IMG/VR virus record: IMGVR_UViG_2654587570_000002 | Span: 1-35,662 of that record | Reading direction: 5' to 3' (one strand) | Length of the DNA: 35,662 nucleotides | DNA from: a virus | Lineage: Duplodnaviria > Heunggongvirae > Uroviricota > Caudoviricetes | Shown here: one piece after another, positions 1 to 35,662 of the stretch | Layout: the number at the start of each line of letters is the position of its first letter | Numbering within the stretch: position 1 is the stretch's first letter | Notes under the pieces: model-generated | Told to the model about the DNA's origin: nothing | The model's input: the letters and a program-made list of their open reading frames with translations, nothing else | Databases searched by the model: none | Made by a program: the position numbers and the translations under genes

Positions 1-330
1 AGAATCAGATTAATGACGGCCCAGGCGGAAGCGCAGGAACTTAAAAACGAGCGCGAACGCGGCGAGGTGATTGATACAAAGTTTTGCATCTACGCGATTT
101 CAAAACTAGCGAGTCAGATTTCATCAATCATGGACAGCCTCCCGCTCACAATGCAAAGGCGCTTTCCCGATATAAGGCCGTATATGCTGGATGAACTAAA
201 AAGGGAAATAGCCAAAGCATGTAACGCATGTGCAAGACTTGACGAAAACCTGCCACAGATACTGGCTGATTACCTGATGGAAACTACCGGAAACGCGCCT
301 GAGAAGTTGCTACAGAACAAAGGCGAGTAA
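1..330 (+). CDS. Nu1-type terminase small subunit, C-terminal fragment (5' end lies outside window)
   Basis: Frame is open from base 1; translation ...AQAEAQELKNERERGEVIDTKFCIYAISKLASQISSIMDSLPLTMQRRFPD... resembles the C-terminal half of lambda gpNu1 as recalled; no adjacent large terminase gene follows. Confidence 0.6.
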   Translation, partial: RIRLMTAQAEAQELKNERERGEVIDTKFCIYAISKLASQISSIMDSLPLTMQRRFPDIRPYMLDELKREIAKACNACARLDENLPQILADYLMETTGNAPEKLLQNKGE

Positions 331-403
331 CCGCCGCCCCGTAACGGGCCATAATTCCAGGAAGGACCCGACGACACCAGGCTATCGGAACGATGAGGGC
401 ACA

Positions 404-685
404 ATGACTGAAGCCGAACTACTGGGATTAATCCGCCGCGTCGTCGGAATCAGCCAGCAGCATGACGAACAGGCCACACAGCCGGACAGCGTGACCGCTG
501 AAAATTATGTGCGTGTTGTTGCTGAGGTGATGCGCCGTGATGGTATTGAGCTTAACGGCGTGGATATGCGCAACATACGAACAAGAGTCCTTGAGTTGCT
601 GGCATACCGTCGCCGTTCTCAACAACGGAGGGAGAGCGCGAAAAATACTTACCAGTGGAAGAAGCCGGAACGGTTGCGGCGGTAG
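404..685 (+). CDS. hypothetical protein (93 aa), Arg-rich C-terminus
   Basis: ORF directly downstream of the Nu1-like fragment; no recognisable motif; not similar to a lambda gpA N-terminus. Confidence 0.3.
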   Translation: MTEAELLGLIRRVVGISQQHDEQATQPDSVTAENYVRVVAEVMRRDGIELNGVDMRNIRTRVLELLAYRRRSQQRRESAKNTYQWKKPERLRR

Positions 686-1092
686 ATTCCTGATATTCAG
701 GAAAACCACGAATCTGTGGGGTTTACTGGCGCGGTTACGGCGGTGACACGCACCGAGGCAGAACAATTACCGTAGGTTAAAGCGACAGTATTCACACCAA
801 AGGCAGAAATTAGCGGTTAACGTAACTGACTGATATTTTCGGGAACAGCCAACGGCTGAGGCCGGAGCTATAAAAATAGCTTTGGGTACAGTCCTCAGTT
901 TTGAGGGATGTTAACCAACTGAATAATAAGCAAACCTCAAAATTGAGTTTTGTATCTGCCTGAGTTATTTCTGTGCTAACTTGCTGATATTCCCGATAAC
1001 GTAAAATTGCGTTGGCTGGCAGAGTGCAAATTTGCACGATGGCCTAACCCATTGATTGTTTCGGAAACCTCAATTTGAGGAGGCCGGACAGC

Positions 1093-1127
1093 GTGACGGA
1101 GGGTGACAACCAGTGACACGCCGTGAC
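1093..1127. repeat. four direct GTGAC repeats at exact 10-bp phasing
   Basis: GTGAC begins at 1093, 1103, 1113 and 1123 (cGTGACggag gGTGACaacc aGTGACacgc cGTGACaaaa); one helical turn apart. Confidence 0.5.
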
Positions 1128-1797
1128 AAAAAGACGGTTTAACCATCCATTAAAAATCGACGTGATTTTGTGCTTTCCGTATGAGGTGGCCAGCGTCATT
1201 TTTTAGTGAGAAATTCTGGTCAGGGGCGTTGGCTGAATGGTTATTTTATCGTGCCCATGCACAGGGAGGGGGCGGGTAAAATCTCTGGAGGTGATGCCTG
1301 TCAGGACCGCCGCCTGACCCTTCCTCACATCGCCGCAGGTTCGAAAACTTTTTTTGTGTCAGGTGTGCACGGAATTGATAGGTAAAACCTATATTAAAAA
1401 ATCACGGAAGCCGCGCCATTGCTGGATCAGTCAAAAATTCCACATCTCACGGCAGGCAAAAAAAGCGAATTTTGGGCCAGTTGAGGATAAAAAAGGGCTC
1501 ACTAGTTTTGCACATCCTGGTATCGGGGTCGTCAGCCTCCCGCCAGTAACCAGGTAACTAATCACGCTGGTGGGCATGATGCCGATGCCGGGATCTCGGT
1601 ATCGGTTTATCTGTGATCATCCACCAGCTTGATGACAGATAACAGGGAGTCATAACGATTAAAATTGTATATTTTTGCAGCAAACATTTTTAGCTACACG
1701 TTAAGCTATACGATTTTGAGTTTAAATTTTTTGTATTCAATTAAATCAAATGGTTATATGCACGTTTTGAATACTCTCGTGCCAAAAATCCCTTAAG

Positions 1798-1826
1798 AAC
1801 CAGCCTATTATGGCTGGTTTTTTTAT
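1798..1826 (+). terminator. rho-independent terminator-like hairpin followed by T7 run
   Basis: aaccagcc-tatta-tggctggtt followed by ttttttt; no convincing protein gene upstream on the + strand. Confidence 0.45.
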
Positions 1827-1992
1827 GATTGTTTTTTATGCGGAGAAATACCGGGGAATAATTGGGGTAAAACACCTTTAGGCTATTCACTTAGCCTACC
1901 ACCATCAAAATCTTTCCGAATGTATCCATCTCTTTTTTCTTATGCAGCTAAAACGAAGTCTTGATACTGTTTATTTACACAGATAAGAATAA

Positions 1993-2012
1993 TACTGTCT
2001 ACAAACGCAGTA
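1993..2012. promoter_or_regulatory. LexA (SOS) box-like palindrome upstream of the dinI-like remnant
   Basis: TACTGTCTACAAACGCAGTA fits TACTG-N10-CAGTA; sits 14 bp upstream of the ATG at 2026. Confidence 0.4.
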
Positions 2013-2025
2013 CAAAAGAAGTGTT

Positions 2026-2273
2026 ATGCGTATTGAGATCTCCATAACCAAAGACAAAATGACCAAATGCCAAATGGCGCTGTGGACGCGTTAAAGGAAG
2101 AGTTAACCCAACACATTGGCAAGCGTTATGACGATGTGGAGATGATCGTAAAAGCCACCAGCAACGATAGTTTTTCAGTTAGACATACTGCAGATAAAGA
2201 TTGAGCTAAAACTTTCGTTCAGGAAACTCTGAATGATACCTGAGAGTCTACTGAAGAGTTGTTTGTTCACTAG
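2026..2273 (+). pseudogene. dinI-family gene remnant (frameshifts and in-frame stops)
   Basis: ATG at 2026 gives [11 protein letters not shown] (DinI N-terminus is MRIEVTIAKTS as recalled), then similarity continues in another frame ([22 protein letters not shown]...SVRHTADKD) and after a stop in a third frame (AKTFVQETLNDT-ESTEELFV, compare DinI ...ILQETWESADDWFV). Confidence 0.6.
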
Positions 2274-2628
2274 TTAGCACGTAGGAAATCATTCAATACT
2301 CGCACTATCGGAAGTTCACCAGCCAGTCGTAGCACGTCCTTGCAAACGACGTGCCTACAATTTCAATCACCTCTCACCATCAGTTCTATCAATAATAATT
2401 AAACAGCGCCTAGACAAAATAAATAACAACAAGTCAACAACCTCGACAGGATGCCGATGGGATGATGAAGAGATAAGAAAGAATAACCAGTAAAGCCCTA
2501 AAACGTCAGCGTTCAGACGCGTTTTTTACTTAACCGGTAACAAATACGTTGTATCATAGCAGAATAAAATGATTGTTCTAAATCAGATTAACTCCTCACT
2601 TTTGTACAATGTCGCTTACAGGTATACC

Positions 2629-4518
2629 ATGAAATCCGAGACGCTAACTGTCCAACAACTTTTTCAAGACCGCCGACAATACTGTGTTCCATTCTATCAA
2701 CGTGCCTATGTATGGACTCAGCAAGACCAATGGTCAGCTCTACTGGAGGATATCCTAGAGAAAGCACAATCCCGGCTCTCGGGTACAAAACCAACTCCCC
2801 ATTTCCTTGGTGCGGTTGTACTGGAACCTCAATCAAAAAAAGGATTATTAGGTGTAGATTCCATACATATTATTGATGGTCAGCAACGATTGACCACTCT
2901 TCAATATGTTCTGGCATCCATCCGATTAGCATTACGTGCTACGGATCTTTCCAGCTTAGAGGCTCTCATTTCGCCTTGCCTGAAAAACTCAAACGAAGAC
3001 ACAATGCGAAATAAAGAAGTAGAACGCTTCAAACTGTGGCCAACTTTTCGGGATCAAACTCATTTTATTCAAAGTTTTAATGTTGAAAATATTGACGATC
3101 TCCGGGACGTATTCTCTGATAGTTTCACGCAGCATGGTACGTTGCGTAAGCGTTTTAATCACCCGCCATCACTAGAAGCATTATGTTTTTTTACTAAAGC
3201 CTTTATAAAATGGATTAAAATAGAAAACCACTCACCACAAGAAAATGCTGTAGCTCTAATTGAGGCTGTCTTAACAGATCTGAAACTGGTAAGCATATTT
3301 CTCGAAGCTGAAGATGATGCCCAAATAATTTTTGAAACATTAAATGGGCGAGGGGCGGAACTTCATGCTACGGATCTTATTCGCAACTATATCTTTATGT
3401 GCGCAGAGCATGAAAATATTAATGCTATTGAATTATATGAAAATGAGTGGAAGAGCTTTGAAGATAAATACTGGTCGGAAAAACAACGCCGTGGACGTAT
3501 TAATAAACCACGCATGGAGTGGCTAGTACATGCGACATTGCAATCAGAAAGGCAGCGTGAAATTGATCTGTCTCGCCTTTACAATGAGTATCGTGATTAT
3601 GTAAGTAAGGACTTGTCTTCACAACGAGCAGATCTGCAAGTAAAGCGCCTCAAACAATATGCATTACAATATAAAGAATTGGTTGATGGTTTTGGCACAA
3701 CCCCCATCTCACACTTTGGATATCGCATCGCAGACTATGATGTGACGACACTTTATCCGCTTGCTTTGTTCATTTCGATAGCTAACATCGCTGATGATGA
3801 GAAAGCAGCCATGTATAATGATCTTGTCTCCTACGTAGTACGAAGAGCCGTATGTGGCCTGACGCCAAAGAATTACAACAATGTATTTATGAATGTATTG
3901 CGGCACTTGGCTAAAACGGAAATTTCCAGTGTTGAGTTACGTAATATCCTCAATAACTTAAATGGCGAAGCCTCACGTTGGCCTGGTGACTCAGAATTTC
4001 TCAACGCTTGCATCAATGCTCCACTTTATCCTGGCAGGCTCGACGCACCGAAAATGCGCTCAATGTTAACGGAACTTGAAAGAGAACTTTGTCGCCAAGT
4101 GAAGACCGAAAAGCCTGATGTTCCAAATCTTTCTAATCTCGATATCGATCATCTTATGCCCCAAAGTTGGTATTCCTGTTGGCCTCTCGAAAATGGTCGT
4201 ATGGTGACAAATTCAGATGCTACGGTATTGAACCAAATTGTTCTGTCTGGAACCGATCTTACCCCTGAACAGCTACTGGTAAGGAAACGGCAACAAGCGA
4301 TAGCTACTTTGGGAAATCTAACTTTGCTTAACCTTAGCGTAAACCGTTCTGTTCAGAATGCTGTATTTCTGAAAAAACGTGATGCTCTCATCGTCCACAC
4401 CAATCTACGACTGAACATTCCACTTATAGTTAAGGATAAATGGGATGAGGATGAAATCCTGGAGCGGGGTAAAAATTTGGGGGAAATTGCATTGAAAGTA
4501 TGGCCAAAACACGATTAA
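2629..4518 (+). CDS. GmrSD-like type IV restriction-type nuclease (N-terminal DUF262/ParB-like domain, C-terminal DUF1524 His-Me finger domain)
   Basis: N-terminal FYQRAYVW and IIDGQQRLTTLQ (DGQQR motif); C-terminal LDIDHLMPQSW (DxDH motif); roughly 40% GC against higher-GC tail genes; ORF track opens at 2569 but the ATG at 2629 (MKSETLTVQQLF) is the more typical family start. Confidence 0.8.
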   Translation: MKSETLTVQQLFQDRRQYCVPFYQRAYVWTQQDQWSALLEDILEKAQSRLSGTKPTPHFLGAVVLEPQSKKGLLGVDSIHIIDGQQRLTTLQYVLASIRLALRATDLSSLEALISPCLKNSNEDTMRNKEVERFKLWPTFRDQTHFIQSFNVENIDDLRDVFSDSFTQHGTLRKRFNHPPSLEALCFFTKAFIKWIKIENHSPQENAVALIEAVLTDLKLVSIFLEAEDDAQIIFETLNGRGAELHATDLIRNYIFMCAEHENINAIELYENEWKSFEDKYWSEKQRRGRINKPRMEWLVHATLQSERQREIDLSRLYNEYRDYVSKDLSSQRADLQVKRLKQYALQYKELVDGFGTTPISHFGYRIADYDVTTLYPLALFISIANIADDEKAAMYNDLVSYVVRRAVCGLTPKNYNNVFMNVLRHLAKTEISSVELRNILNNLNGEASRWPGDSEFLNACINAPLYPGRLDAPKMRSMLTELERELCRQVKTEKPDVPNLSNLDIDHLMPQSWYSCWPLENGRMVTNSDATVLNQIVLSGTDLTPEQLLVRKRQQAIATLGNLTLLNLSVNRSVQNAVFLKKRDALIVHTNLRLNIPLIVKDKWDEDEILERGKNLGEIALKVWPKHD

Positions 4519-4540
4519 TGCAATTAATAAAATGATTATA

Positions 4541-4564
4541 GCGGCCTTACCTTAGTAAGGCCGC
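4541..4564 (+). terminator. stem-loop just 3' of the GmrSD-like gene
   Basis: gcggcctta-ccttag-taaggccgc, a perfect 9-bp stem 23 bp after the stop; weak T-tract. Confidence 0.4.
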
Positions 4565-4613
4565 TACTCACTATTAAATACTTTAATTTGCATCAAGAAC
4601 AGCAATGTCAGCC

Positions 4614-4742
4614 CTAGGTCTCGGACTTTGTACCGCTTATCTTGTTTTCAAAAATCAGCTCGCATCCTGCACAGTTCAGCGCATTACGTTGTAGATCTGT
4701 GTTCTGGTCATTTGTTGATACGCGTACATAGCCAATAAGCAT
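4614..4742 (-). pseudogene. Gin/Pin/Hin-family serine invertase gene, N-terminal 41-codon remnant
   Basis: Minus-strand translation from ATG at 4742: MLIGYVRVSTNDQNTDLQRNALNCAGCELIFENKISGTKSET-stop; matches the invertase N-terminus (catalytic-Ser VRVST motif) as recalled, then similarity ends abruptly. Confidence 0.8.
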
Positions 4743-4768
4743 GGTAGATCCCCCTGACAAAAGCAGGA

Positions 4769-5182
4769 ATGATGCCATTTGCTCGTTATTTCTGCATTTT
4801 CATAAACGTTGGTTTGGGAGAAGCAGCAAAACGAGGGGTGGGGACAGGGGAAAATCAGATACCGGACATGACCTCTTTTGCCAGTGGTGATGGATGGATG
4901 AAATTACCCAACGGGAAAATCCTGCAATATGGTCGAGGTGAGGCTATGCCGAAATTATCGACGCAAACAATGAGGATTACATTTCCTATCCCTTTCCCTA
5001 AAAAAGCGGATATCGCCATTCTTACCCATTCTGGCGATGGCGGTGCGCCTTTTGGTGCAGGGCGTGGATTCGTTATGTCCGTAGAAGGCCCAACATTAAC
5101 CGGCTTTAATTCTGCTTACAGAACTGCATCAACCAGCGACAAGGTGTCAATGACTTACAGTTGGTGGGCTGTTGGTGAATAA
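4769..5182 (+). CDS. alternative tail-fibre C-terminal variable domain (silent cassette in present orientation)
   Basis: Shares VGLGE at the crossover site with the constant part and would be in frame with it after inversion; no independent start expected (the ATG at 4769 lies outside the crossover site). Confidence 0.6.
   Translation: MMPFARYFCIFINVGLGEAAKRGVGTGENQIPDMTSFASGDGWMKLPNGKILQYGRGEAMPKLSTQTMRITFPIPFPKKADIAILTHSGDGGAPFGAGRGFVMSVEGPTLTGFNSAYRTASTSDKVSMTYSWWAVGE
4797..4822. repeat. hix/gix-like crossover site (left end of invertible segment)
   Basis: TTTTCATAAACG-TT-GGTTTGGGAGAA; the last 14 bp are identical to the reverse complement of the site at 6717-6742. Confidence 0.65.
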
Positions 5183-5193
5183 TTTTATTCAGG

Positions 5194-5646
5194 ATGATTT
5201 ATATGAACGAATATGTTTATAGCGCAAGGCATAATGCTTTTTTCCCTGTGGATATGATTGATAAATATAAATCAGAGGGATGGGATTTATCAGATGCTAA
5301 GGAGGTGAGTCAAAATATTATCAGTGAATTTATGGCTGAACCGCCACAAGGAAAAATCCGTATTGCCGGAGGTGATGGGCTGCCCGCGTGGGCGGATATT
5401 CCTGCCCCTACGCATGAAGAACTTACTGAAATTACTGAATCAGAAAGACAGCTACTAATTAATCAGGCCAACGATTATATGAACAGTAAACAATGGCCTG
5501 GTAAAGCCGCTATTGGTCGTCTGAAAGGTGACGAACTGGCGCAATATAATTTGTGGCTGGATTATCTGGACGCACTGGAGCTGGTTGATACCTCCAGTGC
5601 TCCAGATATTGAATGGCCTACGCCTCCGGCAGTTCAGGCCAGATGA
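5194..5646 (+). CDS. tail fibre assembly protein (Tfa/U'-like), silent cassette
   Basis: C-terminal ...LVDTSSAPDIEWPTPP, the characteristic Tfa ending. Confidence 0.75.
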   Translation: MIYMNEYVYSARHNAFFPVDMIDKYKSEGWDLSDAKEVSQNIISEFMAEPPQGKIRIAGGDGLPAWADIPAPTHEELTEITESERQLLINQANDYMNSKQWPGKAAIGRLKGDELAQYNLWLDYLDALELVDTSSAPDIEWPTPPAVQAR

Positions 5647-6220
5647 CATCCGGCGCGGTGCTGGTATCTGTTGCCGTCACCGCGTCAGTGTAATCCAGCA
5701 CGGCGTTAAGTCGGGTGTTTTCTGCCTGCGTCAGCTTCCTCCCGGCCTGCAATTTCAGTTGAATCAGACTAATGGAAACCATTGCAGCATCAATCAGCGA
5801 CTGCCGCTGTGTTTCTGCCATGTCTACTGCTGCTCTATGCTGTGCCTCGGTATCCGTCACCCATTTCTCACCATCCCATTTATCGTATGGCGTTAACGGG
5901 GCGATAGTGGTTGTCTTTTCAGGGTAATCACCCGGAGCTGTGATTTCTTTTGATTCTCCTGTTTCGGTGCTATAGACGATTTCACCGCGATGGTCTGGCA
6001 CATATTCCCATGAGTTAAAATCTGCAGAACGGCAAATTGCATAACCAGCTTTATATGAGCCAGGAGCATCTAAACAGGAACATGCCGGGATACCGACACC
6101 CACAGCAAGATATTCGGTTGATGTGGAAATATATTCTCGTGTTTCACCATCATAATTATAAACGGTAATATCTCCCGCCTTTGTGGCGATGAGTTCCTTA
6201 TTTAATATAGCTTTATCCAT
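5618..6220 (-). CDS. tail fibre assembly protein (Tfa/U-like)
   Basis: Strong resemblance to lambda Tfa as recalled (EYVPDHRGEIVYSTETGE..., ...DTSTAPDVIWPELP). Confidence 0.8.
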   Translation of the reverse strand: MDKAILNKELIATKAGDITVYNYDGETREYISTSTEYLAVGVGIPACSCLDAPGSYKAGYAICRSADFNSWEYVPDHRGEIVYSTETGESKEITAPGDYPEKTTTIAPLTPYDKWDGEKWVTDTEAQHRAAVDMAETQRQSLIDAAMVSISLIQLKLQAGRKLTQAENTRLNAVLDYTDAVTATDTSTAPDVIWPELPEA

Positions 6221-6696
6221 CAGGCAGCCCTCACGATATAATTAAAGGCAATGTTACGGGGTCGATTTTCGTTTGCAGTTGGAACAATTCTTGAAGCATC
6301 AAGGCCAATCACTTTTGGGTAAACACCGCCCTCGGACCTTTCTGTCACCATACTTCTGACTAAGGAGAAATAACTATTGTTCGTTGAGGGGTTCAAAGGC
6401 ACCACTGCCCCCTTAAACGAGCCTACTGATTCCCATATTGAATAATTTTCGGTGTTTACAGTCTTGAACTCACCATAGATATTACGTATGGCATCGCCCT
6501 GAGCGGATAATATTGTTCTCCCCGCATCCGCACTACGCCCATCATCCCAGCCACGAATAAATTCACCGCGTAAATCAGGCAATTTATTTGTCGGGTAAGC
6601 CTTTGCCAGTTCCGGGTATTCTTCAGCAGAAAAAGCCGCACCATTGCATTTCAGCCAGCCTGTCGGCGGAGTGGCGGAAGGCCACGGAACAGGCAC
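6220..6696 (-). CDS. tail-fibre C-terminal variable domain with phage tail-collar motif; currently in the -1 frame relative to the constant N-terminal part
   Basis: [35 protein letters not shown]...LPDLRGEF fits the tail-collar domain pattern; track start is a GTG; frame differs from ORF 6651-7019. Confidence 0.7.
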
Positions 6697-7019
6697 ACCG
6701 CAGGTAATGCAGAGCCTTCTCCCAAACCAAGGTTTTCGAGAGCCGTTTTCACCGTGCCATCCGATTTGATATCACCAAACGGATTCTTGCGGCTTAACAG
6801 CAGAGCACGAAGCGCGGTAAGCAACTGGTCGTTTCGCCCCTTCTCCAGGCTGGCACCGGATGCCTCCACCACGCTGCAAAGCTCCTCCTGCAACATATCA
6901 AAGTAGTCATCATCCAGATCGGTGGCAGGTGTGCCGGTCTGGGGGTTACCACGGGTAAAACCGTTCTTACCCGCGCCGAACTTATCCTTCTGCGCGGTTT
7001 TCGTGTCTATACGATGCAT
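6651..7019 (-). CDS. tail fibre, constant N-terminal part (terminates 20 codons past the crossover site in this orientation)
   Basis: [46 protein letters not shown]... resembles Mu S / e14 Stf N-termini as recalled; ...LENLGLGE spans the crossover site. Confidence 0.7.
6717..6742. repeat. hix/gix-like crossover site (right end, inside the tail-fibre gene)
   Basis: + strand TTCTCCCAAACC-AA-GGTTTTCGAGAG; compare hixL TTCTTGAAAACC-AA-GGTTTTTGATAA as recalled. Confidence 0.65.
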
Positions 7020-7022
7020 GGA

Positions 7023-7607
7023 TTACTCCGGATATTTAAAAATTACGTAGGTATGCGACGGGCAGAGTTTGTTAAGCACACACTCGACAACGGTGTCGCC
7101 CCAGATACGCAGCGCGGAATCACAGGGATCGCCACATGTCATCCAGGTGGTGTTGGTGGTAGCTGGCATGTTGACCTGCCAGTAATACCGCCATTCCGGC
7201 GCATTCACCGCGTCAGTACAGGCCAATGAGCAGGTGAAGGTGCTTTTGTCGTATCGCGTGATGGTGGCAGCTGGTCTGCCCAGGGCAGCAAGCTGGGCAA
7301 GATAAAAATCCTCGTTGATGCCGCCCGCCAGGTTAACCTTCGCATCCAGCCGTTGCTGACGCTGGCGAAGGGTCTGTGTCCCTGTAGGAATACATTCATC
7401 CGGCAGGCCGCACAGACGCTCCCAGCGATTTATCAGTTCGGTGGTGGTGCGCGGATCCAGCTCCCGCATCAGGGCATCCGCACGCTGATGAACGCGGGTT
7501 AATGACGGTGCCGCACCGGCAATCGCCGGATCGCTGGCTGACCACGCCGGACCGGGCGGCAACAGTGCTGACAACAGACGGATGTAATCATCGTTTGTCA
7601 CGTCCAT
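7023..7607 (-). CDS. Mu gp48 / YmfQ-like tail protein (DUF2313-like)
   Basis: Position between baseplate J-like gene and tail fibre; sequence family recalled from e14 ymfQ. Confidence 0.65.
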
Positions 7608-8656
7608 GAAATCGCCCCCAGAACCGCCAGCTCATTTTTCGCAATGGTGATATTGTCCGCCGGTGCAAGCAACTGATGGCTGTATTCCCCGTTCGCACCG
7701 GAAATCGCTTCACTGATACGTGACACCTTCAGTTCTCCCTGCGGATAACCATCACGCAGCAGGAACGAACGCAACTCCGCGGTGATGGCAGCCCGTATTT
7801 CCGGTGTGTCCGGCGTCACACGGATATGAAAATCCACCGTATGTGCCACCGGCCTGAACACATACAAATCAGAGCCTGCCACCGGGGCCAGTGGCCCGAT
7901 ATGTTGTCTTGCCGCCGTTTCCGTTGATTCTTCCGGAATGGGATTAATCAGGTCACTGCTGGCAATCATCACACCGACAGTCCCCGTTCCCATCCAGTGT
8001 CGGTATGTCCATGCGCGGGTAATGCCAGGCACTTCTTTAGCCCAGACGACATAGTCCCCGTCAGCCCCGCCCTGCGGCGTCCAGTAATACCGCTCAATGA
8101 CGCGGGCGCGCCACGTTTCCAGCTCTTCAGTATCAAATCCGCCTGTCAGGGTGTCAGCCACACCGGAAGACGGCAGACCATTCACCGGCGTGACCAGGAT
8201 TAATGCCGTACCGTCGTCAGCGTTACCGACCGCACCTGCACTTGAGCAGGCGATCGGCACGCGCAGGACACCACCGGAGCTGATTGCATCGTCAGTTGTC
8301 GTGTACTGCACCAGGTCATCGCGCTGAATAACACTCCCGGCAGTCACCTTCAGGCCATCGCTGACACCTTCCCAGCGCATATACCCGCTGGCAACCGTGG
8401 CACCCTTGCGCGGACACCGTTTCATCGCAGCATGTCGCGCCAGCCAGGACTCATCGCACAGGTCAGGCAGCATATTCATTGCCAGATAATCGATGTAACC
8501 GTAGACCGTATGCAGCGCCGCCGCATACACCTTTGCCCGCACGTCTTCATCCATGCGCCGGAGCGTGTCGCTGACGTCCAGCCTGGCGAATAAATCGTTA
8601 CGGAGCATACTGATATTTTCTGCCAGCGTCGGGCGCTGAAATTCACTGTCCGCCAT
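7598..8656 (-). CDS. baseplate J-like protein (Mu gp47-like)
   Basis: Size 352 aa, synteny and sequence character of the baseplate J family. Confidence 0.75.
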
Positions 8657-9071
8657 GCGTTATCGCACTCCACAGATCATCAAAAGAAATCACTACTGGT
8701 CCATCACGACGCCAGAGGGTGATACTGTTACCCAGCTCATTAATCCCGGTGCGGTGGATATCCAGATCAATACGGGACACCACGCCGTCATCAATCATCC
8801 ATTGCAGGCATTCGCGGATATATCCCCTTACCGTCTGCACCAGCTGATTGGTCAGTTTGCTGCGCTGAAGCAGCCACAGTCGGGAGCCGTAACGGTCATT
8901 CTGTACCGCAGGCCAGGTATCCCCCCACCATCCCATCGGGACGTCGGCATTGTCATCAGGCTCCGCCCGCCGCCAGGTGAACAGGGAAATCACCACGGCG
9001 CGGGTCAGCGGATCCAGCGGTGCGCTGGCGCAGGTGCGTTTACCGTTCACCGTCAGCCACAGTTCCATCAT
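8643..9071 (-). CDS. Mu gp46-like baseplate protein
   Basis: 142 aa ORF in conserved position between gp45-like and J-like genes, translationally overlapped. Confidence 0.65.
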   Translation of the reverse strand: MMELWLTVNGKRTCASAPLDPLTRAVVISLFTWRRAEPDDNADVPMGWWGDTWPAVQNDRYGSRLWLLQRSKLTNQLVQTVRGYIRECLQWMIDDGVVSRIDLDIHRTGINELGNSITLWRRDGPVVISFDDLWSAITHGGQ

Positions 9072-9616
9072 GCCTCCATCGCTTTATCAGGTTTGTCGGT
9101 GTTACTGCCCTGACCGTTCTCCCTGTGACGATGCCCGTTATAGGCAAGCCGCATCGCTGACATGGTGGTGCCGCCGGAGTCGCACAGGTCTTTCACCTGT
9201 CCGGTCACTTCCAGATCCATTTCAAAACGTGCTTCAGGTGCATTGCGAAACGTGATCGTTTTCCCTGCACCGTCCACCACGATCCCCTCCCGGGTCAGCG
9301 TCACAGACTGCCCCTGATCGTCATAGACAGCCACCTCACCCGTCTGCAGCCCTTTCAGGCGGTAGCGCCGGTCCGACACCGTAACAACCACCGCATGAGA
9401 ACGGTCGCCATCCGGAAACAACACCACCGCTTCCGCACCGCTGTTTGCCCTTGCGGTAAAACCGTAGGGTTCAAGATGTTCAACCCCGGCTTTGGGTTCA
9501 CCGGCAATCAGGGACACATCCACGGTCTGACATTTCGTGGCGGCACTGATGCTTTTCACCACGGCCCGCCCAATCAGGCCGAGGAGTTGTCGCTGCATGG
9601 CTTCAATCGTCCTCAT
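9068..9616 (-). CDS. baseplate assembly protein V / spike (Mu gp45-like)
   Basis: Size and synteny; N-terminal MRTIEAMQRQLLGLIGRAVV... typical of gpV-like proteins as recalled. Confidence 0.65.
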   Translation of the reverse strand: MRTIEAMQRQLLGLIGRAVVKSISAATKCQTVDVSLIAGEPKAGVEHLEPYGFTARANSGAEAVVLFPDGDRSHAVVVTVSDRRYRLKGLQTGEVAVYDDQGQSVTLTREGIVVDGAGKTITFRNAPEARFEMDLEVTGQVKDLCDSGGTTMSAMRLAYNGHRHRENGQGSNTDKPDKAMEA

Positions 9617-10695
9617 CAGAACGGGTCCTCCTGTACTCTGGCTTTTTTCTTTTTCCGCGCGCCGGGGGCTTCGGGTTCAGGCAGATAAGCATCAGGTGGG
9701 CCGACACGGATTTCCGTCAGGGTGCCGTTCTGGTCCTGAGTAAACGTGACTTCCGAAACAAGCAGTTCAGTATTGTCGAAACCACAGACCGGATCGAAGA
9801 CAATCACCCGCTGGTTGGGCTGCCACAGCGTACCGTTACCCTGTCGCCAGCCCTGCACCACATAGGTGGTTTCATCCGTCCGCGCCGCCCGTTGTCGGGC
9901 TTCAAAGTCAGCACGTGCAATACAGCCTGCCCCCGTAGCCTGCCCTGTCTGCCTGATATACATCGGACGGTAACGGGCAATAAATGCGTCCTCTGTGCGG
10001 GCCCGCAGCGCGGTGGTGGTGGCCTCACCGAAATCATCGTCGTTTCCGGCACGCTGCCCCGCCACCTGGTAAACAGAAAACCGCTCCCGGATACTCTTCT
10101 CCGTATCGCAGGAAAGGATGTTTTCCCCGAGTACCAGCGCAGTATGTGCCCGCGTTGAGCCAATCCCGCCAATCACCAGCCTGCCGTGCGGGTCGTCATA
10201 AGCCAGTGCCTGCTGCTGACCGAGTATTTTGTTGATTACCTCAATCACCGTTTCACCATGATCAGGCTGGACATCAGTAATAACACCCGACGGCGCACCG
10301 TTGTTCACCACCTCAATGCCGAAAGGCGCAGCAAGCGCCTGCGCAATCTGTACCAGCGAGCGTCCGTTAAACTGTGTCGGTTCGGCTGCACAGTCAATCA
10401 GGTCAGCCGTCAGACTACGTCCGGCAATACCGGTGCTGACCGAACGGGCATCGTAACGAACGGGCGTCGCCTCCACCCAGCCGGTGATCACCAGCTCATC
10501 ACCAATCAGCACTTCCACTTTTGAACCGTTTTTAATGCGCGGCTGAAGCGTGGTGATACCCTCATCTCCCGGCCACTGGCGAGTGATCTCCACACTGAAA
10601 TCCCGCGCCAGCCGTTCAATACCGGCACCGATGCGCACCGATGTCCAGCCATTCCACTCCCGGCCATTTACCCGTAGTGTGACATTGTCGTTCAT
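9616..10695 (-). CDS. baseplate hub / late control D family protein (Mu gp44/P-like)
   Basis: 359 aa, synteny after the DNA circulation gene; C-terminal lysine run. Confidence 0.7.
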   Translation of the reverse strand: MNDNVTLRVNGREWNGWTSVRIGAGIERLARDFSVEITRQWPGDEGITTLQPRIKNGSKVEVLIGDELVITGWVEATPVRYDARSVSTGIAGRSLTADLIDCAAEPTQFNGRSLVQIAQALAAPFGIEVVNNGAPSGVITDVQPDHGETVIEVINKILGQQQALAYDDPHGRLVIGGIGSTRAHTALVLGENILSCDTEKSIRERFSVYQVAGQRAGNDDDFGEATTTALRARTEDAFIARYRPMYIRQTGQATGAGCIARADFEARQRAARTDETTYVVQGWRQGNGTLWQPNQRVIVFDPVCGFDNTELLVSEVTFTQDQNGTLTEIRVGPPDAYLPEPEAPGARKKKKARVQEDPF

Positions 10696-12020
10696 TGCAC
10701 TGGCACCTTCAGAGGGATCACCGGCACAAAGCCGGGATGCGTAATGGCATTACGCCGGATAATGTCCGCGTCACGCGCCGCGTTATCAAACCAGGTCGCC
10801 GCCAGCACCAGCGCGGGTAAAACCTCATCCGGTGTGCGCTGAATGATCCGTGCAGACTGTTCAAGGCGCGTGTTGATATCCGCATTCAGATCTGCTTTCA
10901 CCCGGCGCAGCGCCAGAAACAGCGCATCACTGGTTGTACGGGACAACTCCTTATCAATTGCCGTATTCAGTGTGTCGCGAATGTCAGTCAGTTCTTCCCA
11001 CGTCGGCAGGTCAACCGTGTTTTTCACCGCCGGTGCATTGTTCAGTGCCGGATGCGTGACGGAAGGCCAGCCAGTGCTCTGCGCAGGTGTTGTTGCCTGC
11101 TCCACTGCGGCATTCTGCATCACCGCGGAAGTTGTTGGCGCAGGCAATCGGGTGACGGCATACGCCGCTTCGCTGATTGCGGTCGTACGAAGGGTGCTGG
11201 CAACCACGTTACGCTGCTGCGTCGCCGTGGCGGTGGTTTTACTGTCCGTTTTCCAGACGCCGCGCGGTTGCAGATCGCTGCCGAGGCTGACACCGGAAAG
11301 CGTTTTGATCATGGTGACCAGGTCGCTGGCGTTACCATAAAGGCGTTTCCCGGTACGCCACATTTTCTGCACCTGCTCAACGAAATTTTTGCCTGACGAT
11401 GGCGGCGGCAGAAGTACCGAGATATCCCCCTGCAACAGCCTGGCGGCATCCGATACGGCAGAATCCACCACTTTCATCGCATCAGAAACATACCCAAGCA
11501 TTGTGCTGGCATTACCGACGACGTCGTTCTGCACAAAATCTGCCACGCCATCGATACTGAAACCACTGAAACTGTCACTGATGCAGTCATCCAGTGCAGA
11601 ACAGGATGACATCAGCGTCTGCGCCGTCGCCGCACCTGATGTGGGGTAAGAGAGTTCTCCCGCTTCGACAAACTTCAGGTCAAAGCGGACAATACGCCCT
11701 TCACTCTTCGATGTGCTGACCCGAACCTCCCCGTCAACACAGACTTTCAGCTCACCGTATGTCGGATGGACAAGCGTGCCGGGACCGGGTTTATTCAGCG
11801 CGTCAATCAGGCGATCGCGCTGGTCAAAGCAGTCATCTCCCACCACATAAGCCGTGATGGACGGGCGGAAAGTGATTTTCCCCAGGTCTTCGGCATAGGG
11901 TTTGTCGCGGTTCGGGTATTCGTGCGTTTCCACACGACGACCGGTTCCCGCACTTTCTTCTTCAACCTTAAACGGCACACCGCGAAATGACGCGTCCTGA
12001 AGTCTGTCTTTCCACGTCAT
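10692..12020 (-). CDS. DNA circulation protein (Mu gp43/N-like)
   Basis: Synteny after tape measure; start moved to the ATG at 12020 (MTWKDRLQ...) which has a GGAG 7 nt upstream. Confidence 0.7.
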   Translation of the reverse strand: MTWKDRLQDASFRGVPFKVEEESAGTGRRVETHEYPNRDKPYAEDLGKITFRPSITAYVVGDDCFDQRDRLIDALNKPGPGTLVHPTYGELKVCVDGEVRVSTSKSEGRIVRFDLKFVEAGELSYPTSGAATAQTLMSSCSALDDCISDSFSGFSIDGVADFVQNDVVGNASTMLGYVSDAMKVVDSAVSDAARLLQGDISVLLPPPSSGKNFVEQVQKMWRTGKRLYGNASDLVTMIKTLSGVSLGSDLQPRGVWKTDSKTTATATQQRNVVASTLRTTAISEAAYAVTRLPAPTTSAVMQNAAVEQATTPAQSTGWPSVTHPALNNAPAVKNTVDLPTWEELTDIRDTLNTAIDKELSRTTSDALFLALRRVKADLNADINTRLEQSARIIQRTPDEVLPALVLAATWFDNAARDADIIRRNAITHPGFVPVIPLKVPVQ

Positions 12021-12080
12021 ATAAACTCCGTACATAAAAAATCCCACCGGAGTGGGACTCATTAACAGATTAATTTTTCA

Positions 12081-13916
12081 TTACCTGCCAAAGCGCGTAT
12101 AGCCAACATCATGGCTGACATCAAAACCGCTGGATCGCGTTTCCATAACCCGCATACCCGGAGGCGAATTCACAAAAGAGACCTTGATCTCACCATCAAC
12201 TTTTGGCGCAGAAGCTTTGTTAATCATGAAGGGATTCGGGCCTGTGGCATCGGAGGCGTTGTTTGACTGAGCCGGATCTACCGCCGGATAAGGTGTGTAT
12301 CCCCGCGCCGGTATTCCCGTCCCATAAGCATCATAAGCACCCGCGCCCCACTGCGCAGAGTTAATGGCATCGACCGTGTCACCGGAACTGTCGGTAAACC
12401 ACTCAATAATTGGCTTCAGCTTGTCCCACATATTCTGAAACCACTTAACAACCGGTCCCCAGTTATTGATGACCATCCCCAGCGGCGACCAGGCAAAAAC
12501 TTTCTTCAGAAGTTCCCAGCCAGCCTCAAAATAAGGACCAATGGTTTCCCAGAGTTTCTTAAAATAAGGTCCGACAACATCCCAGTTAGTGATAATTAAT
12601 CCCGCAGCCAGGGCTATCGCCGTCGCAATCATGCCAATCGGCGTCATCGACATGATCCTGCTGACAATACTGATGGCACCGCCAACGCCCATCAATCCCA
12701 GTTTCAGAATCGCAAGACCGGCAGCAAGCCCGACGACGCCGCGAATAACCCGGGGATTTTCATCCGCAAACTTCGTGAATTTTTCCCCTAACTCCCCCAG
12801 CCATTGCGTGATATTTTTAGCGTCACCAGAAAATGCGCCGCCAATAGCTGCAAGACCGTTAGTTGCGGTCCCCGTCATTGCCTCCCACAGGTTGGACAGC
12901 GTACCAAGCTGTGCCTGAACACGTTTATTCAGGCTGGCCTGTTTATTCATCTTCTGCTGGATCTGATCGTAGCCATCCTTTCCTTTATCGATTAGTGCAT
13001 TGACCACCTGAAGGGTTTCGGCATCATCACCAAATATTGCCTTAAGTACACCTGTTCGCTTAACGTCGGTCAGTTTTCGCAGCTTTGCCAGTTGCCTGAA
13101 CATGTTATCAAGACCGCCAAAACTTCCTTTGCCGTCAGTAAAATCGAGCTGTACCCCGAGTTTCTGGCGGGCCATGACTTTATTGACGTCCCTGATTTTC
13201 TTAACGCTTAATCCGGACTGGATAACTTTTCGCAGGGCATTACCTGCCGACTCCCCGTTCATCCCCATCTGATCCATCATGACGCTGATGGGGGCAAGGC
13301 TCTGTGCAGCCTGAAGACCGTCCTTGTTCACCATCTTCAGAACAGAGCTGGTTTTAGTGAAGAAGGACAACATGTTGGTATCGTCAACGCCCAGATAAAA
13401 CGCCTTCTGGATAGTGTCGAACAGCCCCATCATGTCTTCTGACGCCGTTCCGGTAGCATCCTGCATCTTTGCGGCAAACTCAGCAGCCGCTTCCGGTGTT
13501 TTTTTCAGTTGTACCGCAAGATAAGCAGTCGCTTTCCCCACACCGCCAAGAATGTTTTCTGCCGGGATCCCCTGACGCACCAGCATCTGCATCATGTTCT
13601 GGAAATCAGCCGTTGTACCGGGTAGCTGGTTACCCAGACCAATAGCCAGTTTATTGATGTCCTGAAAGCTCTTTCCGACCTCACCGTTCGCATCCATCAT
13701 GGCAACTTTCAGCCCGGTGGCGGCGTTTTCCTGATCGGCATAAGATTTCAGGGAAAGCGTCAGACCCGCTGCCAGTCCGCCACCAAGCGCCAGCCCACCC
13801 TGTGACGCTTCTTCCGCCTGGCGTTTAAATCCCCGGATTTTCTTTTGCATTTTCGACAGCGCGGGAGAAAGCCTGTCGACACCGGTGATCAACGCCTTAA
13901 GCTCAAATTCAGCCAT
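12081..13916 (-). CDS. tail tape measure protein
   Basis: 611 aa, Ala/Gly/Gln-rich helical repeats, internal hydrophobic segment, position after the chaperone pair. Confidence 0.8.
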   Translation of the reverse strand: MAEFELKALITGVDRLSPALSKMQKKIRGFKRQAEEASQGGLALGGGLAAGLTLSLKSYADQENAATGLKVAMMDANGEVGKSFQDINKLAIGLGNQLPGTTADFQNMMQMLVRQGIPAENILGGVGKATAYLAVQLKKTPEAAAEFAAKMQDATGTASEDMMGLFDTIQKAFYLGVDDTNMLSFFTKTSSVLKMVNKDGLQAAQSLAPISVMMDQMGMNGESAGNALRKVIQSGLSVKKIRDVNKVMARQKLGVQLDFTDGKGSFGGLDNMFRQLAKLRKLTDVKRTGVLKAIFGDDAETLQVVNALIDKGKDGYDQIQQKMNKQASLNKRVQAQLGTLSNLWEAMTGTATNGLAAIGGAFSGDAKNITQWLGELGEKFTKFADENPRVIRGVVGLAAGLAILKLGLMGVGGAISIVSRIMSMTPIGMIATAIALAAGLIITNWDVVGPYFKKLWETIGPYFEAGWELLKKVFAWSPLGMVINNWGPVVKWFQNMWDKLKPIIEWFTDSSGDTVDAINSAQWGAGAYDAYGTGIPARGYTPYPAVDPAQSNNASDATGPNPFMINKASAPKVDGEIKVSFVNSPPGMRVMETRSSGFDVSHDVGYTRFGR

Positions 13917-14091
13917 GTGTGCGTTTCTCCTGCTCTATCCTGTTTGCCTGACTGACCAGCAAGGGAATTTCACTGATCGGCATATTCAGCAATTCGAAGG
14001 GATTAATGCGCCAGTAGCTGGCGCAGTCAAAGAAGCGATCAGTGAGGTATTCAGCCGTCAGGCCTGGAGGAAAAAACCGGCCACAAGCCAC
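13909..14091 (-). CDS. tail assembly chaperone frameshift extension (T-like part)
   Basis: -1 frame ORF overlapping the 3' end of the chaperone gene and the start of the tape measure gene; slippery T_TTT_TTC at 14070-14076. Confidence 0.5.
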   Translation of the reverse strand: MACGRFFPPGLTAEYLTDRFFDCASYWRINPFELLNMPISEIPLLVSQANRIEQEKRTHG

Positions 14092-14327
14092 GCCGCTGCA
14101 TTCAGGTCTGCCGGAGACATCTGGTCGACAGAGTTTTGCGGCACTTTCGCCAGCCGCACAATGTATTTCGATACCACATGCGCCAGAAGTCTGACGGACT
14201 CATCCTGATTCATCTGGTAGGGATACCCCAGCTCGCGGACATCTTTCCCGGTGGGCTCATCAAACTCCAGTACGGAGAGTGTCTCGCCATGAGCGGTAAT
14301 CGGTTTCTTTAACTCAAGCTCTTTCAT
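14058..14327 (-). CDS. tail assembly chaperone (Mu gp41-like, G-like part)
   Basis: 89 aa ORF between tail tube and tape measure genes, the conserved chaperone position. Confidence 0.65.
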   Translation of the reverse strand: MKELELKKPITAHGETLSVLEFDEPTGKDVRELGYPYQMNQDESVRLLAHVVSKYIVRLAKVPQNSVDQMSPADLNAAAWLVAGFFLQA

Positions 14328-14683
14328 TACTGGTAATCCCCTTCTTCACCGTGGAACTCAAGATCGACCGTGCCTTCTTCGGCATTATGGTTCGCTTCGC
14401 CGTGCAGCCAGGCAGACGACAGTACATAGACCTGACCGTTCGCCAGCTCGGCAGTGATGGTCATCTCATCAGACGAGGTGATTTTGCTCACCGGAAAATT
14501 CTTCGGCACCTTGAAGGTCCCTTTGACATAAGGCGCACGGTGAGTTTCCTTGCGGTCCACTGAACCGTCCAGGCCGATGATGTCATCATTGACCGTCCTG
14601 TTCATGGGCACCTCAATGCCGCCGGTCAGCGATAGCTGCTGACCGTCAATTTTGAAATAACAGGTTCCCCCGATACGGGCCAT
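14327..14683 (-). CDS. contractile tail tube protein (Mu gp40-like)
   Basis: 118 aa ORF immediately after the sheath gene with ATGA-type overlap. Confidence 0.7.
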   Translation of the reverse strand: MARIGGTCYFKIDGQQLSLTGGIEVPMNRTVNDDIIGLDGSVDRKETHRAPYVKGTFKVPKNFPVSKITSSDEMTITAELANGQVYVLSSAWLHGEANHNAEEGTVDLEFHGEEGDYQ

Positions 14684-16179
14684 TATGCAGACTCCTCTGA
14701 ATACTGAAGACGGAACTGATTAACCACGGCAAAGACACGCAGCTGGTTAACATAGTCAGGCGGGAACAGCGTGTTCAGGCGGTTCGGATCGCTGGCATCA
14801 CGCTCCACAACCAGGTACTGCTTAAACAGTTCGTAGTTTTCCACGATCCCCGCACGCTCAAGCTGACGGTAGGTTGCCAGCAGTTCCCCTTTGATCACCG
14901 CCGGGGTGACAATCGCCTGACCGGGACCAAAGCGGGTACCGTCACTGGCAAGCTTGTGACGCCCGTACTTACTGGTAATGACGGATTTCAGTTTGCGCAG
15001 TACATACGCGCTGGTATGCAGCGTCTCACTGTCGAGGTAACTGTTATCCGCAACCCCGTAAGCGTTTTTCCTGTACGTGGTGACATCACGCTGAATGCGT
15101 AGTACCCCGTTTTCGACATACGCCGTTGCCACGCCATGAGACAGCAGGGTCTGTTGTTCGGTCATCGTGAACCGTTTCCCCTTCGGCGCAGGCAGCATAC
15201 CCACCAGCTCACCGGTCTGCGTGGGACGTGCCGGATCGTTGCGGATAAACACCGCTGCGCGGGCGGTACGGCTTGCCGCCAGCTCGTCGGCAGGCGTCTG
15301 GGTCTCTTTTTCGTACCCCGCTAGGGTAATGTGCTGCTGGTTAAACTGGTCACCTGCGGTCACCAGTTCTGACAGCGTGCCGATCTTTGCCGTATACACA
15401 TGACCATACAGCTGACGCGCATAGCTCCAGCGACCGCTGGTATCGTTCATCTCGGTCACCAGCGTGTTAACGGAGGCCGTGTCGTTGAACGGCAGGCCGA
15501 TATAATCAAACGGCTCATCCGCCATTGCAGCCACCGCGCCGGTGAGAACAGGAGAGCCCGTTCCGGCGGTCCCCGTCGCCACGGCAATCTGTACGCCCGC
15601 AGGCAGCACTTCGCCCCCACCAAAGCCGTAGTAATTGAGGCTGACAGGAATTTCATTCCCGCAAAGCCCCTTATGACGCGCGGTCAGTGTGACCACGCCA
15701 GCCGAAGATGAGGCCGTAAACGGCAGGGCCGGAACGGCATTGATGGCATCCTGGATACTGCTGGCAATCGTCGTGACGTTATCGCCGTTAGTCACCGGTG
15801 CCTGCACGCGGGTACGTCCCACATAAACATTCACCGTGCCGGTTTCGGTTGCCGCCCCGGTCACCGTCAGCGTAACTGTTGCCGCCGCGCCCGTGGATTC
15901 AGGAACGGCAATTACATACAGTTCACCAAACGGGTCGGTCTGGCGATAAGCCTCGACCATACGCGCCAGCTGACTTCCCGCACCACAAATCTGGCGTGCA
16001 TAGTCTGCCGACGGCATCAGCACCAGACTGTTGGCAACAATCTCTGCACCGTTATTGGCATGACCAATCAGCAGCGATGCTCCGCTGTCCTGTGCAGTAT
16101 TCGCCGCCTGGTTATCCATTTCCGCATAAAACAGCGGAACCAGCGTATTCGACGGAATGGTGTTAAAGCTTATCGTCAT
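14683..16179 (-). CDS. contractile tail sheath protein (Mu gp39/L-like)
   Basis: 498 aa, Thr/Gly/Ala-rich beta-rich sequence typical of sheath proteins; synteny. Confidence 0.85.
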   Translation of the reverse strand: MTISFNTIPSNTLVPLFYAEMDNQAANTAQDSGASLLIGHANNGAEIVANSLVLMPSADYARQICGAGSQLARMVEAYRQTDPFGELYVIAVPESTGAAATVTLTVTGAATETGTVNVYVGRTRVQAPVTNGDNVTTIASSIQDAINAVPALPFTASSSAGVVTLTARHKGLCGNEIPVSLNYYGFGGGEVLPAGVQIAVATGTAGTGSPVLTGAVAAMADEPFDYIGLPFNDTASVNTLVTEMNDTSGRWSYARQLYGHVYTAKIGTLSELVTAGDQFNQQHITLAGYEKETQTPADELAASRTARAAVFIRNDPARPTQTGELVGMLPAPKGKRFTMTEQQTLLSHGVATAYVENGVLRIQRDVTTYRKNAYGVADNSYLDSETLHTSAYVLRKLKSVITSKYGRHKLASDGTRFGPGQAIVTPAVIKGELLATYRQLERAGIVENYELFKQYLVVERDASDPNRLNTLFPPDYVNQLRVFAVVNQFRLQYSEESA

Positions 16180-16333
16180 CGGTGTTCACCTTTTTATTCA
16201 CGCGCCGGATATCACCCGCTGCTTCACGGCGCAGCCAGTAGTTATTCTCGTCAACATTTCGCCCTTCGGCGGGCAAAAGGTCACCGCGGGCAGGGTCAGG
16301 CACTGACCGCCCTTTAACAGGTTTCACAAACAT
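16163..16333 (-). CDS. small hypothetical protein (56 aa), not in the supplied ORF track
   Basis: ATG at 16333, stop overlaps the sheath start codon; fills the only gap in the tail operon. Confidence 0.3.
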   Translation of the reverse strand: MFVKPVKGRSVPDPARGDLLPAEGRNVDENNYWLRREAAGDIRRVNKKVNTDDDKL

Positions 16334-16341
16334 GAAGATTC

Positions 16342-16902
16342 TCAGGAAGGAAGGGTTATTTCGGTGTGATGTTCGATATCGCCGTCAGGCCCGTTACCGG
16401 GATCGAGATAATCAACATCAATCGCCAGCGTTCGCAGTTCATCCAGACTGTTCAGGTCATCCTGCTGGCGGGTATCGTCTTCAGTCAGCTCGCTGATGAT
16501 CGAAAAATCGAACTGATAAATCAGCTCATGACGATTCAGATCCAGCAGCGTGCCGCCGTCATAGTTAATCGGATTACCGCACGCTTCCGGGTTCCAGCCC
16601 AGCAGGGCCTTAAAGAGCATCTGCCGGACATCGTCCACCACATCATACGAAGCAAACTGACCGCGCTCATCACGCCCGTTACTCAGTATGACAACCACGG
16701 AGAAGCCCTCTTTCAGCTCCTGCCAGTAGTCGGTCTGGCTTTTGTTTTCTCCCGGAGAATCATCCCCCGGTACCACATACGCCGCCGGGAGTCTCAGCTT
16801 TCCGACCTCCGGCAGATTTTTGAACTGTGCCGCGCCTGCAACCCGGTTTTCAAAATACGGACAGCGGGCACGCAGTGCAGCAATAACAGGCGTCAGTTTC
16901 AT
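16342..16902 (-). CDS. Mu-like virion/tail protein (DUF1834-like?)
   Basis: 186 aa acidic protein in the neck/tail-terminator position; family assignment tentative. Confidence 0.45.
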   Translation of the reverse strand: MKLTPVIAALRARCPYFENRVAGAAQFKNLPEVGKLRLPAAYVVPGDDSPGENKSQTDYWQELKEGFSVVVILSNGRDERGQFASYDVVDDVRQMLFKALLGWNPEACGNPINYDGGTLLDLNRHELIYQFDFSIISELTEDDTRQQDDLNSLDELRTLAIDVDYLDPGNGPDGDIEHHTEITLPS

Positions 16903-17405
16903 CTGTGTCGTCGCTCCGGCTTCAGTGATTTACGCAATTCCCGCGCCAGAAAATAGCGTGTCCAGCTGTGGTTCTTTTCAAGCGTTTCCACCATGAAGTT
17001 ATTACGTGGAGCCAGTCGCCAGCCTCTGCCACCGGATGCACCACGATGATGGCTGCGACGACGCTTTGCCCCTCTCTTCACGCCATAGAACAAAAAAGCC
17101 GGATAAAAATCACCGGTGATGCGGCGGTTTCCCTCACCATTACGCTGGTTAGGGGCTATACGTGCCATAAAACCAGGGCGATGTTTACTGGCTCTGGGTA
17201 CCATGTAACCAATCGAACGAGCCAGGCGTCCGGTCTGATAACCGGGGTTTTCACCCGGTGCCGACCGCGCACGGCGCATCACCAGCCGACGGGCATCACG
17301 CATATGACGCTGACCAATCGTGACAAACGCCCGCCGGACACGGGCGCGGTTAAAGCGCATCTCCGCGGGCTGCTGAAAATCAACGTGCAAAAAGGAAGTC
17401 GTCAT
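16899..17405 (-). CDS. tail completion / virion morphogenesis protein (HK97 gp10-like?)
   Basis: 168 aa Arg-rich protein in the neck module position. Confidence 0.45.
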   Translation of the reverse strand: MTTSFLHVDFQQPAEMRFNRARVRRAFVTIGQRHMRDARRLVMRRARSAPGENPGYQTGRLARSIGYMVPRASKHRPGFMARIAPNQRNGEGNRRITGDFYPAFLFYGVKRGAKRRRSHHRGASGGRGWRLAPRNNFMVETLEKNHSWTRYFLARELRKSLKPERRHR

Positions 17406-17790
17406 TGTTGCCTCCGTGACTCTGCCTACATTCGCCCAGCTCCGTACACTCCAGCAGCAGAAAGCGCCGCGCCCCGTTCAGATCGCGCTGACGTTTCACC
17501 CGGTACACACTGTCACCGCAGACCACCTCATAATCAGCGGTGATCCCCCGGCGGTAACGAATGGTGATGTAATGGGTGATGGCGTCCCCGGTCTGCGCGG
17601 TTTCCTGCCAGGTGGTGGCACTGGTCTGGATAACCTTCGCCCATGTCCGGAACGTAACCGGGTATTGAGGCTCCACGCCAAAGTTATCCGCGGGCATATC
17701 CACCCGCAGGCGGATCAGGACGCGTTTATTCAGTTCACCGGGGTCCGGCAGAATGTAGGTTGCGCTGGTCTGCGCCTGACGAATTTTCAT
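17380..17790 (-). CDS. head closure / head-tail adaptor protein
   Basis: C-terminal ...ITIRYRRGITADYEVVCGDSVYRVKRQRDLNGARRFLLLECTEL fits the head-closure family pattern. Confidence 0.55.
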   Translation of the reverse strand: MKIRQAQTSATYILPDPGELNKRVLIRLRVDMPADNFGVEPQYPVTFRTWAKVIQTSATTWQETAQTGDAITHYITIRYRRGITADYEVVCGDSVYRVKRQRDLNGARRFLLLECTELGECRQSHGGNNDDFLFAR

Positions 17791-18110
17791 TGCGGAAAGT
17801 ACCTGTACGGGCCGACAAGCCAGCCAAAACTCTGCGGCATGTCGAGTTTCTCCACTTCCGTAACCGACGAGCGGTTTTCGTAAAAATGGCTGATAAGCAT
17901 CAGCATCCCCAGACGAATATCATCCGGCAGGTGCAGCCCGTCCGGATCGCTGTCCGGAATGGTTTCATCCGGTGCATAGAGCTTCCGGTTCAGATACGTT
18001 TCCGTCCGCTTTTGTGCCGCACATGCCAGCAGTTGCAGATGGCGGTCATCAGTATCGAAATCCTCATCCAGCCGGAGTTGGGCTTTAATCTCTTCCATTG
18101 TCAGAAGCAT
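17787..18110 (-). CDS. gp6-like head-tail connector protein
   Basis: MEEIKAQLRLDEDFDTDD..LQLL..AA....E.YL.R.L pattern typical of the family. Confidence 0.6.
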   Translation of the reverse strand: MLLTMEEIKAQLRLDEDFDTDDRHLQLLACAAQKRTETYLNRKLYAPDETIPDSDPDGLHLPDDIRLGMLMLISHFYENRSSVTEVEKLDMPQSFGWLVGPYRYFPQ

Positions 18111-18112
18111 AC

Positions 18113-18313
18113 TCAGCCCTCTTTACTGGTCGTGGCTTTTTTCTCTTTTGCCGCTTTACTGCTTTTTGCACTGATTCCGCGCTCTGCTAACCCGGCCTGA
18201 AGTGCAATCTCCTGCACCCGGGCAGGAAGCGCCCCGTCGTCATACTCACCGGCCCGAATGACCTCAACACGCATACCGTCCGGTGACCATTTCAGATCTT
18301 GTTTCAGGATCAT
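18113..18313 (-). CDS. small hypothetical head-module protein (66 aa, Lys-rich tail)
   Basis: ORF directly downstream of the major capsid gene. Confidence 0.3.
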   Translation of the reverse strand: MILKQDLKWSPDGMRVEVIRAGEYDDGALPARVQEIALQAGLAERGISAKSSKAAKEKKATTSKEG

Positions 18314-18361
18314 GATTCTTCACCCGTCAGAACAGGGGCGCGGTTCCGCGCCCCTGAGTGA

Positions 18362-19567
18362 TTACGCCGCTGCAATCTTCAGCAGTTTGATGGCCTGCGA
18401 ATCGACCAGCATCCCGCCGGTGCGCTTGGTGGTATAAAAACCGACAAACGGTTTATTGGTGTACGGGTCACGCAGAATGCGGGTGCCGATACGGTCAACG
18501 ATGGTGTAACCCCGTTTGAAGTTACCAAATGCAATGGCTTTCGCATCAGCGGCGATATCCGGCATCTGTTCGTTTTCAGCGATACCGTAACCCGCCAGAG
18601 AGGACGGCTGCCCCAGTTCCAGCCCCGGACGCCACAGATAGTTACCCTCGGTGTCTTTCAGCAGACGGATGGCAAACAGGCTGTTGTTGTTCATCATGAA
18701 CTTCGCGCCAGTGCGGTGTGCCTTACGCAGCGTGTAAATCAGTTTGATAATGGCGTCTGCGGTCACCGCGGTCGCTTCGCCGGATACAATATGCTGAAGT
18801 TTGCCGAACGCCCGGACCTTGTCGGTTTCATCAGTGGATTCATACGCCAGGAACCCTTTCGGCTTCTTGGTACCATCGCCGGTGGTAAAGGCAATTTCTT
18901 CCTGTTCGGCAAATTCGGTTGCCAGCTCGCTGTTGATCCAGGCCTCCACGTTGAAAAAGGCATCATCCAGCATTTTCTGGGTGGCCTGCGGGTTACCGTA
19001 GATTTCCCCCATGAAAGGTTCAATCAGCCCCAGTCTGGAAGTGGCAGTCTGGGAGCGCGCGTCAGTCTCGCCAACCCATCCGGAAGCCGTGCCGCCCAGA
19101 TTCACAAGTTTTTTGTAGTCGGAACCGCCAACGGTGATCACCGTGGCTTCCTGGCGCATCACCACTTCATCTTTCAGCAAGGTCAGAATGTTGCGATCCA
19201 GCGCTTCCGGCACGGCATAGCCACCGTCTTCATCGGTGCCCACCTGTAATGCCTTGCGCTCCAGATCGCGCAGACCATCTTCACGGCCTTTACGCAGGAA
19301 GCCCACAAACGCTTCTTTATGCTCGGTGGCCAGTTTATTCTGCGCACCACCTGCCGGACGTTTCAGCTCAAGCAGCTCTTTTTCAAGGTCGCTTTTGAGA
19401 TTTTCCAGCTCGCTGAGTTTTCCGTTCAGGGTTTCCACCTGCCCGGCAAGTTTGCCTTTTTCCTGCTCAATCGCCTCCACGCGCTTGTCGTTCTTTGCTT
19501 TGAAGTCGTCAAACTTCTGCTGCAGCTCCTGCGCGACCTGTTCGACATCTTTAATATCTACCGCCAT
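18362..19567 (-). CDS. major capsid protein, HK97 fold, with N-terminal coiled-coil delta/scaffold domain
   Basis: 401 aa; N-terminal about 100 aa strongly coiled-coil (…LNGKLSELENLKSDLEKELLELK…), C-terminal capsid domain; follows the prohead protease. Confidence 0.85.
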   Translation of the reverse strand: MAVDIKDVEQVAQELQQKFDDFKAKNDKRVEAIEQEKGKLAGQVETLNGKLSELENLKSDLEKELLELKRPAGGAQNKLATEHKEAFVGFLRKGREDGLRDLERKALQVGTDEDGGYAVPEALDRNILTLLKDEVVMRQEATVITVGGSDYKKLVNLGGTASGWVGETDARSQTATSRLGLIEPFMGEIYGNPQATQKMLDDAFFNVEAWINSELATEFAEQEEIAFTTGDGTKKPKGFLAYESTDETDKVRAFGKLQHIVSGEATAVTADAIIKLIYTLRKAHRTGAKFMMNNNSLFAIRLLKDTEGNYLWRPGLELGQPSSLAGYGIAENEQMPDIAADAKAIAFGNFKRGYTIVDRIGTRILRDPYTNKPFVGFYTTKRTGGMLVDSQAIKLLKIAAA

Positions 19568-19581
19568 CGTATTTCTCCTGA

Positions 19582-20232
19582 TTAGAAGTTCAGATTTTTC
19601 AGTGCATTCAGTGCAGAGCTCACATCCTCAGCGTCGCGCAGGGACAGTGCGCTATAGCCCCCGGCCATGAATGCTTTGGCCTGGGTACGGGAGAGTCCGA
19701 CATCACGCAGGACTCTTTCGATTTTTTTCTGTTCGGGGATTTCCCCGCGGGCCAGCGCGTTCTTGACGTCGCTGATCCGTGCCTCGTCGTTAGACGGGAA
19801 CGTCACCAGACTGACTTCCCAGAGGTCGATTTCTTTCAGCAGAAAGGCTTCTTTCGTCCGGTCGTATTCCCAGTCCTTCAGGACGTACCCAATAGAAAGG
19901 CCGGTTAACGAACCGGCCTTCATGTGTGCATGTGCGCGTTTTGCCAGGGGATCATCATCAATGAGCAACCGCCCCCTGACGTAAAGCCCGACATCGTCTT
20001 CCTTCATTTCGGTGTAAACACCGATGGGCTCATCCATGCGGTGCTGCCAGAGCAGCGCAGGTAACGCTTTTCTGTCACTCCACGCCCGCAGGGAAGCAGC
20101 AAATGCCCCGGACATCACCACATCATCGTGGCTGTCCTTTACACCAAAGACGGAGCCATACCCTTCAAACTCACCGGAGTCACTGACAGATTTCAGACTC
20201 AGCGGTACATCAAGACGTTGTTTCGTCTGCAT
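19582..20232 (-). CDS. prohead protease (HK97 family)
   Basis: FEGYGSVFGVKDSHDDVVMSGAF motif; start chosen at the ATG at 20232 with GAAGGA RBS (track start 20268 has none). Confidence 0.8.
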   Translation of the reverse strand: MQTKQRLDVPLSLKSVSDSGEFEGYGSVFGVKDSHDDVVMSGAFAASLRAWSDRKALPALLWQHRMDEPIGVYTEMKEDDVGLYVRGRLLIDDDPLAKRAHAHMKAGSLTGLSIGYVLKDWEYDRTKEAFLLKEIDLWEVSLVTFPSNDEARISDVKNALARGEIPEQKKIERVLRDVGLSRTQAKAFMAGGYSALSLRDAEDVSSALNALKNLNF

Positions 20233-21451
20233 TGGCGTTATCCTTCTGCTTACCGGCTTTACTGCCATCGGAGGGTTTCGTGGTCATGTTCATCGGTGTG
20301 AGATAGACATCCCCACCGGGACGCGGATTCATATCTTCCAGGTCGCGGCAGTCATTGGGAGAGTAAATTCCCCAGTTAATCCCGGTGGCGTAGGCTTCAA
20401 AACGGGACTTCATATCCCCGCGCAGTAACGCCCCGGCGTTAAATTTGGCGTAATAAACGCCCTGCTTACTTTTTCGTACCAGTCCGGTGTTGATCCGCTG
20501 TTCGATGCGGGTCAGATACGGCACCAGTGAATAGTTGATAAATCCGAGCCCCAGTTCTTCGATATTGTTGAAGGTGGCGCGATCGGTGTTCTGCACCATG
20601 TGCAACGGTACCCGGAACAGACGACAGATTTCTTCAAGCTGAAACTTGCGGGTTTCCAGGAACTGGCTGTCCTCGGCGTTCAGCGCCATCGACTTCCAGT
20701 CCAGCCCCATCTCAAGGATCATCGGGCGGTGAGCATTGCCAAGCCCGGTGTGACGCTCCTCAAAATCTTTCTTCAGGCGCTCATAAGCCTGATCTGACAG
20801 CGTCTGCTCTGTACGCAACACACCCGACGTCACCGCACCATTGCTGAACAGTCTGGCCCCGTGCTCTTCAGTCGCTGCCGCCAGCGATATTGCCTCGCGG
20901 GCATAGGCGACGGGATTCAGCCCCACCAGTCCGTCCAGCGTCAGCGTGCGCACATGCCAGATATCCTCCTGGCTCAGCACATCCGTGGAGCCGTCCGGGA
21001 ATGTGACCTGATAGACCGGCTCCCAGCTACTGTTAAGCTTCGGTACCACACAACCGGGATCGACGGGCAGCAGTTCAGCCACTTCGCCAAATGCTTTCAC
21101 TTTGTAGGCGTAAAAGTTTCCCCTCAGGCACAGACAGGTGACCACCAGCTCCCAGAACTCCTGCGGCGTCATATAGCCATTGGGATGCGTGGAGATCAGC
21201 TTATGCAGACGTTCGCCGGTGGCTCTCTGTTTCAGGCTGCCGTTCAGGTGATACAGATTGCAGGGCAACATCCCGACCGACTCTGCCAGCACCCTGACGC
21301 AGGAAAAAACCGCCGTCAGTCGCATGGCCCGCTGGCTGCTGATCTGCTTTCCGGTATAGGTGTCATATGATAGCCCGATAGCCTCCGCCAGCTCTGCTGG
21401 CGTGGTCACCGGTGCGTCACTTTTTCGTTGAAATAATCCCGAAAAGAACAC
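20210..21451 (-). CDS. portal protein (HK97 family)
   Basis: 413 aa, position between large terminase and protease. Confidence 0.85.
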   Translation of the reverse strand: MFFSGLFQRKSDAPVTTPAELAEAIGLSYDTYTGKQISSQRAMRLTAVFSCVRVLAESVGMLPCNLYHLNGSLKQRATGERLHKLISTHPNGYMTPQEFWELVVTCLCLRGNFYAYKVKAFGEVAELLPVDPGCVVPKLNSSWEPVYQVTFPDGSTDVLSQEDIWHVRTLTLDGLVGLNPVAYAREAISLAAATEEHGARLFSNGAVTSGVLRTEQTLSDQAYERLKKDFEERHTGLGNAHRPMILEMGLDWKSMALNAEDSQFLETRKFQLEEICRLFRVPLHMVQNTDRATFNNIEELGLGFINYSLVPYLTRIEQRINTGLVRKSKQGVYYAKFNAGALLRGDMKSRFEAYATGINWGIYSPNDCRDLEDMNPRPGGDVYLTPMNMTTKPSDGSKAGKQKDNANADETTS

Positions 21452-21633
21452 TATTTACCTCCGCCGAAAGACGGCTGTGTACGGTCGAGATATCGCGCCA
21501 CCAGCCACGACCAGAACAGACACAACGCCCCGGCAACAACAAACCCCGCCGGGGGATAAATCAGCCAGGCACCATACGCCAGCAAAAGCGCCCCCAGCAC
21601 GCCCACCAGAGGCGCGAGAATCAGCATGATCAT
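21451..21633 (-). CDS. small membrane protein (60 aa)
   Basis: Almost entirely hydrophobic, two predicted TM helices; between large terminase and portal genes. Confidence 0.35.
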
Positions 21634-21644
21634 AATTACCTCAG

Positions 21645-23378
21645 TTAAAGCGAGCGGATCCCATAGGACTCAATGTGGTCAGACAGCGTGTCTTCTTTCT
21701 CGTACAGCATGGCTCTGCCAACCGCCATAATCAGCGCAACTGCACCATCGATTTTGTTTTCCGCCTGCTCTTTGACGGGCTTCACCACATCATCGTTACC
21801 CGGAATGGTTTTGCCGACCACGTTGCCGATACACCAGGTCATGATGGGATTGCCATCATGATGAAAGCGCCCCGATTCAATTGCCGCTTCCAGCTCTTTC
21901 ATCGGGTCGGACATGTTGGTGTAGTTCTGAATGATAGTGATGGGGTTCAGGTCTTCATCAGCAAGGTCATGTGACAACCCGGTCGCCCCGAAGGGGTCGA
22001 TGGGTGACTCACTGACCGGGCTGATTTTGTTCGCCGCTTTGGCCTCCTCGAGGATGTAGCGATAATCCACCTCCGCACCATCGGTAACGGTCAGAACGCC
22101 CATTTCCACCCATTTCTGAAAGCGTTCGGCTGTCCGGCGATCTTCATTTTTCTCGACGCTGTACACCGTGTCATACGGTACCCAGAAACGCGGGGCCACA
22201 CTGTAGTAATGCGTTTTACCGTCAATCTCGCGGGTATAAAGTCGCGCCATGCTGTTCATATCCAGCTTACGCGCCAGGTCAAAGGCCAGAATGCACGGCT
22301 GCCCCTCGAACTGCTCAAGGGTCAGTGATTTATCCTCGCAGCTCTGCCAGCTCACCAGGTTGAAATACGCCGAACGCGCCGACACCCAGATATTGAGGTG
22401 TTTTGTTTTAAAGACGTTTGCCAGACGGGCGTTATTTTTCGCACGCTGCTGCTGACTTAACAAAAATTCGCGATAAACCGACACGCCAATATTTGGATTG
22501 GCTTTTTCCAGCACCTGCGGGTCGGTCCAGTCGTCACCTTCATCAACGGTATAGATGATCCCGAACAGTTCATCGTTAGGCACCGAGCCGTTGAGCATCT
22601 CGATGACTTCCCGCCGTTTGTCGTAGCACGGCCCCTCAATGTTGTACCCGGCGGTAGTGATAGCCCACATCAGTGGCTGACGTCGCGCCCCCATCCCGGT
22701 AAGCATCGTGGTGTAAAGCGCATCTGTGGCGTGCTCGTGATATTCATCCACCACCGCACAGTGGGGTGATGAACCATCACCGGGGTTACCGATCAGCGGT
22801 TCAAAACGCGCACCATCCTCCGGACGGTTCATGTTTGAGGCGTTAACCTCAATCCCGAACGCTTCCGTCAGCATGGGTGTGCGTTTACACATCAGTCTTG
22901 CCGGACGAAAGACTTCCCATGCCTGTTTCTCCGTCGTGGCACCGGAATACACTTCCGCGCCGAACTCGTTATCACAGGCAAAACAATACAGGGCGACACC
23001 GGCAGAGATTGCCGATTTGCCGTTCTTACGGGGGATTTCGGTATACACCTCACGGAAGCGGCGCAGCCGGGAGCCTTTATTGACCCAGCCAAACGCGCAG
23101 CAGATCACAAAGAGCTGCCACGGCTCCAGCGTGATGGGCATCCTCTTAAATGCCCACTCACCCTTAGTGTGCGGCAACAGCTGAATAAATTTCGCGGCCC
23201 GTTCAGCCAGGTCCTTGTCGAAGCGGTAACGAAACGACTTACTTTTTTCCGCCATCAGGTCATCAAGATGGCGCTGGCAGGCCTGAATCACAAACTGGCA
23301 GGCCACAATCTTTCCGCGCACGACATCACGGGCATACTGATTGGCAGCATTTACGTTGGGGTAAGATTTCCGGCTCAT
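21645..23378 (-). CDS. terminase large subunit
   Basis: 577 aa; ATPase and nuclease regions typical of Terminase_1 family; overlaps small subunit stop. Confidence 0.9.
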
Positions 23379-23878
23379 GATTCGATGATTTTCAGAAACG
23401 GGTTAGTGGCTTTCTTCTGCCCCGCCAGGCCAATCAGACGCTGGCGGCTGCTGGGGTCGAGTCCGAGCATTGCCCCCGTACTGCTCATCTCGGACTCCTG
23501 TTCTTTTTTGGCGGTCAGCTCCGGATTTTTGACCCTGCCGCCCATTGCACCGGTGATGGTGTTGCCCTGTCTGGCAATATTTTTCACGGCACGTCGCCAG
23601 AACTCGTAGGCCACGCACCACCGCTCAAGCACCGCGAGGTCAGTCACGCACAGCAGGCCCTGACCGCAGAGTTCTTTAGTTGTCAGTTGCCACATGATCG
23701 TAGCGAGAGGGAGATCTTCTTCAGCGAACCACTCCGGTGGCTCAACACCTTTGATGGGCGTAAAAACAGGTTCATCTTTATTCAGGGCTCGCTTGCCGGG
23801 GTTTCCGGCCAGCGCCTTGCGCGCCGTTGGCTTGGGGCGACGCCCGGAACGCCCCGCCGTTCCAGCCATATGCGGCAC
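23375..23878 (-). CDS. terminase small subunit (P27 family)
   Basis: 167 aa, basic N-terminus ([21 protein letters not shown]...), directly upstream of the large subunit. Confidence 0.8.
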
Positions 23879-23918
23879 TCCTGGTTAAATTTCATTTTTC
23901 GCGGGTATAAAAAAACGA

Positions 23919-23967
23919 TGGGGCGGGCAGTCCGGAAGACGTCAGGTCACAGGGATTTGACCCGCCC
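23919..23967. repeat. GC-rich inverted repeat between HNH and small terminase genes (candidate cos/packaging site)
   Basis: GGGGCGGG at 23919-23926 and CCCGCCCC at 23960-23967 flanking a 33-bp spacer. Confidence 0.3.
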
Positions 23968-23994
23968 CTCCCCTCTGGCAGTGGGAACTGGTTC

Positions 23995-24345
23995 TTACTT
24001 CAGCCGTTCACGGGCCGTCTTCGCCTTATGACACAGCCAGCACAGACTCTGCAGATTACTGTCGGCATCAGAGCCGCCATGCGCTTTAGGAATGATGTGG
24101 TCAACGGTTTTCGCCTCACGCACCACACCAGCACGCAGACATAACTGACATAAACCTTTATCACGCTTCAGCACACGCGCGCGGATAACATCCCACTTCG
24201 AACCATAGCCGCGCTGGTGACGGGATTGTCCTGGCTTGTATTGTTTCCAGCCTTCGCTTTTGTGGCTTTCGCAGTAGCCTGACGGGTCAGTCGTGGTATT
24301 GCGGCAGCCGCGAACGCGGCAGGCTTTTGGGATTCTAGGGGGCAT
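23995..24345 (-). CDS. HNH endonuclease (terminase-associated)
   Basis: Cys-rich N-terminus and DHIIPKAHGGSDADSNLQSLCWLCH HNH motif; immediately upstream of small terminase. Confidence 0.85.
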   Translation of the reverse strand: MPPRIPKACRVRGCRNTTTDPSGYCESHKSEGWKQYKPGQSRHQRGYGSKWDVIRARVLKRDKGLCQLCLRAGVVREAKTVDHIIPKAHGGSDADSNLQSLCWLCHKAKTARERLK

Positions 24346-24395
24346 ATAAAAAATTTATAATAAGTAAAATAATAAAGAAAAATGCTCAAAGGCAA

Positions 24396-24950
24396 TTATC
24401 TTGACTCAAATACAAATCTAGAAGAGATGAGCTTATCAAGCATTTTCATAAGTAAATCCTTACTCTCACCACCATTTATATATTTATTAAAGTTAGACTC
24501 GAACTCATGCCAAACTTTTTCTAACTCAGTATTATCAAATAAGTGCTCTGTCGCAAACCATGAAGATTGGCAACAATCGAAAATACTCAAAAGCTCATCA
24601 AATCTTTTAACATTCTCTTCTCCCAACTCAATTTGCTGACTAATAAGATCTACATCTTTAAATAGCCATTTCGCAATAACTTGCTCTCGTTCATCATTGA
24701 GTTGCTCGGGGTCAATATTGACAGGCATAAATAATAGAGCTGTCTTTAATTTCTTTAATGCATTCCTAAAATCTATTTTTACTTTTGTTTTCTCTTGTTC
24801 CCTCCACGTAAATAATGCCTTGAACGCCAAAAACAAAGTAACAATAGTAGCTCCAGCACTCACCCAAGATGCAATCATTGCCCAACAAGCCCACTCAGCA
24901 GCAGCACGGTTTGCTACAAGTGTCTCATATGCAATATAATTTTCGTTCAT
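24396..24950 (-). CDS. hypothetical membrane-anchored protein (184 aa) encoded on an AT-rich moron
   Basis: Strong RBS (GAGGTAAAA-ATG), N-terminal hydrophobic helix (WACWAMIASWVSAGATIVTLFLAF), roughly 30% GC island, palindrome CTCACTATTAACAGTGAG just upstream of the RBS. Confidence 0.55.
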   Translation of the reverse strand: MNENYIAYETLVANRAAAEWACWAMIASWVSAGATIVTLFLAFKALFTWREQEKTKVKIDFRNALKKLKTALLFMPVNIDPEQLNDEREQVIAKWLFKDVDLISQQIELGEENVKRFDELLSIFDCCQSSWFATEHLFDNTELEKVWHEFESNFNKYINGGESKDLLMKMLDKLISSRFVFESR

Positions 24951-25027
24951 TTTTACCTCACTGTTAATAGTGAGAGTATTGTAACTAAAAGCATAATAAC
25001 TAGAACAGTCAAATAAAAATATTTCAC

Positions 25028-25306
25028 CTAATGAATATTATTATTCAAATGCAGATTGTACTTTTGCTCTCCTAACCTACGAAGATCAGACTTATCACGG
25101 TTACATAGCCCCAGTGCTGATAGCAGACTTACATTCAAACTAAGACTATCCCCATAAGTCAGAGGATTGGGTATAACTGGCTGTGGAGTTTCAGCGAGCA
25201 GGTTCGCCGGTAACGGTATCGTTGGAACCTGCACGTATACTGTCCGCGTACTTCCGCAACCGGTCAGCAGCGACATCAGGCACAGGGCGTGAAGCGCAAT
25301 CATCAT
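25028..25306 (-). CDS. Rz1-like o-spanin lipoprotein (overlapping Rz in another frame)
   Basis: MMIALHALCLMSLLTGC lipobox followed by Pro-rich sequence; embedded in and extending past the Rz gene. Confidence 0.5.
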   Translation of the reverse strand: MMIALHALCLMSLLTGCGSTRTVYVQVPTIPLPANLLAETPQPVIPNPLTYGDSLSLNVSLLSALGLCNRDKSDLRRLGEQKYNLHLNNNIH

Positions 25307-25583
25307 CCGCAACAGCCACTTTGATATCTTCCTGGGTTCTCTGTGACTCCAGTGCGATCTGCTGTTTTGCATGCTGGTTAGCCTCCAAAACTGTATTGAC
25401 GATTTGCATTGATTGCAGGACGTTATTGGTAATGGCAGTTGCTGATTCAGCATTTTGTAAAGCCTCATCAGCACGTTTCTTTTCGTACTGATATTTGCTG
25501 TAGTAGTAGTTGGCTGACCAGATGAAAGAACCAATGGCAGTAACGAAAAAAGCAGCGATAATCAGCTTATAACTCAACTTCAT
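25191..25583 (-). CDS. Rz-like i-spanin
   Basis: N-terminal TM helix then coiled-coil; follows the endolysin with overlap. Confidence 0.7.
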   Translation of the reverse strand: MKLSYKLIIAAFFVTAIGSFIWSANYYYSKYQYEKKRADEALQNAESATAITNNVLQSMQIVNTVLEANQHAKQQIALESQRTQEDIKVAVADDDCASRPVPDVAADRLRKYADSIRAGSNDTVTGEPAR

Positions 25584-26043
25584 TTACCACCCCACCAGCC
25601 TCTTTAAATCGGGCAATCAGGTCACCGATTTTATGTTCATACTGACCGTAACCTGCGCCCGGCAGTGAAGCCCAGATATTGCTGCAACGATCGATAGCCT
25701 GACGGATATCACCGCGATCAATCATCGGTAAAGCGCCACGCTCTTTAATCTGCTGCAATGCCACTGCGTCCTGGCTTTTGGGGGAGAAGTCTTTCAGACC
25801 AAGCTGTTTACGGTAAGCATCCCACCATCGGGAAAGAATCTGGTAGCGTCCAGCAGCCGTTGATTTAAGTTTTGGGTTTAGCGTGACAAGTTTGCGAGGG
25901 TGGTCGGAGTAATCAGTGAAGAGTTCACCACCGACAATAACGTCATAACCGTGGTTACATGTCGGTTGCCGTCCATTATCCGTTCCTTCTGACCATGCCA
26001 CCATATCGAGGAAAGCTTTACGCTGGGAATTTAGTACCTGCAT
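25567..26043 (-). CDS. R: endolysin, lambda R-type lytic transglycosylase
   Basis: NSQRKAFLDMVAWSEGTDNGRQPTCNHGYDVIVGGELFTDYSDHPRKLVTLNPKLKSTAAGRYQ... is near-identical in pattern to lambda gpR as recalled. Confidence 0.9.
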   Translation of the reverse strand: MQVLNSQRKAFLDMVAWSEGTDNGRQPTCNHGYDVIVGGELFTDYSDHPRKLVTLNPKLKSTAAGRYQILSRWWDAYRKQLGLKDFSPKSQDAVALQQIKERGALPMIDRGDIRQAIDRCSNIWASLPGAGYGQYEHKIGDLIARFKEAGGVVNEVEL

Positions 26044-26046
26044 AAA

Positions 26047-26382
26047 TTACTCCTTAGAGCCACCAAACTTGTTACCGATTACTCTCATTGCAGCCCCACG
26101 AATTGCATCGACCCCGATCAGCCCCACCCCACCACCAATGGCAACAGAAAGCGATTTAGGCCATCCGACATACTCAAGCGCGGATGCAAAGGTCAGCGTC
26201 AGAGCGCCACAGAGCAAAATTTCGAGTGTTTTTCGTTTCCAGCCGCCACCACCACCAAAATAGGCAATACGCAAACCAGCCATAACAATCGACATAATCA
26301 CTGCGCCCAGCGGCGTATCTCCACGCCACCAGCTCTGGAACAACTCCAGCCAGTCCGGCCAGGTATTTGGGTTATGAGGCAT
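26047..26382 (-). CDS. S: holin, lambda S family
   Basis: Three hydrophobic segments and C-terminal basic tail; pattern IAYFGGGGGWKRKT / GLIGVDAIRG resembles lambda S; start set at the ATG at 26382 (in-frame GTG and ATG upstream could give a longer form). Confidence 0.7.
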   Translation of the reverse strand: MPHNPNTWPDWLELFQSWWRGDTPLGAVIMSIVMAGLRIAYFGGGGGWKRKTLEILLCGALTLTFASALEYVGWPKSLSVAIGGGVGLIGVDAIRGAAMRVIGNKFGGSKE

Positions 26383-26459
26383 TTCGTCATCTCTCACCTC
26401 GCGATTATTTGCGGGTGCTGTGTTGGAAATAAAAAGGCCACGCAACGTGGCCACCAGAA

Positions 26460-27249
26460 TTATTTCCCCACCAGTTCACTTACCTCTTTCACTGTCTGGT
26501 TAAACCGATCTGACTCAAGCTCAACACCTAACGCCCGACGCCCCAGCTCCATTGCTGCTTTTATTGTGGAACCAGATCCCATAAAAAAATCAGCAACCAG
26601 ATCACCTGGTCGACTACTGGCATTGATTATTTGCCGGAGCATATCCGCCGGTTTCTCACACGGATGTTTACCCGGGTAGAACTGAACGGGTTTATGCGTC
26701 CAGACATCGGTATAAGGCACGGAGACTGATACGGAGAAATAGCGCCGGAGAGATTTAAACTCATCCAGCAATTCAGAATATTTGCGATTCAGTGAATCAT
26801 AAGATGCCACCAGCTGGTGGTGTGTCTGTTCCAGTTGTTGTTCCTGAAACTTCTCTGCCGCTATACGGGAAAACAGTGCCTGCAACTTCCGGTAGTCAGC
26901 CTCATTCGGCAACTGCCACTGACTGGCACCAAACCAGTGGGAAACCATGTTTTTCTTACCAGTGTTCACGCATCATGATCTCGATATCAGATGCCAGGCG
27001 ATGTCCACAGAACAGGTAAAGGCTTCCGGCAGGTTTCAGCACCCGCCAGAACTGAGCCAGACAGTGGTCCAGCCACTTAAGGTAATCTTCGTCCCCTTTC
27101 CACTGATTGTCCCAACCGTTGGGCTTCACTTTGAAGTACGGCGGATCGGTAACTATCAGGTCAATGGAATCATCAGGCAGGGACTGAATAAAATGCAGGC
27201 AATCAGCGTTGATTAAATCAACACTGTTTATTTTTACAGTATTTTTCAT
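26460..27249 (-). pseudogene. beta-class DNA methyltransferase (motif IV DPPY then motif I FxGxG), split into two ORFs by a frameshift
   Basis: ORF 26956-27249 has IDLIVTDPPYF; ORF 26460-26969 has DLVADFFMGSGSTIKAA; the two overlap by 14 nt in different frames. Confidence 0.65.
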
Positions 27250-27398
27250 GAATCAGTAAGCGTAACTCTGGTAGGCTCACTCTGCTTTTGCGCTAAAGCA
27301 GTGGGCCATGGTTCGCTTGTGACCAGTAAGCATGAGCGAATGGCTGGCAGGTGCTACCAACACCCACCAGCCGCCCATTTTCACAAATTAAAAGCCCT

Positions 27399-27617
27399 TC
27401 ATTGCTGAAGGCGTCTGTAACAGCCGAACTGGTAATCTGCCAGCCCCGCCATAACCAGCTGGGTCAGTATTAACTGACAGCGTTCGCGTGAAAGGTATGT
27501 GTTTTGTGCTATCTCCCCGACTGTTGCCGGTTCGACGCTTAATTCATTAAAAACAACTTTCGCCGTTTCTGTCATATCTAGCTGTTTTAGCATGTCTTTT
27601 TTCCTTCTGGTTAACAT
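27399..27617 (-). CDS. hypothetical small protein (72 aa), first gene of the late operon
   Basis: ORF immediately downstream of the tR'-like terminator; possible winged-helix character only. Confidence 0.35.
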   Translation of the reverse strand: MLTRRKKDMLKQLDMTETAKVVFNELSVEPATVGEIAQNTYLSRERCQLILTQLVMAGLADYQFGCYRRLQQ

Positions 27618-27712
27618 GACATACCAATAACTCTTGTCTAAAAAGCCAGCAAGATAAAAAGTCAGTATTCACGACCACCAGCGTGTTTACCGTACTGCCA
27701 ACATCAAGGCAC

Positions 27713-27735
27713 AAAAAAACCCGCTCAGCGGCGGG
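27713..27735 (-). terminator. rho-independent terminator downstream of the late promoter (tR'-like)
   Basis: Minus strand CCCGC-cgctga-GCGGG followed by TTTTTTT. Confidence 0.5.
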
Positions 27736-27783
27736 TTCTTAAATCTTATCAACGGTAGACATACAAAGCCCATCGTTGGGAAA

Positions 27784-27812
27784 ATCTTATCCATATTTTT
27801 TGAAAAATGCAA
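27784..27812 (-). promoter_or_regulatory. candidate late promoter (PR'-like) between Q and the terminator
   Basis: Minus strand TTGCAT-N17-TAAGAT about 65 nt upstream of the terminator; arrangement matches lambda PR'-6S-tR'. Confidence 0.35.
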
Positions 27813-27843
27813 GAATTATGTCGCCATCTTCGGCGAAAATCAT

Positions 27844-28596
27844 TTATCTCGTCACTTTTCTTAATTGCGTCTCAGCATATGCTTCTTCCTGCCAGCACTT
27901 TGTCACCAGTTTATCAATGACATCTGCATATCCTTTGTACCACTGATAATCCGTCAAATCTGGTACCAGTTTCTGTACATGACACCGCGCCAGTGTCGTT
28001 GGTAAACGGCTAAACCGGTTTCCATTGCAACGTCCACAAATCTTATAAACAGGCGTGCCATGAAGCCGGGTCCTTTTTTCATCCAGGACAATACCTTTAC
28101 CCTTACACCCTCTGCACGCTGTGCTGACTTCTCCCTTACCATGGCAATGCTGACACAGTTCCTTTACCCACTCTTCCTTGATAACAGATTCCCCGCTTCT
28201 GGAGTGTTTCACCACTTCGCGCAATACATTATGAAATCCAGTACCAGCACAATGCTCACAGCGAGCCTTACTTGCCGCAGACCTGGAATAATCAGCAAAG
28301 GCAAAATTCACAAGGTAAGGAATGATCTGTAGCCGGGTTTCTTCACTCAATTTGTTCAATGTCGGGTTATCCAGTGCCATCGCGTAATTGAGCAGACCTT
28401 CAATCGCAAACTGAGGATCCTGAACACCAACTTTTGCCAGGAATAAGGCAAACCCAAGCGGTGCTTTCGACTGCACCATCCCCTGCGCAGCCATTACATC
28501 CGTAATTGTTAAACCACCAGAGCCTGTCGCCGGTGCGTCATCGCTCAATTTTGGAGATTTTGGGGAGTAATATTTCGGTAAGGCTTCAAGGTTCAT
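27844..28596 (-). CDS. Q: late antiterminator Q-like protein (zinc-binding)
   Basis: CEHCAGTG...CQHCHGKG...CRGCKGKG...CGRCNG Cys clusters; start set at the ATG at 28596 (GGAGAA RBS); position just upstream of late promoter and lysis genes. Confidence 0.7.
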   Translation of the reverse strand: MNLEALPKYYSPKSPKLSDDAPATGSGGLTITDVMAAQGMVQSKAPLGFALFLAKVGVQDPQFAIEGLLNYAMALDNPTLNKLSEETRLQIIPYLVNFAFADYSRSAASKARCEHCAGTGFHNVLREVVKHSRSGESVIKEEWVKELCQHCHGKGEVSTACRGCKGKGIVLDEKRTRLHGTPVYKICGRCNGNRFSRLPTTLARCHVQKLVPDLTDYQWYKGYADVIDKLVTKCWQEEAYAETQLRKVTR

Positions 28597-28609
28597 GCTC
28601 GTTCTCCAC

Positions 28610-29605
28610 TTACGCCAGCACGCCAATTGCCAGCGCGCGATCGATAAAACGAAATATCAGCTCCAGCTGGGAGCCATACTTCTCTTCAAATGCCACGGTA
28701 TCCGCATGCAGCTCGTCGTGATGCTTTCTGCACAAAGGCAACACAAAGAGGTCATGCGCTTTTGTACCCATCCCGCCCTGACCGTGGCCTATCAGGTGGT
28801 GGGGATCATCAGCAGGCTTTCCACAACATGCACACGGCTGCGTCTTAACCCAGCGCGTGTACTTTTCGTTAACCCAGCGGCGACGTTTTGGGCGTAACAT
28901 AAAAGACTCCGGCGACTCCGGATCCACTTTCAGCGCCAGCACCTTTTTCGCTTTATCCTGGATGATGCTGGTGGCAGGAACCGAAGGCACAAGGTCACTT
29001 TCCCGGGTGACAGACGGCACAACAGGCTTCGGTAATCTCAGTGCCTTACGGGCTGCACTTTCCGGTAAGGCATCCGCCAGGTCATTACGAACCAGCCACC
29101 AGCACAGTTCCGGCATTGTCACAACGTGACTATCATCAAAACCGAGATCCCGACGCACGACAGACAACACCCAGCGGGCACAGTTATCCGTTGCCATTGA
29201 TTCCAGCCGTTCCGTGAACTGATCGCGCAGCTGGTTATCGCAGTGCCAGCACAGACGGATTGCGCCCGGCGCGTGTCGCATTGTGGTCATGTTCTCGCTG
29301 TGCCAGTCGGAATGAGGCCACTGGCAGCCTTTTTCACGAAGTAACCAGCTTTCAAGACATTCCACTCCACCAGCACGACGGATCACTGCCTCATTGCGGA
29401 ACACGGCCCGAACGGCAGGATCATCCGCCAGCGGTTGTGATGCCGCCGGAACGGCACCACTGGCGAAAGATGAATAACGTTCCGGCTCAGGCTCCAGCAG
29501 GACACGCCCCTGCATAAACAAGGGCATCAGCTCTGAACCTGGTCTGAACAATACGATCCCCATACGCGGGGCAATTTCAGGGGTCAGTAGTGCTCTCACG
29601 GTCAC
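28610..29605 (-). CDS. DUF968-like phage protein with C-terminal Cys/His (HNH-like) motif
   Basis: C-terminal CACCGKPADDPHHLIGHG...LPLCRKHHDELH. Confidence 0.5.
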   Translation of the reverse strand: MTVRALLTPEIAPRMGIVLFRPGSELMPLFMQGRVLLEPEPERYSSFASGAVPAASQPLADDPAVRAVFRNEAVIRRAGGVECLESWLLREKGCQWPHSDWHSENMTTMRHAPGAIRLCWHCDNQLRDQFTERLESMATDNCARWVLSVVRRDLGFDDSHVVTMPELCWWLVRNDLADALPESAARKALRLPKPVVPSVTRESDLVPSVPATSIIQDKAKKVLALKVDPESPESFMLRPKRRRWVNEKYTRWVKTQPCACCGKPADDPHHLIGHGQGGMGTKAHDLFVLPLCRKHHDELHADTVAFEEKYGSQLELIFRFIDRALAIGVLA

Positions 29606-29606
29606 C

Positions 29607-30416
29607 TCAATGAACGGTATCGAGCAGCTTTAACAGCTCAGGGAATCGGGATTCGAAGAAATGCGGCTGCGTCTCGCGCGGATTTGCGGGACTGGTGATG
29701 TTCTTGCCGAACATGCAGCCTTTCGCCGTCAGCGACCAGAATTTTTTGATGTTGTTAATCGCAGTGCGGCTGTATCGTTCACGTTGTTCAACGATCCCCA
29801 GCTTCGCCATCTGGTGATATGCCTGATTAGCTGTCAGGCGGATACCATACTGCTTCAGCAGTGCACTCAATGACAGCGTGGGGCGGCTTGAGCCATCAGG
29901 CGCGTCAGCAGGAGCATCAATGGCATAGCGCGGTGCCAGATTCGGTAAGCCAACAGCCTCCTGGAGTTTCTGACAGGCACCAAGCACTGAAGAGTTAGAC
30001 AGGTTTAACTCCCGGCGCATAAAGTCCAGCAGGATCACGCCAGCCTGCATCTTGTCAGCAGCCTGTCCGGATAATTTTTCCGGTGCGCTGGTTACCATAT
30101 CGAAAGTACGGATCACCTTCAGATGGAATGACGGGCTGATCCACATTGCATAGGCATACACCAGTTCCTTGCAGACATACGTTCCCCGTTCATTTCCCCC
30201 ATGAATCACACTCACCGGGTCAACACCCAAATTCTGGGTGTTGGTCAATTCATGAACAAGCTCAACAGTTTGTTGGCTGGAAAGAAACTTTCCCGGCTCC
30301 TTGGTTCTGGCATTTGCACCAGATGCTACTGCTGCGCGATGCAGATCGTTCAGGCTGTAACGCCCATAAGCATCACGACGAACTTCAATACCATCAATGA
30401 CCATCAGATTATTCAT
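29607..30416 (-). CDS. KilA-N domain protein (antirepressor-like)
   Basis: N-terminal ...GTYVCKELVYAYAMWISPSFHLKVIRTF typical of KilA-N. Confidence 0.7.
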   Translation of the reverse strand: MNNLMVIDGIEVRRDAYGRYSLNDLHRAAVASGANARTKEPGKFLSSQQTVELVHELTNTQNLGVDPVSVIHGGNERGTYVCKELVYAYAMWISPSFHLKVIRTFDMVTSAPEKLSGQAADKMQAGVILLDFMRRELNLSNSSVLGACQKLQEAVGLPNLAPRYAIDAPADAPDGSSRPTLSLSALLKQYGIRLTANQAYHQMAKLGIVEQRERYSRTAINNIKKFWSLTAKGCMFGKNITSPANPRETQPHFFESRFPELLKLLDTVH

Positions 30417-30435
30417 ACTTCGTTTCTCCTCTTAA

Positions 30436-30825
30436 TCAGGCGGCTGCACCCGCCGTTTTCTCGTACTTACTGATAGTGATCTCGACCTTCCCTTCCGGGA
30501 TAACCGGTCCCCACTCCACCAGCATTCTTTTCACCTGACTGTCGTCTTCCCACACACCCGCGTGGGTCAGGGCGTCAAACAGCGCCTTGTTATAGTTGTC
30601 CAGATCGCGGATCCGGTTATCCGGAGGAAACAACACGATCTCCACTGAAGCAGGTGCCGACGTTGGTTTCGGCAGACGACGTAACTGCTCAACTATTGCT
30701 GCGCACGCCGCGCTCTGGAATTTTCGCCCCGCCGCGCTTATCAGGCTCTTACCAGCAAACGCCCCTTTGTTGGGGTGTCGCCAGTACGTGTTCACGCTGG
30801 GCGGGAAAGGCAAGATCAGCTTCAT
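30436..30825 (-). CDS. rusA: RusA-family Holliday junction resolvase
   Basis: MKLILPFPPSVNTYWRH...DLDNYNKALFDALTHAGVWEDDSQV matches the RusA signature. Confidence 0.85.
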   Translation of the reverse strand: MKLILPFPPSVNTYWRHPNKGAFAGKSLISAAGRKFQSAACAAIVEQLRRLPKPTSAPASVEIVLFPPDNRIRDLDNYNKALFDALTHAGVWEDDSQVKRMLVEWGPVIPEGKVEITISKYEKTAGAAA

Positions 30826-31148
30826 ACTTTCAGGCCTCTCTCATGTAACCAGTGGGCTGCACGCAGCCTGGCGTTTTCCTCACCGGCAAGCAATGCGCGG
30901 ATAATCCCGACCGCCTCGCTGTCGTCGTCCTTCACCGCGGTATGAAGCGTTATCCCCCGGGCCACGCCACGCTTTATCGTGATGACGCCTTTTTTCTCCA
31001 GTGCACGAAGATGCTCTACCGCTGCATTCACTGAACGGTATCCCAGCATGGTTGCCACCTCCTGATTGGTTGGCGGAAAGCCACGCTCTTTCTGGTAAGA
31101 AATCAGCATATCCAGCACCTGCTGCTGGCATTGAGTTAACGTCGTCAT
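30822..31148 (-). CDS. LexA DNA-binding-domain homologue lacking the S24 peptidase domain
   Basis: LTQCQQQVLDMLISYQKERGFPPTNQEVATMLGYRSVNAAVEHLRALEKKGVITIKRGVARGITL aligns with the LexA N-terminal domain ([65 protein letters not shown]) as recalled; only 108 aa. Confidence 0.65.
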   Translation of the reverse strand: MTTLTQCQQQVLDMLISYQKERGFPPTNQEVATMLGYRSVNAAVEHLRALEKKGVITIKRGVARGITLHTAVKDDDSEAVGIIRALLAGEENARLRAAHWLHERGLKV

Positions 31149-31798
31149 GCCGCCATCTCCCTGACCAGTTTTTCCGCCTGCTGGCGAACCTGCACCAGAA
31201 AGGCTTCACCACATGCCTCAAGTTCATCGCGCCCGATGTAGCTGATTGCCGGTCCCTTCCAGGTCTTGTCGAAAACAGCAATAGCACCAGCGAAGAAAGC
31301 GCCTGTCGGCACCTGCTTCTCATCCTTCGGGATAAACCAGGCAGGCAGTTCAAAACCAATACGCCCGCGAATAAAAGCAATATGGTCCGCATCTTCCGGC
31401 CACCACACTTCGCTGGTGGCAGCTTTGATCAGGAAAACATAGCGCCCGCCCTTATCACGCATGGCACTGGCATGTTTCATGATGTAACGCATGCCGGTGA
31501 TGTATTGCCCCTCATGCTGACTGGCGCGGCTGTATGGGGGATTACCAAAGGCAGCACCTTTAAGCTCCGCAAGACGTTCTGACCAGTCATGCGCCAGCGC
31601 GTTATCTTCCGCCGTGTAATACGCGGCACATTTGGCGTTATCACCGTCAGTAAACAGATCCAGAACAAACGGGCCAAACAGGGTGTTAATTCCCCAGAAA
31701 ATGTTGTCCGGCGTGCGCCACTGATCGCCCACTTCCTTCAGTTCATGGGCTGGTTTGTTCCGCAGTTCCACCAGCGCCTGGCAATATTTATTACTCAT
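31145..31798 (-). CDS. phage-type N6-adenine DNA methyltransferase (Dam-like, NPPY)
   Basis: AAFGNPPYS motif; start set at the ATG at 31798 which overlaps the upstream stop as TAATG. Confidence 0.8.
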   Translation of the reverse strand: MSNKYCQALVELRNKPAHELKEVGDQWRTPDNIFWGINTLFGPFVLDLFTDGDNAKCAAYYTAEDNALAHDWSERLAELKGAAFGNPPYSRASQHEGQYITGMRYIMKHASAMRDKGGRYVFLIKAATSEVWWPEDADHIAFIRGRIGFELPAWFIPKDEKQVPTGAFFAGAIAVFDKTWKGPAISYIGRDELEACGEAFLVQVRQQAEKLVREMAA

Positions 31799-32292
31799 TA
31801 AGCCCCCACGTAATTCCCTGACAGATACCACTCTTCACCCGATGCAGCGCGCTTGCTGCTTTTCCGTAAGCACCGCTCACGACGCGCCAGAAAATTGTTT
31901 CGTTCTGGCTGGGAGTGGCTTTCACGGAATGCCGCCATCCACACGGTTGCAGCACGACGGTATAAGCCCCTGGACTCCAGTTCTTCAGCCTGGCGGGTCA
32001 GGCACAAAATCACCCGTGGATCGTTAGTGCCGACATAGAAATTGCGCACAGGTCTGGTTTCACGAACTGGTTGTGGTTCCGGATCCTGCGCTCTCTCAGT
32101 CAGGCGCGGGAAATGTCTGTGTGTATCTCCTTCACAACGGTGAGCCACACGCCCACTCTGACGTAACTTGCTTGCTGACTGCAGAACGCGCTGCCGTGAG
32201 TAACCTGCAAAAGCATCCGCAATGTCTCCGGAAGTACAGCCCGGATGGGCTTCAATGAATTTCTGAACGTCATTCAAAAGACTCATGCTCAC
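31798..32292 (-). CDS. PerC-like transcriptional regulator (tentative)
   Basis: LTRQAEELESRGLYRRAATVWMAAF resembles the PerC-family core as recalled. Confidence 0.4.
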   Translation of the reverse strand: MSMSLLNDVQKFIEAHPGCTSGDIADAFAGYSRQRVLQSASKLRQSGRVAHRCEGDTHRHFPRLTERAQDPEPQPVRETRPVRNFYVGTNDPRVILCLTRQAEELESRGLYRRAATVWMAAFRESHSQPERNNFLARRERCLRKSSKRAASGEEWYLSGNYVGA

Positions 32293-33230
32293 CCCCTGAA
32301 TCCTGCCGGGATCTGGCTGTAGTCCACATTGTCGTAACTGGCTTTGAAGTACGGGTCTTCGCGTTTTTCTGTGTACGTGCTGACGGACGGCGATAAGCGC
32401 AGGGAAAGCTCATCCCATTTTTCCCGCAGCTTCGACGGGCTGAGCACGTTACGGCACCAGAACGGATCGCGGCTGACGCGGCTGTACATCTCGCAGATTT
32501 GTTTGTGAGTACGACCATCCTGCACACACATCAGGCGAATTTCGTTTGCCCAGGCTGTCCAGTTCGGTTCTTTGGGACGAACCACCTCGCCGTCACATTC
32601 GGCAGCCTGCTCGTACAGGGCGATGATTTTTTTCCAGAGCCACTGTGCGCAGGTCAAATCATCCTGCGTCCCCCACTGGCGCTTTTTAGGGCTGAATACA
32701 ACCGCATCAGGATGGCGAGTTAAAAAATCCTGTTCAGCCGTCTGCGTGTCCGGTTGCGAAGCGTCCGGACGAGAAGGTTTTTTATCTGACGGATCATGTT
32801 TTGATTTTACTGACGGATCCCCGCCAGATTCTGACGGGTGAAAACCCGCTTTTTTGCCTGATTTCGACGCATCAAATTTTGACGGGTCAGATTTTGATGC
32901 GTCAGATTTTGACGGGTCAGAATCTGACAGTTGAGAAAATGCCGCTGCCTGAAGCTTCGCAACGTTAAGCTGATAAACATTCGACGCATTGCGGTTACCC
33001 TGGCGACGCGCCTTACGCGTTAACCAGCCTTCTGCTTCCAGCCGTGCGATAGCCGTTCTGACGGTACTCATCCCCGCGCCAATCTGACGGGCAATGGTTT
33101 CAATTGATGGCCAGCACACACCTTCGTCATTACTGAAATCAGCCAGGCGGGCCATAATTGCCACGCTGGATAATTTCATGCCTGATGCAGCGCAACCATC
33201 CCATACATAGCCGGTTAATTTAGTGCTCAT
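32289..33230 (-). CDS. replication initiation protein (O-like), contains origin iterons
   Basis: N-terminal HTH-like domain; internal repetitive SDSDPSKSDASKSDPSKFDASKS linker encoded by DNA iterons. Confidence 0.6.
   Translation of the reverse strand: MSTKLTGYVWDGCAASGMKLSSVAIMARLADFSNDEGVCWPSIETIARQIGAGMSTVRTAIARLEAEGWLTRKARRQGNRNASNVYQLNVAKLQAAAFSQLSDSDPSKSDASKSDPSKFDASKSGKKAGFHPSESGGDPSVKSKHDPSDKKPSRPDASQPDTQTAEQDFLTRHPDAVVFSPKKRQWGTQDDLTCAQWLWKKIIALYEQAAECDGEVVRPKEPNWTAWANEIRLMCVQDGRTHKQICEMYSRVSRDPFWCRNVLSPSKLREKWDELSLRLSPSVSTYTEKREDPYFKASYDNVDYSQIPAGFRG
32784..32931. repeat. iteron array (candidate replication origin) inside the replication gene
   Basis: TGACGG(G/A)T at 32786, 32810, 32831, 32879, 32909 plus repeated GATTTTGA. 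Confidence 0.5.
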
Positions 33231-33239
33231 GACCGACCT

Positions 33240-33578
33240 CTATTTCCCTGAATTTACGACGAAACTGTTCGAGCGGGCTGAAGCACTCATGCTCATAGCC
33301 TTCGCGGAGGTAGATAACACGTTGTGTTTCCGACTCCCAACGAATGACTCTGACGGGCACTCCGTAGTGATCTTTGAACCAGCGGTTAACTTGTCGCAAA
33401 GGACTGTCTCCTTCTGCCGGTTGAAATCACCCACAGCCCACTCTGCAAAGCTGTGGGTTACAATTTCCCTGTCACCTGGTACATTCACTGCATAGCAATA
33501 TTCCACCTTCGCTTTTCCACCCGGAACAGGAAGCGCAATCAGTTGCGAGCGACGGTAGTGTGTTGTTAAACTGTTCAT
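33240..33578 (-). CDS. hypothetical early protein (112 aa)
   Basis: ATGA start/stop overlap with upstream gene suggests translational coupling; no motif recognised. Confidence 0.3.
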
Positions 33579-34144
33579 GCGTTAGTTTCTCCACAACCAG
33601 AAGCAATCGACGCCACGACGCCCGGAGCTGCACACTCGCGGGCGTCATTACTTTCTGAAATGCAAAAAATTTTGTAGACAAGTGCTGCATGCTCCTGCAG
33701 CTTCGAAATTGAGAGATACAGCTCGTCGTTAATTGCTGTCTTCTCATGCGGTTCCACTACACCGTCTTCGATTGCTGAACGAATCTGTTTTGAATAACTG
33801 CCGATCTGTTCAATGACTTCCAGCAGACGCTGGTTAATATCGGCGTTGTCCACATCCTCGACGTCAGGAAGAGACACAAAGACGCCATTTGCAGACTGCG
33901 CCACAGCATCAGCAATGAAGTGAGTGCCACCAGCACGCTGTAAAACCATTGCCCATCCCAGCGGGAAAATCTGATCGCCATCTGCACGAAGGCGGTTGAA
34001 TAAAGCGTTTTCTGTTACATCGAGCCAGTCAGCCGCTTCAGCGTAACCACCCGGCAACGCCGCGATAGTTTTTCTGACAGCTTTCACGTACCACTCAGGC
34101 TGTTTTTCTATTTTCCAGTGATGCTTACCCACAATTAGCCTCAT
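33575..34144 (-). CDS. hypothetical early regulator (possibly CII/CP76-like)
   Basis: 189 aa, position directly after cro-like gene; weak resemblance to phage CII-type HTH proteins. Confidence 0.3.
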
Positions 34145-34175
34145 CGTTCTGTGGTTAAAAAATGAAAGTGTTCTG

Positions 34176-34376
34176 CTAATCTTTCGGATAGATATCCGGT
34201 CTTAAGTCAGATTTCGTAATTGCACCTGACGTGCATTGCTCAAGTTTTTTAGCCAGCACAAAACTGGCTTTTTTATAGCCATTGAAAACCAGCCGTAAGT
34301 AGCCAGGTGTTGAGCCAACTTTTCCGGCCAACTCGCCCTGCTGTTCTTTGGTTAAAGAGTCCCAATACGCTTTCAT
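34176..34376 (-). CDS. Cro-like HTH regulator (66 aa)
   Basis: MKAYWDSLTKEQQGELAGKVGSTPGYLRLVFNGYKK...; GGAGG RBS 10 nt upstream; divergent from the CI-like gene (track ORF starts further upstream). Confidence 0.6.
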   Translation of the reverse strand: MKAYWDSLTKEQQGELAGKVGSTPGYLRLVFNGYKKASFVLAKKLEQCTSGAITKSDLRPDIYPKD

Positions 34377-34381
34377 ACAAT

Positions 34382-34451
34382 ATGTACCTCCGGTGTACAT
34401 ATTACATGATTGAAATGAACCTTCAAGATACTTGTACCTTAACGGTACAAG
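34382..34451. promoter_or_regulatory. immunity-region operators and divergent promoters
   Basis: Dyads ATGTAC-N7-GTACAT (34382-34400) and CTTGTACC-N5-GGTACAAG (34431-34451); minus-strand TTGAAG-N16-TAATAT upstream of cro-like; TTTAAT 6 nt before the CI-like ATG. Confidence 0.5.
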
Positions 34452-34466
34452 GGTTTTAATTTCGTT

Positions 34467-35141
34467 ATGAAAACAATCCATGACATCCGGCGGTCTAACG
34501 CCAGAAAACTGAGAGATGGTGTTGGCGGGAATTCTTCCTTTGCCACTATGATTGATCGCGAGCCAACCCAGACCAGCAGGTTTATGGGAGATGGTGCTAC
34601 TAAAAATATCGGTGACAGCATGGCACGACACATCGAAAAATGTTTCGACCTGCCTGTCGGATGGCTCGATCAAGAACACCAGACAACGAACATCACAAAA
34701 AAACCTGATGTTTCAATCACTAATAAACAAATCACATTAGTCCCTGTCATATCATGGGTACAGGCCGGAGCATGGAAAGAAGTTGGATATTCTGAGGTTG
34801 ATTTGAGCACAGCAGAAACGTATCCCTGCCCTGTACCCTGTGGGGAAATGACTTATATCTTGCGGGTGATAGGTGATTCAATGATTGATGAGTACCGCCC
34901 GGGAGACATGATTTTTGTCGATCCTGAAGTACCTGCCTGCCACGGTGACGACGTTATTGCATTGATGCACGATACAGGTGAAACCACCTTCAAAAGGTTG
35001 ATAGAAGATGGGACACAGCGTTATCTCAAAGCGTTAAACCCAAACTGGCCTGAGCCTTACATTAAGATCAACGGTAATTGCTCTATAATTGGTACAGTGA
35101 TTTTCTCAGGAAAACCAAGAAGATACAAAATCAAAGCCTAA
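34467..35141 (+). CDS. CI-like repressor (HTH plus S24 LexA-like autopeptidase domain)
   Basis: C-terminal LRVIGDSMIDEYRPGDMIFVD...TTFKRL (Ser/Lys dyad context); N-terminal HTH. Confidence 0.85.
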   Translation: MKTIHDIRRSNARKLRDGVGGNSSFATMIDREPTQTSRFMGDGATKNIGDSMARHIEKCFDLPVGWLDQEHQTTNITKKPDVSITNKQITLVPVISWVQAGAWKEVGYSEVDLSTAETYPCPVPCGEMTYILRVIGDSMIDEYRPGDMIFVDPEVPACHGDDVIALMHDTGETTFKRLIEDGTQRYLKALNPNWPEPYIKINGNCSIIGTVIFSGKPRRYKIKA

Positions 35142-35153
35142 TCAATGTTTATG

Positions 35154-35177
35154 AACCTGCTTCGGCAGGTTTTTTTA
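35154..35177 (+). terminator. rho-independent terminator after the CI-like gene
   Basis: AACCTGC-ttcg-GCAGGTT followed by TTTTTT. Confidence 0.55.
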
Positions 35178-35180
35178 TAC

Positions 35181-35213
35181 TTGACAATGTACCTTTGAGA
35201 TACATAATGTACC
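35181..35213 (+). promoter_or_regulatory. strong sigma70-like promoter with operator-like dyad (PL-like)
   Basis: TTGACA-N16-CATAAT; overlapped by ATGTAC-N7-ATACAT and a further ATGTACC, the same half-site as the cro/cI operators. Confidence 0.45.
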
Positions 35214-35334
35214 CAAGCGAAACAACGAACAGGCAGGACGCCCACGAAGTAGCCGCCTGGGGCATATGAAGTCCAGGATGATTCGTTGAGTCATGTTGTG
35301 CCACTAGGCACTCATGTTAAAGCAGGTGTATGAA

Positions 35335-35658
35335 ATGAAAGTCCAGATTTTAAACAATAACTGTGAAGTCGTTTGGTCATACGACATAGCCGCCCCTGTA
35401 GATCAGAGCGGCGATAGCTGGACCAATGAGAAACATCAGATTATGGCTGGAGTTGTGTTCTCTTTACGCCGTGCTTTGGAACAGGCTGAAGTATTTCCAT
35501 CAGACCCTGAATGGAAATGGCCTTTTTCTATTTGCCCAAATTCGGAGAACACATTTCAGAAAATTGGTCAGAAAGTCGGTAATGACTCCAACTTATTGAT
35601 AGTGTTTTATGTTCAGATAATGCCCGATGACTTTGTCATGCAGCTCCACCGATTTTGA
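35335..35658 (+). CDS. hypothetical protein, first gene downstream of the PL-like promoter
   Basis: ORF 35314-35658 in track; ATG at 35335 (MKVQILNNN...) preferred; not Arg-rich so not an obvious N-type antiterminator. Confidence 0.4.
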   Translation: MKVQILNNNCEVVWSYDIAAPVDQSGDSWTNEKHQIMAGVVFSLRRALEQAEVFPSDPEWKWPFSICPNSENTFQKIGQKVGNDSNLLIVFYVQIMPDDFVMQLHRF

Positions 35659-35662
35659 GAAC

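Follow-up and report, generated by a model that had tools for sequence, protein, structure and literature searches.

A phased GTGAC repeat array in the variable 3' end of EcCICFT073-type PICIs and its possible mimicry of helper phage origin iterons

To our knowledge, the interference of satellites with their helper phages is protein-based and proceeds through capsid remodelling, through the action of Rpp or Ppi on the terminase, or through immune systems carried as cargo. The lambda origin in gene O is the classic example of an origin inside an initiator gene, and 'Per' is an origin-derived phage resistance of Lactococcus. Ectopic lambda origins block lambda replication (PMC4488673). PICIs of the EcCICFT073 type have been described previously (Fillol-Salom 2018 and 2019; PMC6092414, PMC6739421), and the induction, replication, packaging, and interference of EcCICFT073 have been demonstrated experimentally. 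The origin of a Gram-negative PICI consists of two sets of iterons around an AT-rich stretch and is located 3' of rep (PMC6092414).

Here, we analyze an array of four GTGAC units at exact 10-bp phasing in the right end of an element of this type, found in a stretch of viral DNA of 35,662 nucleotides (this whole stretch is referred to below as the window). The array has features in common with several described systems. PICI and SaPI origins, in which two sets of iterons flank an AT-rich region immediately 3' of rep, contain short direct repeats that bind an initiator, and the likeness of the array to them lies in its short direct repeats. The origins of the satellites studied here are located 3' of rep, and their iterons (CTGTCTACC, AAGTGGGC, or AAGTGAG) co-vary with the type of Rep; the array, which is ~4.5 kb away, does not change with Rep type, and we therefore rejected it as a candidate for the PICI origin. 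Like the arrays bound by excisionases and by Cox, Apl, or Vis proteins, and like lambda-type arm sites, the array is made of direct repeats about one helical turn apart, but those sites have a fixed position in the att arm and are required by every element that uses the recombinase, neither of which is true of the array. The cosB R sites, R3-PICI, and pac sites are protein-binding elements near cos, and the array is likewise near a cos in some relatives of the element; however, in many cases no cos is close to it, and it shows no dependence on TerS type. R3-PICI, which is bound by Rpp, is furthermore a single site located 48-65 bp from the cosN of a lambda-type cos, whereas the array is repeated and lies at a variable distance. 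The only arrays we found to be similar to that of the satellite are the two iteron clusters in the initiator gene of lambdoid phages.

The carrier element and its boundaries

Positions 700-1826 of the window match 19 E. coli chromosomes at 99% identity. In strain MEW, the same stretch forms the right end of a 10.8-kb island located at the tRNA-Pro gene proL, between yejM and yejO. The MEW island contains, in this order, genes for an integrase, AlpA, an Icd-like protein, a DUF4222 protein, a D5_N primase-helicase, and SSB; these are followed by genes for a lambda-E-type capsid protein, a gpD-type decoration protein, a second AlpA-like protein, a Nu1-like small terminase, and ORF93, and then by ~1.1 kb of non-coding DNA. 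Based on the gene order, the presence of an Rpp homolog in the terminase slot of a relative (L007; RppC, 6HLK, E = 2e-31), the two lambda-type cos sites, and the right-hand layout of EcCICFT073, we classify the element as an EcCICFT073-type PICI, and these comparisons assign window positions 1-1790 to the right end of such a PICI inserted at proL. The carrier has the features by which this type is recognized, namely int, alpA, pri/rep with an ori on its 3' side, lambda-type cos sites around rpp/terS, a size of ~10-11 kb, and a specific att. It shares with PICIs of this type the gene order int, alpA, DUF4222, pri/rep, ori, ssb, MCP-E, gpD, cos1, rpp/terS, cos2, and ORF93. It differs from EcCICFT073 in having a full-length Nu1-like TerS where EcCICFT073 has Rpp, and in bearing an additional HK97-type cos and the GTGAC array.

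In the window, the 3' part of the Nu1-like small terminase gene, which occupies the rpp slot, is found at positions 1-330 of the plus strand (Phage_Nu1, E = 8.6e-24). A truncated, inverted lambda-type cos is present at 326-370 on the minus strand, where CGGGTCCTTCCTGGAATTATGGCCCGTTACGGGGCGGCG is followed by a break; it is a remnant of cos2, complete copies of which are present in relatives and in EcCICFT073; in relatives, two inverted lambda-type cos sites flank the terminase slot. The last gene of the PICI, ORF93 (404-685, plus strand), encodes an all-alpha protein of 93 amino acids (phrog_1561) that has no Pfam family and belongs to a narrow family. ORF93 has no sequence match in the PDB, and no DNA-binding fold could be recognized in its predicted structure (pLDDT 71, best PDB match at E = 3.3). 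A copy of an HK97/phi467-type cos region is located at 1263-1392 on the plus strand, with a G-box at 1264-1276 and the equivalent of the HK97 genome end, GACCGCCGCC, at 1306-1315. In HK97-like phages (phi467, 606R7, 813R8, and mEp235), the intergenic region between HNH and terS has ~80% identity to this segment; the PICI therefore bears a helper-type HK97 cos besides its lambda-type cos sites. Up to position ~1019, a sibling element (L139) is the same as this one; it then has a different cos, like that of the resident prophage of the window, and no array.

The attR core, CTCTCGTGCC, is at 1774-1783 on the plus strand and is identical to the 3' end of proL. Predicted arm-type repeats, TAGCTACACG and AAGCTATACG, are located at 1691-1712 on the same strand. 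At the opposite end of the element, three to five copies of these repeats (TAGCTAYACG) are found just upstream of int (L001 2478-2555); the repeats are replaced by the variants GGTGTAGT or TAGTTATACG in relatives with a different att-proximal sequence. Since the TAGCTAYACG repeats are present at both ends and change with the att-proximal sequence, they are likely the arm sites of the integrase. Homology to the PICI stops at ~1826, and homology to the neighboring prophage starts at 1770-1782; from these two limits, the junction between PICI and prophage is placed at 1770-1826, ~650-700 bp to the right of the array. The neighboring prophage end starts with a terminator-like hairpin directly past the att core (1795-1822, plus strand) and contains a DinI-like pseudogene, a GmrSD-type gene, and tail fiber genes.

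These assignments change the picture given in a preliminary description of this DNA, according to which the array could mark a junction between two prophage remnants in a gene-free stretch. A junction between mobile elements does exist nearby, but its location is not the array. Positions 686-2568 do contain only short ORFs without family matches, but the stretch is not a uniform block: PICI 3' non-coding DNA (686-1790) comes first, the att core next, and the prophage end last.

The GTGAC array as a mosaic non-coding cassette

The four GTGAC units (GcGTGACggagGgTGACaaccaGTGACacgccGTGAC) occupy positions 1093-1127 of the plus strand and start at 1093, 1103, 1113, and 1123. When up to two mismatches were allowed, the 35.6-kb window gave a single instance of the four-unit pattern and 100 dinucleotide-preserving shuffles gave none, so the 10-bp spacing noted in the preliminary description is borne out by the motif scan and the shuffles. 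The word GTGAC is not itself enriched (80 sites on both strands, versus 67 ± 8 expected). As the frequency of the word is not raised and the shuffles never give the array, the signal is the phasing. Elsewhere in the window, phased occurrences are limited to two isolated GTCAC pairs, and in five satellites, their int ends and promoters included, no phased GTGAC or GTCAC pair was found anywhere outside the array.

The array falls within a 3' untranslated region, and a promoter scan detected no sigma-70-like site adjoining it on either strand. A search of Rfam with window positions 1-2700 gave no match at E <= 1. The folds predicted for the array region of three homologs differ from one another, with z-scores of -0.3 to -1.8 and nothing shared or significant. 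A structured RNA is not supported as the nature of the array, which is a conserved, unannotated, and apparently undescribed motif.

To the left of the array, positions 823-1092 of the plus strand contain four boundary units (TAAC..TGAT..TTYYCGR.AAC; at 823, 912, 977, and 1045) that are copies of the sequence usually found after the ORF93 stop codon. A/T-centered palindromes are present among these units at 893-906, 935-947, 1004-1013, 1024-1037, and 1068-1080. Two of them had been reported at about 940 and 1069; both are present, with coordinates slightly corrected to 935-947 (CCTCAAAATTGAG) and 1068-1080 (CCTCAATTTGAGG), and a third, CCTCAGTTTTGAGG, is the one at 893-906. The palindromes belong to the repeated boundary units of the variable 3' region of the PICI. 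To the right of the array, an A-tract and the conserved right boundary AAAAAGACGGT (1128-1138, plus strand) are common to both types of right flank. This boundary outlasts deletion of the array, as three relatives (L131, L142, and L143) retain AAAGACGGTTTAACC without any array. The remainder of the mosaic module is at 1139-1244 on the plus strand, the limits of homology being positions 8-160 of a query that spanned 1085-1250. It contains a hairpin (1181-1199) followed by a T-run (1199-1204), which together are likely the terminator of the late operon; the hairpin has a perfect 7-bp stem in relatives L006 and L054. In another relative (L349), a deletion joins the last array unit to a GTGAC within the terminator hairpin.

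A BLAST search with the module (window 1092-1244) covered 5426 complete E. coli genomes, of which 250 (~5%) contain it, and identified it in no phage record. The matches in E. coli genomes are in satellites only, and the sole match listed that lies within a gene (H145) is in another satellite. In a sample of loci anchored on ORF93, the array is present in 7 of 52 PICI loci and absent from the other 45, and EcCICFT073 itself does not have a GTGAC array. The array is therefore accessory, because it is missing from both EcCICFT073 and most of the sampled loci. Its carriers are PICIs inserted at proL, at yrbL, next to phoQ, and next to mdtJ, among which the array is essentially unchanged. The replicase that accompanies it is either a D5_N primase or a RepA-helicase, the integrases differ too, and its capsid and packaging partners include lambda E/D plus Nu1, Rpp, a ClpP-MCP fusion, and complete capsid-forming (cf-PICI) modules. 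The distance from the array to the att end varies among relatives from about 320 to about 650 bp. The array is invariably located downstream of ORF93 and ahead of the terminator hairpin of the operon, and the gap between ORF93 and the array (6-407 bp) is filled by boundary units. In the commonest arrangement, the array starts 6-16 bp past the ORF93 stop codon; here, ~400 bp of boundary units are in between. These observations show that the array is an accessory cassette, discrete, optional, mosaic, and non-coding, that belongs to the variable 3' end of the PICI.

Comparison of ~17 sequence variants of the array showed that it contains 3, 4, or 5 units and that, without exception, units are gained and lost as whole 10-bp blocks. 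Polymorphism across these variants affects 7 of 20 spacer positions, as opposed to 1 of 25 in the cores (Fisher p = 0.015). The DNA flanking the array is of at least five kinds on the left and two on the right. The drift of the spacers, the preservation of the cores, and the copy changes by whole units argue that the GTGAC cores and their phasing are under selection, as judged from the sequence variants. In the DNA downstream of ORF93 in 52 sequence types, GTGAC is the only periodic pentamer array with at least four copies, and no other iteron-like array was found there.

Comparison with the origin iterons of lambdoid phages

The four-unit pattern was scanned in one genome per species, and most of the matches listed were unrelated high-GC repeats. 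The enterobacterial matches listed are a Shigella PICI, a GTGACC array in Scandinavium (L033), and an E. albertii prophage. In the E. albertii prophage, the arrays are inside the replication-initiator gene, and an Entomomonas prophage is arranged alike. Including phages 813R8 and 606R7, the GTGAC repeats in the initiator genes of these four recur every 10-11 bp and form clusters of 4+5, 6+5, or 4+4 units. In 813R8 and 606R7, the two phages examined, there are clusters of 4 and 5 (C)GTGAC(A) units, one cluster being flanked by an AT-rich repeat, which amounts to a lambda-style origin within the initiator gene. Apart from the initiator-gene clusters, the 38-kb record of 606R7 contains no phased GTGAC array. 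An N-terminal domain of the initiator is shared by phages 813R8, 606R7, 640R1, 689R5, Evi, and Tritos, and no satellite protein was found to resemble this (DNA-binding) domain.

The array and the phage iterons have in common the GTGAC(A) core, the period (10 bp in the array, 10-11 bp in the phages), the presence of 4-5 copies, and an A/T-rich tract on one side. The resemblance of the repeats themselves is confined to the core of 5-6 bp, the phasing, and the copy number. The full consensus, the two clusters, and the AT-rich region of a phage origin are not found in the satellite. The phage iterons read tGTC-GTGAC-At (tGTCGTGACAt), whereas the spacers and flanks of the satellite units differ, and C precedes the core (position -1) in 23 of 28 phage units versus 5 of 13 satellite units (A or G in the other satellite units). 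The array is a single cluster, with a short A-tract and no convincing AT-rich unwinding region, and, unlike lambdoid origins, it is neither within nor adjoining an initiator gene. A candidate in which the array is a fossil of a phage O gene was rejected, as BLAST of the module against phages gave nothing. The record vB_EcoS-569R6 (11 kb) was considered as a packaged satellite and rejected, as it is a partial phage record.

An initiator of the GTCAC type is encoded in 2078 of 5426 E. coli genomes (38%), so its co-residence with the array says little. Four of 15 Escherichia phage records with the cos type copied at 1263-1392 have this initiator, but these four phages, which share both cos and initiator types, are closely related and amount to one or two independent observations. 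One genome (NZ_OZ040963.1) contains a PICI like that of the window together with a prophage that has a lambda cos, a lambda-type head, and a GTCAC-type initiator; by similarity, this prophage would be the kind of helper that the E, D, and Nu1 genes of the PICI resemble. Among the matches listed, the array and the GTCAC-type initiator overlap in 3 cases versus ~0.7 expected, a comparison of partial lists that is uninformative. The resident prophage of the window has a different initiator, with 15-bp iterons.

Candidate binders and implications

Since no protein shared by array-bearing satellites could be tied to the array, its binder is most likely supplied in trans. The cores are all on one face of the helix, a layout suited to several copies of one protein side by side, and a candidate for this protein is the initiator ('replisome organiser', O-like) of a common class of lambdoid phages. 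Given a binder in trans, and given that the only such sites in a plausible helper are its origin iterons, we propose, tentatively, that the array mimics the origin iterons of a helper and would bind the initiator of that helper, acting as a decoy or a hijack. Upon induction and amplification of the PICI, the array would become multicopy and could soak up the helper initiator, thereby interfering with the helper; alternatively, it may draw the replication machinery of the helper to satellite DNA. A more specific form of this proposal, in which a swappable, non-coding, iteron-mimic cassette titrates or captures the helper initiator after PICI amplification and constitutes a natural, DNA-only origin decoy, is somewhat more doubtful. 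The proposed mode would be that of the interference by ectopic lambda origins, in which extra initiator-binding repeats titrate the initiator (PMC4488673). The lambda-ori and 'Per' decoys are engineered plasmids with whole origins, whereas the array is a natural, iteron-only satellite cassette with a putative decoy role. The lambda-O-like palindromes to the left of the array could be a second cassette of the decoy kind, aimed at lambda-type initiators. The fallback of the preliminary description, that the array is a binding array for another regulator, is compatible with everything found.

Other accounts of the array place its binder in the satellite or dispense with a binder altogether. Binding of ORF93 or of an AlpA/Vis-type winged-helix protein, with the array serving as a roadblock or terminator aid in the late operon or as a regulatory site, seems rather unlikely to us. 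It would fit the invariable position of the array past ORF93 and before the terminator hairpin, the 6-16 bp that separate it from the ORF93 stop codon in the commonest arrangement, and the long basic C-terminal helix of ORF93. It would also fit the behavior of excisionase-type proteins such as lambda Xis, P2 Cox, and 186 Apl, which bind direct repeats one helical turn apart. However, ORF93 occurs without the array in EcCICFT073 and in 45 of the 52 relatives, its gap to the array ranges from 6 to 407 bp, its model offers no recognizable DNA-binding fold, and the five satellites searched have no second GTGAC site near their promoters, so the array is not clearly tied to ORF93. An array without function, in which slippage made a 10-bp tandem repeat that now hitch-hikes in a recombination-prone satellite 3' region, is an unlikely account. 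It would explain why the array is optional and missing from the experimentally competent EcCICFT073, why its copy number varies by units, and how the deletion in L349 between the last unit and the hairpin GTGAC arose, and all copies are indeed homologous by descent. This account is at odds with the kept cores and drifting spacers (p = 0.015), with the retention of the module between at least five left and two right flanks, and with the spacers themselves (GGAGG, AACCA, and ACGCC), which differ so that the units are not one 10-mer, unlike the product of recent slippage.

The nearby cos raises the question of packaging, and we give little credence to the array being a specificity element of the HK97/phi467-type cos, a satellite-specific, cosB- or termination-like site that would assemble a terminase-associated protein. 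In the ORF93-anchored sample, a phi467-type cos past ORF93 is found solely in array-bearing elements (3 of 3 loci of the unbiased set, representing one arrangement type; 6 of 6 distinct types overall), but physical linkage, or a shared adaptation to a single helper lineage, would explain this co-occurrence equally well. The array is 85-235 bp upstream of cosN in these elements, with two different intervening sequences, and ring-shaped small terminases contact phased repeats, e.g. at pacL of SPP1. On the other hand, 22 of 28 array-bearing types do not have such a cos nearby, and in cf-PICIs the cos is 2.4 kb off, between HNH and terS. The cos regions of the helper phages are free of GTGAC repeats, and the lambda-type cos1 and the Rpp site are accounted for at other places. 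A terminase site would be expected at a fixed spacing from cosN and to co-vary with TerS or Rpp; the array is instead 85-235 bp or ~2.4 kb from cosN and occurs in five TerS situations (with Nu1, DUF1441, Rpp, the P27 family, or none). A host factor is a very improbable binder, whether it be a response regulator of the OmpR/PhoB family or MatP. Members of the OmpR/PhoB family bind tandem direct repeats of 10-11 bp, and the tandem 10-bp GTGACA units resemble OmpR sites, the half-site of which is GTTACA; the half-site of matS, GTGAC, is the same as the array core. MatP nevertheless requires inverted half-sites, and the units of the array are direct repeats, with no exact match to a known box, no promoter-like site adjoining them on either strand, and a location in a 3' untranslated region. 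The notion of the preliminary description that the units are integrase arm-type sites, marking the att arm or the junction of two prophage remnants, can for practical purposes be abandoned. The array and attR do share one non-coding stretch, and the integrase has an arm-binding domain (Arm-DNA-bind_3), but the comparison with the int end that had been suggested revealed the proL core and the TAGCTAYACG repeats there and no GTGAC repeats, and it is TAGCTAYACG that occupies both ends; the att core is at 1774-1783. Arm sites would be at a fixed position within ~200 bp of the core and would co-vary with the integrase, whereas the array is ~320-650 bp from the att end; it is also unchanged at four insertion sites while the att-proximal repeats change between elements, and most relatives do not have it.

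These analyses correct the map of the region by assigning positions to its att core, arm repeats, and junction, and they identify the element as a relative of EcCICFT073 with three cos-like sites. Even if the proposal of an iteron-mimic decoy is wrong, they define a conserved, unannotated motif that is present in ~5% of E. coli genomes. If the proposal is correct, the unannotated 3' ends of PICIs would hold functional cassettes, and exchange of these 3'-end cassettes appears to fit them to different helpers, which is evidently the case for cos cassettes. The conflict between satellites and their helpers would then gain a DNA-only layer, in the form of a short non-coding repeat bound by a helper protein.

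Mosaic junctions around the GTGAC array

Between ORF93, the last gene of the phage satellite (PICI), and the GTGAC array (1093-1127), the window contains four boundary units (823-1092), starting at positions 823, 912, 977, and 1045, each of which combines TAAC..TGATATTYYCGR.AAC with a small palindrome. These units are copies of sequence usually located 3' of the ORF93 stop codon, and a partial repeat of the final ORF93 codons is present at 727-747. Mosaic breakpoints among relatives fall at about 977, 1019, 1088-1092, 1130-1138, and 1244-1262. Positions 1043-1093 are also 88-89% identical to the interior of prophage Rha/KilAC antirepressor genes.

In the capsid-forming PICI L349 (3009-3060), a deletion joins the final array unit to a GTGAC within the downstream terminator hairpin (GTGAC followed by CAACGCCATTTTTT). 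The array repeats themselves thus act as recombination points. In many relatives, a 15-bp perfect palindrome, TGGTCATAATGACCA, is found 3' of the array module, and in others it is 5' of the array (L006 9140-9160, L345, and L300; compare window 1236-1250). The 5' end of a short hydrophobic ORF (MTTQTIEATIAIIVTVGAFPP...) overlaps this palindrome in some relatives.

Palindromes and origin-like repeats

The A/T-centered palindromes CCTCAGTTTTGAGG, CCTCAAAATTGAG, and CCTCAATTTGAGG (window 893-906, 935-947, and 1068-1080, respectively) look similar to the iterons bound by the lambda O protein. When the whole window was searched, this pattern was confined to the 3' region of the PICI. EcCICFT073 carries CCTCAAATTGAAGAGG and CCCCCATTGGGGG (L353 3730-3745 and about 3830), and the origin of a CFT073 prophage (L353 29240-29330) contains the lambda iterons CCCTCAAAACGAGGG and CCCTCAAATTGGGGG. 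The likeness of the PICI palindromes to lambda O iterons could be due to chance.

Inside a winged-helix replication gene of the resident HK97-like prophage (32289-33230, minus strand), a 15-bp sequence (GATTTTGACGGGTCA) is directly repeated four to five times, at 32860-32934. These iterons, which differ in type from GTGAC, presumably constitute the prophage's own origin within its initiator gene. Dense GTGACC and AGTGGC arrays surround an AT-rich stretch at positions 1300-1900 of L033, a 14-kb Scandinavium hiltneri contig with high coverage (about 1170x), and this region looks like an origin. Family searches with the proteins beside these arrays gave no informative match.

Packaging genes and cos sites of the PICI and the resident prophage

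The HK97-type packaging and head module of the resident prophage occupies 18362-24345 on the minus strand, where it encodes an HNH protein (23995-24345), a Terminase_4 small terminase (23375-23878), a large terminase (21645-23378), and an HK97-fold capsid protein (18362-19567). Its cos site is in the gap between the HNH and small terminase genes and has a G-box, GGGGAGGGGCGGGTCAAATC, in common with phi467. At the prophage end, a DinI-like pseudogene (2067-2204) and a GmrSD-type (DUF262) restriction-like gene (2569-4518), both on the plus strand, directly follow the att core; the same block adjoins ssrA in strain SFE8.

In the window PICI, the rpp slot of EcCICFT073-type elements is occupied by a gene for a full-length Nu1-like small terminase (window 1-330, plus strand; L001 11089-11631). 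The C-terminal region of this protein is similar to that of the small terminase of prophages with lambda-type heads (L352), and the protein might bind the helper large terminase directly rather than via the helper small terminase.

Three cos-like elements were found in the window PICI: a lambda-type cos1 upstream of the small terminase gene (L001 about 10938-11000, just outside the left edge of the window), a lambda-type cos2, truncated and inverted, between that gene and ORF93 (326-370, minus strand), and an HK97/phi467-type cos in the 3' non-coding region (1263-1392, plus strand). This mixture of cos types suggests that the PICI is able to use two different kinds of packaging machinery. When the sibling PICI L139 (IMG/VR) was set against window 686-1400 and 23880-23985, it had the window sequence up to about 1019, followed by a different cos cassette similar to the cos of the resident prophage, and it lacked the GTGAC array. 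Cos cassettes appear to be exchanged between PICIs so as to match helpers.

Follow-up and report, generated by a model that had tools for sequence, protein, structure and literature searches.

Phage dinI genes and the relic in the window

The closest described systems are phage-borne dinI genes, among them the LexA-regulated dinI homologues of the Gifsy prophages (PMC3121763; PMC8072944), which in Salmonella form a dinI-antirepressor-irsA operon (Lemire et al. 2011, PMC3121763). Literature cited in PMC3121763 places the contact with RecA in the C-terminal helix of DinI. In lambdoid coliphages, the DinI-like proteins are represented by gp21 of mEp460 (AFM76058), orf30 of cdtI, the dinI products of Stx1 and Stx2 phages and H0001 of VT1-Sakai; the genes are intact 82-codon open reading frames (ORFs) that have int/att and cargo genes, for instance cdtABC or nleC, as neighbours. 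A GmrSD-bearing prophage homologous to the one studied here has been called SfII-like (PMC4437046).

We compared these genes with the DNA at 2026-2273 (plus strand) of a 35,662-nucleotide stretch of viral DNA, which was analysed as a whole and is referred to here as the window. This DNA is the remnant of an 82-codon phage DinI-like gene, and very probably it represents a phage-borne dinI-like gene under LexA control that has died at the end of an SfII-like/lambdoid prophage of E. coli, with a history of decay and, apparently, of crossover. It resembles the lambdoid phage copies in nucleotide identity (83-85% over promoter and gene), in having two LexA boxes, in the layout of the promoter and in its site beside int/att and cargo. 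However, while the phage genes are intact, the window copy carries a 1-nt deletion, two nonsense codons and the substitution W79L. The parts of the relic are the following.

2026..2067, plus strand: dinI relic codons 1-14, in the original frame, opening with the ATG at 2026
2065..2067, plus strand: position of the 1-nt deletion that inactivates the gene, where an A4 run has become A3 (alignment with mEp460, cdtI and a Stx2 phage)
2067..2201, plus strand: dinI relic codons 15-59, in the -1 frame, with the Pfam DinI match
2202..2204, plus strand: in-frame TGA at codon 60 (S60*), where all other haplotypes and the intact phage genes have TCA (Ser)
2205..2273, plus strand: dinI relic codons 61-82 and stop, corresponding to the DinI C-terminal helix (alignment of the intact relative to PDB 1GHH)

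The initial annotation had recognised the DinI N-terminus from the ATG at 2026, and both the translation and the alignment to intact phage genes agreed with it. Left unrepaired, the original frame yields 22 residues from this ATG and then meets a TAA at 2092-2094. The sequence around the deletion reads ACC AAA TGC CA in the window and ACT/AGC AAA ATG CCA in the intact genes; the loss of one A from the A4 run shifted the frame after codon 14. It had also been proposed that the similarity hops frames twice. However, the segment AKTFVQETLNDT*ESTEELFVH, set off by the in-frame TGA at 2202-2204, is in frame with the preceding PNGAV...DKD segment; since the third segment is thus in the same frame as the second, the frame changes only once. 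The internal stop reported before ESTEELFVH, next to AKTFVQETLNDT, is indeed present, but it is one of two, the first being the TGA at 2202-2204 and the second a TGA at 2241-2243 (W73*; TGG in relatives). In addition, a TTG at 2259-2261 replaces the TGG of relatives (W79L), and the natural stop of the relic is the TAG at 2271-2273. Alignment of the DNA with mEp460, cdtI and a Stx2a phage accordingly gave four lesions in the window, namely the loss of the A, TCA>TGA, TGG>TGA and TGG>TTG.

The membership of the remnant in the DinI family (Pfam PF06183, curated cut-off 24.2 bits) was supported by the middle 45-residue fragment alone, which scored 31.9 bits (E 1.7e-7), so that the alignment to DinI stands above chance, as the check proposed with the initial annotation had asked. 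When the window gene was repaired by one inserted base, the score rose to 37.8 bits, and the repaired allele of the less decayed CFT073 type scored 70.8 bits over the entire 63-position model. A tblastn search with the repaired CFT073-type protein matched 133 phage records, the best of which (phages 2H10, cdtI, PhiR63_1 and Lys8385Vzw) were 97.6% identical over all 82 residues without a gap, followed by mEp460 at 96.3% and many Stx1/Stx2 phages at 93-94%. The intact 82-aa lambdoid-phage homologues align end to end with the repaired reading; the repaired CFT073-type allele is 94-98% identical to the best lambdoid proteins, while the window's own repaired allele is more diverged. An intact relative could be aligned to E. 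coli DinI (PDB 1GHH; also 7YWA, the RecA-DinI complex), with residues 1-81 matching DinI 1-79 (E 7.9e-13, 51.5 bits). The chromosomal protein belongs to PF06183 like the relic, and both genes would be LexA-regulated, although at 51.5 bits the intact phage relative is only distantly related to it.

The intact gene encodes an 82-aa DinI homologue, two LexA boxes flank its sigma-70 promoter, and the product would have been made during the SOS response to modulate RecA filaments. The intact phage relative and E. coli DinI share the C-terminal motif TWESADDWFV, whereas the window reads T*ESTEELFV (W73*, A76T, D77E, W79L). The acidic-helix motif TWESAD(D/E)WF that is conserved in the DinI family, and kept in the intact relative and in 1GHH, is thus missing from the window copy, as is an uninterrupted ORF of about 80 codons, which is broken by the 1-nt deletion after codon 14 and by TGA at codons 60 and 73. 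With these lesions, the window copy cannot link the first strand to the remaining protein in one chain, nor can it encode the C-terminal helix. Its capacity to code for DinI is destroyed, and no working protein can come from it. Because the intact ORF and the C-terminal helix are both missing, the relic is best classified as a pseudogene of the DinI family, a member by descent. The decayed dinI gene of the initial annotation was thus upheld by the Pfam score, by the intact phage homologues and by RefSeq, where PGAP labels identical DNA "DinI-like family protein; frameshifted; internal stop" and four diverged alleles are flagged as frameshifted. A literature search on this relic found nothing specific. 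Since phage dinI genes under LexA control are well documented (PMC3121763, PMC8072944) and RefSeq flags this copy as a pseudogene, the relic is already known and of little importance in itself.

Promoter and LexA boxes

Upstream of the ATG at 2026, a consensus scan and a search for LexA sites placed the following signals.

1961..1990, plus strand: sigma-70-like promoter of the dinI relic (consensus scan), with -35 TTGATA at 1961-1966, an 18-nt spacer and -10 AAGAAT at 1985-1990
1965..1984, no strand assigned: LexA box 1, TACTGTTTATTTACACAGAT, with a perfect CTGT-N8-ACAG core; it fills the promoter spacer and is conserved in intact phage copies
1993..2012, no strand assigned: LexA box 2, TACTGTCTACAAACGCAGTA, with CTGT-N8-GCAG and perfect TACTG/CAGTA ends; it starts 3 nt past the -10

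The placement of box 1 in the spacer and of box 2 just after the -10 matches the usual layout of an SOS promoter, and the sequence shows both TACTG(TA)5CAGTA-type palindromes and their overlap or abutment with the promoter, as in LexA operators. The palindrome TACTG-N10-CAGTA noted earlier is present at 1993-2012, but it ends 13 nt, not 14 nt, before the ATG at 2026. Its reading as an SOS box held up, and it is strengthened by the second and better box at 1965-1984, which had been missed. The chromosomal dinI gene of E. coli has one LexA box; the window relic has two. The window contains five instances of TACTG-N10-CAG where 0.69 would be expected, a number not reached in any of 100 shuffles; the two neighbouring boxes account for three of these matches.

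The boxes were scored by an approximate heterology index (HI), using a matrix rebuilt from 24 E. coli LexA sites rather than the published matrix. Since the rebuilt matrix runs lower than most published values, only relative values are meaningful. On this scale, which had been suggested as a check on the palindrome, the two boxes rank second and third among the 35,643 20-mers of the window (window median 36). Box 1 scored 7.3 in the window and 4.7-5.1 in intact phage copies, and box 2 scored 8.8 and 2.9, respectively; with the same rebuilt matrix, the genuine sites range from 0.6 to 9.4. Because their values fall within the genuine range yet are weaker than those of the intact phage copies, both boxes are credible LexA sites that look degraded relative to a working gene.

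The relic promoter is homologous to the promoter annotated in phage mEp460, but both hexamers differ, the -35 of the intact phage genes being a perfect TTGACA (as in the annotated mEp460 promoter). Box 2 reads TACTGTATACAAACACAGTA in intact phages, and two substitutions weaken the window version. Likewise, the Shine-Dalgarno sequence is AAGAAG in the window and GAGGGA or AGGAGG in the intact phage genes. Compared with the lambdoid phages, the window has drifted away from consensus at both promoter hexamers, the Shine-Dalgarno sequence and box 2. LexA probably still binds the relic boxes, with a short non-coding transcript probably still switched on by DNA damage; at most, LexA binding and an SOS-inducible start of non-coding transcription would remain.

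Att end, distribution and haplotypes

About 240 bp separate the start of the relic from a tRNA-Pro (proL) att core, and the region between them opens with a terminator.

1766..1783, plus strand: att-core-like remnant of the 3' end of tRNA-Pro (proL), aligning with the intact proL 3' end of CCUG 73778 and, in strain N12, with the end of the satellite
1795..1822, plus strand: strong terminator hairpin and T-run directly past the att core (11-pair stem; -16.8 kcal/mol, z -6.3)

This distance, and the fact that the intact copies also lie beside int/att and cargo, fit the earlier description of the gene as a moron at a prophage end. ARAGORN found no tRNA at the junction, where solely the 3'-end remnant of tRNA-Pro is present; in CCUG 73778, an intact tRNA-Pro is followed directly by the terminator hairpin and then by the dinI promoter. 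The remnant at 1766-1783 marks where a satellite element on the left meets the prophage end on the right. The left part (1-1826) is the end of a different element with a Nu1-like small terminase, and in strain N12 the same element additionally encodes a capsid protein, a head decoration protein, a primase and SSB, and it abuts the narP region. It is a capsid-forming satellite of the PICI type that apparently sits at proL in tandem with the prophage. Features of the prophage are a Mu-like baseplate and tail, a tail-fibre segment that can be inverted and a Q-like antiterminator. A search of the whole window found no known RNA family at gathering score, with chance-level sub-threshold matches in 1600-2700 and none in 600-1800, and a search for repeats around the relic found nothing meaningful.

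In order to date the deletion, its distribution was examined. The window is DNA of E. coli. Among the best 25 matches listed for the segment 1850-2560, seven complete E. coli chromosomes are 100% identical to it, and identity is at least 99% in 118. Near matches to 1940-2290 were found in 251 of 5426 complete E. coli genomes (about 4.6%), of which 150 matched at 99% or more and 68 at 90-95%; UTI89 and S88 matched at 99.1% and ATCC 11775 at about 99%. Altogether 27 copies were typed (the window, six complete genomes, ten IMG/VR contigs and ten metagenome contigs), and the same 1-nt deletion was present in all 27. The six genomes, chosen across the identity range, are all flagged as frameshifted and include copies at two chromosomal sites, one downstream of ssrA and the other directly downstream of tRNA-Pro proL. 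In the copies downstream of ssrA, the 3' half of tRNA-Pro lies ahead of the conserved block, which suggests that the block derives from a proL-integrating phage. The ten IMG/VR contigs, located via the lineage-specific 5'-UTR, had the deletion in every case. The frameshifted string matched 11 metagenome contigs, ten of which could be read across the gene and carried the same alleles, the eleventh being cut at the 5' end.

A string of the repaired allele, CCAAAGACAAAATGACCAAAATGCC, had no match in metagenome contigs, species-representative genomes or IMG/VR, the species-representative genomes being uninformative here as the frameshifted string also had no match in them. Similarly, two repaired protein sequences were absent from about 15 billion proteins, while at least 1000 contigs carry the window's 45-aa ORF and 532 carry the 68-aa one of the CFT073 type. 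All inspected members of the intact 82-aa cluster had a lambdoid-type N-terminus (EICIAKEK or close variants) and not the EISIAKDK of this lineage. Since all 27 typed copies have the deletion and no repaired version was found, the deletion is real, fixed in the lineage and no sequencing artefact. It would be ancestral to all known copies carrying this promoter variant. The relic is a genuine, old and widespread pseudogene and, with the same deletion in every typed copy, a clean marker of one prophage-end lineage.

On top of the shared deletion, three haplotypes were distinguished.

Haplotype A (window type), 17 copies: S60*, W73*, W79L
Haplotype B (CFT073 type), 6 copies: frameshift only, except for an 8-bp duplication in one genome and I3T in another
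Haplotype C, 5 copies: W79*, H82P

These haplotype-specific lesions look like independent secondary hits on one common primary lesion, as neutral decay predicts, and the window haplotype would have gained S60*, W73*, W79L and other missense changes later than the deletion. Its private changes comprise 5 synonymous and 11 non-synonymous ones (2 of them nonsense), near the neutral site ratio of about 1:3.8; the private changes of the three intact alleles together comprise 8 synonymous and 4 non-synonymous ones. However, a comparison of the frameshifted alleles of CFT073 and CCUG 73778 gave 7 synonymous changes and 1 non-synonymous change (omega 0.04), which, taken alone, looks as if a frameshifted gene were under purifying selection. 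Between the CFT073 allele and intact cdtI there are only 3 synonymous and 2 non-synonymous changes over the whole gene, and the latter (C6S and E10D) both lie in the 5' part.

Conservation among 17 aligned copies changes along the locus. Every 30-column window over 1790-2090 showed 97-100% identity to the majority base, and identity fell to 90-96% over about 2090-2260 and to 67-86% past the stop. The promoter and both boxes are almost invariant, with one substitution (in haplotype C) outside the boxes and hexamers, and this could mean retention for function. However, the invariance is not specific to these signals, as the whole 1790-2090 block is conserved, including about 140 bp upstream of the promoter without a recognisable signal. 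The 3' haplotype is strictly linked to the cargo downstream: haplotype A goes with GmrSD, haplotype B with a DUF4236 protein or ynaM/ydfK, and haplotype C with a 315-aa hypothetical protein.

The simplest reading is that the 5' block with the deletion is a near-clonal att-proximal segment and that the 3' halves, together with the cargo, were imported by homologous recombination within dinI, in some cases from functional donors. With the 3' part imported from intact alleles, the low omega needs no selection on the frameshifted gene. The boundary between the modules would then lie inside the pseudogene, at about 2090, so that the 5' half of the relic and the att arm form one near-clonal block and the 3' half moves with the cargo. 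The initial annotation had placed the relic in an older layer beside a newer insertion. In support of this, the frameshift is common to all cargo variants and hence predates the diversification of the cargo; however, the 3' half of the pseudogene travels with GmrSD, and the boundary does not fall between relic and insertion. As suggested by the linkage pattern, cargo is apparently exchanged by homologous crossover within the relic. It would have no function of its own beyond serving as this stretch of homology, and it offers an example of a pseudogene as an anchor for swapping cargo, here GmrSD, the DUF4236 protein, ynaM/ydfK and the hypothetical protein.

The downstream gmrSD gene and alternative readings

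The cargo next to the relic in the window is the following gene.

2629..4518, plus strand: single-chain GmrSD type IV restriction enzyme, 629 aa (Pfam GmrSD_N and GmrSD_C; PADLOC mREase_IV, 1407.7 bits, full length; start as in the RefSeq gene)

The neighbour had been called GmrSD-like, and the Pfam domains and the PADLOC match both confirm this. In length and kind of genomic setting, as described in print, it matches the characterised enzymes UTI89_C2960 and Eco94GmrSD (PMC4437046). In the stretch between relic and gene, a consensus scan found no convincing intrinsic terminator (2273-2629): a hairpin at 2488-2532 is weak (-6.1 kcal/mol, z -0.66) and no better than shuffles, and one at 2329-2358 is stable but has no T-tract. 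The scan also placed a separate promoter-like site at 2530-2557, just upstream of gmrSD.

Three other explanations of the locus were weighed against a dead gene. The frameshift and stops might be put down to faulty sequencing or assembly of an intact gene, given that the frameshift sits in a short homopolymer run, but the deletion is identical in 27 of 27 independent copies and the stops are base substitutions common to the 17 copies of one haplotype; this explanation was rejected and deserves practically no credence. A protein might still be made, either by programmed -1 frameshifting with stop read-through or as an N-terminally truncated DinI from the ATG at 2067. The universal conservation of the frameshift and the low omega between some frameshifted alleles point in this direction, as does the CFT073 haplotype, in which the 68 codons from Met15 form an intact ORF that spans the entire Pfam domain. 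However, the overlap zone (2037-2092) contains no slippery heptamer of the X XXY YYZ type, the A-runs of only 3-4 nt are too short for known cases of transcriptional slippage, and no Shine-Dalgarno sequence precedes the ATG at 2067. Judged by the alignment to 1GHH, the 45-aa ORF of the window would also be without both the first beta-strand and the C-terminal helix, and the window allele has two further in-frame TGA codons and W79L in that helix, the three haplotypes being disrupted in different ways. Given the missing heptamer, the short A-runs and the extra haplotype-specific stops, programmed frameshifting or recoding was rejected, and continued synthesis of a protein by any of these routes is very unlikely for the allele of the window.

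The remaining alternative is that the SOS promoter has been co-opted, with a LexA-controlled transcript running through the dead relic into the cargo (GmrSD here), which would make the cargo damage-inducible or tightly repressed. The first downstream gene lies on the strand of the relic in all four cargo arrangements, but four of four is weak statistics. A transcript would meet no convincing intrinsic terminator before 2629; however, Rho-dependent termination and polarity are expected on long untranslated RNA, and about 560 nt of such RNA would have to be crossed. The near invariance of the promoter and both boxes in all copies also fits, yet the entire 300-bp block at 1790-2090 is about 100% identical, and the -35, -10, Shine-Dalgarno sequence and box 2 are all off consensus relative to the intact phages. 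The Gifsy prophages offer a precedent in that their dinI promoter drives genes located after it (PMC3121763), and GmrSD is toxic when over-expressed, its native expression being suspected to be tightly regulated (PMC4437046), but the separate promoter-like site at 2530-2557 lies directly ahead of gmrSD in the window. Overall, we regard co-option as improbable, though less so than the other two alternatives, and prefer the reading of a dead gene that serves as a site of crossover. If the SOS promoter did read into gmrSD, a type IV restriction enzyme would be tied to the DNA-damage response: LexA would hold the toxic GmrSD off and release it upon DNA damage that signals prophage induction or phage attack.

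An operon of the Gifsy type was also considered, as the Salmonella dinI-antirepressor-irsA operon (PMC3121763) has the same order of terminator, LexA boxes and dinI as the window. It was rejected because 2273-2568 contains no ORF of at least 25 aa (ATG, GTG or TTG start) on either strand, and thus no antirepressor-sized ORF follows the relic. The window differs from the Gifsy operon in two further respects: the relic lies at the att/tail-fibre end and not 1.3 kb downstream of replication genes, and dinI itself is dead.

Probable recombination inside the dinI relic, and copies of the relic at ssrA

The degraded phage dinI-like gene (dinI relic, 2026-2273, plus strand) occurs as three 3' haplotypes, among them the window type and the CFT073 type. 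We found these two in one fragment from Escherichia albertii (P0004, 58 aa), which stops at position 72 and consists of a window-type middle (12 residues) followed by a CFT073-type distal part, GLSVTRTADKDS. This joining of the two types in a recombinant haplotype supports a crossover inside the relic. Relic copies downstream of ssrA are preceded by the 3' half of tRNA-Pro (5851-5960 in locus L001 and 1261-1360 in locus L007), so the ssrA islands contain a module that probably came from a phage integrating at proL. One to three variable genes, such as that of a GIY-YIG protein in ATCC 11775, are inserted between this module and ssrA.

The satellite-like element and the proL junction

The first 1,826 nucleotides of the window are the end of a satellite-like element and lie outside the prophage. 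The features used here are as follows.

13-330: fragment of a Nu1-like small terminase gene, in the satellite-like element
1766-1783: remnant of the tRNA-Pro (proL) 3' end, where the element and the prophage meet

Since the version of this element in strain N12 also encodes a major capsid protein, a head decoration protein, a primase and SSB, the element resembles a capsid-forming PICI. Because the proL remnant lies at the meeting point, the element and the prophage appear to occupy proL as a tandem pair; among the matches listed, no complete genome spanned this junction. The stretch of about 1.1 kb at the end of the satellite (690-1760) has no ORF of at least 90 aa, its counterpart in RefSeq strain N12 carries no annotation, an Rfam search of 600-1800 (E up to 1) returned no match, and no notable repeats were found in the region. 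Candidate roles for this stretch are a cos site, an att arm or a regulatory RNA.

Features flanking gmrSD and a split methylase gene

2329-2358: stable hairpin, GUAGCACGUC...GACGUGCCUAC (-12.7 kcal/mol, z -3.6), in the spacer separating the dinI relic from gmrSD
4614-4778, minus strand: Hin/Pin-type serine invertase, 54-aa N-terminal stub (RefSeq: "recombinase family protein, incomplete")
26460-27249, minus strand: N6/N4 DNA methylase gene, broken into ORFs 26956-27249 and 26460-26969, which overlap

The hairpin was ruled out as a canonical intrinsic terminator because it lacks a T-tract. On the other side of gmrSD, the invertase stub is flanked by that gene and by tail-fibre and tail-fibre-assembly genes of opposite orientation (4769-6220); this arrangement is an invertible tail-fibre switch whose recombinase has been lost.

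The ORF at 26956-27249 matches the N-terminal part of Pfam PF01555, and the one at 26460-26969 its C-terminal part. The methylase gene appears to be a second gene with a frameshift, as would fit a prophage in decay. Overlapping approximately codons 3-10 of the methylase gene, CACTGTTTATTTTTACAGTA (27222-27241) is the top LexA-box-like 20-mer of the entire window, with an approximate heterology index of 5.0 (lower is better; matrix rebuilt from 24 E. coli LexA sites), and could be either a true SOS operator or a coincidence within AT-rich coding sequence.

What the first reader, a model, noticed from the sequence alone, without database searches (positions are those of the whole stretch)
2497..4620. 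AT-rich GmrSD-like (DUF262 + DUF1524) nuclease gene inserted where the invertase gene used to be
A 629-aa protein has an N-terminal DGQQR motif (IIDGQQRLTTLQ, DUF262/ParB-like) and a C-terminal DxDH His-Me-finger motif (LDIDHLMPQSW, DUF1524). That is the domain pair of GmrSD/BrxU/SspE-type modification-dependent (type IV) restriction enzymes. The gene is markedly AT-rich relative to the tail genes, has its own promoter-like sequence and a terminator hairpin (4541-4564), and abuts the truncated invertase gene at about 4615. In e14-type prophages the same slot beside the invertible fibre segment holds pin and the type IV restriction gene mcrA, so this looks like a defence-cargo hotspot with a different payload.
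Basis: partly seen in the sequence, partly recalled or inferred. Interest (0 to 1): 0.75.

Follow-up and report, generated by a model that had tools for sequence, protein, structure and literature searches.

The report
Known GmrSD restriction gene on prophage
The gene is a near-identical copy of the already characterised E. coli enzyme GmrSD, which cuts the sugar-modified DNA of T4-like phages; it sits in a prophage slot where relatives carry other anti-phage genes, so the finding is correct but not new.

Summary
Window 2629-4518 (+) encodes a 629-aa protein with Pfam GmrSD_N (DUF262) and GmrSD_C (DUF1524). It is GmrSD itself, not merely GmrSD-like. It is 623/629 identical to UTI89_C2960, the published "UT" GmrSD, and 92.7% identical to the biochemically characterised Eco94GmrSD. 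All residues shown essential there are conserved.

The gene occurs in 306 of 5,426 complete E. coli genomes. In every locus inspected it lies at the tail-fibre end of an SfII/e14-like prophage, a placement reported in 2015.

Comparison with relatives defines a 2,264-bp cassette (2357-4620). It replaced the last ~143 codons of the pin invertase gene and the short spacer before a dinI-like gene. All three allele groups share the junction, implying one ancestral event. No terminal repeats were found.

Among 39 related loci, the gene after pin was PD-T4-3 (11), McrA (8), GmrSD (2), RnlAB (1) or, behind two small ORFs, Ppl (1). This supports the cargo-slot idea qualitatively.

Side result: the fibre segment between the 20-nt repeats (4804-4823 and 6716-6735) lies in opposite orientations in UTI89 and IHE3034, whose proteins outside the segment have the same accessions. 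It has therefore flipped since pin was truncated.

Novelty: already known. Interest: low.

The parts
2629..4518 (+). gmrSD coding sequence. 629 aa, stop codon included. UT-type allele of the type IV restriction endonuclease GmrSD.
   Evidence: ORF. Pfam GmrSD_N and GmrSD_C. PADLOC mREase_IV matched over its full length at 1407.6 bits. 623/629 identical to UTI89 WP_000834402.1. One residue different from SFE8 WP_000834401.1.
2357..4620 (.). gmrSD cassette. This is the DNA present here but absent from relatives that keep pin and dinI adjacent.
   Evidence: Right edge: homology to e14 and other pin genes stops at 4621. Left edge: homology to the pin-distal dinI block of L033, L031, L074, L083 and L053 ends at 2356. 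No terminal direct or inverted repeats were found.
2530..2557 (+). Promoter-like site TTAACC-16-TATCAT upstream of gmrSD. Unproven.
   Evidence: Consensus scan gives 9/12 matches, and the number of such sites is not above chance. The -10-like TATCAT is invariant across four loci spanning the three allele groups, in a region that is otherwise 88% identical.
4539..4566 (.). Perfect 12-bp hairpin with a 4-nt loop, between the convergent gmrSD and pin' genes.
   Evidence: z=-7.15. Called as a terminator on the minus strand only.
4621..4742 (-). pin' remnant, the first ~41 codons of a Pin/Gin-family serine invertase. It includes the position where the Fis-dependent enhancer is expected by analogy with hin.
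   Evidence: Pfam Resolvase 9e-8. tblastn with PinE covers residues 1-44 at 93%. 96% nucleotide identity to e14 pinE. RefSeq annotates the homologues as 'recombinase family protein, incomplete'. The enhancer position is inferred from PMC3798978 and from a Fis-like 15-mer centred 99.5 bp from the crossover centre.
4804..4823 (.). Crossover site next to pin (left inverted repeat).
   Evidence: 20-nt inverted repeat, 95% complementary with 6716-6735. The inversion breakpoints in L008 fall exactly here.
6716..6735 (.). Crossover site inside the tail-fibre gene (right inverted repeat).
4824..6715 (.). Invertible segment carrying two alternative fibre C-termini and two tail-fibre assembly genes.
   Evidence: Pfam Gp53-like_C, Caudo_TAP (twice) and Collar. 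The segment is found inverted in WP2-S18-ESBL-07 relative to SFE8 and the window, and in IHE3034 relative to UTI89.
2284..2356 (.). Conserved block that in relatives lies directly downstream of an intact pin. It marks the left junction of the cassette.
   Evidence: Matches L053 13158-13087, about 20 nt after the end of the pin match at 13068. YF-1 and L060 homology to the window begins at 2284/2285.
2026..2246 (+). dinI-like pseudogene, the ancestral neighbour of pin. It is now separated from pin by gmrSD.
   Evidence: RefSeq calls the homologue 'DinI-like family protein, frameshifted; internal stop'. Intact 82-aa DinI genes occupy the same position in L033 and L031. The sequence is shown.

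Best explanation
Window 2629-4518 is a functional-looking allele of E. coli gmrSD. It is one residue from WP_000834401 and six from the published UT enzyme UTI89_C2960.

**How the enzyme works (from the literature on its close homologues).** GmrSD is a single-chain type IV, modification-dependent restriction endonuclease. The N-terminal DUF262 domain, with the DGQQR motif, binds NTP. The C-terminal DUF1524 domain is a His-Me-finger (HNH-type) nuclease with D507, H508 and N522. The NTP-stimulated enzyme cuts incoming DNA that carries 5-hydroxymethylcytosine or its glycosylated forms, which means the DNA of T-even phages. The UT allele type is reported to restrict T2, T6 and RB69 but not T4, and to be insensitive to the T4 inhibitor IPI*.

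**How the gene is carried (shown here).** It rides as a 2.26-kb low-GC cassette (2357-4620) at the tail-fibre end of an SfII/e14-like prophage with a Mu-like tail. One ancestral illegitimate recombination put it between pin and dinI and deleted pin codons ~42-184.

**Shown versus inferred.** Shown here: identity, domain content, conserved catalytic residues, cassette limits, the shared junction, and population distribution. Taken from the literature for 93-99% identical proteins: substrate and phage range. Inferred: expression from the 2530-2557 promoter-like site and termination at the 4539-4566 hairpin.
For: **Identity and domains**
- Pfam GmrSD_N 3.9e-34 and GmrSD_C 3.7e-20.
- PADLOC mREase_IV, 629/629 model positions, 1407.6 bits.
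- 623/629 identical to UTI89 WP_000834402.1.
- 583/629 identical to Eco94GmrSD, using the sequence from Fig. S1 of PMC4437046. E271, E273, E278, K280, D507, H508 and N522 are conserved.

**Published activity**
- Eco94GmrSD cleaves glc-5hmC and 5hmC DNA and is ATP-stimulated. D507A, H508A and N522A are dead. [quoted passage not shown]
- The UT enzyme restricts T2 and T6, does not restrict T4, and is insensitive to IPI*. The UTI89 enzyme restricts RB69.

**Distribution and context**
- The gene is full length in 300 of the 306 E. coli genomes that carry it, always on the chromosome.
- The exact protein is on record in NCBI, in a 90%-identity cluster of 1,185 members.
- The same dinI'-gmrSD-pin'-fibre context is seen in UTI89, SF-173, SFE8, YF-1, WP2-S18-ESBL-07, IHE3034, L027 and L060.
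- The junction is identical in all three allele groups.
Against: - Purified UTI89_C2960 was inactive on T4, T2 and T6 DNA under every condition tried (supplement of PMC4437046). In-vivo restriction by UTI89 has therefore not been tied biochemically to this protein, and UTI89 has a second GmrSD homologue (UTI89_C5048).
- This window's allele differs from the UT enzyme at six residues, and their effect is unknown.
- The surrounding prophage is decaying. It has pin', dinI', a frameshifted fibre gene and a split methyltransferase. Silent loss of function cannot be excluded from sequence alone.
- One relative (L060) carries gmrSD with an internal stop.
- The promoter is not demonstrated.
Confidence: 0.88

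Rival explanations
1. The gene is an inert relic. The ORF is intact, but the protein no longer restricts anything and is simply carried along in a degrading prophage.
For: - Purified UT enzyme showed no nuclease activity or DNA binding in vitro, and the UTI89 prophage could not be induced.
- Neighbouring genes are pseudogenes: pin', dinI', the fibre frameshift and a split methyltransferase.
- L060 gmrSD has an internal stop.
Against: - A 1,890-nt ORF is kept full length in 300 of 306 carrier genomes, across alleles that differ by up to 7%.
- Every residue shown to be essential is retained.
- The UT enzyme is reported to restrict T2, T6 and RB69 in vivo.
- The 92.7%-identical Eco94 enzyme is active.
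Confidence: 0.1
2. It is a DUF262/DUF1524 enzyme of a different functional type. One option is an SspE-like sensor of phosphorothioate status. Another is a BrxU-like enzyme with broad 5mC/5hmC range acting as part of a larger system, rather than a stand-alone enzyme against glycosylated hmC.
For: PADLOC also reports weaker matches to SspE (1.5e-17, N-terminal 120 residues only), to HEC-06 and to 'Orf5' models. The domain pair is shared by all of these.
Against: - The full-length, near-identical match is to mREase_IV and to the UT and Eco94 GmrSD sequences.
- The SspE matches cover only the N-terminal motif region.
- Nothing resembling ssp, dnd or BREX partner genes lies next to the gene. Its neighbours are dinI' and pin'.
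- The cassette contains a single gene.
Confidence: 0.03
3. The gmrSD/pin' arrangement arose repeatedly by independent insertions into a recombination-prone invertase gene, rather than once.
For: In related prophages pin is truncated at many different points: residues 1-26, 1-67, 1-96, 1-104, 1-134, and 3' fragments only. Different cargo genes abut these truncations.
Against: All gmrSD loci examined share the same junction to the nucleotide, apart from a 1-nt indel. This holds for the 99%, 96% and 93% allele groups.
Confidence: 0.05

Closest known systems
UT GmrSD (UTI89_C2960, WP_000834402.1) of uropathogenic E. coli UTI89
   Same: 623/629 residues are identical. Length is the same. The neighbours are the same (dinI' - gmrSD - pin' - invertible fibre segment - ymfQ) on the same SfII-like prophage type.
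   Different: Six substitutions: A46V, R175H, K190E, L346S, A559S and N616K, written window to UT. In UTI89 the prophage end lies by ssrA and carries further genes, PD-T4-3 and a DpnII/MboI-REase-domain protein. Here the prophage abuts a PICI-like element and those genes are absent.
Eco94GmrSD (WP_000834395) and CT596 GmrS/GmrD, the founding and biochemically characterised members
   Same: 92.7% identical, 629 aa, same domains. The catalytic D507/H508/N522 and E271/E273/E278/K280 are conserved. Both are prophage-borne, next to tail-fibre genes.
   Different: There are 46 substitutions, 30 of them in the first 200 residues. In that stretch, comparison with the CT-like L060 allele shows synonymous changes also raised (29 nonsynonymous and 45 synonymous codons in 1-200), which looks like mosaic ancestry rather than clean positive selection. 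The CT/Eco94 type restricts T4 lacking IPI* and is inhibited by IPI*. The UT type is reported not to restrict T4 and to ignore IPI*.
pinE-mcrA end of cryptic prophage e14 (E. coli K-12)
   Same: Same prophage module, with 96% nucleotide identity over ymfQ, the constant part of the fibre gene and the 5' end of pin. Same slot between the invertase and the prophage end. Also a type IV restriction enzyme with an HNH-type nuclease.
   Different: e14 keeps an intact 184-aa PinE, and mcrA is co-directional with it. Here pin is cut at codon ~41 and gmrSD is convergent. McrA and GmrSD are unrelated in sequence: tblastn with McrA finds only the HNH gene next to the terminase genes at 23998-24189.
BrxU (GmrSD-family enzyme with a solved structure, in a BREX island of E. 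fergusonii)
   Same: DUF262 plus DUF1524 architecture and NTP-stimulated nuclease activity (review PMC12707154).
   Different: Too distant to be found by phmmer against PDB sequences. The only hit was 9jfl, a DUF262 protein, at 2.6e-8 over the N-terminal domain. BrxU also cuts 5mC DNA and sits in a plasmid defence island, not a prophage fibre slot.

Membership tests
GmrSD family of type IV restriction endonucleases | N-terminal DUF262 (PF03235) domain with the DGQQR motif | tested here: met
   Pfam GmrSD_N 3.9e-34, full profile 1-199. DGQQR at residues 83-87.
GmrSD family of type IV restriction endonucleases | C-terminal DUF1524 (PF07510) His-Me-finger domain with the (D/E/H)HxxP motif | tested here: met
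   Pfam GmrSD_C 3.7e-20, profile 1-137 of 138. D505-I-D507-H508-L-M-P present.
GmrSD family of type IV restriction endonucleases | Residues shown by mutagenesis to be required in Eco94GmrSD (D507, H508, N522; E271/E273; E278/K280) | tested here: met
   All seven are identical at the same positions. The mutagenesis data are in PMC4437046 and its supplement.
GmrSD family of type IV restriction endonucleases | Close sequence relationship to an experimentally studied member | tested here: met
   99.0% identical to the UT enzyme and 92.7% to Eco94GmrSD. PADLOC mREase_IV scores 1407.6 bits over 629/629 positions.
GmrSD family of type IV restriction endonucleases | Modification-dependent, NTP-stimulated cleavage of hmC or glycosyl-hmC DNA, and restriction of T-even phages | not testable with these tools
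   Published for Eco94/CT596, and in vivo for the UT type. Purified UT protein was inactive in vitro.
Pin/Gin-type invertible tail-fibre module (e14 P segment type) | Pair of inverted crossover sites, one inside the fibre gene | tested here: met
   20-nt inverted repeat at 4804-4823 and 6716-6735, 95% complementary. It matches the e14 sites.
Pin/Gin-type invertible tail-fibre module (e14 P segment type) | Two alternative fibre C-termini, each with its own assembly chaperone, in opposite orientation | tested here: met
   Gp53-like_C plus Caudo_TAP on the + strand, and Collar plus Caudo_TAP on the - strand. The alternative fusion is in frame and gives a 220-aa product.
Pin/Gin-type invertible tail-fibre module (e14 P segment type) | Adjacent intact serine invertase gene | tested here: not met
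   Only residues 1-44 of 184 remain, and there is no other Pin homologue in the window.
Pin/Gin-type invertible tail-fibre module (e14 P segment type) | Segment actually found in both orientations | tested here: met
   L008 against the window and SFE8: an exact inversion between the two repeats. UTI89 against IHE3034: GmrSD, YmfQ, baseplate J and both Tfa proteins have identical accessions, and the segment is flipped.
SspE (phosphorothioate-sensing DUF262/DUF1524 defence protein) | Full-length similarity to SspE and linkage to sspABCD modification genes | tested here: not met
   The PADLOC SspE models match only about 120 N-terminal residues (E=1.5e-17, against 0 for mREase_IV). The neighbours are dinI' and pin', not ssp genes.
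Prophage defence-cargo hotspot (as described for P2 and P4) | Conserved flanks with variable, mostly defence-related cargo in related elements | tested here: met
   39 YmfQ-anchored loci had a pin homologue and enough downstream DNA to read. The first gene after pin was PD-T4-3 in 11, McrA in 8, GmrSD in 2 and RnlAB in 1. Ppl followed two small ORFs in 1. EcoRII R-M lay behind PD-T4-3 in 3. dinI and the integrase followed in 9, seven directly and two behind a DUF4145 ORF. The sample is biased towards E. coli and the loci are not independent.

The most novel reading that the evidence does not exclude
The slot next to pin in e14/SfII-type prophages may be a specialised hotspot against T-even phages. 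Cargo recovered there includes McrA, GmrSD, PD-T4-3 and RnlAB, each of which has been tied to T-even phages or hydroxymethylcytosine DNA. The slot is also physically coupled to an invertible fibre segment that can itself block T2 adsorption, as reported for e14.

A second part of this reading concerns the 122-nt pin' stump. It may persist not by accident but because it still holds the Fis-dependent recombinational enhancer. That would let invertases from other prophages keep flipping the segment after gmrSD destroyed the resident pin.
Probability: 0.3. Interest if true: 0.45.

Novelty: already known. Interest (0 to 1): 0.15.

Why it matters
The finding has little importance as a discovery. The enzyme family was founded on this very protein lineage. 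The prophage location next to the tail-fibre genes was reported in 2015. Standard defence-annotation tools already call the gene.

The analysis does have some practical value:
- It gives exact cassette limits (2357-4620), which is what would be cloned to test the native allele.
- It shows that all alleles descend from one insertion into pin.
- It documents that the pin-adjacent slot of this prophage family exchanges several defence genes.
- It shows that the fibre segment keeps inverting without its own invertase. That fits the recent report that PinQ flips the e14 segment in trans.

Tried and rejected
- **Attachment site.** I asked whether the sequence at 1770/1782-1826, shared by the PICI-like flank and by the ssrA-context prophages, is an att core. 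No second copy lies near the SFE8 integrase and there is no tRNA or tmRNA in the window. The question is unresolved and I make no att claim.
- **Transposition scars.** I looked for terminal direct or inverted repeats at the cassette ends and found only chance-level matches. There is no evidence for transposition.
- **Deposited phages.** A megablast of 1770-4620 against 50,697 phage records found only the dinI block at 82% and no gmrSD. The "phage" records with the closest pin (vB_EcoM-611R5 and -606R2) include host genes at their ends (yfhH, pgpC, tadA) and also carry a truncated invertase.
- **Fis-site motif scan of pin'.** One plausible 15-mer lies at the expected ~100 bp. The distal partner is ambiguous, at 49 or 72 bp. 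The result is suggestive only.
- **Orientation counts.** I tried to count orientations across all genomes with junction queries. The counts are confounded by intact-pin prophages and by diversity of fibre alleles. I report only individually verified pairs.
- **Selection on the N-terminal domain.** Nonsynonymous and synonymous counts per region show the first 200 codons are more diverged at both kinds of site. I do not claim positive selection.
- **Other checks.** An Rfam scan of the whole window found nothing. A sequence search of PDB found only 9jfl. Structure prediction, fold search and the large protein searches were not run, because 99% identity to a studied enzyme made them uninformative.
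Full report
**1. What is in the sequence**

An ORF runs 2569-4518 on the + strand. From the ATG at 2629 it encodes 629 aa, and RefSeq uses the same start for all homologues. Pfam gives GmrSD_N (PF03235, E=3.9e-34) and GmrSD_C (PF07510, E=3.7e-20). The PADLOC model mREase_IV is matched over all 629 positions at 1407.6 bits. DGQQR lies at residues 83-87 and DIDH at 505-508.

GC content is 0.414 for the gene and 0.557 for the tail genes. The invertible fibre segment (0.469) and the region 1770-2628 (0.388) are also low.

A perfect 12-bp hairpin lies at 4539-4566 (z=-7.15). The consensus scan calls it a terminator only on the minus strand.

The short ORF at 4614-4778 (-) is the 5' end of a serine invertase gene (Pfam Resolvase, 9e-8).

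**2. Identity**

The protein is 623/629 identical to WP_000834402.1 of E. coli UTI89. That is UTI89_C2960, the "UT" GmrSD of He et al. 2015 (PMC4437046). It differs by one residue from WP_000834401.1 of strain SFE8.

Using the Eco94GmrSD sequence printed in that paper's Fig. S1, identity is 583/629, or 92.7%. All residues shown to matter by mutagenesis are conserved: E271, E273, E278, K280, D507, H508 and N522.

The exact sequence is already in NCBI, in a 90%-identity cluster of 1,185 members.

The gene is present in 306 of 5,426 complete E. coli genomes, always on the chromosome. The hits fall into three identity bands: 99% or more (123 genomes), 95-99% (99) and 90-95% (84).

The finding is therefore GmrSD itself, not a GmrSD-like novelty.

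**3. How it works**

This part rests on the literature for proteins that are 93-99% identical.
- Eco94GmrSD is an ATP-stimulated endonuclease that prefers glc-5hmC and 5hmC DNA.
- D507A, H508A and N522A abolish its activity.
- It restricts T4 lacking IPI* by more than 10^6-fold.
- The UT type is reported to restrict T2 and T6 but not T4, and to be insensitive to IPI*. The UTI89 enzyme restricts RB69 (PMC6024577).

One caveat matters. Purified UT protein was inactive in vitro under every condition tried, and the UTI89 prophage could not be induced.

**4. Context and the "insertion" claim**

The window from about 1827 onward is an SfII/e14-like prophage with a Mu-like tail. It is collinear at ~97% with the SFE8 prophage over most structural and early genes. 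He et al. already noted that gmrSD lies immediately downstream of the tail-fibre genes of an SfII-like prophage.

e14 in K-12 reads ymfQ-stfP-tfaP-tfaE-stfE'-pinE-mcrA-attR. The window matches it at 96% over ymfQ, the constant part of the fibre gene and the 5' end of pin.

The two cassette edges are defined as follows.
- **Right edge.** Homology to e14 pinE, and to the closest invertase genes in phage records, stops at 4621, about codon 41 of 184.
- **Left edge.** Relatives with an intact invertase carry a dinI-like gene about 70-170 nt beyond the pin stop. That block matches window 2356 down to 1959.

The 2,264 bp at 2357-4620 are therefore extra. They replaced pin codons ~42-184 and the spacer. 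dinI is now a pseudogene. The junction is the same in the 99%, 96% and 93% allele groups, so there was one ancestral event. No terminal repeats flank the cassette.

**5. Is the slot a cargo hotspot?**

I anchored on YmfQ and fetched 109 loci from IMG/VR and from GTDB species representatives. Thirty-nine of them had a Pin homologue and at least 600 nt beyond it.

| Gene found after pin | Loci | Evidence |
|---|---|---|
| PD-T4-3 (GIY-YIG; PADLOC 2.4e-140) | 11 | |
| McrA | 8 | |
| dinI then integrase (7 directly, 2 behind a DUF4145 ORF) | 9 | |
| GmrSD | 2 | |
| RnlA/RnlB | 1 | Pfam, |
| Ppl, behind two small ORFs | 1 | |

The remaining seven loci carried unknown or unrelated genes directly after pin.

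The EcoRII restriction gene (PADLOC REase_II), together with its apparent methyltransferase partner, lay behind PD-T4-3 in 3 loci. AbiTii lay beyond gmrSD in L027, the same protein length as in SFE8.

In UTI89, PD-T4-3 and a DpnII/MboI-REase-domain protein lie between dinI' and ssrA.

Pin is truncated at many different points in these loci (residues 1-26, 1-67, 1-96, 1-104, 1-134, or 3' fragments only).

The sample is dominated by E. coli and the loci are not independent, so this is qualitative support. It matches the general, already published idea of prophage defence hotspots.

**6. Side result: the fibre segment still flips**

The 20-nt inverted repeats at 4804-4823 and 6716-6735 bound a 1.9-kb segment.

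In WP2-S18-ESBL-07 the flanks are collinear with the window and the segment is exactly inverted.

UTI89 and IHE3034 carry GmrSD, YmfQ, baseplate J and both Tfa proteins with identical accessions, but the segment is in opposite orientations.

Both pairs share the same pin' stump, so inversion must have occurred after the truncation, presumably through an invertase supplied in trans. PinQ of the Qin prophage has been shown to invert the e14 segment in trans (PMC12529663).

The hin enhancer is 65 bp long and lies about 100 bp from a hix site (PMC3798978). The stump keeps 192 bp from the crossover centre. It contains a Fis-like 15-mer centred 99.5 bp away. Retention of the enhancer is inferred, not shown.

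**7. State of this particular prophage**

In the present orientation the fibre gene is broken by a 1-nt deletion near position 6700, relative to SFE8 and YF-1. The alternative orientation would give an intact 220-aa fibre. A DNA methyltransferase gene is split across 26460-27249. The left flank, 1-1826, is the end of a PICI-like element, as seen in strain N12.

**8. Verdict**

The object is already known, both as an enzyme and in its prophage location. The cassette limits, the single origin of the junction, the qualitative hotspot survey and the trans-inversion evidence are modest additions.

Noticed in passing
window 4804-6735; L007 (UTI89) vs L120 (IHE3034); L001 (SFE8) vs L008 (WP2-S18-ESBL-07): The invertible tail-fibre segment is found in both orientations among strains that share the same truncated pin' and near-identical flanks. 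It has therefore inverted without a resident invertase, presumably in trans.
   Followed up: yes
window ~6700 (ORFs 6651-7019 and 6220-6696, minus strand): The tail-fibre gene is frameshifted by a 1-nt deletion just downstream of the crossover site, relative to SFE8 and YF-1. Flipping the segment would restore an intact 220-aa fibre.
   Followed up: partly
window 4621-4742: The pin' stump covers the position where the Fis-dependent enhancer lies in hin, about 100 bp from the crossover site. It contains GTATCAACAAATGAC centred 99.5 bp from the crossover centre. The distal Fis site is ambiguous.
   Followed up: partly
window 1-1826: The left flank is not this prophage. It matches at 99.5% the end of a satellite-like element in strain N12 (primase, SSB, major capsid, head decoration and small terminase genes) next to yejO/narP. 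This looks like a capsid-forming PICI.
   Followed up: partly
window 1770/1782-1826 (hairpin 1795-1822): A stretch of about 45-57 bp that includes a terminator-like hairpin is shared by the PICI-like flank and by the prophage end in ssrA-context strains. No second copy lies near the SFE8 integrase. Whether it is a recombination junction or an att site is unexplained.
   Followed up: partly
window 2026-2246: A dinI-like pseudogene with frameshifts and an internal stop. Intact 82-aa versions sit directly beside pin in relatives (L033, L031).
   Followed up: partly
window 26460-27249 (minus strand): A DNA methyltransferase gene is split into two overlapping ORFs of 97 and 169 aa. Together they cover one PADLOC MTase_II model, so this is probably a frameshifted orphan methylase.
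   Followed up: no
window 24346-25630: This block between the HNH/terminase genes and the lysis genes is not shared with the otherwise collinear SFE8 prophage. The 500-base composition window 24501-25000 has GC 0.36. It holds a 184-aa ORF (24396-24950) that matches only phrog_6169, of unknown function, with no Pfam or PADLOC hit. It may be a second moron slot.
   Followed up: partly
L007 796-2949 (UTI89); L027 15901-16821; L001 5049-5969 (SFE8): Relatives carry more defence genes just beyond gmrSD and dinI'. UTI89-type strains have PD-T4-3 and a DpnII/MboI-REase-domain protein. L027 has an AbiTii-like 306-aa protein, and SFE8 has a hypothetical protein of the same length (WP_001072750.1) at the same position. 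This window lacks all of them.
   Followed up: partly
L009 6089-7253 (vB_EcoM-611R5) and L010: Deposited 'phage' records that include host genes at their end have an invertase cut at 104 aa. An unknown 281-aa convergent ORF starts 4 nt from it and has no Pfam or PADLOC hit. This is another example of cargo abutting a truncated pin.
   Followed up: partly
L060 13077-14963: The gmrSD copy of the ~93% allele group in this IMG/VR prophage has an internal stop codon, so some carriers have lost the gene's function.
   Followed up: no

Follow-up and report, generated by a model that had tools for sequence, protein, structure and literature searches.

The window, a 35,662-nucleotide stretch of viral DNA (IMG/VR record IMGVR_UViG_2654587570_000002), appears to carry a full-length SfII/e14-like prophage with a Mu-type tail. 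Its DNA-invertase gene, pin, is truncated after 41 codons. Very probably, the usual module of pin invertase and type IV restriction gene was replaced from about pin codon 41 by a DinI-like pseudogene, gmrSD and a terminator, leaving an orphaned tail-fibre switch that kept its cis-acting elements and was flipped in trans. The truncated gene, pin', and the cargo beside it comprise the following features.

4614..4742, minus strand: pin', 5' remnant of a Pin-type serine DNA invertase gene (translation, Pfam, DNA alignment, tblastn)
4592..4621, minus strand: junction zone; near-identity to pinE ends at 4620/4621, and weak colinear similarity may reach about 4592
2629..4518, plus strand: gmrSD, encoding a single-chain type IV modification-dependent restriction enzyme of 629 aa (mechanical ORF start at 2569)
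4538..4567, either strand: hairpin with a 13-bp stem, located after the GmrSD stop and before pin'; it resembles a terminator on the minus strand and, read on the plus strand, closely follows the 3' end of gmrSD

The minus-strand ORF starting with the ATG at 4742 encodes MLIGYVRVSTNDQNTDLQRNALNCAGCELIFENKISGTKSET* (translation of 4742→4614), that is, 41 sense codons followed by a TAG at 4616-4614 created by the junction. The initial annotation regarded this ORF as the N-terminus of a Gin/Pin/Cin/Hin invertase including the catalytic serine, and the homology searches agree. Residues 3-40 matched Pfam Resolvase (PF00239; E=4e-8, exceeding the curated cut-off), although only over profile positions 2-47 of 145. 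In tblastn, PinE of K-12 showed 41/44 identities (E=3e-23), the sole invertase-like match within the 35.6-kb window. The Din-family catalytic motif YxRVSTxxQ with its serine nucleophile is present as MLIGYVRVSTNDQ. A complete catalytic domain with the E-helix (about residues 1-135) is missing, the ORF ending after residue 41-42. No C-terminal helix-turn-helix DNA-binding domain was found in the window, where tblastn with full-length PinE and PinQ recovered residues 1-44 only and PinQ as the query gave no match. The check for an intact family member within the 35.6 kb thus returned nothing beyond pin', and the claim that most of the recombinase is gone also stands: about 143 of 184 residues are absent. 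What survives, a 126-bp stump, cannot yield an active recombinase, as it lacks the E-helix, the helix-turn-helix domain and all but the start of the catalytic domain. A promoter scan around the stump found no sigma-70-like promoter. Judged by its sequence, pin' is confirmed as a pseudogene of a prophage DNA-invertase, real but ordinary. It is already known, being annotated in RefSeq: PGAP labels the same stump in SFE8, SF-173, UTI89 and IHE3034 as “recombinase family protein, incomplete, missing C-terminus”.

From the crossover site to about coding nucleotide 121, the pin' DNA is about 98% identical to the intact pinE genes of K-12 e14 and strain GPEC1176. Megablast alignments with intact pinE genes extend to window position 4621 and, for some alleles, to 4608. 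The tail genes have a GC content of 0.55-0.60, which declines to about 0.40 in the cargo left of pin', in agreement with the earlier description of an abrupt end of similarity at about 4617-4620, where AT-rich cargo begins. Past the breakpoint, we counted on the alignment about 20/28 nt of colinear similarity to pinE with two indels, extending to about 4592. Degraded pinE similarity may therefore continue to that position; in a free local alignment, homology past the breakpoint was no better than in shuffled sequences (117 of 500 shuffles reached the score), and no claim is built on the 20/28 match.

The junction is widespread in Escherichia coli. A 351-nt probe comprising the gmrSD end, the stump and the crossover site matched 289 of 5,426 complete E. 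coli genomes at a coverage of at least 80%, and a junction 21-mer was found in 14 IMG/VR contigs. Misassembly was therefore rejected as an explanation of the structure. Searches of GTDB species representatives with a 29-mer and a 21-mer gave no match, and no record among the sequenced phage isolates of INPHARED spans gmrSD and the pin' stump. In the complete genomes examined (SFE8, SF-173, UTI89, IHE3034), pin' is flanked by GmrSD and no intact invertase is adjacent, which speaks against the concern that a misassembled contig hides such a gene. The distance from the junction motif to the crossover site is exactly 191 bp in 17 of 17 loci (three from E. coli and 14 from IMG/VR); this constant spacing fits an origin of the truncation in a single ancestral event. 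The segment alleles joined to the same breakpoint are of at least five types in these 17 loci. Eight of the ten polymorphic sites within the stump (4646-4731; 17 loci) fall at third codon positions. Such a pattern is odd for a pseudogene and suggests that tracts were imported repeatedly from intact pin alleles of other prophages by homologous recombination. In E. coli KMi006 (NZ_CP091691.1), the match extends over gmrSD but no further than about 68 nt into the stump; this looks like a secondary loss that removed the crossover site, and the switch would be dead there.

Beyond the stump lies the tail-fibre switch, composed of the following features.

4797..4822, minus strand: 26-bp crossover site adjoining pin', TTCTCCCAAACCAACGTTTATGAAAA, with its central dinucleotide at 4809-4810; identical to the K-12 e14 site
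6717..6742, plus strand: second 26-bp crossover site, within the tail-fibre gene, TTCTCCCAAACCAAGGTTTTCGAGAG, with its central dinucleotide at 6729-6730; identical to the K-12 e14 site
4811..6728, either strand: invertible segment of about 1.9 kb (Pfam, in silico flip, both orientations in E. coli genomes)
frame of 4769-5182, plus strand: alternative fibre C-terminus, gp53-like (Pfam)
5194-5646, plus strand: tail-fibre assembly gene 1 of a convergent pair (Pfam)
5618-6220, minus strand: tail-fibre assembly gene 2 of the pair (Pfam)
6220-6716, minus strand: collar-type fibre C-terminus (Pfam)
6731..7019, minus strand: constant 5' part of the tail-fibre gene, outside the segment

The two sites are inverted relative to each other, with compatible central dinucleotides (TT and AA), and the inverted repeats share about 20 bp of identity. 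The layout is that of a fibre switch: the constant 5' part lies outside the segment, and the alternative C-termini and assembly genes lie inside. In silico flipping of the segment fused the constant part in frame to the alternative C-terminus, giving an intact 215-aa fibre. In the position of an adjacent functional cis-encoded invertase, the locus has the 41-codon stump only. In the present orientation, the tail-fibre gene is frameshifted, with a stop 21 codons past the crossover site. About 20 nt inside the segment from the 6717-6742 site, the window reads CCTGCGGTGTGCC at 6690-6716 (minus strand) where relatives read CCTGTTGGTGTGCC or CCTGTTGGGGTGCC, a 1-nt deletion; this frameshift may reflect a real pseudogene or a sequencing error.

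The enhancers of Gin, Cin and Pin sit in the 5' coding part of the invertase gene. A motif scan, combined with distances compared with the Hin geometry, predicted the corresponding elements in the stump.

4658..4721, minus strand: predicted Fis-dependent recombinational enhancer, retained whole
about 4721-4706, minus strand: proximal Fis-like site, centred 95.5-96.5 bp from the crossover centre
4672-4658, minus strand: distal Fis-like site, GTGCAGGATGCGAGC, a perfect match to the degenerate Fis core, centred 144.5 bp from the crossover centre

Relative to a crossover centre at 4809.5, the scan found the two Fis-like 15-mers 48-49 bp apart, with a TAATG element in between, at 4686. In Hin, the 65-bp enhancer is situated about 99-100 bp from hixL; both of its ends carry a 15-bp Fis core, and the AT-rich elements ATTTA and TAATG are found between these cores (PMC3798978). 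The retained pin DNA reaches 4621, 37 bp past the predicted enhancer. Because the geometry matches that of Hin and the pin DNA extends to 4621, the predicted enhancer is probably retained whole inside the stump, and we infer that it functions. The initial annotation proposed that much of the Fis-dependent enhancer had probably been deleted; this part has to be revised, since the Hin geometry puts the predicted enhancer at about 4658-4721, inside the retained DNA. The in-cis requirements would then be intact: both 26-bp sites match e14 exactly, the stump holds the predicted Fis enhancer, and the switch would not be crippled in cis. As these elements remain, the 1.9-kb fibre segment may be viewed as an orphan substrate that can be flipped by a compatible Din-family invertase acting in trans.

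Comparison of complete genomes indicated that the switch has inverted since it lost its own enzyme. Two 881-nt probes were built from the SF-173 locus (gmrSD end, stump, crossover site and 450 nt of the segment), one as found and the other flipped in silico. At a coverage of at least 80%, with the truncated junction included in each match, the as-found probe matched 79 genomes and the flipped probe 24 genomes. Identity was at least 99.9% in 23 of the 24 flipped matches, which include IHE3034, APEC O1 and PMV-1. Both orientations thus occur among homologous loci with the same truncated gene, each assembly showing one orientation. Between IHE3034 and SF-173, there are no differences in the 7,027-bp left flank (ssrA through gmrSD and the stump) or in the 5,524-bp right flank. 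The 1,929-bp segment of IHE3034 is the exact reverse complement of that of SF-173, and UTI89 is the same as SF-173. The truncation is common to IHE3034, SF-173 and UTI89, and the exact flip between the crossover sites therefore postdates it, which supports a trans-acting enzyme. The earlier proposal that inversion now depends on an invertase encoded elsewhere thus gains indirect support. The added value of this comparative evidence, that an orphaned switch has flipped since the loss of its enzyme, is modest.

Trans-complementation among Din-family invertases is established: Fin of Fels-2 acts on hix, and Gin, Cin, Pin and Hin cross-complement. An experimental precedent is the e14 P segment, which is inverted in trans by PinQ, encoded on the Qin prophage (PMC12529663). 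The present locus may be a natural example of Din-family invertases serving each other's substrates, the enzyme being supplied by another prophage, a plasmid or a transient infection. The search for such an enzyme used composite blastn probes, the first joining the junction, the 3' part of pinE and pinQ, and the second joining the junction and pinQ only. The output was counts of matching places in 60 listed carrier chromosomes, plasmids being separate records. In UTI89 and IHE3034, the first probe matched at two additional places and the second at one, and this difference suggests one pinQ-like locus and one locus like the 3' part of pinE. Of the 60 listed chromosomes, all of which carry the truncated junction, 27 gave no other match to pinE- or pinQ-like DNA by blastn. 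Other invertase-like loci were present in 8 of 11 flipped and 25 of 49 unflipped chromosomes by our tally, numbers too small to interpret. PMV-1 (NC_022370.1), GN06489 and GN06758 are flipped, yet have no other pinE- or pinQ-like DNA at blastn sensitivity, which misses invertases below about 65-70% DNA identity. The enzyme that acted in these three strains could be divergent, plasmid-borne or since lost. A practical caution follows for annotation, as an invertible segment without a neighbouring recombinase can still vary.

The orientations might alternatively be a frozen legacy, the switch having died with its invertase and the two states either predating the truncation or stemming from homologous exchange of segments between prophages. 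Such a history would suit the very diverse segment alleles at the same breakpoint, the third-position polymorphisms of the stump, whose mosaicism is real, and the many carriers without a detectable second invertase. It is nevertheless quite unlikely, because neither segment exchange nor an event before the truncation, which all 17 loci examined share, would leave the pattern seen in IHE3034 versus SF-173 and UTI89: the inversion is clean, its ends fall exactly on the crossover sites, and the 14.5 kb compared are otherwise without a difference. Orientation also differs within one serotype, as in the O18:K1:H7 strains UTI89 and IHE3034. Inversion by means other than a Din-family invertase, namely RecA-dependent recombination at the short inverted repeats or an unrelated recombinase, is highly improbable. 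An identity of about 20 bp makes a poor RecA substrate, and the repeats share only that much; the sites are of the canonical Din-family kind and match exactly those of e14, on which PinE and PinQ act. On the other hand, exchange anywhere in the 20-bp identical repeat gives the same sequence as site-specific inversion, and PMV-1 and GN06489 are flipped with no chromosomal pinE- or pinQ-like DNA at blastn sensitivity. These two strains leave room for an unrecognised recombinase acting on the sites, although divergent or plasmid-borne invertases would escape such a chromosomal search.

A further question is whether selection has kept the stump as the enhancer carrier of a switch served in trans, possibly in concert with gmrSD as a defence against T-even phages. 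In favour of this, 37 bp of pin DNA separate the predicted enhancer from the breakpoint. In K-12, T2 adsorption is prevented when the e14 segment is inverted in trans (PMC12529663), and T-even phages are also a target of GmrSD (PMC4437046). By our estimate, however, about 85% of breakpoints placed at random in the 555-bp gene would leave the enhancer intact, and the truncation was a single event, hence without statistical power. At least one genome, KMi006, appears to have suffered the further loss of its site, and the fibre is frameshifted in the present orientation of the window. Selection of this kind therefore has a slim chance of being the explanation. We likewise consider it unlikely that the prophage has outsourced its invertase, retaining an enhancer-bearing stump for a segment that is still used and switching only beside another element that encodes an invertase. 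Should this be the case, switching might control host range or, like StfE2 of e14, block T-even adsorption, and the switch and the adjacent GmrSD would form a two-layer anti-T-even module.

Apart from the flipping of the orphaned switch, the locus offers little new biology, representing prophage decay at a known hotspot for the swapping of defence genes. The gmrSD product contains GmrSD_N and GmrSD_C of Pfam (E=3.9e-34 and 3.7e-20), so that a GmrS-like DUF262 domain and a GmrD-like HNH domain (DUF1524) are joined in one chain. It matches PADLOC mREase_IV over the full profile (1407 bits) and is identical to UTI89 WP_000834402.1 at 623 of 629 residues (99%). Type IV restriction of T-even phage DNA has been characterised for the single-chain GmrSD proteins of UTI89 and STEC_94C, and the gene is described as directly following the tail-fibre genes in an SfII-like prophage (PMC4437046). 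That paper contains neither “invertase” nor “recombinase”, and the stump between the fibre genes and gmrSD is undiscussed there. The present analysis adds a genetic context for this well-studied UTI89/Eco94 gene, which occupies the place of pin and mcrA in related e14-type ends.

The gmrSD gene is convergent with pin'. Together with a DinI-like pseudogene and the terminator, it forms a cargo block (about 1770-4620) that is conserved in relatives; elsewhere, the window consists of a myovirus prophage of the SfII/SfI/SfV type, with structural genes about 97% identical to theirs. The gene order in K-12 e14 is fibre switch, pinE, mcrA and icd'. In vB_EcoM-689R6, which is the closest record of a phage (its structural genes are about 97% identical), an intact invertase is followed by McrA, and in GPEC1176 an intact pinE adjoins a GIY-YIG nuclease gene. 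Given these three neighbours, the slot beyond pin is, by comparison of gene content, a variable defence-gene position. The ancestral state, as seen in vB_EcoM-689R6 and K-12 e14, is an intact invertase with McrA. Simple insertion of the cargo into pin was rejected: tblastn found no 3' part of pin anywhere in the window, and this points to replacement or deletion. The exchange of modules was probably one ancestral illegitimate event.

The closest known system is the e14 P segment with PinE of K-12, a member of the Din family that includes Gin of Mu, Cin of P1 and Hin of Salmonella. The two loci share identical 26-bp crossover sites, about 98% identity over the first 121 nt or so of the invertase gene, a split fibre gene with alternative C-termini, two tfa genes, an invertase and a type IV restriction gene at the prophage end. 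Unlike e14, the window has an invertase that stops after codon 41 and a convergent gmrSD with its own terminator instead of McrA, and its prophage is full length, whereas the K-12 e14 is a remnant. The action of PinQ on e14 (PMC12529663) is comparable in that the enzyme inverting a segment between Din-type sites comes from another locus, and the orientation polymorphism of the truncated carriers fits this precedent. A cis invertase also exists in e14, however, whereas trans supply would be the sole source for the window locus. As for the prophage-borne GmrSD of UTI89 (UTI89_C2960, the “UT enzyme”) and Eco94GmrSD (PMC4437046), the cargo protein of the window is 99% identical to that of UTI89, but the invertase stump noted here beside gmrSD is not discussed for those loci.

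Several minor observations concern the cargo and the prophage end. The DinI-like gene lies upstream of gmrSD at about 2029-2246 (coordinates mapped from a relative) and is frameshifted with an internal stop in relatives. In some carriers, gmrSD has an IS3-family insertion, and in others only an HNH endonuclease family protein is annotated (E. coli carriers with such variants are N66, c1-17, MS20654 and APEC E12053); the cargo may also be decaying in some lineages. In vB_EcoM-689R6 (ON470584.1, positions 1-2309), the intact invertase and McrA genes immediately adjoin a short side-tail-fibre gene, and no invertible segment is obvious in between; this record is a partial genome including icd and host genes, and represents another variant of this prophage end.

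Positions 1-1826 of the window do not belong to this prophage. They correspond to the terminal part of another element, with the C-terminus of a Nu1-type small terminase and a hypothetical gene, and are 99.5% identical to an element located next to narP in strain N12. The N12 element encodes an Icd-like protein, a primase, an SSB, a major capsid protein, a head decoration protein and a small terminase, a gene content resembling that of a capsid-forming phage satellite. Relatives of the prophage are instead located at ssrA. The two contexts have in common a 57-bp overlap at 1770-1826, which contains a hairpin and a T-run.

Follow-up and report, generated by a model that had tools for sequence, protein, structure and literature searches.

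A Probable Orphaned e14-Type Invertible Tail-Fibre Segment in an SfV/e14-Like Prophage

Gene Organization of the Tail-Fibre Locus

The window, the whole stretch of 35,662 nucleotides that was analysed, belongs to a prophage that resembles SfV and e14 and combines a head of the HK97 type with a Mu-type tail. In its tail-fibre locus, a YmfQ/Mu gp48-like baseplate gene (7023-7607, minus strand; Pfam Phage_Mu_Gp48), annotated as ymfQ in relatives, lies directly upstream of a fibre gene that starts at 7019. The constant N-terminal part of this fibre gene (6729-7019, minus strand) is of the StfP/YcfK type as judged from the open reading frame and its translation, comprises residues 1 to about 97 plus a crossover site, and sits outside the invertible segment. 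Together with its neighbours (the ymfQ/Mu gp48-like gene and a baseplate J gene), the constant part shows 96% identity to e14 and SfV-type prophages, and the same value of DNA identity (96%) links the constant part to K-12 ycfK and SfV-type phages up to the site.

The invertible P-type segment (4810-6729; 1920 bp between the site centres), homologues of which are inverted between sibling genomes, holds two convergent cassettes. The C-terminal fibre cassette that is at present fused to the constant part (6220-6728, minus strand; ORF 6220-6716) contains a Pfam Collar domain, and its stop is overlapped by the start of a TfaE-type tail-fibre assembly chaperone gene (5618-6220, minus strand; Pfam Caudo_TAP, E = 7e-31), which is annotated as tfaE in relatives. 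The alternative cassette consists of a fibre C-terminal domain assigned by Pfam to Gp53-like_C (4811-5182, plus strand), in frame with the GLGE of the site, and a second tail-fibre assembly chaperone (5203-5646, plus strand) identified by a gene call and a Caudo_TAP match (E = 4e-30). An earlier reading of the DNA, made from the sequence only, had proposed two convergent cassettes, each with a fibre C-terminal domain and a Tfa chaperone, and this arrangement is borne out by the Collar, Gp53-like_C, and two Caudo_TAP assignments. The same reading had placed the right crossover site within the fibre gene such that inversion swaps the C-terminal domain; the site indeed corresponds to codons 93-101 (ALENLGLGE) of the gene starting at 7019, and the flipped translation is in frame. 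Among phages, the cassettes form a mosaic whose boundaries fall at the sites. In the present orientation, the Gp53-like domain also lies behind a StfE-type leader in a pin-proximal ORF (4769/4772-5182, plus strand; 136/137 aa). A scan for promoter-like sequences across 4450-7100 gave no more matches than shuffled sequences and none at the expected places, and no RNA family was recovered when the whole window was searched with Rfam.

A 1-nt deletion at ~6700/6701 breaks the reading frame of the fibre that is now in the expressed orientation. The deletion is evident in comparison with SFE8, 2017.20.01CC, and the intact 266-aa orthologue of PRO_A-1443, and translation from 7019 stops at 6651 after 122 aa. 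A one-off assembly error is ruled out because a second, independent assembly, with four differences in 13.3 kb, carries the same deletion. An exact protein look-up placed the frameshift allele in two NCBI assemblies, both with the same segment orientation, and the allele appears to be rare, as the exact 35-mer across the frameshift had no match in the genome, viral, or metagenome contig collections. The in silico flipped isoform, on the other hand, encodes an intact 220-aa fibre composed of the constant part and the Gp53-like tip. A flip would thus restore a complete fibre, so that in this strain the switch would take fibre production from an off to an on state rather than exchange one tip for another, which bears on whether the prophage makes infectious particles. 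The frameshift of the currently expressed fibre was not mentioned in the sequence-only reading.

Crossover Sites

The cassettes are flanked by two 26-bp crossover sites, one of the pixR type (4797-4822, minus strand) and one of the pixL type (6717-6742, plus strand), each of which agrees at 26 of 26 positions with both its published counterpart (PMC3241671, Table 3) and the K-12 e14 site. The plus strand at 4797-4822 reads TTTTCATAAACG-TT-GGTTTGGGAGAA (minus strand, TTCTCCCAAACC-AA-CGTTTATGAAAA), and the plus strand at 6717-6742 reads TTCTCCCAAACC-AA-GGTTTTCGAGAG. Compared in the same sense, the two sites are identical at 21 of 26 positions, 15 of which form an uninterrupted run (CTTCTCCCAAACCAA), and an inverted-repeat search recovered them as arms of 20 nt (4804-4823 and 6716-6735) with 95% complementarity. 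The 2-bp core is AA in both sites in the same sense (AA at 6729-6730, and TT on the plus strand at 4809-4810), and an identical core in both sites allows the staggered ends to religate after rotation.

When the whole window (35.6 kb) was scanned with the Din-family consensus (TTCNNNNAAACCNANGTTTNNGA, two mismatches or fewer), these two sites were the only matches, whereas the chance expectation is 0.08 and none of 100 dinucleotide-preserving shuffles reached the observed count. The right site was matched on the other strand too because it is partly palindromic. A candidate third crossover site, a weak inverted repeat between 4184-4204 and 6722-6742 with 76% complementarity, was rejected as it fails the consensus scan. 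A multiple-inversion system with more than two sites, such as Min of p15B or the shufflons, was likewise rejected since the window has two crossover sites only.

The positions that the sequence-only reading had given for two inverted 26-bp sites prove exact, the inverted repeat is real, and the hixL sequence that it gave agrees with the published one. It was correct that the sites share identical positions, although its figure of 14 bp is superseded by the counts above. The alignment to known crossover sites that it had suggested also replaces its description of the sites as hix- or gix-like with a sharper one: they are letter for letter the pixL and pixR sites of e14 (26/26), and exact in K-12 MG1655. 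Finally, it had classed the segment as of Mu G or e14 P type. The first label falls since there is no GA core, and the second stands, as the AA core and the pix sites indicate a P-type rather than a Mu G-type segment.

Truncation of the Invertase Gene

Next to the pixR-type site lies a remnant of the pin invertase gene (4614-4742, minus strand), which runs for 42 codons to a stop and matches only the N-terminal part of the Pfam Resolvase domain. The full invertase gene, with a Resolvase catalytic domain and a C-terminal HTH, is absent from this position, where only codons 1-42 are found, and tblastn searches with PinE and Gin across the window matched only residues 1-44, at the stub, and no other invertase. 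The first 96 nt of the remnant are identical to K-12 pin, and homology to pinE ends at ~4617-4624, with unrelated DNA beyond. The earlier reading had not mentioned that only a 42-codon stub is left of the cognate invertase gene. Farther along is a type IV restriction gene of the GmrSD family (DUF262/DUF1524; 2569-4518, plus strand; Pfam GmrSD_N and GmrSD_C), and a G+C-rich, terminator-like hairpin (4538-4567), identified by an inverted-repeat search and a terminator-like match, is located between this gene and the pin remnant. As read from the sequence, the arrival of the GmrSD gene, by insertion or replacement, replaced the 3' three-quarters of pin. The identical pin/GmrSD junction is found in SFE8, FG92-1, PT62, and SF-173.

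The part of pin that is retained includes a stretch homologous to a recombinational (Fis) enhancer (4653-4724, minus strand; nt 19-90 of pin). This stretch is identical to K-12 pinE at 72 of 72 positions and to cin at 57 of 72, where the position of the cin enhancer (nt 19-90 of cin) was taken from the P1 GenBank annotation, and its distance to the pixR centre is 85-157 bp. In hin, the enhancer spans 65 bp and is separated from hix by ~100 bp (PMC3798978). Given the homology to cin and hin, and a position that fits hin, 4653-4724 may be regarded as a putative recombinational enhancer.

The region is very probably an e14-type P segment, that is, a two-state inversion switch of the Din family (Hin/Gin/Cin/Pin), which has been orphaned, has partly decayed, and can be flipped only by an unlinked invertase. 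In the proposed mechanism, a Din invertase dimer would bind each 26-bp pix site, and the Fis-bound enhancer at the 5' end of pin would bring both sites together. Both sites would then be cut at the central AA/TT, and a 180-degree rotation would invert the 1.9-kb segment, such that the constant 101-residue fibre N-terminus would be joined either to the Collar-type tip, with TfaE, or to the Gp53-like tip, with its own chaperone. This copy retains the two pix sites and the enhancer-homologous DNA in intact form, whereas pin and the expressed fibre are broken. As pin is cut to 42 codons, flipping of this copy would require a recombinase gene at another place in the host, a point that was absent from the earlier reading.

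Segment Orientation in Related Prophages

Both orientations are seen in close relatives of the window, whose own sequence has one orientation only, in two assemblies. The E. coli isolates MEI1-1023 and MEI2B-1023, which have an intact pinE, are equal in genome length, and their sole difference across an 8-kb region is an exact inversion whose breakpoints fall within TTGGTTTGGGAGAAG. An exact inversion between sibling isolates with breakpoints in the repeats indicates that the sites work in relatives. More broadly, a contiguous fibre gene of the constant part and the Gp53-like domain occurs in 70 E. coli genomes, while others have the constant part fused to Collar. The inverted isoform on which the earlier reading turned thus exists in relatives, with breakpoints inside the repeats.

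Inversion is also evident where pin is truncated. APEC O1 and UTI89 both carry the same truncated pin, and their 1927-bp segments are exact reverse complements with zero differences, breakpoints in the same 15-bp repeat, and one difference in the flanks. A flipped junction built in silico from SF-173 was found in 23 records at 99.9-100% identity and in a 24th at 95.7%, compared to 79 records for the native junction. The occurrence of truncated-pin prophages in both orientations, as in UTI89 and APEC O1, suggests that an unlinked invertase probably flips orphan P segments of this kind. Experiments have shown inversion of the e14 P segment by PinQ and PinR and of the Salmonella H segment by Fin, and several cross-acting Pin-type invertases are common in E. 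coli genomes (PMC12529663); PinQ is reported to be 38% identical to PinE. A sizeable E. coli prophage lineage has lost pin to the GmrSD gene at one identical junction and still shows clean flips, which is natural evidence, comparable to the PinQ/PinR and Fin experiments, that orphan segments are flipped by invertases from other prophages.

The differences in orientation among truncated-pin prophages may instead have arisen by RecA-dependent recombination, either across the 15-20-bp repeat or between co-resident prophages. Breakpoints in the perfect 15-bp repeat do not by themselves distinguish between the two mechanisms, and the cassettes are, as noted above, mosaic among phages and bounded by the sites. 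However, a repeat of 15-20 bp is very short for RecA recombination, and here it is exactly a pix site pair. The flipped state is also frequent (24 records versus 79), and the segment and flanks of UTI89 and APEC O1 are otherwise identical, which argues against import from another prophage. We therefore consider RecA-dependent recombination very unlikely to account for the two orientations.

For the copy in the window, flipping by an invertase in trans is what we infer from these relatives and its intact sites, and the frameshift and the truncation of pin point to decay rather than to maintained function. It is possible, albeit on balance doubtful, that with the destruction of pin the segment no longer inverts, that the pix sites have simply not yet decayed, and that no functional fibre is made from the locus. 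Such a locked state would be in line with the 42-codon pin, the lack of a second invertase within the window, and the frameshifted fibre, and the single orientation of both assemblies with the frameshift allele fits it equally well. In addition, the Gp53-like cassette adjoins the pin stub in all six records that combine a truncated pin with window-type cassettes (five genomes, as strain c1-17 was deposited twice), and a K-12 pinE mutant was reported to be locked. Action in trans may be weak at native expression or may rely on DNA in cis that such a deletion removes. On the other hand, the identical truncation junction occurs in both orientations with zero differences within the segment, both sites and the enhancer-homologous stretch of this copy are still letter-perfect, and potential sources of an invertase in trans are common in E. 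coli genomes as noted above. An orphaned segment that may still be flipped by an unlinked invertase thus remains the preferred explanation.

A different role for the orphan segment would be as a phase-variable module retained by the host, where the pin-proximal ORF acts like K-12 StfE2, a protein that blocks the adsorption of other phages, and masks receptors against them, and an unlinked, possibly phage-induced Pin-type invertase sets the orientation. The orientation in the window places the Gp53-like domain behind a StfE-type leader, which is the architecture of StfE2, and StfE2 blocks T2 adsorption with PinQ acting in trans (PMC12529663). Moreover, the neighbouring GmrSD gene is a defence gene, and the phage's own fibre would be dispensable here because it is frameshifted. 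In contrast, the window ORF is only ~32% identical to K-12 StfE2 (46/144), there is no promoter signal above chance upstream of it, and its exact 137-aa sequence is absent from a collection of 15 billion proteins, although gene callers use the second ATG (136 aa). Since the remaining structural genes of the prophage all look intact, it is also not obviously a domesticated remnant, and we regard this role as unlikely. If true, the widespread truncated-pin lineage, including the ST95-type UTI89 and APEC O1, would represent natural control of a defence gene by a recombinase in trans.

Comparison With Known Inversion Systems

The preferred explanation, an orphaned e14-type P segment, involves a system that is already known, and this copy is ordinary in kind apart from being orphaned. 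The P segment of e14 with PinE (stfP-tfaP-tfaE-stfE-pinE) was described by Plasterk and van de Putte (1985; as cited in PMC4272514 and PMC3241671), its pix sites have been known since 1985, and RefSeq routinely annotates pinE, tfaE, and ymfQ. In annotations, the locus ought to appear as an invertible segment, with the invertase marked as a pseudogene and the fibre as frameshifted, rather than as several unrelated small tail genes.

The e14 element of K-12 is the closest counterpart. Besides both crossover sites (26/26) and the constant part with ymfQ (96%), the similarity extends to the tfaE cassette (about 88%), to the gene order, and to a type IV restriction gene following pin (mcrA in K-12). 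Unlike in K-12, pin is truncated after codon 42 and the segment measures 1920 bp instead of 1797 bp. In one cassette, both the Gp53-like tip and its chaperone differ from those of K-12, and the Collar tip diverges in its middle part (6270-6536). The window also represents a near-complete SfV-like phage, albeit with a frameshifted expressed fibre, whereas e14 is a 15-kb remnant. The inversion of e14 by PinQ and PinR that yields StfE2 (PMC12529663) resembles the situation proposed here in that a P segment is flipped by an invertase from another prophage and in that the window contains an ORF with the StfE leader and a Gp53-like domain. However, pinE is intact in K-12, and the Gp53-like domains of the window and of K-12 are only distant relatives.

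The Mu G (Gin) and P1 C (Cin) systems share the general layout: the segment encloses convergent Sv-U and Sv'-U' cassettes and leaves the constant Sc part outside, and the invertase gene, with the enhancer in its 5' end, adjoins one site. The baseplate genes of the window are of the Mu type. In both Mu and P1, the constant part is much longer, while the fibre here is short (220-266 aa) and the invertase is absent. The gix core of Mu is GA compared to AA here, and about 18 of 26 positions are common with gixL/R. The Salmonella H segment with Hin is similar in its recombinase family, 26-bp site layout, and AA core, and the sites agree with hixL at 20 of 26 positions. Fin of Fels-2 is an earlier example, also from Salmonella, in which a prophage invertase flips a segment to which it is not linked. 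Hin, in contrast, flips a promoter for flagellin genes, whereas the segment in the window carries fibre coding cassettes.

Crossover sites and organization of the segment

The stretch from 4810 to 6729 is best described as an orphaned P segment of the e14 type. A repeat search identified inverted arms of 20 nt at 4804–4823 and 6716–6735 (95% complementary, 1892 nt between them), which confirms the two 26-bp sites proposed by a sequence-only reading at 4797–4822 (left; + strand, TTTTCATAAACG-TT-GGTTTGGGAGAA) and 6717–6742 (right; + strand, TTCTCCCAAACC-AA-GGTTTTCGAGAG). That reading was right that the sites share identical bases, although the extent is larger than the 14 bp claimed, as 21 of the 26 positions agree in the same sense, including a perfect 15-nt run. 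These sites were the only matches to the Din-family consensus in the 35.6-kb window, with 0.08 expected by chance and the observed count reached in 0 of 100 shuffles.

The sites had been called hix/gix-like and the segment assigned to the Mu G / e14 P type, of which only the P-type assignment stands. The right site is identical to the published pixL (TTCTCCCAAACC AA GGTTTTCGAGAG) and the left site to pixR (TTCTCCCAAACC AA CGTTTATGAAAA) at 26/26 positions (Table 3, PMC3241671), and each string occurs exactly once in the e14 region of K-12 MG1655. The hixL sequence, given correctly in the earlier reading (Table 3, PMC3241671), agrees with the right site at 20/26 positions. In the Mu G segment, the gix sites have a GA core and ~18/26 positions in common with the window sites, and the switch is therefore P-type, not G-type.

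The tail-fibre gene starts at 7019 on the minus strand, preceded on that strand by a Mu gp48/YmfQ-like gene (7023–7607) and a baseplate J gene (7598–8656). Residues 1–101 of the fibre close with ...ALENLGLGE, whose codons constitute the right site. Within the segment, a Collar-domain tip (6220–6716, minus strand) is now joined to the constant part and is followed by a TfaE-type chaperone (5618–6220, minus strand). The convergent cassette consists of a Gp53-like_C tip (4811–5182, plus strand), whose reading frame is that of the GLGE in the left site, and another chaperone, Caudo_TAP (5203–5646, plus strand). Flipping the segment in silico yields an uninterrupted 220-aa fibre. The two convergent tip-and-chaperone cassettes and the exchange of the C-terminal tip by inversion at a site within the fibre gene were thus correctly anticipated. 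At 6218–6222 (TGATG, minus strand), tfaE starts within the stop of the fibre gene, which suggests that the two are translationally coupled, and the frameshift upstream in the fibre gene would break this coupling.

In the present orientation, an StfE-type leader (MMPFARYFCIFINVGLGE) lies in front of the Gp53-like domain. K-12 StfE2 has the same leader and Gp53-like architecture but is only ~32% identical to the window ORF. StfE2 has been reported to block T2 adsorption (PMC12529663), and by analogy a defence role for the window ORF is a possibility, although one of low probability.

Loss of the invertase gene

The invertase gene pin beside the left site is reduced to a stub that begins with an ATG at 4742 on the minus strand and encodes MLIGYVRVSTNDQNTDLQRNALNCAGCELIFENKISGTKSET before a stop; Pfam recognizes the Resolvase domain over its first third only. 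Homology to full-length pinE ends at ~4617–4624, beyond which lie a hairpin (4538–4567) and a convergent gene for a 649-aa GmrSD-type type IV restriction protein (2569–4518, plus strand). The window encodes no further invertase. The same pin/GmrSD junction occurs in the window and in SFE8, FG92-1, PT62, and SF-173, and it is therefore one old event, now widely spread.

The position just past pin is a variable slot, often with defence cargo (window 2569–4518; in relatives, L010 7347–8180, L004 1–1778, and L013 6647–7691). Its occupant is GmrSD in the window and mcrA in K-12 e14; the MEI strains carry an AAA ATPase and an HNH nuclease there, PRO_A-1443 a KAP NTPase, and phage Mu the DNA-modification gene mom. 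In the window, the arrival of cargo in this slot cost the prophage its invertase.

The Cin enhancer is annotated at nt 19–90 of cin (P1 GenBank record), and the 65-bp hin enhancer lies ~100 bp from hixL (PMC3798978). In the pin stub, the stretch homologous to the cin enhancer (4724–4653) is kept whole at 85–157 bp from the pixR centre and is identical to K-12 pinE at 72/72 positions. Both sites and the presumed enhancer, whose function and placement follow from homology only, thus survive, and the enzyme alone is gone. Most features that define the Din family are found: the sites match in sequence and core, the fibre gene is split, the cassettes converge, and the segment inverts in relatives. 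The adjacent invertase gene is present only as the stub. The segment works like the e14 P segment and is a copy of it.

Inversion in related prophages

Inversion was judged from natural variation among genomes rather than from reads. E. coli MEI1-1023 and MEI2B-1023, which have equal genome lengths, one locus-tag series, and intact pinE in these prophages, differ over an 8-kb region solely by an exact inversion. The inverted interval (2750–4597) is a perfect reverse complement, and its breakpoint ambiguity zone is a 15-bp repeat, TTGGTTTGGGAGAAG / CTTCTCCCAAACCAA, identical in the window. The constant part is fused to the gp53-like tip in 70 of 5,426 complete genomes and to the Collar tip in others. 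Sequencing and PCR (PMC4272514) and qPCR (PMC12529663) have demonstrated that the e14 segment undergoes phase variation.

Flipping also occurs among prophages with truncated pin. The flipped pin-side junction, built in silico from SF-173, where pin is truncated in the same way, was found at ≥80% coverage in 24 records (e.g., APEC O1, IHE3034, and PMV-1), 23 of them at 99.9–100% identity across all 800 nt and the other, PA45B, at 95.7%; the native junction was found in 79 (e.g., UTI89, S88, and NU14). In APEC O1 and UTI89, the 1927 bp between pix centres match as reverse complements at every position, the flanks carry 1 difference in 2473 nt to one side and none to the other, and the pin stub and GmrSD junction are alike. 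A clean flip among genomes sharing the truncated pin means that the inversion postdates the truncation. It is most economically explained by a Din invertase whose gene lies elsewhere, and such action is on record (PinQ and PinR on e14, and Fin on the Salmonella H segment; PMC12529663). RecA recombination across 15–20 bp is a weak alternative to an unlinked invertase. The window allele itself may or may not flip: it is on record in one orientation only; where truncated pin occurs with window-type cassettes, the gp53-like cassette lies beside the stub in all six records (five genomes); and a K-12 pinE mutant was reported to be locked (PMC12529663).

Further decay is seen in the truncated-pin lineage. 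APEC O1 (L014 4692–6582) has a frameshift in its GmrSD gene, PT62 (L008 6833–7626) has only a fragment of the expressed fibre, and FG92-1 (L006 6656–6902) has lost the entire tail module, with an stfP fragment left adjoining ymfL.

Frameshift in the expressed fibre

Compared with SFE8, 2017.20.01CC, and PRO_A-1443, the window fibre gene lacks one base after nt 319 (window ~6700/6701), 16 nt inside the segment, and translation therefore stops at 6651 after 122 residues. With the base put back, the gene encodes 266 aa, collinear with the intact orthologue in PRO_A-1443. The deletion is real, because the identical 122-aa product is recorded in a second assembly, GCA_002075125.1, whose contig shows 4 differences from the window over 13.3 kb and shares its orientation and pin stub. 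The fibre of the expressed orientation is broken, and no full-length fibre is possible unless a flip restores one; the switch would accordingly be off/on rather than an alternation of host range. The kind of system is already known, and its orphaned and frameshifted state is ordinary prophage decay. The sequence-only reading had noticed neither the frameshift nor the stub.

The protein cluster of the 122-aa product includes, from public draft genomes, many ‘partial’ N-terminal fibre fragments of 78–103 residues, one of them on 294 contigs. These would fit assemblies that break at the invertible segment, as expected if cultures hold both orientations.

Prophage context and mosaicism

The window is the complete NCBI contig JHTB01000045.1 (GCA_001266275.1) and carries an SfV/e14-like prophage. 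Over >22 kb, this prophage is ~97% identical to others in E. coli, among them that of SFE8 at ssrA, and its head and tail gene lengths are all equal to the SFE8 counterparts. No tmRNA or tRNA genes were found in the window. The left end of the contig (1–1826) is foreign to the SfV-like prophage that SFE8-type genomes carry and matches, at 99.5% identity, another E. coli prophage context, annotated ‘terminase small subunit | hypothetical protein’, which suggests either two abutting phage-derived regions or a rearrangement.

Mosaic boundaries fall at the crossover sites. Homology to SfV, SfI, SfII, and SfIV ends exactly at 6716, and P2-like phages (KC618326, pro483, and a Salmonella phage) have the whole segment and the invertase (4621–6741) in common with the window but do not share its flanks. 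Judging from these homologies, the switch would move as a module among unrelated tail types. The middle of the Collar tip (6270–6536) has no blastn match in SFE8, K-12, the MEI strains, or SF-173 and is present in ~10 E. coli genomes (e.g., PRO_A-1443). It looks like a hypervariable receptor-binding patch that may be swapped across genera; the exact 158-aa ORF of the Collar tip occurs on 170 contigs, Salmonella among them.

Follow-up and report, generated by a model that had tools for sequence, protein, structure and literature searches.

Introduction

In the G segment of phage Mu (invertase Gin; S/U and S′/U′) and the C segment of P1 (invertase Cin), the constant N-terminal part of the tail fiber is encoded outside of the invertible DNA, while two cassettes of opposite orientation, each combining a fiber C-terminus with its chaperone, are placed inside, the whole being adjoined by a gene of serine invertase and equipped with 26-bp inverted crossover sites. 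Gin, Pin, Cin, and Hin reportedly substitute for one another, a finding ascribed to Plasterk and van de Putte. The P region of e14 in E. coli K-12 has the gene order ymfQ, stfP, tfaP, tfaE, stfE, pinE, and mcrA, and it was demonstrated experimentally that its P segment is inverted in trans by PinQ of prophage Qin (Kirigo et al., PMC12529663). Another group of relatives is represented by phages SfV, SfI, SfII, and SfIV, which combine a Mu-like tail with an HK97-like head; in SfV, one non-invertible fiber gene and its chaperone are followed by gtr genes. Frameshifted fiber genes of prophages, truncated invertases, and Pin enzymes acting in trans are all already known. Here, we describe a locus in which these features meet. 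The window, that is the whole analyzed stretch of 35,662 nucleotides, carries the tail end of an SfV-like prophage with a Mu-type contractile tail and an e14/Mu-type invertible fiber segment. Very probably, this segment has lost one T, which left it with one dead cassette, and its adjoining pin gene has been truncated, while inversion still goes on and the flipped phase is intact.

Results and Discussion

Organization of the invertible segment and its closest relatives

The features of the fiber locus are as follows, listed from the constant fiber part toward the end of the prophage.

6730–7019, minus strand: Sc, the constant fiber N-terminus, outside of the segment; 91–95% identical to the N-terminus of the “short tail fiber” orf21 in SfV, SfI, SfII, and SfIV
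6651–7019, minus strand: truncated fiber ORF of 122 aa, comprising 106 native and 16 out-of-frame residues before the stop
6717–6742: pixR, Pin/Gin-type crossover site of 26 bp, TTCTCCCAAACCAAGGTTTTCGAGAG, with the AA center at 6729–6730
6700–6701, minus strand: site of the 1-nt deletion, CCTG^CGG, where homologues read CCTGT[C/T]GG (Pro-Val-Gly); 29 nt inside the invertible segment
6220–6716, minus strand: variable cassette 1, tail-collar (PF07484), the receptor-binding C-terminal part, out of frame with Sc
5618–6220, minus strand: TfaE-type tail fiber assembly protein (Caudo_TAP) for cassette 1
5203–5646, plus strand: second tail fiber assembly protein (Caudo_TAP) for cassette 2, 147 aa according to the public record
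4772–5182, plus strand: variable cassette 2, Gp53-like_C (PF21882), now proximal to pin; ORF of 136 aa
4797–4822: pixL, crossover site of 26 bp, reverse complement TTCTCCCAAACCAACGTTTATGAAAA
4614–4742, minus strand: remnant of 42 codons from the serine invertase gene pin; residue 41 (...GTKSE) is the last one homologous to K-12 PinE (184 aa)
2569–4518, plus strand: GmrSD-family type IV methyl-directed restriction enzyme of 649 aa, located in place of the 3′ part of pin

The constant N-terminus is thus situated outside of a segment with two opposed C-terminal cassettes, each of which is supplied with its own chaperone. Both pix sites read TTCTCCCAAACCAA(C/G)GTTT... with AA in the center and lie in inverted orientation, the inverted-repeat arms of 20 nt being 95% complementary. 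For e14, PMC12529663 quotes an inverted repeat that is identical to the core of these sites. The stop codon of cassette 1 and the start codon ATG of the following gene overlap (TGATG), the leader of the cassette 2 ORF (MPFARYFCIFINV) is encoded outside of the segment, and the genes to the right of Sc are homologues of Mu gp48, gp47, gp46, gp45, and gp44. Apart from the deletion, both cassettes join Sc in frame through GLGE. Inversion performed in silico between the centers of the 26-bp sites gives an in-frame fiber of 220 aa, composed of Sc and the Gp53-like part, which exactly reproduces the public protein P0031 (100% identity) found on at least 10 contigs; the proposal of an earlier note on this DNA that the cassette from 4811 onward comes into frame after inversion was therefore correct.

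With respect to K-12 e14, the window matches the P region in order and sequence: the two loci have near-identical Sc N-termini and one and the same crossover core (TTGGTTTGGGAGAAG), and both combine a tail-collar cassette and its TfaE with a gp53-like cassette that has another chaperone, a type IV restriction gene following beyond pin. The differences concern pin, which has 184 aa in e14 and 42 aa in the window, the restriction gene (McrA and GmrSD, respectively), the gp53-like cassette with only 27% identity, and the collar cassette, which has the 1-nt deletion in the window. Besides, e14 is a remnant, whereas the prophage of the window is a nearly complete SfV-like genome. The Mu G and P1 C segments follow the same logic, but in the window the cis-encoded invertase is inactivated and one of the cassettes has become a pseudogene, so that the switch alternates between a working and a broken fiber rather than between two host ranges, and an on/off switch of the fiber replaces the host-range switch. 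SfV, SfI, SfII, and SfIV share about 97% nucleotide identity with the window over 58–81% of positions 7000–31900. In SfV, the Mu-like tail proteins are full-length matches with 97–100% amino acid identity and the N-terminus of orf21 is 95% identical to that of the fiber, in contrast to the portal, the major capsid protein, and the head-tail adaptor with 25–62% identity; at the place of its single non-invertible fiber, the window has the two-cassette module, the pin remnant, and GmrSD. Phage vB_EcoM-689R6 was considered as a virion-derived reference for the fiber, but its record is rearranged at the fiber locus and proved uninformative.

A single lost base splits the tail-fiber gene

Read on the minus strand from 7019, the fiber ORF comprises 122 aa, with the stop codon at 6653–6651, while the tail-collar reading continues to 6220 with an offset of 2, i.e., in the −1 frame relative to the fiber ORF, exactly where the earlier note had located a frame break (6651–6720). 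Addition of one base in silico yields a protein of 266 aa. The Pfam scan assigned the Phage Tail Collar domain to the downstream ORF and gave no domain for the 122-aa product. If intact fibers naturally ended at 122 aa and the variable protein was initiated separately, the break would be only apparent; homologues, however, are single fused proteins of 266 aa. A separate start of the 158-aa tail-collar ORF at GTG 6696 was also considered, and it is unlikely because the closest purine-rich stretch (GAAGG) is found 18 nt upstream, outside of the normal Shine-Dalgarno spacing; a stand-alone collar product of this kind would, moreover, be devoid of the Sc attachment domain. ORFs 7019..6651 and 6696..6220 are a single tail-fiber gene split by a genuine 1-nt deletion, and annotation should flag them as a pseudogene, neither as two proteins nor as an assembly error.

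When aligned to its two closest homologues from E. coli, the window shows a one-base gap, with CCTG-CGGTGTG opposed to CCTGTCGGTGTG or CCTGTTGGCGTA. Since CCTGT[C/T]GG is read in eleven homologous loci, among them stfE of K-12 e14 and relatives with at least 99.9% identity (the eleven include a set of seven independent loci with K-12 stfE), the missing base is a T between 6701 and 6700, and the junction with this T would be CCTGTCGG instead of CCTGCGG. The context of the deletion, CTG^CGG, is not a homopolymer. With the repair suggested previously, a single G added to the GG run at 6698–6699, the frame is restored as well, although the ancestral base is different: the added G produces Pro-Ala-Gly in place of Pro-Val-Gly, the homologues having T one or two bases upstream and Val rather than Ala. 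In the lineage of the window, the T was lost from a GTC codon for Val, which is located seven codons within the tail-collar cassette.

Occurrence and inheritance of the deletion

The junction is present in about 1,330 of 5,426 complete RefSeq E. coli genomes. Among the best 30 of these approximately 1,330 genomes, all with full- or near-full-length matches, none matched the deleted junction exactly and each was one base longer, which indicates that the deletion is rare and lineage-specific. The window corresponds to contig JHTB01000045.1 of GCA_001266275.1, homologues and cluster names point to Escherichia coli, and besides this contig the deletion allele was found in four more assemblies. JZXF01000199.1 (GCA_002075125.1) encodes the identical 122-aa product and differs from the window by 3 SNPs over 9.3 kb aligned without gaps (99.97% identity); the CCTGCGG allele is also present in the complete chromosome CP164306.1, in JBFOBC010000002.1 (locus L018), and in JHSV01000071.1 (L021). 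The exact 122-aa product is recorded in Logan assemblies of sequencing runs as well. The T and an intact gene are retained in relatives with at least 99.9% identity (ERR7658295, ERR12083264, ERZ27237999, and GCA_024479565.1). The intact 266-aa fiber was found in L012, at the same level of at least 99.9% identity, and in L013, which is 98.3% identical. With the intact allele seen at at least 99.9% identity in L012, L017, L019, and L020, and the lesion in five assemblies, the inactivated fiber, which the earlier note had listed among its explanations, is a real and inherited lineage-specific 1-nt deletion.

In the orientation of the window, the fiber ends after 122 aa and lacks the receptor-binding domain; adsorption is presumably lost in this phase. 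As tfaE starts at the old stop (TGATG), its translational coupling is probably lost, and under-expression of TfaE through polarity is likely in the same phase. The lesion would kill one of two phases, the flipped one encoding the intact 220-aa Gp53-like fiber together with its own chaperone.

Inversion in prophages devoid of their own invertase

The pin remnant retains the N-terminus of the Resolvase domain alone (profile positions 2–47 of 145), and with 42 codons left, no functional serine invertase gene is adjacent to the segment. The reduction of pin to 42 aa results from its replacement by the GmrSD restriction gene. Nevertheless, genomes with truncated pin are encountered in both arrangements. 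For IHE3034 and SF-173, the flanks (3,542 and 2,282 nt) are 100% identical, while the 1,939 nt enclosed by the pix sites are inverted, with 99.9% identity. L018 and L021 are at least 99.98% identical, with no gaps, to the window inverted in silico; both have the T deletion in the cassette located beside the pin remnant and the intact Sc plus Gp53-like fiber P0031 in the expressed position. The allele with intact T also exists in both orientations (L012 compared to L017, L019, and L020). For a chimeric query built to represent the flipped arrangement, 68 complete genomes gave matches covering at least 80% of the query, and the best 25 of these 68 span the query almost fully and are annotated in the order DUF262, truncated recombinase, and tail fiber. 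Both orientations are thus documented in relatives of this strain, and inversion was repeated within a sequence divergence of 0.1% or less in prophages without an invertase of their own.

The coexistence of both orientations among near-identical prophages with truncated pin points to an invertase acting in trans. As the simplest mechanism, the segment is presumably flipped by a Pin-family invertase from elsewhere, which for this strain is deduced from its relatives; inversion would then persist owing to the enzyme of another prophage. This is similar to the P segment of e14 flipped by PinQ in that the invertase is encoded elsewhere, although for e14 it was shown experimentally (PMC12529663), whereas the evidence for the window comes from comparative genomics alone. 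In principle, both orientations could reflect homologous recombination between prophages, against which stand the coincidence of the breakpoints with pix repeats and the identity of the flanks. The retained part of pin covers its first 123 nt, which are situated about 190 bp from the center of pixL and share 93% identity with an intact pinE, and by analogy with hin and gin, a Fis-dependent enhancer may persist in it.

Alternative explanations of the broken fiber

An indel of sequencing or assembly, with T present in the true DNA and the fiber intact, was one of the explanations offered earlier, and the fact that a draft contig differs by one base, together with the absence of the deleted junction from the best 30 of about 1,330 complete RefSeq genomes, might seem to speak for it. 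The deletion, however, recurs in five separately deposited assemblies (JHTB, JZXF, CP164306.1, JBFOBC, and JHSV), including two chromosome-scale sequences, namely a 5.09-Mb record and a 5.30-Mb contig; these assemblies differ by a few SNPs and contain the segment in both orientations, the 122-aa product is recovered exactly in Logan assemblies, and CTG^CGG offers no homopolymer to be miscalled. Five separate assemblies, the SNP differences between them, and the intact sister allele make an artefact extremely improbable. Just as little credit can be given to recoding, by which a programmed −1 ribosomal frameshift or transcriptional slippage would produce the full-length fiber from the broken gene. 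The 0 and −1 frames do overlap by 121 nt, and this overlap contains a single heptamer of the X_XXY_YYZ type, T_TTG_GGA at 6726–6720. Such heptamers with G in the Y position make poor slip sites, and the given one, being a part of pixR, is shared by all of the in-frame homologues. Folding of the 90 nt downstream is no better than that of shuffled sequence (z = −0.67), the scan found all homopolymers to be of 4 bases or fewer, and the plainly in-frame state of relatives with at least 99.9% identity argues that there is no conserved recoding signal. With one weak heptamer, no significant structure downstream, and homologues in frame, the translational frameshift supposed in the earlier note finds no convincing trace in the scans of heptamers and homopolymers or in the folding.

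Two other readings concern the fate of the locus rather than the reality of the deletion. The segment might be frozen, with pin destroyed and the prophage locked in the orientation of the dead fiber as a cryptic element without a tail fiber. The reduction of pin to 42 aa, the orientation of the window repeated in three assemblies with the deletion, and further decay in the form of the broken methyltransferase gene and IS1 at the contig end are in line with such an outcome. It is nevertheless highly unlikely, because the deletion allele itself is flipped in two assemblies with at least 99.98% identity, the intact allele is known in both orientations, and IHE3034 and SF-173 differ by inversion alone in spite of truncated pin. 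Hence, the cis-encoded invertase is indeed truncated, but the frozen segment proposed earlier does not hold in practice, as both alleles occur in both orientations among near-identical relatives, and a truncated invertase gene does not imply a locked switch, since prophages without pin still flip the fiber segment, its two orientations being seen at a divergence of 0.02% or less. Alternatively, inactivation might have been selected by the host, so that the locus acts as a host defense island composed of GmrSD and a StfE2-like leader-Gp53 protein, for which loss of the collar fiber is neutral or favored. K-12 StfE2 blocks adsorption of phage T2 according to a 2025 paper, and ORF 4772–5182 shares the StfE2 architecture, i.e., the leader MPFA(R/C)YF(C/F)IFINVGLGE and the gp53-like domain, and is adjoined by the type IV restriction gene. 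However, the Gp53-like domain is 27% identical to K-12 StfP/StfE2, no PADLOC match was obtained, and the data bear no sign of selection; the other structural genes, as assessed for this alternative, are intact and 97–100% identical to SfV proteins, which does not look like long domestication. Recruitment of the locus in this form is accordingly rated as very unlikely.

We therefore favor inactivation of one cassette in a segment that is still switched from outside, which is ordinary prophage decay and needs no new mechanism. As a side observation, the pin-proximal cassette 4772–5182 (plus strand) can be read as a stand-alone 136-aa ORF, the leader of which (MPFARYFCIFINVGLGE) originates from outside of the segment. 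It is conceivable, albeit improbable, that the invertase-less P segment, kept switching by the invertase of another prophage, serves the host as a phase-variable defense module; if so, the orientation of the window would express the StfE2-like leader-Gp53 protein beside GmrSD, the tail-collar fiber of the phage would be dispensable, and its frameshift would be tolerated or favored.

The slot beyond pin

The GmrSD gene is located directly beyond the pin remnant on the opposite strand, at the place occupied by mcrA in e14, and the junction of the pin remnant with GmrSD is widespread in complete genomes (for example, SFE8, SF-173, and IHE3034). Comparison of window positions 2569–4742 with L001, L009, and L013 showed that the cargo beyond pin varies: GmrSD in the window, McrA in K-12 e14, a KAP P-loop NTPase in PRO_A-1443, and a LEM-3-like GIY-YIG protein with a DNA methylase in GCA_012603115.1. 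This slot looks like an exchangeable defense hotspot at the end of the prophage, and in its GmrSD version, the swap took away the 3′ three-quarters of pin. Another arrangement was noticed in L015 (Logan ERR3181900_294, 4449–5606), where the tail-collar cassette follows the window with 99.9% identity as far as pixR, and beyond pixR a full-length resolvase/HTH_7 gene of 190 aa stands in place of the constant fiber part. This may represent a second Pin locus and an inter-prophage inversion or else an assembly mis-join, and this locus is one candidate for the origin of the invertase acting in trans.

State of the rest of the prophage

Outside of the fiber locus, the nucleotide match to SfV has 81% coverage and 96.6% identity, and all 20 SfV head and tail proteins except the fiber gave full-length matches in a single frame. 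Terminase, head, sheath, tube, and tape-measure genes and the baseplate genes homologous to Mu gp44–48 are collinear, each as a single HSP. The prophage is SfV-like and mildly decaying, with one dead cassette in a Pin/e14-type switch. Its second pseudogene is the homologue of the SfV orf48 DNA methyltransferase (26460–27249, minus strand), which is split into parts of 97 and 169 aa, both assigned to N6_N4_Mtase; SfV residues 98–183 are missing and the frame is changed. A scan of the window for tRNA genes found none.

IS1 was encountered twice in this material. The last 86 nt of the window (35577–35662) match an IS1 end, with 98.8% identity to the IS1 in L018, so that the contig probably breaks at IS1 just beyond cI (34467–35141). 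In L018 (JBFOBC010000002.1, 1669–2437), IS1 is inserted within the gp46/gp47 baseplate region, and the matches of its flanks to the window overlap by 9 nt (8575–8583), which is a further decay of the lineage. At the opposite edge of the window, the 105-aa ORF at 13–330 (plus strand) matches the C-terminal half of lambda Nu1 (profile 91–162 of 164), and this similarity to the small terminase suggests a remnant of another lambdoid prophage beside the prophage end.

Follow-up and report, generated by a model that had tools for sequence, protein, structure and literature searches.

Does the tail assembly chaperone gene of this phage yield one protein or two? The window, by which we mean the whole 35,662-nucleotide stretch of DNA analysed here, carries on its minus strand a chaperone gene whose 3′ end is overlapped by a second open reading frame (ORF) in the −1 frame, and a slippery heptamer lies in the overlap. 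We propose that this gene very probably undergoes programmed −1 ribosomal frameshifting of the lambda G/GT and P2 E/E+E′ type. Judged by its sequence, the site is an ordinary case of a mechanism of a kind already known, real and deeply conserved. At 98-99% identity, the region matches the temperate myophages SfV, SfI, SfII, vB_EcoM-689R6, and SKA5 of Shigella and E. coli, and on that identity the window is an SfV/SfI/SfII-like temperate myophage. Its tail module is present, as prophage, in 919 of 5,426 complete E. coli genomes (~17%).

The tail gene block and the predicted fusion

The features of the tail gene block are collected in Table 1. The initial annotation had described a chaperone ORF, a 60-codon −1 ORF running into the tape measure start, and a T_TTT_TTC heptamer, and all three stand exactly where it had put them. 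The chaperone matches Pfam family PF10109 (Phage_TAC_7; full name 'Phage tail assembly chaperone proteins, E, or 41 or 14') with E=3.6e-16 and 59.4 bits against a cutoff of 25, over profile positions 2-78 of 79. Its match in PHROGs is phrog_166, 'tail protein' (E=2e-23). Reading along the minus strand, the order is sheath, tube, chaperone, −1 ORF, and tape measure, and then a Mu-type DNA circulation protein and a gp44-like baseplate hub. Because a sheath gene is present, the tail is contractile (myovirus type). Adjacent genes share a single base between stop and start (TAATG-type) at the sheath/tube junction (14683) and at the tube/chaperone junction (14327), and the block from sheath to tape measure looks translationally coupled.

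Table 1. Features of the tail gene block in the window, in minus-strand order
Feature	Position	Strand	Description
Tail sheath gene	14683..16179	−	498 aa; PF04984, PF17482, PF17481; phrog_165
Tail tube gene	14327..14683	−	118 aa; directly upstream of chaperone; PF10618 E=2e-33; phrog_185
Tail assembly chaperone gene, zero frame	14058..14327	−	89 aa; equivalent to lambda G, P2 E
−1 frame second ORF from GTG	14091-13909	−	60 codons; phrog_32181 (unknown function), E=3e-41
Slippery heptamer T_TTT_TTC	14070..14076	−	X_XXY_YYZ register; zero-frame TGA 9 nt on
−1 frame extension	13909..14070	−	53 codons + stop, PPGLTAEYLTDRFFDCASYWRINPFELLNMPISEIPLLVSQANRIEQEKRTHG*; equivalent to lambda T, P2 E′
Tape measure protein gene	12081..13916	−	611 aa; PF10145 E=1e-26; phrog_17727, phrog_28

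The zero frame of the chaperone ends in GCC GGT TTT TTC CTC CAG GCC TGA, with the heptamer three codons before the stop. Read 5′ to 3′ at 14076-14070, the heptamer puts TTT in the P site and TTC in the A site. A −1 shift here would give a fusion CDS of complement(join(13909..14070,14070..14327)), in which base 14070 is read twice. The predicted product has 139 aa (~15.8 kDa), and its first 86 residues are common to the chaperone. Around the shift site it would read …AGFF-PPGLTAEYLTDRFFDCASYWRINPFELLNMPISEIPLLVSQANRIEQEKRTHG*; it contains …AGFFPPGLTAEYLTDR… and its junction peptide is …NAAAWLVAGFFPPGLTAEYLTDR. The TGA of the −1 extension (13911-13909) and the tape measure ATG (13916-13914) lie in an 8-nt overlap of the two genes (13909-13916, ATGGCTGA), which the initial annotation had described as the −1 ORF running into the tape measure start. 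An AGGAG is found at 13931-13927, 5′ of that ATG.

How would two proteins arise from this arrangement? Most ribosomes would read GGU UUU UUC CUC CAG GCC UGA through to the release of the 89-aa chaperone. A small fraction would slip with tRNA-Phe in both the P site (UUU) and the A site (UUC), and both tRNAs would move back one base and re-pair with UUU UUU. Reading would then continue as CCU CCA GGC CUG… for 53 more codons, up to the UGA that overlaps the tape measure AUG, and the minority product would be the 139-aa protein. By analogy with lambda (PMC5009743), the shared N-terminal part would coat the tape measure protein, and the C-terminal extension would recruit the tube protein. Tube and sheath would then polymerise to the length set by the tape measure. 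On the same analogy, neither form of the chaperone would stay in the virion; the lambda G and GT products are absent from virions according to PMC5009743.

Family and structure searches added little to this picture. The extension matched nothing credible in Pfam or NCBIfam at E<=10. A PDB sequence search with the fusion profile returned a sole match, to a phycobilisome (E=0.013), which is spurious, and so yielded no sequence-related solved structure. Structure prediction of the fusion from a shallow alignment was too poor, with a mean pLDDT of 48.6. Several database proteins that looked like in-frame fusions (P0001-P0006) were rejected; they are error-ridden singleton metagenome assemblies with indels at several different places.

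Conservation of the heptamer and of the −1 frame

How much does a slippery heptamer at this place tell us? In one genome alone it is weak evidence, because in-register heptamers are frequent by chance: ORFs of at least 100 aa in the window hold 35 of them, spurious ORFs included. Others lie in likely real genes, and one of these, T_TTT_TTG at 17097 on the minus strand (ORF 17405-16899), has a −1 frame open for 29 codons. What takes the chaperone site beyond chance is its position, in the gap between the tube and tape measure genes with a −1 ORF that ends on the tape measure start, together with its conservation.

To measure conservation, we compared 20 loci from a one-genome-per-species collection with three phage records and the window, which together make 22 distinct sequences. 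Chaperone identity in this set runs from 99% to 38%, with hosts as far apart as Enterobacterales and the betaproteobacterium Derxia; the sequences are related, and counts over them are not independent trials. Every one of them has GGT TTT TT[C/T] at the homologous place (GGT 22/22, TTT 22/22, TTC or TTT 22/22). The codons next to it vary among synonyms. The alanine codon before GGT is GCC, GCT, GCG, or GCA (8/4/4/4), and the valine codon before the alanine appears as four synonyms. The conserved G-F-F peptide accounts for part of this nucleotide conservation, but not for the codon choice. Invariant heptamer codons beside varying neighbours therefore reveal a constraint at the nucleotide level that goes beyond the peptide. 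Across the set, the slip site keeps its place relative to the chaperone start, 242-251 nt away, but not relative to the zero-frame stop, which lies 9, 24, 27, or 42 nt on.

The same register recurs outside this set. TTTTTTC is in register in 78 of 80 near-identical IMG/VR contigs. SfIV, ST64B, phiP27, BgVeeders33 (Burkholderia), DVM-2008 and PG1 (Pseudomonas), PBb002 (Bordetella), and P2 all have an in-register T_TTT_TT[T/C/G] at the homologous place, and in these seven other lineages and P2 the −1 ORF either stops at the tape measure start or overlaps it. The initial annotation had called the layout a conserved G/GT-type arrangement, and it is indeed found in every relative examined, P2 included.

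This register bears directly on the alternative that survives best, namely that RNA polymerase slips rather than the ribosome. Polymerase would add one U on the T6 run, and a minority of mRNAs would encode the 139-aa fusion in one frame. The site is a homopolymer run, T6 in the window and T7 in some relatives (L020/L021, SfIV, ST64B, and phiP27), and one inserted U would give GGU UUU UUU CCU, or G-F-F-P, a peptide identical to that from ribosomal slippage. A contig that we call L077 keeps T6 outside the heptamer register. Moreover, E. coli genes are short of U7 in each of the three frames, a deficit that has been put down partly to transcriptional slippage (PMC4066793). Against this, the xxT TTT TTN register is kept throughout the 22 sequences, the seven other lineages, P2, and those 78 of 80 contigs, even where the upstream residue differs (R, N, S, P, or D). 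Only tandem tRNA slippage needs the register, so its retention speaks against polymerase slippage. The P2 record, too, labels its counterpart of this site a translational frameshift. A run of six Ts is also short: as a rule, E. coli RNA polymerase slips efficiently only on runs of ~8-9 or more. On balance, we regard transcriptional slippage as improbable and infer that slippage at this site is ribosomal.

Is the −1 frame maintained as a protein? In every sequence of the 22, it is open for 125-149 nt beyond the zero-frame stop. The +1 frame meets a stop within 7-82 nt, except in the most distant member, Derxia L025 (38% identity), where it is open for 154 nt. The −1 product is conserved down to 35% identity of the fusion protein (38% for the chaperone alone), and it has invariant A, W, P, L, A, R, and I positions. 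Variable sites fall on the three codon positions as 28/18/39 in the −1 frame and as 24/17/63 in the zero frame upstream. The initial annotation had made its proposal depend in part on conservation of the second ORF in related phages. That expectation was borne out, as the 22-sequence set has a conserved domain with the motif FDCAxYWRInPxExL…QANRI.

Another reading makes the second ORF a small gene in its own right, with translation starting at a GTG of its own. A GTG does stand in the −1 frame at 14091, one phage record (ON470584) carries the ORF as a separate CDS, and phrog_32181 and 10 database clusters consist of such calls. However, no Shine-Dalgarno sequence precedes the GTG, and the −1 protein becomes conserved only beyond the heptamer rather than from the GTG onward. 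From its upstream stop to the heptamer, the −1 frame is free of ATG, GTG, and TTG codons in 13 of the 22 sequences, which leaves the shift as the sole conserved route to the extension there. Where a start is present, it differs (GTG, ATG, or TTG). As a separate gene, the second ORF forms only 10 clusters in a 5.8-billion-protein collection; the chaperone forms at least 158. We consider an independent gene highly improbable. A chance open frame or evolutionary relic, with only the 89-aa chaperone made or needed, is likewise very hard to credit: the motif has a low intrinsic efficiency, and in-register heptamers and −1 ORFs of 40-60 codons arise elsewhere in the window by chance, but the −1 protein is conserved to 35% fusion identity with variation biased to third positions, the tape measure start is where the −1 frame ends in every case, and the P2 record describes the homologous E+E′ as essential.

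Individual contigs depart from the common form. In L077 (IMGVR_UViG_2585427757_000001, ~1750-1762), GCT GGG TTT TTT CTC replaces GCT GGT TTT TTC CTC. The zero-frame protein is unchanged and T6 is kept, the X_XXY_YYZ register is lost, and the extension would start SPGL, not PPGL. This is either a real variant that uses A-site-only (U_UUU) or transcriptional slippage, or the result of paired homopolymer sequencing errors. In L075 (IMGVR_UViG_2541047860_000003), the −1 ORF becomes abruptly unrelated after …NPFELLN and is open for >500 codons, a sign that an insertion or rearrangement may have broken up both the chaperone extension and the junction with the tape measure gene. Finally, the second tape measure codon is GCG rather than GCT in 11 of the 80 contigs (L059, L062, L064, L070, L071, L074, L090, L094, L096, L103, and L104). 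In these, the overlapping TGA is gone and the extension is two residues longer (…HGGI*). The 8-nt overlap is thus the common state rather than a requirement.

RNA structure and the expected rate of slippage

Does the RNA around the heptamer help the ribosome to slip? A downstream stimulatory structure had been put forward in the initial annotation as something to look for, and folds, shuffles, and RNAalifold all failed to find one, as is likewise reported for P2 (PMC3091744). Single-sequence folds of 97 nt and 50 nt contained no stimulator at the canonical spacing of 5-9 nt. The 50 nt after the heptamer fold at −6.5 kcal/mol, no better than shuffled sequences (mean −8.1, z=+0.7). RNAalifold on 16 homologues gave no conserved structure at the canonical spacing and just 4 pairs, far downstream. 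A 4-bp GGCC/GGCU stem 5 nt downstream is weak and is not maintained. On the upstream side, RNAalifold on 19 homologues found no conserved pairs, and no Shine-Dalgarno-like motif is seen before the heptamer in the window sequence. A search of Rfam gave no match at E<=1. We also considered and rejected a terminator-like hairpin, UGGCU-UGU-GGCCG (14090-14078, minus strand), directly before the U-run; there are 2 such matches against 1.0±1.1 in shuffled sequence, and the pairing is not conserved.

A perfect 8-bp GC-rich hairpin, UGCGCCAG-CUA-CUGGCGCA, is present at 14025-14007 on the minus strand (about −13.7 kcal/mol). It falls within the part of the −1 extension that encodes DCASYWRI and, at 44 nt downstream of the heptamer, is too distant for a canonical stimulator. 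The third codon positions of the stem (TGC, GCC, TAC, CGC) are invariant in an 11-sequence SfV-like alignment. The stem is weakened or lost in L018, L019, L022, SfIV, ST64B, and phiP27, with no compensatory changes. We think it unlikely that this hairpin has been selected as an RNA element; more probably it comes with the DCASYWRI peptide as a by-product. If it were selected, it could tune frameshift-dependent translation or tape measure initiation in the mostly ribosome-free stretch from the chaperone stop to the tape measure start. P2 has an unrelated hairpin of −16.5 kcal/mol at the analogous place in E′.

GC-rich distant relatives have a strong hairpin only 1-2 nt after the heptamer. These are L020 (1750-1770; an uncultured proteobacterium) and L025 (1750-1790; Derxia gummosa), whose hairpins reach −21 and −22 kcal/mol (z=−2.8 and −2.3 against shuffles). 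Nothing comparable is seen in the window or its enterobacterial relatives. Each may be a lineage-specific stimulator or simply GC-rich sequence. If they are stimulators, such elements would have been gained or lost within the family.

How often would ribosomes slip at this heptamer? Because no stimulator is present in the window, the most probable rate is from roughly 0.1% to a few percent. In an E. coli reporter (PMC4066793 supplement), the window motif UUUUUUC gave 0.121% without a stimulator, only about twice the background of about 0.055% obtained with no motif. With the IS3 pseudoknot, it gave 7.6%, against about 0.069% with no motif. The P2 motif UUUUUUG gave 0.118% without and 0.765% with the pseudoknot, and the lambda motif GGGAAAG gave 0.277% and 43.0% (PMC4066793 supplement). 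A low intrinsic rate of the motif is no argument against function, since lambda still makes G and GT at about 30:1 (PMC5009743).

Relation to known systems and to current annotation

Which known system does the predicted frameshift most resemble? The G/GT type, as Xu, Hendrix & Duda are said to have set it out in 2004, reportedly gives a short and a fused product at a constant ratio, of which tail assembly needs both and virions contain neither. In the window, two overlapping ORFs lie between the tube and tape measure genes, T_TTT_TTC precedes the TGA by 9 nt, and the second ORF has no conserved initiation signal and is conserved as protein. A PF10109 match above the gathering threshold, a −1 shift site of the form T_TTT_TTN at G-F-x, and an extension stop that overlaps the tape measure start point further to the P2 subfamily.

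On these comparisons, the closest relative is P2 E/E+E′. In P2 these genes belong to the FETUD tail operon, and the P2 record holds E (91 aa) and E+E′ (142 aa), with a −1 shift at GGT TTT TTG and a stop that overlaps T by 8 nt, and it notes that E+E′ is an essential tail protein. The tube gene (FII in P2), chaperone, and tape measure gene follow in the same order in both phages. In both, the N-terminal part is PF10109, the codon context is GGT TTT TTN (G-F-[F/L]), and the overlap with the tape measure gene is 8 nt; the product sizes are 89/139 aa in the window and 91/142 aa in P2. Both also lack a downstream structure, the window in our folds and P2 according to PMC3091744, which has P2 producing E and E+E′ from a TTTTTTG site. 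An hhalign comparison of the fusion alignment with P2 E+E′ was collinear through both parts over 119 columns at ~24% identity (E=1e-4), with a probability of only 58%. P2 E′ and the window extension share the pattern D-x-A…[FW]-x-x-x-P-x-E-L…M…E…A-x-R.

P2 and the window also differ. The last base of the heptamer is G in P2 and C in the window, which makes the A-site codon Leu in the one and Phe in the other. The rest of the window tail (baseplate, DNA circulation protein) is Mu-like, not P2-like.

Lambda is a more distant parallel. As predicted for the window, lambda places a chaperone and a frameshift-extended chaperone, gpG and gpGT, between its major tail gene and its tape measure gene. 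However, the lambda heptamer is G_GGA_AAG and the lambda tail is non-contractile. We detected no sequence homology with lambda gpG/gpGT, and the sole Pfam match of the window chaperone is PF10109, the E/41/14 family. The partner of the window extension would be a tube protein within a sheath, not gpV.

The initial annotation had instead named the Mu gp41 region as the comparison to make. The two phages have homologous tail genes around this place (sheath L, tube M, DNA circulation protein, and gp44-like hub), and gp41 occupies the same place between the tube (M) and tape measure genes. However, Mu gp41 has 144 aa and lacks a T-run, and the frame that encodes its extension is +1; PMC5009743 and PMC2628397 report that a −2 shift leads there. 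The Mu type combines a +1-frame extension, a −2 shift, and a G-rich site, and the +1 frame of the window closes 7 nt past the stop. Because the Mu extension lies in the other frame, gp41 was the wrong comparator, and P2 E/E+E′ fits in its place.

What of frameshifting outside phage tails? The dnaX and IS3/IS911 signals of E. coli share with the site proposed here tandem tRNA slippage on an X_XXY_YYZ heptamer. They add to the heptamer an upstream Shine-Dalgarno-like element, a downstream hairpin or pseudoknot, or both, and frameshift at rates of tens of percent. The window differs in having neither the upstream element nor the downstream structure, and it falls outside this stimulated type of −1 frameshifting. 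U_UUU_UUC itself is used by some IS elements (PMC4066793).

Current records do not reflect the predicted fusion. None of the public records inspected for the SfV-like group annotates slippage, and none encodes the fusion. The SfV record gives orf13 as 'unknown' and then a gap, and RefSeq/PGAP gives an 89-aa 'phage tail assembly protein' and then a gap. In the vB_EcoM-689R6 record (ON470584), the second ORF is a separate CDS for a 60-aa hypothetical protein. The ~140 nt from the chaperone stop to the tape measure start are unannotated in inspected PGAP/GenBank records, for example NZ_CP033092.2 (1244949-1245360) and U82619.2 (9363-9774).

Why does the site matter? The predicted frameshift site in the chaperone gene opens no new biological question, and its value is practical, not conceptual. 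For the PF10109 lineages examined, we suggest a simple annotation rule: look for GGT/xxT TTT TTN ~245 nt into the gene, and follow the −1 frame to the tape measure ATG. Among the phages examined, Mu is the exception, with another site and another frame. For a very common E. coli/Shigella prophage family, the gain is an annotation correction: a join at 14070 would correct the SfV-like records, including those of the Shigella serotype-converting phages SfV, SfI, and SfII.

What the first reader, a model, noticed from the sequence alone, without database searches (positions are those of the whole stretch)
24346..25027. AT-rich single-gene moron between the lysis cassette and the HNH/terminase genes
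A roughly 30% GC island carries one gene (24396-24950) with a strong RBS, a single N-terminal TM helix and a ~150-aa cytoplasmic domain with no motif I recognise. A perfect palindrome CTCACTATTAACAGTGAG lies just upstream of the RBS. The position corresponds to where lambda carries bor, a classic slot for lysogenic-conversion or exclusion genes. A membrane-anchored protein of unknown family here is a reasonable abortive-infection or superinfection-exclusion candidate.
Basis: partly seen in the sequence, partly recalled or inferred. Interest (0 to 1): 0.65.

Follow-up and report, generated by a model that had tools for sequence, protein, structure and literature searches.

The report
Prophage moron encoding orphan membrane-anchored protein
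An AT-rich, single-gene add-on in an E. coli prophage encodes a membrane-anchored protein of an uncharacterised family; it is optional cargo of the kind that often protects lysogens from other phages, but no function could be shown.

Summary
Window 24346-25027 is the lowest-GC stretch of the window (0.33 against a median of 0.53). It carries one gene (24396-24950, minus strand, 184 aa) between Rz1/lysC and HNH-terminase.

It is optional cargo:
- Only 28 of 5426 complete E. coli genomes carry it.
- Related prophages have this slot empty or filled with unrelated AT-rich genes.
- Homologs (phrog_6169, Enterobacterales prophages only) sit in the same slot next to unrelated terminases, and once between tail genes.
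- Most homologs have their own intrinsic terminator. The window copy has none.

The "perfect palindrome" is imperfect (16 of 18 positions) and overlaps the ribosome-binding site. As RNA it is a hairpin that sequesters that site. The hairpin is conserved with compensatory changes in 14 of 16 homolog leaders and lies next to a conserved TAnAAT.

The protein is predicted to have its N-terminus outside and its C-terminus inside the cell: one TM helix plus a cytoplasmic helical bundle (AlphaFold pLDDT 90). It has no significant match in Pfam, NCBIfam, PADLOC, PDB or BFVD. Its N-terminal anchor also occurs fused to other C-terminal domains.

The moron reading is well supported. The defence role (abortive infection or exclusion) is plausible but untested.

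The parts
24346..25027 (.). AT-rich cargo island (GC 0.327) filling the slot between the HNH start codon and the lysC/Rz1 stop codon
   Evidence: Composition. Homology with an empty-slot prophage ends exactly at the HNH ATG on one side and at the 3' end of lysC on the other. The island is present in 28 of 5426 complete E. coli genomes, while the flanks are in 2365.
24396..24950 (-). CDS of 184 aa: N-out/C-in single-pass membrane protein with a cytoplasmic helical bundle; member of phrog_6169 (unknown function)
   Evidence: ORF. phrog_6169 E=1.3e-74. Homologs. 8 synonymous against 4 non-synonymous variant sites and no stop codons among 6 alleles. Topology. AlphaFold model pLDDT 90.1.
24954..24978 (-). 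RNA hairpin (9 pairs, one bulge, -9.1 kcal/mol) whose 3' arm is the Shine-Dalgarno sequence; it contains the imperfect palindrome 24957-24974
   Evidence: Folding. The same SD-sequestering hairpin is the MFE structure in 14 of 16 distinct homolog leaders, with compensatory and G-U changes in the flanking pairs. It ranks 3rd of 54 prophage genes for SD pairing probability.
24956..24959 (-). Shine-Dalgarno GAGG, 5 nt upstream of the ATG
   Evidence: Read from the sequence.
24978..24983 (-). -10-like hexamer TACAAT abutting the hairpin; candidate promoter element of the cassette
   Evidence: TAnAAT is conserved at this place in 13 of the 16 homolog leaders (three carry GATAAT, GATAAA or GCTAAT instead), with only position 3 varying. 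The consensus promoter scan did not call it, because there is no acceptable -35.
24993..24998 (-). TATTAT, the degenerate counterpart of the GATAAT that ends the 42-nt palindromic element found upstream of many homologs
   Evidence: Alignment by eye of the window leader with L002/L016. The full element is absent from the window.
24346..24395 (-). 50-bp 3' spacer (GC 0.16) without an intrinsic terminator, running straight into the HNH start codon, which here has no Shine-Dalgarno
   Evidence: 16 of 18 homolog loci have a canonical terminator at this place.
25028..25306 (-). Flank: Rz1-like o-spanin lysC, the last gene of the lysis cassette
   Evidence: RefSeq annotation of the 99.7% identical locus.
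23995..24345 (-). Flank: HNH endonuclease preceding the P27-family small terminase

Best explanation
The island is a moron: optional, horizontally acquired cargo inserted in the lysis-terminase slot of a lambdoid-type E. coli prophage with an HK97-like head and a Mu-like tail.

Its product is a small inner-membrane protein. It has an acidic N-terminal tail of ~20 aa in the periplasm, one TM helix, and a cytoplasmic helical bundle of ~140 aa.

The most likely role is a single-gene anti-phage function made in the lysogen, of the abortive-infection type. In this model the variable cytoplasmic bundle senses a product of an infecting phage, and the conserved anchor then oligomerises and compromises the membrane.

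Translation is held down by a conserved hairpin that pairs the Shine-Dalgarno sequence with an upstream CCUC.

Shown: the cargo status, the cassette architecture in homologs, the predicted topology and fold, the conserved hairpin, and purifying selection. Inferred: expression from its own promoter in the lysogen, the defence role, and the sensing-and-permeabilising mechanism. My confidence that it is a moron is about 0.85. My confidence in the anti-phage abortive-infection mechanism is about 0.3. The figure below is for the whole statement.
For: Cargo status:
- The island is in 28 of 5426 genomes, while its flanks are in 2365.
- In the same backbone the slot is empty or holds unrelated genes of GC 0.34-0.39.
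- The island is the lowest-GC segment of the window.

Cassette architecture:
- Homologs occupy the same slot beside GpA-type, Terminase_2/3-type and P27/HNH-type terminases.
- One homolog sits between the tail tube and tape-measure genes.
- 16 of 18 homolog loci have an intrinsic terminator at the stop codon.
- A TAnAAT hexamer is conserved in 13 of the 16 homolog leaders, and an SD hairpin with covariation in 14 of them.

A real protein:
- 8 synonymous against 4 non-synonymous variant sites.
- 122 family representatives at 50% identity.
- AlphaFold pLDDT 90.1.

Topology: the K/R-rich flank is on the C-side in 28 of 29 members.

Hints towards defence:
- The N-terminal anchor is fused to at least three unrelated kinds of cytoplasmic C-terminal domain, all in the same prophage slots. 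A constant effector with variable sensors is a pattern seen in conflict systems.
- The same prophage carries a known defence gene in another AT-rich cargo slot: a type IV restriction enzyme at 2569-4518, PADLOC 1407 bits.
- The archetypal moron, HK97 gene 15, encodes a small inner-membrane exclusion protein (PMC3594210).
Against: - There is no significant similarity to any defence family. The best PADLOC hit has E=0.02 and the NCBIfam SLATT_1 hit scores 16.4 bits against a cut-off of 41. Both are probably driven by the TM helix.
- Fold searches return only generic helical bundles.
- The window copy has no terminator and no acceptable -35, and the promoter scan finds nothing here. It may therefore be transcribed mainly as part of the late operon, which fits a lytic-cycle role as well as a lysogenic one.
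- The known defence gene lies more than 20 kb away, so its presence is weak support.
- No expression or phenotype data exist.
Confidence: 0.35

Rival explanations
1. It is a superinfection-exclusion protein at the inner membrane, working like HK97 gp15 or P22 SieA. The conserved periplasmic tail and TM helix would interfere with the channel that incoming phage tails or ejection proteins form, blocking genome entry without killing the cell.
For: - It has the same architecture and predicted orientation as HK97 gp15: an N-terminal TM, a positively charged C-side and a helical cytoplasmic tail.
- gp15 is a moron product that blocks infection from the inner membrane (PMC3594210).
- The most widely conserved part of the superfamily is the periplasmic tail plus TM helix.
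- One homolog sits in a tail-operon moron slot next to the one gp15 occupies in HK97: before the tail-chaperone genes rather than after them.
Against: - There is no sequence relationship to gp15 (hhalign probability 0.1%).
- A conserved 140-aa cytoplasmic bundle, and its replacement by other cytoplasmic domains, is not needed for a simple entry block.
- Some members have almost no periplasmic tail.
Confidence: 0.2
2. It is a lytic-cycle accessory gene expressed with the lysis cassette, for example a modulator of holin timing (antiholin-like) or of envelope disruption. In this reading it is transcribed by late read-through rather than in the lysogen.
For: - It lies directly after Rz/Rz1 on the same strand, with no terminator on either side in the window.
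- It is a membrane protein.
- SD sequestration would suit a dose-sensitive late product.
Against: - Related prophages with the same lysis genes have the slot empty.
- Homologs accompany three different holin families.
- Most homologs are insulated by their own terminator, and in L002 a terminator also lies upstream.
- One homolog lies among tail genes.
- There are no hits to holin, antiholin or spanin families.
- Its orientation is opposite to that of i-spanins (plus textbook Rz topology).
Confidence: 0.12
3. It is a lysogenic-conversion factor that benefits the host in ways unrelated to phages, such as envelope stress, colonisation or serum resistance, as with lambda bor and lom.
For: - It occupies the slot where lambda carries bor (textbook knowledge).
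- Other cargo in the same slot includes a GrlR-like regulator and predicted lipoproteins.
- It is found in commensal, ETEC, APEC and Salmonella lysogens.
Against: - The bulk of the protein is cytoplasmic, so it is not surface exposed.
- There is no similarity to any virulence or stress family.
- A constant anchor with interchangeable C-terminal domains is not typical of such factors.
Confidence: 0.15
4. It is a non-functional or decaying hitch-hiker ORF in junk AT-rich DNA.
For: - The window copy has lost the terminator and the upstream 42-nt element that homologs carry.
- Truncated copies exist.
Against: - The ORF is intact in 50 viral-contig loci, with an excess of synonymous variation.
- The family spans down to ~30% identity with conserved motifs.
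- The predicted fold is confident.
Confidence: 0.03

Closest known systems
Morons of lambdoid phages (Juhala/Hendrix definition; HK97 gene 15 as archetype)
   Same: It is extra DNA relative to sibling phages, with deviating GC. It is a single gene co-oriented with the late operon. In the family it has a promoter-like element upstream and an intrinsic terminator downstream, and it occurs in both the lysis-terminase slot and a tail-operon slot.
   Different: The window copy has no terminator and only a -10-like hexamer. The family also carries a conserved SD-sequestering hairpin, which is not part of the moron definition.
HK97 gp15 superinfection-exclusion protein
   Same: It is a small inner-membrane protein with an N-terminal TM helix, a positively charged cytoplasmic side and a helical C-terminal part, encoded by a moron.
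   Different: gp15 is 62 aa against 184 aa here, and there is no detectable homology (hhalign probability 0.1%). No exclusion phenotype has been tested for this protein.
Membrane-acting abortive-infection effectors (lambda RexB, P22/lambda SieB, SLATT-type TM effectors)
   Same: It is prophage-borne and membrane-embedded, with a cytoplasmic helical part. The superfamily shows a constant membrane module with variable partner domains.
   Different: It has one TM helix, not two to four. No family model reaches significance (SLATT_1 scores 16.4 bits against a cut-off of 41; no SieB or RexB hit). No partner gene is conserved next to it.
lambda bor (gene downstream of Rz in lambda)
   Same: It occupies the equivalent genomic slot, downstream of the spanin genes and before the packaging genes, and is accessory cargo.
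   Different: bor is an outer-membrane lipoprotein on the opposite strand. This gene encodes an inner-membrane protein on the late-operon strand. There is no sequence relationship.
phrog_6169 (PHROGs v4, unknown function)
   Same: The match is full length (E=1.3e-74), so the protein family is already catalogued.
   Different: The catalogue entry has no function, structure or literature.

Membership tests
Moron (independent cargo unit in a phage late operon) | Extra DNA that is absent from closely related phages | tested here: met
   Related E. coli prophages have HNH and lysC 26 bp apart, or hold other cargo. The island is in 28 of 5426 genomes, the flanks in 2365.
Moron (independent cargo unit in a phage late operon) | Base composition different from the surrounding genes | tested here: met
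   GC is 0.327 against 0.47-0.56 in the flanks. It is the lowest 682-bp stretch in the window.
Moron (independent cargo unit in a phage late operon) | Own promoter | tested here: inconclusive
   TAnAAT is conserved next to the leader hairpin across homologs, and many homologs also have a 42-nt element ending in TGnGATAAT. In the window no acceptable -35 is present and the consensus scan calls nothing. No TSS data are available.
Moron (independent cargo unit in a phage late operon) | Own transcription terminator | tested here: not met
   The window has 50 bp of AT-rich spacer with no hairpin before the HNH ATG. By contrast, 16 of 18 homolog loci have a canonical intrinsic terminator at the stop codon.
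Moron (independent cargo unit in a phage late operon) | Expression from the repressed prophage | not testable with these tools
   This needs RNA-seq or TSS mapping of a lysogen.
Known anti-phage defence systems (PADLOC-DB v2) | Significant match to a defence protein model | tested here: not met
   The best hit for the window protein is CARF_TM at E=0.021. Among 29 family members each model matches only a single member, best E=0.0013.
SLATT (2-TM effector domain, NF033634) | Score above the curated cut-off and two TM helices | tested here: not met
   The score is 16.4 bits against a cut-off of 41. Only one hydrophobic helix is predicted.
HK97 gp15-type superinfection exclusion | Sequence homology to gp15 | tested here: not met
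   hhalign of the family profile against HK97 gp15 gives probability 0.1%.
HK97 gp15-type superinfection exclusion | Block of genome entry by superinfecting phage | not testable with these tools
   This is a phenotype and needs plating and injection assays.
Lysis proteins (holin, antiholin, spanin) | Match to a holin or spanin family; for i-spanins, N-in/C-out topology with a partner o-spanin | tested here: not met
   There are no such Pfam or NCBIfam hits. The predicted orientation is N-out/C-in. The phage already has Rz and Rz1. Related phages lack the gene.
phrog_6169 | Full-length profile match | tested here: met
   E=1.3e-74, residues 15-183 on profile positions 2-165 of 165.

The most novel reading that the evidence does not exclude
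The gene belongs to a polymorphic class of single-gene prophage immunity proteins. In this class a constant N-out membrane anchor (MDADLISYE..A..WAFW plus a TM helix) is fused to interchangeable cytoplasmic sensor domains: a helical bundle here, and a beta-rich or short helical domain elsewhere. The genes spread as autonomous cassettes into late-operon slots. They are driven by a widespread 42-nt palindromic promoter/operator element and kept at low dose by an SD-sequestering leader hairpin. On sensing an invading phage the anchor would permeabilise the membrane.
Probability: 0.2. Interest if true: 0.7.

Novelty: new member of a known kind. Interest (0 to 1): 0.45.

Why it matters
Prophage cargo slots are a productive place to find new anti-phage genes. 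This one holds an orphan membrane protein with a confident predicted fold, a modular anchor shared with other domains, and a conserved translational control hairpin. If it does exclude phages, it would add a compact single-gene membrane system. It would also point to dozens of sister cargos in the same slot as candidates. If it does not, it is one more uncharacterised moron. The comparative work also defines a clean test bed: natural prophage variants whose slot is empty, filled with this gene, or filled with other cargo.

Tried and rejected
- **Sequence families.** Pfam, NCBIfam, PADLOC and PDB sequence searches gave only sub-threshold, TM-driven noise. This held for the single protein and for 10- and 29-member profiles.
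- **Conserved partner gene.** The small ORFs upstream of homologs are unrelated to one another, so this is a single-gene unit.
- **Own transcript with an open SD.** I tested the idea that a transcript starting about 7 nt after TAnAAT would lack the anti-SD arm and so have a free SD. Folding gave only a weak shift in mean SD pairing, from 0.68 to 0.56, and some homologs went the other way. The idea is not supported well enough to claim.
- **Antisense promoter.** The promoter-like hit on the plus strand (24911-24940, 10 of 12 matches) arises from the N-Y-I codons and is not conserved in homologs. I judged it chance.
- **RNA families.** Rfam has no match for the leader hairpin or the 42-nt element.
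- **Literature.** Nothing was found for WP_001005132, phrog_6169 or the 17-mer core, and nothing in the DefensePredictor supplements. GiPD474, the Gifsy defence protein, is an ATPase and unrelated.
- **Other collections.** There are no plasmid copies. Only one deposited phage carries the gene, Salmonella phage 118970_sal3.
- **Spanin reading.** Rejected on topology, on the absence of a partner, and on the presence of Rz/Rz1.

Full report
**What is in the sequence**

Window 24346-25027 has GC 0.327. The CDS is 0.351, the upstream spacer 0.26 and the downstream spacer 0.16. The window as a whole is 0.514, and this is the lowest-GC 682-bp stretch in it.

The island holds one credible ORF, 24396-24950 on the minus strand, 184 aa. 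A GAGG lies 5 nt before the ATG. The neighbours on the same strand are:
- upstream, holin, endolysin, Rz (25191-25583) and Rz1/lysC (25028-25306);
- downstream, an HNH endonuclease (23995-24345), a P27-family small terminase and the large terminase.

The window is 99.7% identical here to E. coli chromosomal prophages with an HK97-like head and a Mu-like tail, integrated at tRNA-Thr next to proA.

It has 6-bp arms and a central TTAA with one A/C mismatch. It also overlaps the SD rather than lying upstream of it.

**It is optional cargo in a polymorphic slot**

- The island is present in 28 of 5426 complete E. coli genomes, while its flanks are in 2365.
- I searched with the two flanks joined together. 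This found sibling prophages in which HNH and lysC are 26 bp apart, so the slot is empty.
- Other siblings carry about 400 bp with no ORF, a GrlR-like gene, a 124-aa gene on the other strand, or unrelated 168- and 169-aa genes.
- Those four cargo genes have GC 0.34-0.39, and none has a PADLOC hit or a named PHROG function.
- Homology with the empty-slot phage stops exactly at the HNH ATG on one side and at the 3' end of lysC on the other.

The gene is therefore dispensable for lytic growth, and the slot behaves as a cargo hotspot.

**The gene family and its cassette**

- The protein matches phrog_6169 (unknown function) at E=1.3e-74.
- A word-indexed search found 13 clusters in Citrobacter, Enterobacter, Klebsiella, Kluyvera, Kosakonia, Serratia and Salmonella.
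- An exhaustive profile search found 122 representatives at 50% identity, 130-200 aa long.
- It is in one deposited phage (Salmonella phage 118970_sal3) and in no plasmid.
- In the homolog loci whose neighbours were examined, the gene lies after the lysis genes (Rz/Rz1 where they could be identified) and before the small terminase, on the late-operon strand. The terminases there are of unrelated types: GpA/Nu1-like, Terminase_2/3 and P27+HNH.
- In one locus (L066) it lies between the tail-tube gene and the tail-chaperone/tape-measure genes, the stretch of the tail operon that holds the HK97 gene 15 moron (which lies after the chaperones).
- 16 of 18 distinct homolog loci have a canonical intrinsic terminator overlapping or just after the stop codon, for example TAACCGCCTACGGGCGGTTTTTT.
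- The window copy has no terminator. Fifty AT-rich bases lead straight to the HNH ATG, which here has no SD.
- Among close alleles, 8 variant sites are synonymous and 4 are not, and no allele has a stop codon. The ORF is under purifying selection.

**The leader**

- In 14 of 16 distinct homolog leaders the minimum-energy structure is a hairpin whose 3' arm is the SD, paired to an upstream CCUC-like arm.
- The core pairs are fixed by the SD. The flanking pairs change in a compensatory way (A-U, U-A, G-C, C-G and G-U), which favours an RNA structure over a DNA operator.
- The window hairpin (24978-24954, minus strand) has 9 pairs and -9.1 kcal/mol. It ranks 3rd of 54 genes of this prophage for SD pairing.
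- A hexamer TAnAAT abuts the hairpin. T1, A2, A4, A5 and T6 are conserved and position 3 varies, as in real -10 elements. In the window it is TACAAT at 24983-24978.
- There is no acceptable -35, and the consensus scan reports no promoter here.
- I tested the idea that a transcript starting after this hexamer would lack the anti-SD arm and so translate freely. Folding gave only a small shift in mean SD pairing, 0.68 to 0.56. I do not claim it.

The hairpin is best described as a conserved translational attenuator whose control is unknown.

**The protein**

- Hydropathy gives one TM helix, at about residues 25-43.
- In 28 of 29 family members the C-side flank carries 2-6 K/R, more than the 0-2 on the N-side; the remaining member has 2 on each side. 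This predicts N-out/C-in topology.
- AlphaFold with a 10-sequence alignment gave pLDDT 75. With 29 sequences it gave pLDDT 90.1 and pTM 0.70. The model is a continuous helix 3-73 (tail, TM and a charged juxtamembrane segment containing the near-invariant W49-x2-Q-E-x2-K), a conserved Pro76 turn, and then helices 81-97, 101-138, 142-158 and 164-176 packed as a bundle.
- The best sequence-level hints are SLATT_1 (16.4 bits, cut-off 41) and CARF_TM (E=0.02). Both are sub-threshold and lie over the TM region.
- The N-terminal 40-45 residues (MDADLISYE..A..WAFW plus the TM helix) recur on proteins with quite different C-terminal domains: a beta-rich domain (phrog_16957) and short helical domains. 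These also sit in the same prophage slot.

**Mechanism**

What is shown:
- It is a mobile, selected, single-gene cargo cassette.
- It encodes a membrane-anchored cytoplasmic bundle.
- It has a conserved SD-masking leader.

What is inferred:
- It is made in the lysogen and acts against other phages.

I favour an abortive-infection design: a variable cytoplasmic sensor on a constant membrane anchor that oligomerises. The reasons are that the variable part is cytoplasmic and the constant part is the anchor. Exclusion at the membrane, as with HK97 gp15, is the next best reading.

A lysis-timing role is less likely for three reasons:
- the slot can be empty;
- the holin families next to homologs differ;
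- most homologs are insulated by their own terminator (in L002 a terminator also lies upstream), and one sits among tail genes.

The window copy weakens the lysogen-expression claim. It has lost the terminator and most of the upstream element, so late read-through may be its main source of mRNA.

**Comparison with known systems**

It meets the moron criteria of extra DNA and deviant GC (PMC3594210). It is inconclusive on the promoter criterion and fails the terminator criterion in this copy. It is not a member of any named defence, exclusion or lysis family that I could test. It works most like HK97 gp15 or the membrane-acting abortive-infection proteins, but only by architecture.

**Verdict**

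This is a real feature, correctly spotted. It is a new member of a known kind: a moron with an orphan membrane protein. Its function is unproven and its interest is moderate. The slot-wide cargo diversity, the modular anchor and the 42-nt element seen in relatives are the parts most worth following up.

Noticed in passing
Not in the window; L002, L016, L042, L059, L065, L066 about 60-100 nt upstream of the homolog start; L062 5018-5059; L005 about 6575-6620; L068 (DH5alpha phi80 remnant) 2501-2539: A discrete 42-nt element, AAGGCATTACAGCAGGCATTCACTGAGTGCCTGTGATAATGC, was found. Across 111 distinct contexts conservation is confined to these 42 nt and falls to zero on both sides. The element ends in TGnGATAAT, which resembles an extended -10. 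In 77 loci it is followed by at least 39 unrelated cargo ORF families. It folds as a 17-bp interrupted hairpin (-24 kcal/mol, z=-5), and its arms covary. There is no Rfam match and no paper containing the 17-mer. It could be a shared moron promoter/operator, an RNA processing hairpin, or a recombination linker for the lysis-terminase cargo slot. In some phages the element plus a terminator-like hairpin directly precedes the small terminase gene with no cargo.
   Followed up: partly
window 2569-4518 (+): A full-length type IV methyl-directed restriction enzyme (GmrSD-like, DUF262/DUF1524 type; PADLOC mREase_IV, 1407 bits) lies in a second low-GC region (about 0.37-0.40, roughly 1350-3900) beyond the tail-fibre end of the prophage. 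This region differs from the otherwise near-identical prophage in NZ_AP027865.
   Followed up: partly
window about 26963 (between ORFs 26460-26969 and 26956-27249, minus strand): The prophage DNA methyltransferase between the antiterminator and the holin has a 263-bp internal deletion relative to the intact 350-aa copy in NZ_AP027865. This shifts the frame and splits the gene into two ORFs, so it is probably a pseudogene.
   Followed up: yes
window 24346-24360, upstream of the HNH start at 24345 (minus strand): Because the cargo abuts the HNH ATG, the HNH gene has no Shine-Dalgarno here; the sequence is TTATAAATTTTTTATATG. Empty-slot relatives have AGGAA at the usual distance. The insertion may therefore have changed HNH translation.
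   Followed up: no
L015 6001-6534; proteins P0013, P0098, P0107, P0126, P0128, P0133, P0134, P0115; 7 cargo ORFs in the L071-L190 set, e.g. in L100: A sister family (phrog_16957, unknown function) shares the target's first 40-45 residues (periplasmic tail plus TM helix) but has an unrelated beta-rich cytoplasmic domain with a conserved LP.KLEHGE motif. It occupies the same lysis-terminase slot.
   Followed up: partly
L013 1008-1517 and L085 (cargo after the 42-nt element): The 169-aa cargo that replaces the target gene in some E. coli prophages (phrog_18591, MERFIKSIESS...WLAALFMALAMPDIC...) recurs after the 42-nt element in other viral contigs. Different phages therefore draw on the same pool of cargo genes for this slot.
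   Followed up: no
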